Below, one piece after another: positions 1-52,783 of a stretch of 52,783 nt of DNA. Numbering within the stretch: the first letter of the stretch is position 1; every line of letters begins with the position of its first letter. Below the pieces are notes generated by a model. The model saw only the letters and a list, made by a program, of their open reading frames with translations, had not been told where the DNA came from and ran no database searches. Origin of the DNA: a virus; the IMG/VR virus record IMGVR_UViG_3300027715_000004, one strand, 5' to 3'. A program made the position numbers and the translations under genes.

Positions 1-9951: not shown

Positions 9952-10299
9952 ATGGGTACGGAATTAGATTCAAATATGAAATTTAGTATTGAAAATGAAA
10001 ATGGAGAATATCAAGAATTAAAAGTTAGTGAAATTAATTTTACACCTTTAGTAAATGATTTAGAAACATTAGAAAATATGTTATTTGATACATCATGTGA
10101 GTTTATAATTGAAGATGTAAAATTTGATAAAAAAATATTAAAGATATTTTCAAAAGAATTAAAAAGAGAAAATAAAATTAAATATATTAATAAATTAAAA
10201 AGAAAATATTTTGCAGTTAAAACTAAAAGACTTAAGAAAAAATATAAAAGTAAAATATTAGAACAAATAACTATAAAAGAGAAATGTAAGAATGTTTAA
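9952..10299 (+). CDS. Hypothetical protein
   Basis: ORF track; aaggag RBS. Confidence 0.6.
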   Translation: MGTELDSNMKFSIENENGEYQELKVSEINFTPLVNDLETLENMLFDTSCEFIIEDVKFDKKILKIFSKELKRENKIKYINKLKRKYFAVKTKRLKKKYKSKILEQITIKEKCKNV

Positions 10300-10318
10300 A
10301 AAATATTATAAAGAAAAT

Positions 10319-10343
10319 AGAGAGGTATTAACCTCTCTTTTTC
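10319..10343. terminator. Hairpin terminator between convergent genes
   Basis: agagaggt-atta-acctctct followed by ttttc. Confidence 0.7.
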
Positions 10344-10367
10344 AATGTCTTAGTTTATACTGGTAAA

Positions 10368-10925
10368 TTAATTATATTTCCATTTATAACCATGATATAT
10401 TAAATTATATTTAATCGCTTTAGACATATTTTTATTTAAATTTTTTATATTCATTTTTCTTTCTGCTTCCATTATACTTTTGTAAATACAAATAACATTA
10501 TTTGTATTTATATCTATTTTAGCAACACTTCTAAGTTCTTTATGTAATCCGATTTCAAATGAATGTTGCATATTTTCTTTATGTGTACACCATTCTAAAT
10601 TTTCTATTCTATTGTCAGTCTTTATACCGTTTATATGATTAACACAAGGTTTATTTTCTGGGTTTGGTATAAACGCTTCTGCTATCAATCTATGTGTTCT
10701 TATCATTTTTATGATTTTTAAATTTGTATTAGTTAATTGTAATTCCCAATATCCTACATTTCCAATATGTTGTTTTATTATTTTTTCATTAATTGTTTTA
10801 TAATATTCTCTTTTATGATATATATCTTTCACAAAAATTTTATTATTTAATCTTTTAACCCTACCTAAATTACTTATTTGATATAATTCCTCATATCCTT
10901 TTATATCTTTCCATATTTCTTCCAT
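10368..10925 (-). CDS. HNH homing endonuclease (NUMOD4 + HNH_3), paralog of 3422..3991
   Basis: [25 protein letters not shown] and [24 protein letters not shown]; the ATG at 10925 has a ggag RBS. Confidence 0.85.
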
Positions 10926-11083
10926 TTTATTTCTCCATCCTGTCATAAAAAAAAGAAATTTATATAAACATTGGGATTATTGTCGAGATAGCACCCAATG
11001 CTTATATAAATTTCTTTAACTACTCGACATATATATTATATCATATTTGTATTGTTTTGTAAAGATATAAATAGAGAGACTAA

Positions 11084-11392
11084 TCAATTACGATTAGCCT
11101 CTTTATATTGTAGAATTATGTTTGTGAATTCGGTATATTCATCAGTTCCGAATTGAAAAATATGTAATTTAGGGTGACATTTAGGACACAATAAAGATCC
11201 GTTGTTGTAATAATCAGAACCACCAGCATAACAAGGTATAACATGATGAAATTGAATTTTTTTACCAACATCAAACCCACAATGAAAACAAATATGTCCA
11301 AATTCTCTAATTAATTGTTCTTTTGTTATACGACAATCAAACCGATTACGAACATGCTTTTTGTTTTTTAATTCATTTCTCATAAGTTCCAT
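11084..11392 (-). CDS. HNH endonuclease
   Basis: CFHCG...HHVIP...CPKCH motif; contains one in-frame CGG (Arg17) that must be read normally. Confidence 0.8.
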   Translation of the reverse strand: MELMRNELKNKKHVRNRFDCRITKEQLIREFGHICFHCGFDVGKKIQFHHVIPCYAGGSDYYNNGSLLCPKCHPKLHIFQFGTDEYTEFTNIILQYKEANRN

Positions 11393-11476
11393 TTTATTAT
11401 CTCCTCAATTTAATTATAAATTTTAGATTAGTTTAAATGCATATGGTAATGAGGATTTTAGCCCTCATCAAACTAT

Positions 11477-12514
11477 TTATATTTTAGTAAGTCCACCAGA
11501 CCAAACATAATTACCTTTTAAAGAACGATACCAAATGTTATTTCCAGAAACGTTTTCGCCTATAACTGTACCATTTGATACAAAAGTATCTCCTTTGTAT
11601 AAAGTTCCATTTCCACCTAATGGAGCATTTTGATTTGCTTGTGTTCTAACCATTGCTTTAGGTTTATCAACTCTTATAGTAAAATTACTATTATTTACTA
11701 TTGGTTGAGCTTGAGGTTTATAGTTTCCACTTATTTGTGTTAGTCCACCAGACCAAACATAATTACCTACAGCTGATTTATACCATATATTATTTCCATT
11801 AACATATTCACCTTGTACAGTACCAACTGCTGAAAATGTATATCCTCTTAAAAGTTTTTGACTTCCACCAAGTGGAGCGGTACTATTAGGTTGAGTTCTT
11901 ACATTAGCAATATCTTTGTCAACTCTTACAGTAAATTTATTTGTTGATATTTGCGGTGTAACTATTTGTGGTTGTATTGGTGTTGGATTTATAGTACCTA
12001 TATTAACATCTGATTTTATTTTTTCAAATTCATAAGGATTTTCAACGTAATATTTAGGACAAATCTTACCTGTTACATCATAATGTCTTATTATATCATT
12101 TGAAGTTAAATTATATTTAGCACATAAATATTTTAATAATTCAATTAATGAATTATATGTTACATCACTATATTTACCATTCCAATCTGGGTGGCAAACT
12201 TCAATACCTATACTATTATAATTCATATTTAAATTACCAGCATGCCATGCTATTTCGTTTTCTGGCATACATTTTAGTATAGTTCCATCAAGTCCTACAA
12301 TATATTGTGCTGATGCATATTGATAAATTGGTTTACCATTAGCGTCATATCCAACTATTTTTCCAACTTTTAAACTTTCAAAATAATTTCTATTACCAAG
12401 AGCTGAACTTCCAGGATTTCCAACCCAGTGTAGTACTATTTTTTTTATTGAAGTTAGTTTTTCACCACATCTTGAATATGGATTTATTGTTAAATAATTT
12501 TCTTGTATATTCAT
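11477..12514 (-). CDS. Endolysin: N-acetylmuramoyl-L-alanine amidase with two C-terminal SH3b-like repeats
   Basis: Amidase_2-like N-terminus (IVLHWVGNPG, IGIEVCHPDW); duplicated module FT[VI]RVDK...NNIWY...GNYVWSGGLT. Confidence 0.9.
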   Translation of the reverse strand: MNIQENYLTINPYSRCGEKLTSIKKIVLHWVGNPGSSALGNRNYFESLKVGKIVGYDANGKPIYQYASAQYIVGLDGTILKCMPENEIAWHAGNLNMNYNSIGIEVCHPDWNGKYSDVTYNSLIELLKYLCAKYNLTSNDIIRHYDVTGKICPKYYVENPYEFEKIKSDVNIGTINPTPIQPQIVTPQISTNKFTVRVDKDIANVRTQPNSTAPLGGSQKLLRGYTFSAVGTVQGEYVNGNNIWYKSAVGNYVWSGGLTQISGNYKPQAQPIVNNSNFTIRVDKPKAMVRTQANQNAPLGGNGTLYKGDTFVSNGTVIGENVSGNNIWYRSLKGNYVWSGGLTKI

Positions 12515-12587
12515 AATTATTCACCTTTCCCATCATCTTCTGTAAATTCGTTATAATCTACTATTTCTTCCATGATAAATCACTCCT

Positions 12588-12764
12588 TTAACTATCAAAA
12601 CTAGATATTGTTATATCTAATGCTTCTTTTTGTTTTTCTACATATGCTAATGCTCTTTTAAGTCTATCTTTATCTTGCGCTATTTCACCATATCTTGTTA
12701 AAGTATAAGAATCAGATTCTGCTTGCCATCTTTCTTCTCTTTCTGCATCAGTTTCTTTTTTCAT
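12588..12764 (-). CDS. Small charged protein (58 aa)
   Basis: aaggaggt RBS, ATG at 12764, stop 12588-12590. Confidence 0.45.
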   Translation of the reverse strand: MKKETDAEREERWQAESDSYTLTRYGEIAQDKDRLKRALAYVEKQKEALDITISSFDS

Positions 12765-12816
12765 AATAATACCTCCTTATAATATAATTATACCATATTT
12801 TTCTTATTTTTACAAT

Positions 12817-12848
12817 AAAAAATGGTAAGTCATTTTTAAACTTACCAT
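12817..12848 (-). terminator. Rho-independent terminator
   Basis: Minus-sense ATGGTAAG-loop-CTTACCAT followed by a T-run. Confidence 0.65.
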
Positions 12849-12854
12849 GTGTAT

Positions 12855-13253
12855 TTATTCAAAATATTTTTTAATTTTAAAAGGTTTAGCATCTTTATCT
12901 TCGATAAAACTTTTTGCCATATCAAAATAAAAATCAAATTTATCTAAATCATATTTAACTGCAACTTCGTTTATATCGTTATAATACATATTGCATATAA
13001 GCCAATATTCTATTATTTTATCTTCTTCTATACCTTTGCTAACTAAATATTCTTTAGTAGCTTCAAAAGCCCATTTCATTCCAAAGGGTGTCATTTTATT
13101 TATTAGATCAGTAGCTTCTTCTAAAGTTATAAAATTACTTTTTATACTATTATAAACATCTTCTATAATTTCAGGTGATACTTTTTCATCTAATAATTCT
13201 ACTATGTAATCTTCTTCGTTATCATATTTTTCAAATATTTCTTTTAGTGTCAT
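12855..13253 (-). CDS. Hypothetical acidic protein
   Basis: ORF track. Confidence 0.6.
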   Translation of the reverse strand: MTLKEIFEKYDNEEDYIVELLDEKVSPEIIEDVYNSIKSNFITLEEATDLINKMTPFGMKWAFEATKEYLVSKGIEEDKIIEYWLICNMYYNDINEVAVKYDLDKFDFYFDMAKSFIEDKDAKPFKIKKYFE

Positions 13254-13635
13254 TGTTTCCTACCTCCATTTTCTTTAATTTATTATATTCTTCATCGAAT
13301 TTTTTAAATTCTTCATTAGCCCATTTTTCGAACTCTTTATAATTATTACTAGTTCTAAATTCATTACCATATCTATTTATTAAGAATCCCATAAAAAAGT
13401 CTTGCATTGTATCAGAGTATTTTTTACTTTTAAAAAACTCTTCTTGGGATTGAGAAATCACCACAGGTTGAGGTTGTGGATTTTGCATTTGGTTATACAT
13501 TGCTTGTATATCAGCATATATTTTATTTATATCAGTTGGGGTATTCATAAGTGGTTGTGTTTGATTTGCAATATCATTTTGTATATTACCTATCATATAT
13601 GGACTTTGGTAGGGGTTAGTAAATTTTTTATTCAT
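13231..13635 (-). CDS. Hypothetical Q/N/P-rich protein
   Basis: ORF track. Confidence 0.6.
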   Translation of the reverse strand: MNKKFTNPYQSPYMIGNIQNDIANQTQPLMNTPTDINKIYADIQAMYNQMQNPQPQPVVISQSQEEFFKSKKYSDTMQDFFMGFLINRYGNEFRTSNNYKEFEKWANEEFKKFDEEYNKLKKMEVGNNDTKRNI

Positions 13636-13647
13636 AGTTTTATCTCC

Positions 13648-13956
13648 TTAAATTATAGTTTTTATTGTTTCTAGTACAGCTACATTAGCATTTTTATCGT
13701 TGCCATTTTCAACAACAACACCAGCAAAAGTAGCTACAGAATTTATTTGTGTAATTACATCTTCTGAATTACCTTGACCTGGGTATAAAATGAAGTCATA
13801 ATTTGTATCACTCGGTATATCAGTTATTACATTTGTAGGTTGCCTTTTTACATAAACAGGTACTTTACCTTCATTTTGCAATATTAATCTATCTCTACTG
13901 TTATTTCTTTTAACAAGTATAATAGGAATTTTAGTTACATTTATTGGACTTGCCAT
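13648..13956 (-). CDS. Hypothetical protein
   Basis: ORF track; aaggaggt RBS. Confidence 0.6.
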   Translation of the reverse strand: MASPINVTKIPIILVKRNNSRDRLILQNEGKVPVYVKRQPTNVITDIPSDTNYDFILYPGQGNSEDVITQINSVATFAGVVVENGNDKNANVAVLETIKTII

Positions 13957-14015
13957 AATTATTACCTCCTTTAAAAATAAAGGGCTAGATTATTAAACTA
14001 GCCCACTTTATTTAC

Positions 14016-14759
14016 CTATACTACTACTGGAGTAACAGGTTTTAAATGATTTATTATTGTACTAGCAGTGCTATTTAACATAGCAGTTTGAGCAATAGTT
14101 TGATTTAGTGTATTAACTTGAGATTTAGCATCAGCTAATTGTCCTTCTATATTAGAAAGATTAATAGCATTTATTAATGCTCTTGTTTCTTGACCGTCAT
14201 CGCATATAGCTTTTTCTAATTTACAACAACAGGCAGCGTTTTGAGCAGCCATTGCATTTTGACCAGCTATAATTTGGTTAGTTGCAATTGCATTATCTCT
14301 TCCAACTTCATTAAATCCTTGTAGTGTAGCAGTATTTAATTGATTGAAACTATTTAATTGTTGCAAAGCATTTTGATTGTTTTGAGCAGTTATTTGATTA
14401 CCTAATCCATTAATAGATTGTAAAGTAGTAAAATTACCACTAGCTATTGCAGTTTGTAAATTTCCAGTTCCTTGTAAATATAGGTTACCATTATCTCTAA
14501 TTCCATTATTTATACTTACAATACCAGAACATAGTTCAGATTGTAAAGCATCTATTTGAGAATTAGTTTCAGAATTAGATATTTCAGATTGTATTGTATT
14601 AAGTTGAGATTGTATTCCAGCATCAACACCTCTGTTGACACCAAAACCACCACCAAATACTAATCCAAGAGCAGCGATTTCCCCAATCCAAGATCCATTA
14701 CCAAATCCATTACCATATCCAGCAGTTACTGGCATAGTTGGTACTATTCCATTTTCCAT
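14016..14759 (-). CDS. Gly-rich N-terminus / Q-N-rich repeat protein with CCC motif
   Basis: ORF track; GYGNGFGNGSW...GGGFG then N/Q-rich repeats; AACCCKLEKAIC. Confidence 0.6.
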   Translation of the reverse strand: MENGIVPTMPVTAGYGNGFGNGSWIGEIAALGLVFGGGFGVNRGVDAGIQSQLNTIQSEISNSETNSQIDALQSELCSGIVSINNGIRDNGNLYLQGTGNLQTAIASGNFTTLQSINGLGNQITAQNNQNALQQLNSFNQLNTATLQGFNEVGRDNAIATNQIIAGQNAMAAQNAACCCKLEKAICDDGQETRALINAINLSNIEGQLADAKSQVNTLNQTIAQTAMLNSTASTIINHLKPVTPVVV

Positions 14760-14861
14760 AATAAATTCCTCCTTCTTTCAAATTAGATATATTCTATATC
14801 TATACTTTAATTATATATCTTTTTAATTATATATTTCTACAATGTGTATAGACAATATAAT

Positions 14862-14891
14862 AAAAAAACACAGCCCCCTATTTGGCTGTGT
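14862..14891 (-). terminator. Rho-independent terminator
   Basis: Minus-sense ACACAGCC-loop-GGCTGTGT followed by TTTTTTT. Confidence 0.75.
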
Positions 14892-14988
14892 TAGACATTA
14901 TTATAATTAATAAAATACTATTCATATAAATCACTGTCCCCAATTATATTGTACCATATACAATCAAGTGTTTCTACAATGTGTATAT

Positions 14989-15017
14989 AAAAAATACCAG
15001 TGAAATTAATCACTGGT
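14989..15017 (-). terminator. Rho-independent terminator
   Basis: Minus-sense ACCAGTGA-loop-TCACTGGT followed by ATTTTTT. Confidence 0.7.
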
Positions 15018-15027
15018 ACGACCTATT

Positions 15028-15597
15028 TTAAATTTTGCAATATATTCTTATTGCGAAAGCTATTTTATTTAACTCTTCTGTTATCCTTTGTGTGTCAATA
15101 TCTAATTTATCAGAAATTTCTTGAAATGTTAAATTATCTTTGAATCTGTATTTATATATCATAAAAGTTAAATTATTTTGTTTAGAAATCTTTTGTTCAA
15201 AAGAAATAAGATCATCATTTAATGAATTATATTTGATATAATCAATTATATCAGAATATTTTGTAGAGTTACCTTTCCACATAAAAATATCACACATTTT
15301 ACATTTACCACTTAAAACAAATACATTAAAAATAACAAATAAAATTGCATAACATATATCTATTCTAGTTAATAAATATAAACTAGTAAATATAAGAGAA
15401 CTACAAATAAAACATTTCCACCATTGTTTGTAATGTTTTGGTTTAGGAAAAATCCATCTACAAAAACAAAACATTGAAATTATAATAATTATTTCTTTTA
15501 ATTCTAACTTTAATGCAAAACCTATACAAATTATTAAAATAACTTCTACTATATTATATATAGTATTTAAAATATAAAATTTAACATCTTTTTTCAT
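15028..15597 (-). CDS. Membrane protein with AgrB-like His/Cys motif fused to a sigma-70 region-4/ArpU-like HTH
   Basis: About 4 TM segments; CRWIFPKPKHYKQWWKCFICSS (H-x6-C-x3-S spacing as in AgrB); C-terminal NLTFQEISDKLDIDTQRITEELNKIAFAIRIY. Confidence 0.55.
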   Translation of the reverse strand: MKKDVKFYILNTIYNIVEVILIICIGFALKLELKEIIIIISMFCFCRWIFPKPKHYKQWWKCFICSSLIFTSLYLLTRIDICYAILFVIFNVFVLSGKCKMCDIFMWKGNSTKYSDIIDYIKYNSLNDDLISFEQKISKQNNLTFMIYKYRFKDNLTFQEISDKLDIDTQRITEELNKIAFAIRIYCKI

Positions 15598-15616
15598 AAG
15601 TTATCTCCTTTGAAAA

Positions 15617-15661
15617 TTATTCGCCATCTTCACAGTTGCCAACTAAAAACCAACATATCAT
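15617..15661 (-). CDS. 14-aa peptide ORF MICWFLVGNCEDGE
   Basis: Strong AAAGGAGGTG RBS 7 nt before the ATG; lies between two membrane-protein genes. Confidence 0.35.
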   Translation of the reverse strand: MICWFLVGNCEDGE

Positions 15662-15691
15662 AGCAATACACCTCCTTTACTTATTTAAAAC

Positions 15692-16216
15692 TTATTTATT
15701 TAAAAGTAAAGTTATCGTGTACATTGCATATATAGAAATATTTAACAAAATTATATTAATATTTCTAATAGTAATACTTTTTAATTGTTTTTTATAATTA
15801 TGTCTATCCCATAATAAAATACATTTATTGTATAATTTATTTAATTTATTTCTAAATATAAATAAAAACAATATTAATAAAGATTTACCAACTATAGATG
15901 TTATAACTAAATCTTTAAAAATACAAAATGTAACTGTAATTACAAAAATATAAATTATTGAAGCCCAAGTGAAAATAAAAATATCCATTATATTAGCTTT
16001 TTCTTTGTATAATAATTTCATAATAAAATAAATTAAAAATGTAAAAACTATATTTGCAAATATATTCTTCTGAAATATTATAATTATAGGTATATAACAT
16101 AAACTAAATAATGTAAAAAAAAGTATCTTTTTGTTTTCTATTTGCTTTATCAATATTATAAATAAAACAAAATATATTATATCTGGAATTATTCCAAATA
16201 CTAAATTAAATATCAT
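15692..16216 (-). CDS. Polytopic membrane protein (174 aa)
   Basis: ORF track; about 5-6 hydrophobic segments. Confidence 0.6.
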   Translation of the reverse strand: MIFNLVFGIIPDIIYFVLFIILIKQIENKKILFFTLFSLCYIPIIIIFQKNIFANIVFTFLIYFIMKLLYKEKANIMDIFIFTWASIIYIFVITVTFCIFKDLVITSIVGKSLLILFLFIFRNKLNKLYNKCILLWDRHNYKKQLKSITIRNINIILLNISIYAMYTITLLLNK

Positions 16217-16626
16217 TTTAATGTCTCCTTATAGACCATTTTAATCTCTTCTATTGCTATATCAACCATTGAATTACCACCCATTGCTTTATATTCATCA
16301 TATAACTGAAAAATATGATCAAAATCCAAAAAATGTACTTTTACACCTGGTGTTTTTATTAAAAGTCTAAAGTTTAATATTTCTTGTTTGATTCTGTTTA
16401 TCTCATTTTTATTAATTGTAACTTTACAATCTGTGAGATCAGATTTAACTTCTTTGATACTTTCTTGAGTTTCTTTAATACTTTTCTTAGTATCATCTAA
16501 AAGAAAATTTTTAAACCAAGTAAGCGGTGCTAGTTTTATAGGTAATTTTTCAACTGTAAAACTAATACCTAAAATGCTTAATATTCCTATTATTGTAGCA
16601 ATAGCTGTCATCATCATTTGTACCAC
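16213..16626 (-). CDS. Membrane-anchored protein (N-terminal TM helix)
   Basis: ORF track; overlapping ATGA junction with the next gene. Confidence 0.6.
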   Translation of the reverse strand: MVQMMMTAIATIIGILSILGISFTVEKLPIKLAPLTWFKNFLLDDTKKSIKETQESIKEVKSDLTDCKVTINKNEINRIKQEILNFRLLIKTPGVKVHFLDFDHIFQLYDEYKAMGGNSMVDIAIEEIKMVYKETLK

Positions 16627-16629
16627 CTT

Positions 16630-16914
16630 TTATTTACCTATTTTGCCATCATCAAGCAAATCTTTCACTGTATCAAATAAATATTGTATGTATTTTTCTA
16701 AAAAAACTTTTGGCATTATTATTTTTAAAACTGGATATTTAGTATAAAATTTATCAATTACATAATTAAATTTTTCTATACCTATATCTCTGTATTTTTC
16801 TGCTTCTAAAAATAATACATAAGCAGTTTCTCTAAATTTTTTACCAATTATTAAAGGTACTATTACAATTAAAATCGGTATTACAACACTTATTATAATA
16901 TTTGTTATATCCAC
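16630..16914 (-). CDS. Putative holin (LL-H-like architecture)
   Basis: Single N-terminal TM helix followed by a charged helical domain; sits after the tail fibre genes. Confidence 0.4.
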   Translation of the reverse strand: MDITNIIISVVIPILIVIVPLIIGKKFRETAYVLFLEAEKYRDIGIEKFNYVIDKFYTKYPVLKIIMPKVFLEKYIQYLFDTVKDLLDDGKIGK

Positions 16915-16975
16915 GTAACCATCTCCTTTAATTAAATTATATCACATTAATATATAAATGTAAATACTTGTATTT

Positions 16976-17725
16976 TTACAAGTATACACATTTAGCTTTT
17001 AAAATTGTAGTTCCTGTTGCACTTTTAAATCCTATAGAACTTTGTCCTGCAACACCTGTAACAGCTAATAAATAGAATGGTGTTTTAGTACTAACTTCAA
17101 CAACTTTAGATTTGCTTTGTTTTTCAGTTATAGTCAACGCACCTGTAGCTCCTATTATCCTAGCTAAAGCATTAAAATCAACATCGCTTGTTGAAGTAGA
17201 TGAAGTTGATAAAGTCACTTGACATTGTGCTTGAGTTCCTGAAGCAATAGCACCTTCAGCTATCAAATCGTAACCTAAATCCCATATTCCTGGTCCTAAA
17301 TTAATTTTAAATGATCCTATATTGTAATAAGTTCCTGCTGTCGGATTAGATTGTGCTAATCCAACTGTATCTTTTACTATGATATCCCATTTATTTGGAT
17401 TCATTGGAAATCCAAAAGGAACTTTAAAACTACTATAATAAAAATCAGATATAGCATCAGTTGTTAAAGTATAGTCTGTTCCAAAATGTAGAGTTATAGT
17501 AGTTGAGTTTATAGCCATAACTATTGCGTATTTAGTTGTTATTTGTGTAAATTTAACTTTCATACCAACCGAAATGCTGCCTGTTAAATCAGTACTTGTA
17601 GTGATAACACCACTTACAATAGTGCTATCATAAGAAGAATAGGCAAAAGTTGTACCATTTGCCTTATTCCAACCTTTAAGTAAATATTCTAAATCGTAAA
17701 TTATTGGTGCACTCATATTATCCAC
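16976..17725 (-). CDS. Tail fibre-associated / receptor-binding candidate
   Basis: ORF track; position downstream of the tail fibre; S/T/G-rich beta-like sequence. Confidence 0.55.
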   Translation of the reverse strand: MDNMSAPIIYDLEYLLKGWNKANGTTFAYSSYDSTIVSGVITTSTDLTGSISVGMKVKFTQITTKYAIVMAINSTTITLHFGTDYTLTTDAISDFYYSSFKVPFGFPMNPNKWDIIVKDTVGLAQSNPTAGTYYNIGSFKINLGPGIWDLGYDLIAEGAIASGTQAQCQVTLSTSSTSTSDVDFNALARIIGATGALTITEKQSKSKVVEVSTKTPFYLLAVTGVAGQSSIGFKSATGTTILKAKCVYL

Positions 17726-17734
17726 CTTTCCTTT

Positions 17735-18067
17735 CTATACATATTCTCCATGTATTACAAATTCAAAAATTTTGCCAACTGGAGCAGTCCAATTTTTAAG
17801 TTGTATTCTAGTACTTGTAGCACCAGTATTACCAACTTCAATATAATGTGTTCCAAGTATTAATTTTGTGCCTAGATAATAAACATCTAAAACACCATCC
17901 CCCACTTTGTAAGCAATTGGTATTATAAAATCAGTATTTTGTGGTACTTCTGCTCCAGTTGTTAAACTTCCTTTTTGAATATAAATATAATTTGTCATAA
18001 TATTTAAATTACCAGCATCTATTGGAGTAGTTGTATCTGGTAAATTTTTATAAACTAATTTATTCAT
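17735..18067 (-). CDS. Tail fibre-associated protein
   Basis: ORF track; N-terminus LPDTTTPIDAGNLN is typical of Firmicute phage fibre proteins. Confidence 0.55.
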   Translation of the reverse strand: MNKLVYKNLPDTTTPIDAGNLNIMTNYIYIQKGSLTTGAEVPQNTDFIIPIAYKVGDGVLDVYYLGTKLILGTHYIEVGNTGATSTRIQLKNWTAPVGKIFEFVIHGEYV

Positions 18068-18083
18068 TTTTTAATTCACCTCC

Positions 18084-52783: not shown

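Follow-up and report, generated by a model that had tools for sequence, protein, structure and literature searches.

The window analysed here comprises the 52,783 nt of the IMG/VR virus record IMGVR_UViG_3300027715_000004, and its carrier is an uncultivated Clostridia-type phage. A first-pass annotation, made from the letters of this window alone, had pointed to a 14-codon ORF between two membrane-protein genes. This arrangement was confirmed, the neighbours being the gene of a 174-aa polytopic protein (16216..15692), here called MemX, and that of a 189-aa protein (15597..15028), here called the fusion protein. The strong ribosome binding site (RBS) claimed for the small ORF is likewise real, with AAAGGAGGTG at 15678..15669, 7 nt before the ATG. 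The genes of the module are all located on the minus strand, and the features of the locus are the following:

16936..16964, minus strand: promoter-like site of the sigma-70 type, TTTACA-17-TATAAT with TG, 11/12 (consensus scan only)
16630..16914, minus strand: gene of a 94-aa small membrane protein of unknown function (phrog_15303), the first gene past the promoter-like site
16213..16626, minus strand: gene of a 137-aa protein with an N-terminal hydrophobic stretch, the rest being helical
15692..16216, minus strand: MemX, a 174-aa polytopic membrane protein of an orphan family
15669..15678, minus strand: Shine-Dalgarno sequence AAAGGAGGTG of the peptide ORF, 7 nt 5′ of its ATG
15617..15661, minus strand: peptide ORF MICWFLVGNCEDGE (ATG 15661..15659, TAA 15619..15617)
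15028..15597, minus strand: gene of the 189-aa fusion protein, predicted to combine the AgrB catalytic half with a sigma-70 region-4-like helix-turn-helix (HTH)
15310..15585, minus strand: AgrB-like four-helix membrane domain (residues 5-96 against Pfam AgrB positions 22-115 of 185)
15459..15457, 15435..15433 and 15414..15412, minus strand: codons of Arg47, His55 and Cys62
15040..15216, minus strand: predicted cytoplasmic helical domain with the region-4-like HTH (residues ~128-186; recognition-helix segment DTQRITEEL)
14994..15019, minus strand: intrinsic-terminator-like hairpin and T run, directly 3′ of the fusion gene
14971..14987, minus strand: box 1, TATACACATTGTAGAAA, an imperfect palindrome (TACA-CAT-TGTA)
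14976..14948, minus strand: box-1 promoter-like site TAGAAA-17-TACAAT, its -35 overlapped by box 1
14867..14925, minus strand: conserved short unit between the boxes, with a 15-codon hydrophobic ORF and a second terminator
14925..14878, minus strand: the hydrophobic 15-codon ORF MNSILLIIIMSNTAK
14892..14867, minus strand: the second terminator, between the boxes
14834..14850, minus strand: box 2, an exact second copy of TATACACATTGTAGAAA
14839..14810, minus strand: box-2 promoter-like site TAGAAA-18-TATAAT, preceding the next operon, its -35 overlapped by box 2
14016..14759, minus strand: first gene of the downstream operon, 247 aa, Gly/Gln/Cys-rich (phrog_9288)

The transcription unit to which the module belongs may begin at the promoter-like site 5′ of the 94-aa gene (16936..16964). 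The stop codon of the 137-aa gene overlaps the start codon of MemX. On the coding strands of the window, MemX and the fusion protein are the only polytopic proteins.

An AgrB-like character had been proposed for the fusion protein, and similarity to the Pfam AgrB profile (PF04647) was indeed found for residues 5-96 with E 7.3e-5 and 22.6 bits, i.e. 0.4 bits under the cut-off of 23 bits. Among diverse relatives, 37 of 71 matched the profile at E<=0.01 (best 5e-10). The alignment with the annotated AgrB of the Clostridioides difficile phage phiCDHM1 by hhalign reached 82.7% probability (E 9.4e-6) with the Arg, His and Cys residues in register, and the top BFVD fold match of the fusion protein was a viral 'Accessory gene regulator B'. 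In 71 diverged homologues with an average column identity of 22%, His55 and Cys62 were the sole invariant columns, so that conservation of the proposed motif holds for these two residues. Both align with the AgrB catalytic dyad, and their H-x6-C spacing equals that of His77/Cys84 in the S. aureus enzyme (PMC10482373). The motif CRWIFPKPKHYKQWWKCFICSS is present as described and its His-Cys spacing was given correctly; the R-x8-H part was wrong, the exact form being R47-x7-H55-x6-C62-x3-S66. The AlphaFold2 model contains four N-terminal membrane helices, in agreement with the earlier description as a four-TM protein, followed by a soluble helical domain. The similarity is limited to the N-terminal half of AgrB; the part corresponding to profile positions 116-185, about two membrane helices, is absent, and due to this missing C-terminal half the catalytic competence of the fusion protein remains an assumption. 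A solved AgrB structure for comparison was not found, either in the profile search of PDB chain sequences or with Foldseek against solved structures. Judged from these sequence comparisons, the fusion protein has a membrane domain that is a homologue of the AgrB catalytic half. Of the three outcomes that the first-pass annotation had named as refuting, two were checked, namely missing AgrB HMM similarity and a motif not kept in homologues, and neither was obtained.

The C-terminal domain resembles a region-4-like HTH, as had been suggested, with the support coming from the family level. The window protein itself matched Sigma70_r4 with E 0.086 only, while 9 of the 71 relatives matched Sigma70_r4 or r4_2 at E<=0.01 (best 9.2e-7) and two matched DUF1492. 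With Foldseek, the ~60 C-terminal residues were superimposed on solved sigma region-4 domains with target-normalised TM-scores of 0.6-0.79 and rmsd values of 1.9-2.6 A, at weak E-values (>0.1), and similar fold matches were obtained to viral sigma-like proteins. No region-2 match was detected in the HMM searches, and the soluble part of the fusion protein comprises just ~90 residues.

A small ORF with a strong RBS occupies the gap between MemX and the fusion gene in 50 of 52 related loci, with equivalent Shine-Dalgarno sites in all of them, and 40 distinct peptide sequences were obtained. Position -12 is Ser in 35 of the 40 and Cys in one, the remaining four being offset by one residue; the Cys variant is that of the window clade. 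The Ser/Cys precedes the C-terminal (E/K)(D/E)GE by seven residues, and in the window peptide it is Cys3 that stands at this position, seven residues ahead of EDGE. It is preceded by 2-7 residues in all 40 peptides and followed by an aromatic core, positions -11 to -8 being rich in W, F, L and I. The acidic tail is only 6-7 residues long; its last residue is Glu in 40/40 and its penultimate residue Gly in 39/40. In close relatives, the changes at the conserved Cys3, Gly8, Asn9, Cys10 and Gly13 were all synonymous. The small ORF is thus, on the evidence of its conservation and without translation data, a conserved coding gene and not a chance ORF. The Cys, hydrophobic core and acidic tail noticed in the window peptide recur across the family as a Ser/Cys and W/F/L/I-rich pattern, and the absence of an AgrD-type N-terminal leader, noted before for this one peptide, proved to be the rule in all 40. 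A signal sequence is also absent from the peptide. The precursors have 13-19 residues and are too short for any HMM scan; the 2-7 residues ahead of the Ser/Cys together with the aromatic core match an autoinducing peptide (AIP) in size. A leaderless AgrD-like precursor is the best reading of the product.

MemX had been overlooked as a part of the system. Its gene lies directly 5′ of the peptide ORF in every locus with upstream sequence: 39 of 39 unique upstream proteins were homologous to MemX, and tblastn recovered it in six further loci in which ORF calling had missed it (in L042 partially, at the contig end). MemX is therefore, as far as gene content can tell, an obligate third component of the module. 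Its family (~180 aa) comprises 873 clusters at 90%, and the AlphaFold2 model has seven helices (pLDDT 83.6). No relatives were found in Pfam, NCBIfam, the PDB sequence search or Foldseek, apart from a weak SieB match of one homologue (E 0.012). Two assignments were tried and rejected with hhalign, namely MemX as the missing half of AgrB (0.5% probability against phiCDHM1 AgrB) and as an AgrC-like sensor (0.1% against phiCDHM1 AgrC). The divergence of the peptide core tracks that of MemX (Spearman 0.62, standardised beta 0.65), the corresponding values being -0.08 for the AgrB domain and 0.06 for the HTH. Common descent and the rate of evolution of MemX, the highest among the proteins, both confound this correlation.

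In the loci whose intergenic sequence was read, the fusion gene is followed 3′ by a terminator, a box and a TATAAT-like hexamer. The 11-bp palindrome within the box, also overlooked before, covers the -35 of the promoter ahead of a conserved late operon, and each box is unique within its ~10-kb locus. Its arms were complementary in 97 of 120 pairs vs 77.8 +/- 3.2 in shuffles (0/2000 reached the observed value), and compensatory changes of both kinds, G:C/C:G and T:A/A:T, were seen. The palindrome is a candidate operator, for which DNA-binding data do not exist, and the operon starting with the 247-aa gene is the presumed target of the box promoter. The class of palindrome appears to covary with the HTH recognition helix: T[QN]RITE occurs in the five TACAC-type loci of the motif set and in L063, and the TAGTC-type loci mostly have NPRIVE or close variants. 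The TACAC class lies near one clade, so that this covariation may rest on few evolutionary events. Duplication of the 17-bp box is not a family feature; it was restricted to the window clade (WIN, L001, L061/62, L064), all others having one box. The unit between the two boxes (14867..14925) may be a small output transcript. A search of 14600-15800 against Rfam gave no meaningful match.

The fusion family comprises at least 140 clusters at 50% identity. The phages carrying it were recovered from samples of the gut, the rumen, wetlands and the subsurface, and their hosts are anaerobic Firmicutes. Among MAG contigs, the assignments include Candidatus Scatovivens and Lachnospiraceae besides further Clostridia; one homologue of MemX was attributed to Romboutsia timonensis. 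No match was found in the INPHARED collection of cultured phages (DNA search of 14700-17000 and two protein searches), and no description of the module was found in the literature. Three metatranscriptome runs of the source study gave zero coverage of this phage. An integrase was not detected among the larger ORFs scanned, which are a part of all ORFs; no kinase was present in the neighbouring genes of the inspected loci, and no module protein matched TPR or RRNPP families.

The three genes of the module are co-inherited, and the explanation regarded as probable, though far from certain, is a minimal phage-borne Agr-type module consisting of MemX, a leaderless mini-AgrD and an AgrB-N::HTH protein, the last of which would both process the peptide and regulate transcription. 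The chemistry of the peptide, the binding to DNA and the expression are inferred throughout. The AgrB-like domain, its active site presumably on the cytoplasmic face, would bind the hydrophobic 13-19-residue precursor, remove its acidic 6-7-residue tail at the C-terminus and close a lactone ring on the conserved Ser. With Cys3 in place of the Ser, the product of the window clade would be a thiolactone of approximately the form fMet-Ile-cyclo(Cys-Trp-Phe-Leu-Val), with a ring that is possibly one residue longer. As the ORF encodes only the AIP part and the tail, a leader peptidase would be unnecessary. MemX would export or sense the product, a dimer of the fused HTH would bind the palindrome, and the state of peptide or enzyme would, via the HTH, set transcription of the adjacent conserved late operon. 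By doubling as regulator the enzyme would replace both AgrC and AgrA. A more far-reaching form of this explanation, which is regarded as unlikely, is a phage-to-phage device in which one protein is both signal synthase and covalent receptor. Here the AgrB-like domain would cyclise the leaderless peptide, and the hydrophobic (thio)lactone would exit with MemX as exporter or specificity filter, enter the membranes of other infected cells and re-acylate Cys62 there by reversal of the reaction. In its acylated state, the enzyme would then switch the HTH at the palindromic operator, and the density of infected cells would set the late genes (head, accessory, lysis) without a kinase.

Alternatively, the fusion protein could be a receptor and not a maker of the peptide, i.e. 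a membrane-tethered regulator of late genes whose AgrB-derived domain binds a peptide or is reversibly acylated and thereby switches the HTH. The peptide would then be linear or made elsewhere, and processed or exported by MemX or a host enzyme. The absence of half of the AgrB fold speaks for this, as do the usual one-component logic of a sensor-HTH fusion and the location of the fusion gene directly 5′ of a dedicated promoter, which is a regulator's place; the AgrB reaction is, moreover, reportedly reversible in vitro. However, it is exactly the catalytic His and Cys that are strictly invariant, which argues for chemistry and not mere binding, the module contains no other peptidase, and MemX has no recognisable catalytic motif. 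A receptor function alone is judged unlikely, though it has to be taken seriously. Far less probable is a complex for lysis control or superinfection exclusion, in which MemX and the four-helix protein would be holin/antiholin-like or act in exclusion, the resemblance to AgrB and to an HTH being a coincidence. Such a function would fit the location of the window unit, which has the tail genes on one side and the amidase endolysin on the other, the XhlA-family gene that in relatives adjoins the unit and takes the position of the 137-aa gene, and the weak SieB match mentioned above; it leaves the invariant His and Cys, the conserved peptide and the palindromic box unexplained. Membership in a lysis cassette was rejected as a general property of the module: the holin is 8 kb away in L058-L060, and the downstream operon of L040-type phages extends into the gene of the major head protein.

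For the small ORF itself, it has to be considered whether it is a translational device only, serving to couple or gate the translation of the fusion protein and having a functionless product. The stop codon of the peptide ORF lies within ~6 nt of the fusion-gene ATG in 28 of 41 distinct loci, overlapping it in L053, and in these short-gap loci the peptide codons GAT GGA GAR provide the GGAG RBS of the fusion gene. An RBS constraint alone would explain the GGA codon bias of the 28 short-gap loci; it fails in the other 13, where EDGE is kept without exception (13/13) despite a gap of 12-31 nt and a separate RBS, and was for this reason rejected as the sole cause of the DGE tail. The window is one of the long-gap loci, and its Gly codon is GGC. 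The Ser/Cys and the aromatic core, moreover, are distant from the stop and kept as amino acids despite synonymous variation, and hardly any weight is left for a purely translational role.

Agr-type signalling has hitherto meant four parts, namely an enzyme, a leader-bearing precursor, a kinase and a response regulator. If the Agr-type module is interpreted correctly, the family suggests that Agr chemistry is feasible from a 14-19-residue ORF and half an AgrB, and that Agr output can be wired straight to DNA. It would represent the smallest genetically encoded pathway that yields a cyclic (thio)lactone peptide, a second kind of phage peptide signalling unrelated to arbitrium, and a handle on the timing of late operons in many uncultivated phages of anaerobic Firmicutes. 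The 40 peptide variants, including the Ser-to-Cys switch, offer natural variation for the substrate rules of AgrB, and the operator and HTH vary naturally as well, with several specificity classes.

Several known systems share single traits with the proposed module. Arbitrium (AimP/AimR) likewise pairs a phage-encoded short peptide with a phage-encoded DNA-binding protein; however, AimP is secreted, linear and imported by Opp, AimR is a soluble TPR receptor, and neither homology nor a common architecture connects them with the module. ToxR, CadC and BcrR are membrane-bound one-component regulators in which a DNA-binding domain is tethered by a sensing domain without phosphorelay. Their folds and HTH types are unlike those of the module, and none of them is known to contain an enzyme domain for making or cleaving a peptide signal. 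The late activators of the ArpU/RinA type (DUF1492) resemble the module in that a small region-4-like HTH is encoded just 5′ of a late-operon promoter. ArpU and RinA are soluble proteins, whereas the HTH of the module is joined to an AgrB-type membrane domain of four helices and has a palindrome as its candidate site.

The gelatinase biosynthesis-activating pheromone, GBAP, of Enterococcus faecalis Fsr (FsrB/FsrD) is a Ser-based lactone. The AIP of Staphylococcus intermedius is a lactone as well (PMC10482373). For 35 of the 40 module peptides, a Ser lactone is likewise the probable chemistry; both of the named systems, however, have a complete enzyme of the AgrB type, a precursor with a leader, and a two-component receptor. 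The agrB, agrD and agrC genes of phiCDHM1 (PMC3901668) are Agr-type genes in a phage of a clostridial host, its AgrD uses Ser (…TTSVWYINQPK…), and its AgrB aligns with the window family over the catalytic region. In contrast to the module, the phiCDHM1 genes are located on the opposite strand in the lysogeny region and encode an AgrB of full length (197 aa), a leader-bearing AgrD of 37 aa and an AgrC kinase of 453 aa; none of this architecture is shared by the window family. With the staphylococcal and clostridial agr systems (AgrB-AgrD-AgrC-AgrA) the module has in common the membrane cysteine-peptidase domain with its His-x6-Cys dyad and upstream Arg, the neighbouring small precursor gene encoding Cys/Ser, then hydrophobic residues and then an acidic C-terminal tail, and a predicted product of AIP size. 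S. aureus AgrB needs an amphipathic leader and a long tail in its substrate (PMC10482373), and the module peptides have neither. The precursors of 13-19 residues are without the amphipathic leader, which in AgrD comprises ~20-25 residues, and their tails have 6-7 residues vs ~14. The enzyme is reduced to the N-terminal half of AgrB with four helices instead of six, AgrC kinase and AgrA LytTR regulator are absent, a DNA-binding domain is carried on the enzyme itself, and the unrelated membrane protein MemX is obligatory.

The window is a tailed-phage genome of 26.5% G+C with tape-measure, tail, small-terminase and amidase endolysin genes, and its DNA was present in one subsurface and one freshwater metagenome run. 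The late genes are located on the minus strand, where the module comes after the tail genes and is arranged as follows.

Features of the module and first gene behind it
16964..16936, minus strand: near-consensus sigma-70-type promoter-like site (TTTACA-17-TATAAT, extended TG, 11/12) preceding the 94-aa gene
16914..16630, minus strand: 94-aa membrane protein
16626..16213, minus strand: 137-aa protein, stop codon overlapping the MemX start codon
16216..15692, minus strand: MemX, 174-aa polytopic membrane protein
15661..15617, minus strand: 14-codon peptide ORF MICWFLVGNCEDGE, with AAAGGAGGTG 7 nt upstream
15597..15028, minus strand: 189-aa fusion ORF with its own AAGGAG
14759..14016, minus strand: Gly/Gln/Cys-rich protein (250-310 aa in the family) containing a hydrophobic segment, Cys-Gly run at the C-terminus

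Given the near-consensus promoter-like site in front of the 94-aa gene, host polymerase may transcribe the five genes up to and including the fusion gene as a unit of their own and not only within the tail operon. Elsewhere in the window, two HNH homing-endonuclease genes (192 aa, NUMOD4 + HNH_3; 102 aa, HNH) lie directly after the amidase endolysin gene (10368-11392, minus strand). Genes for a VapE-like primase/helicase-associated protein and for an RtcB RNA ligase are located in the early region (48137-52111, plus strand); the ligase suggests repair of host-inflicted tRNA or RNA cleavage.

The membrane domain of the 189-aa fusion protein is homologous to the catalytic half of AgrB. Residues 5-96 were aligned to positions 22-115 of the 185 positions of the Pfam AgrB profile at 22.6 bits (E 7.3e-5) against a cut-off of 23, and 37 of 71 diverse family members matched AgrB (best 5e-10), which bears out the similarity proposed in the first-pass annotation. 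The His/Cys motif noted there is likewise conserved, His55 and Cys62 being the sole invariant residues across the 71-member alignment (mean column identity 22%). The earlier description of the locus was accurate overall except for the motif spacing, which had been given as R-x8-H and is actually R47-x7-H55-x6-C62-x3-S66. In staphylococcal AgrB, His77 and Cys84 are treated as the invariant catalytic dyad (PMC10482373). Comparison of the fusion-family profile with the annotated AgrB of the C. difficile phage phiCDHM1 yielded 82.7% probability with superposition of Arg, His and Cys, and the top viral-model fold match of the fusion protein was a protein named Accessory gene regulator B. An exhaustive HMMER search retrieved 140 cluster representatives at E<=0.001; since most of the full-length members have ~185-215 aa and aligned over both halves, the fusion is the standard architecture of the family. 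The closest viral fold match, BFVD entry A0A8S5R960, has 429 aa and is thus about twice as long as a normal AgrB, so that uncultivated viruses may encode further unusual AgrB fusions.

The AlphaFold2 model of the fusion protein (pLDDT 94.9) comprises four membrane helices followed by a helical soluble domain. From the charge distribution alone, the N-terminus, the His/Cys loop and the C-terminal domain are all inferred to be cytoplasmic; the staphylococcal literature places the termini and active site of AgrB in the cytoplasm (PMC10482373). Sigma70_r4 or r4_2 was matched by 9 of the 71 family members (best 9.2e-7), and superposition of the last ~60 model residues on solved sigma region-4 domains gave TMt 0.6-0.79, with weak Foldseek E-values. 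As region 2 is missing from the fusion protein, it is not a sigma factor. In three viral contigs (L043, L044 and L045) the fusion gene is frameshifted into two frames (~5001-5571 in L043 and L045). MemX is intact in L043, is itself broken into two frames in L045, and is not on the contig in L044. Assembly error or module decay may lie behind this.

For the analysis of the peptide ORF, 41 IMG/VR viral loci, 10 MAG contigs and several contigs encoding close homologues were compared. Of the 52 loci whose fusion gene is intact, 50 have an ORF 13-19 codons long, with a strong Shine-Dalgarno sequence, in the short gap before that gene. The 40 distinct peptides share a common pattern: Met, 0-6 variable residues, usually Trp and Asp/Asn, then Ser, 4-5 aromatic or aliphatic residues, Asp/Ser/Asn, one free residue, (E/K)(D/E)GE and the stop. 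Position -12 from the C-terminus is Ser in 35 and Cys in one, that of the window (the other four show a one-residue shift); all 40 peptides end in Glu, and the penultimate residue is Gly in 39. Within the window clade the peptide reads M-[IN]-C-W-F-[LI]-[VIF]-G-N-C-E-x-G-E, with synonymous differences at Cys3, Gly8, Asn9, Cys10 and Gly13, and between the window and L001, a related locus, the ORF differs only in three synonymous codons and the stop codon. The small ORF is thus a conserved coding gene, with a constant spacing between the Ser or Cys and an acidic tail. Its product consists of an AIP-sized part (2-7 residues, Ser or Cys, hydrophobic ring) and this short tail, and an amphipathic leader as in AgrD is absent from all peptides collected.

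The gene preceding the peptide ORF is homologous across all loci, including six in which MemX was missed by ORF calling and recovered by tblastn (in L042 only the C-terminal part is on the contig), and MemX, peptide and fusion gene co-occur obligately. A profile search with MemX returned 873 clusters, none with a name; no relatives were detectable in Pfam, NCBIfam or PDB by sequence or by fold, and no similarity to AgrB or AgrC of phiCDHM1 was seen. MemX has about six to seven helices and the conserved charged motifs K-x-x-KEKR, LYKEK-x-QITD, WNRN and KSTTFR. Identity in the ring region of the peptide tracks MemX identity best (Spearman 0.62, 39 loci; joint rank regression: MemX 0.65, AgrB domain -0.08, HTH 0.06). 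This pattern would be expected of a receptor or exporter reading the peptide. As the loci are related to one another and MemX evolves fastest, the evidence is weak.

In every locus, 82-458 bp of non-coding sequence follow the fusion gene. The gaps inspected show a terminator-palindrome-promoter arrangement: a hairpin and T-run terminator come first, followed by a motif 18-22 nt upstream of a TATAAT-like hexamer. This motif, a candidate operator, is an 11-bp inverted repeat, T-A-(G/C)-(T/A)-C-N-G-(A/T)-(C/G)-T-A, which precedes GAAAT or overlaps CTGACA and therefore covers the -35 region. Its arms are complementary at 97 of 120 positions against 77.8 +/- 3.2 in column shuffles (0/2000 reach 97) and 10-34 in shifted registers, with compensatory G:C/C:G and T:A/A:T changes at arm pairs 3/9 and 4/8. 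The box of each locus is absent from the rest of its ~10 kb; the entire window contains just two copies of its box, both downstream of the fusion gene. Loci with TACAC/GTGTA arms (window, L001, L006, L033, L047, L063) have a recognition helix starting T-[QN]-R-I-T-E, and those with TAGTC/GACTA arms mostly N-P-R-I-V-E or close variants in the HTH; as the TACAC group is close to one clade, this covariation may rest on few independent events. A conserved unit of ~80 nt (window 14867-14990, minus strand) separates the two identical boxes; it contains a promoter-like site, a hydrophobic ORF of 15 codons, MNSILLIIIMSNTAK (14925..14878), and another terminator. Unit and box duplication are retained in L001, L061/62 and L064, where the ORFs read MNNVLLVILNV, MNNVLLIIIMSNTAK and MNNILLVILSTKHS. 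The unit has no Rfam match; it could give rise to a small RNA or peptide as an output of the box promoter.

The operon downstream of the box, the candidate target of this operator, is conserved across the family and of unknown function (window 12855-14759, minus strand; downstream ORFs d1-d6 in L040 and L036). Besides the Gly/Gln/Cys-rich protein it encodes a beta-rich protein of ~155 aa, low-complexity acidic/Tyr-rich (Tyr/Arg/Asp) proteins and DUF7841, and only PHROGs of unknown function were matched.

Taken together, we consider it rather probable, with the functional steps untested, that the AgrB-like domain would cleave the peptide tail and form a lactone (a thiolactone in the window clade), that MemX would export or sense the product, and that the fused HTH would bind the palindrome as a dimer in a manner modulated by the peptide state. 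The main rival leaves the architecture unchanged and takes the AgrB-derived domain for a peptide receptor instead of a synthase; we regard it as unlikely.

We give little credence to a role of the module in lysis or exclusion, which fits the data poorly. The amidase endolysin gene of the window is found further downstream, beyond a non-coding gap of ~340 bp; in L040-type phages the operon continues into the major head protein gene; and in L058-L060 the holin is 8 kb distant, which argues that the module is not specifically a lysis device. Least credible is pure translational coupling as the role of the small ORF. Coupling of precursor and enzyme does follow in 28 of 41 distinct loci, where the last peptide codons GAT GGA GAR also serve the fusion gene as its ribosome-binding site. 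The peptide stop is within ~6 nt of the fusion-gene ATG in 28 of the 41 and overlaps it in L053. Coupling as the sole role agrees poorly with the data: the EDGE or EEGE tail is retained in all 13 loci where the gap measures 12-31 nt and the ribosome-binding site is separate, among them the window (19-nt gap, own site, tail Gly codon GGC).

Full-text literature searches brought up neither an AgrB-HTH fusion nor AgrD-like peptides without a leader, and none of the cultured phages of the reference collection has the module. Phage-borne agr genes are carried by phiCDHM1 (PMC3901668), which in contrast has, in its lysogeny region, genes for a full AgrB, an AgrD with a leader and an AgrC kinase; its AgrD, like most peptides described here, uses Ser in a similar core (TTSVWYINQPK). 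Measured against a canonical agr locus, the fusion family fails several criteria: only half of AgrB is present, the leader and AgrC/AgrA are absent, and the tail is short. It passes those on the catalytic residues. As proposed, the module would resemble Agr at the enzyme-substrate step and a membrane-tethered one-component regulator or a late-gene activator at the output step.
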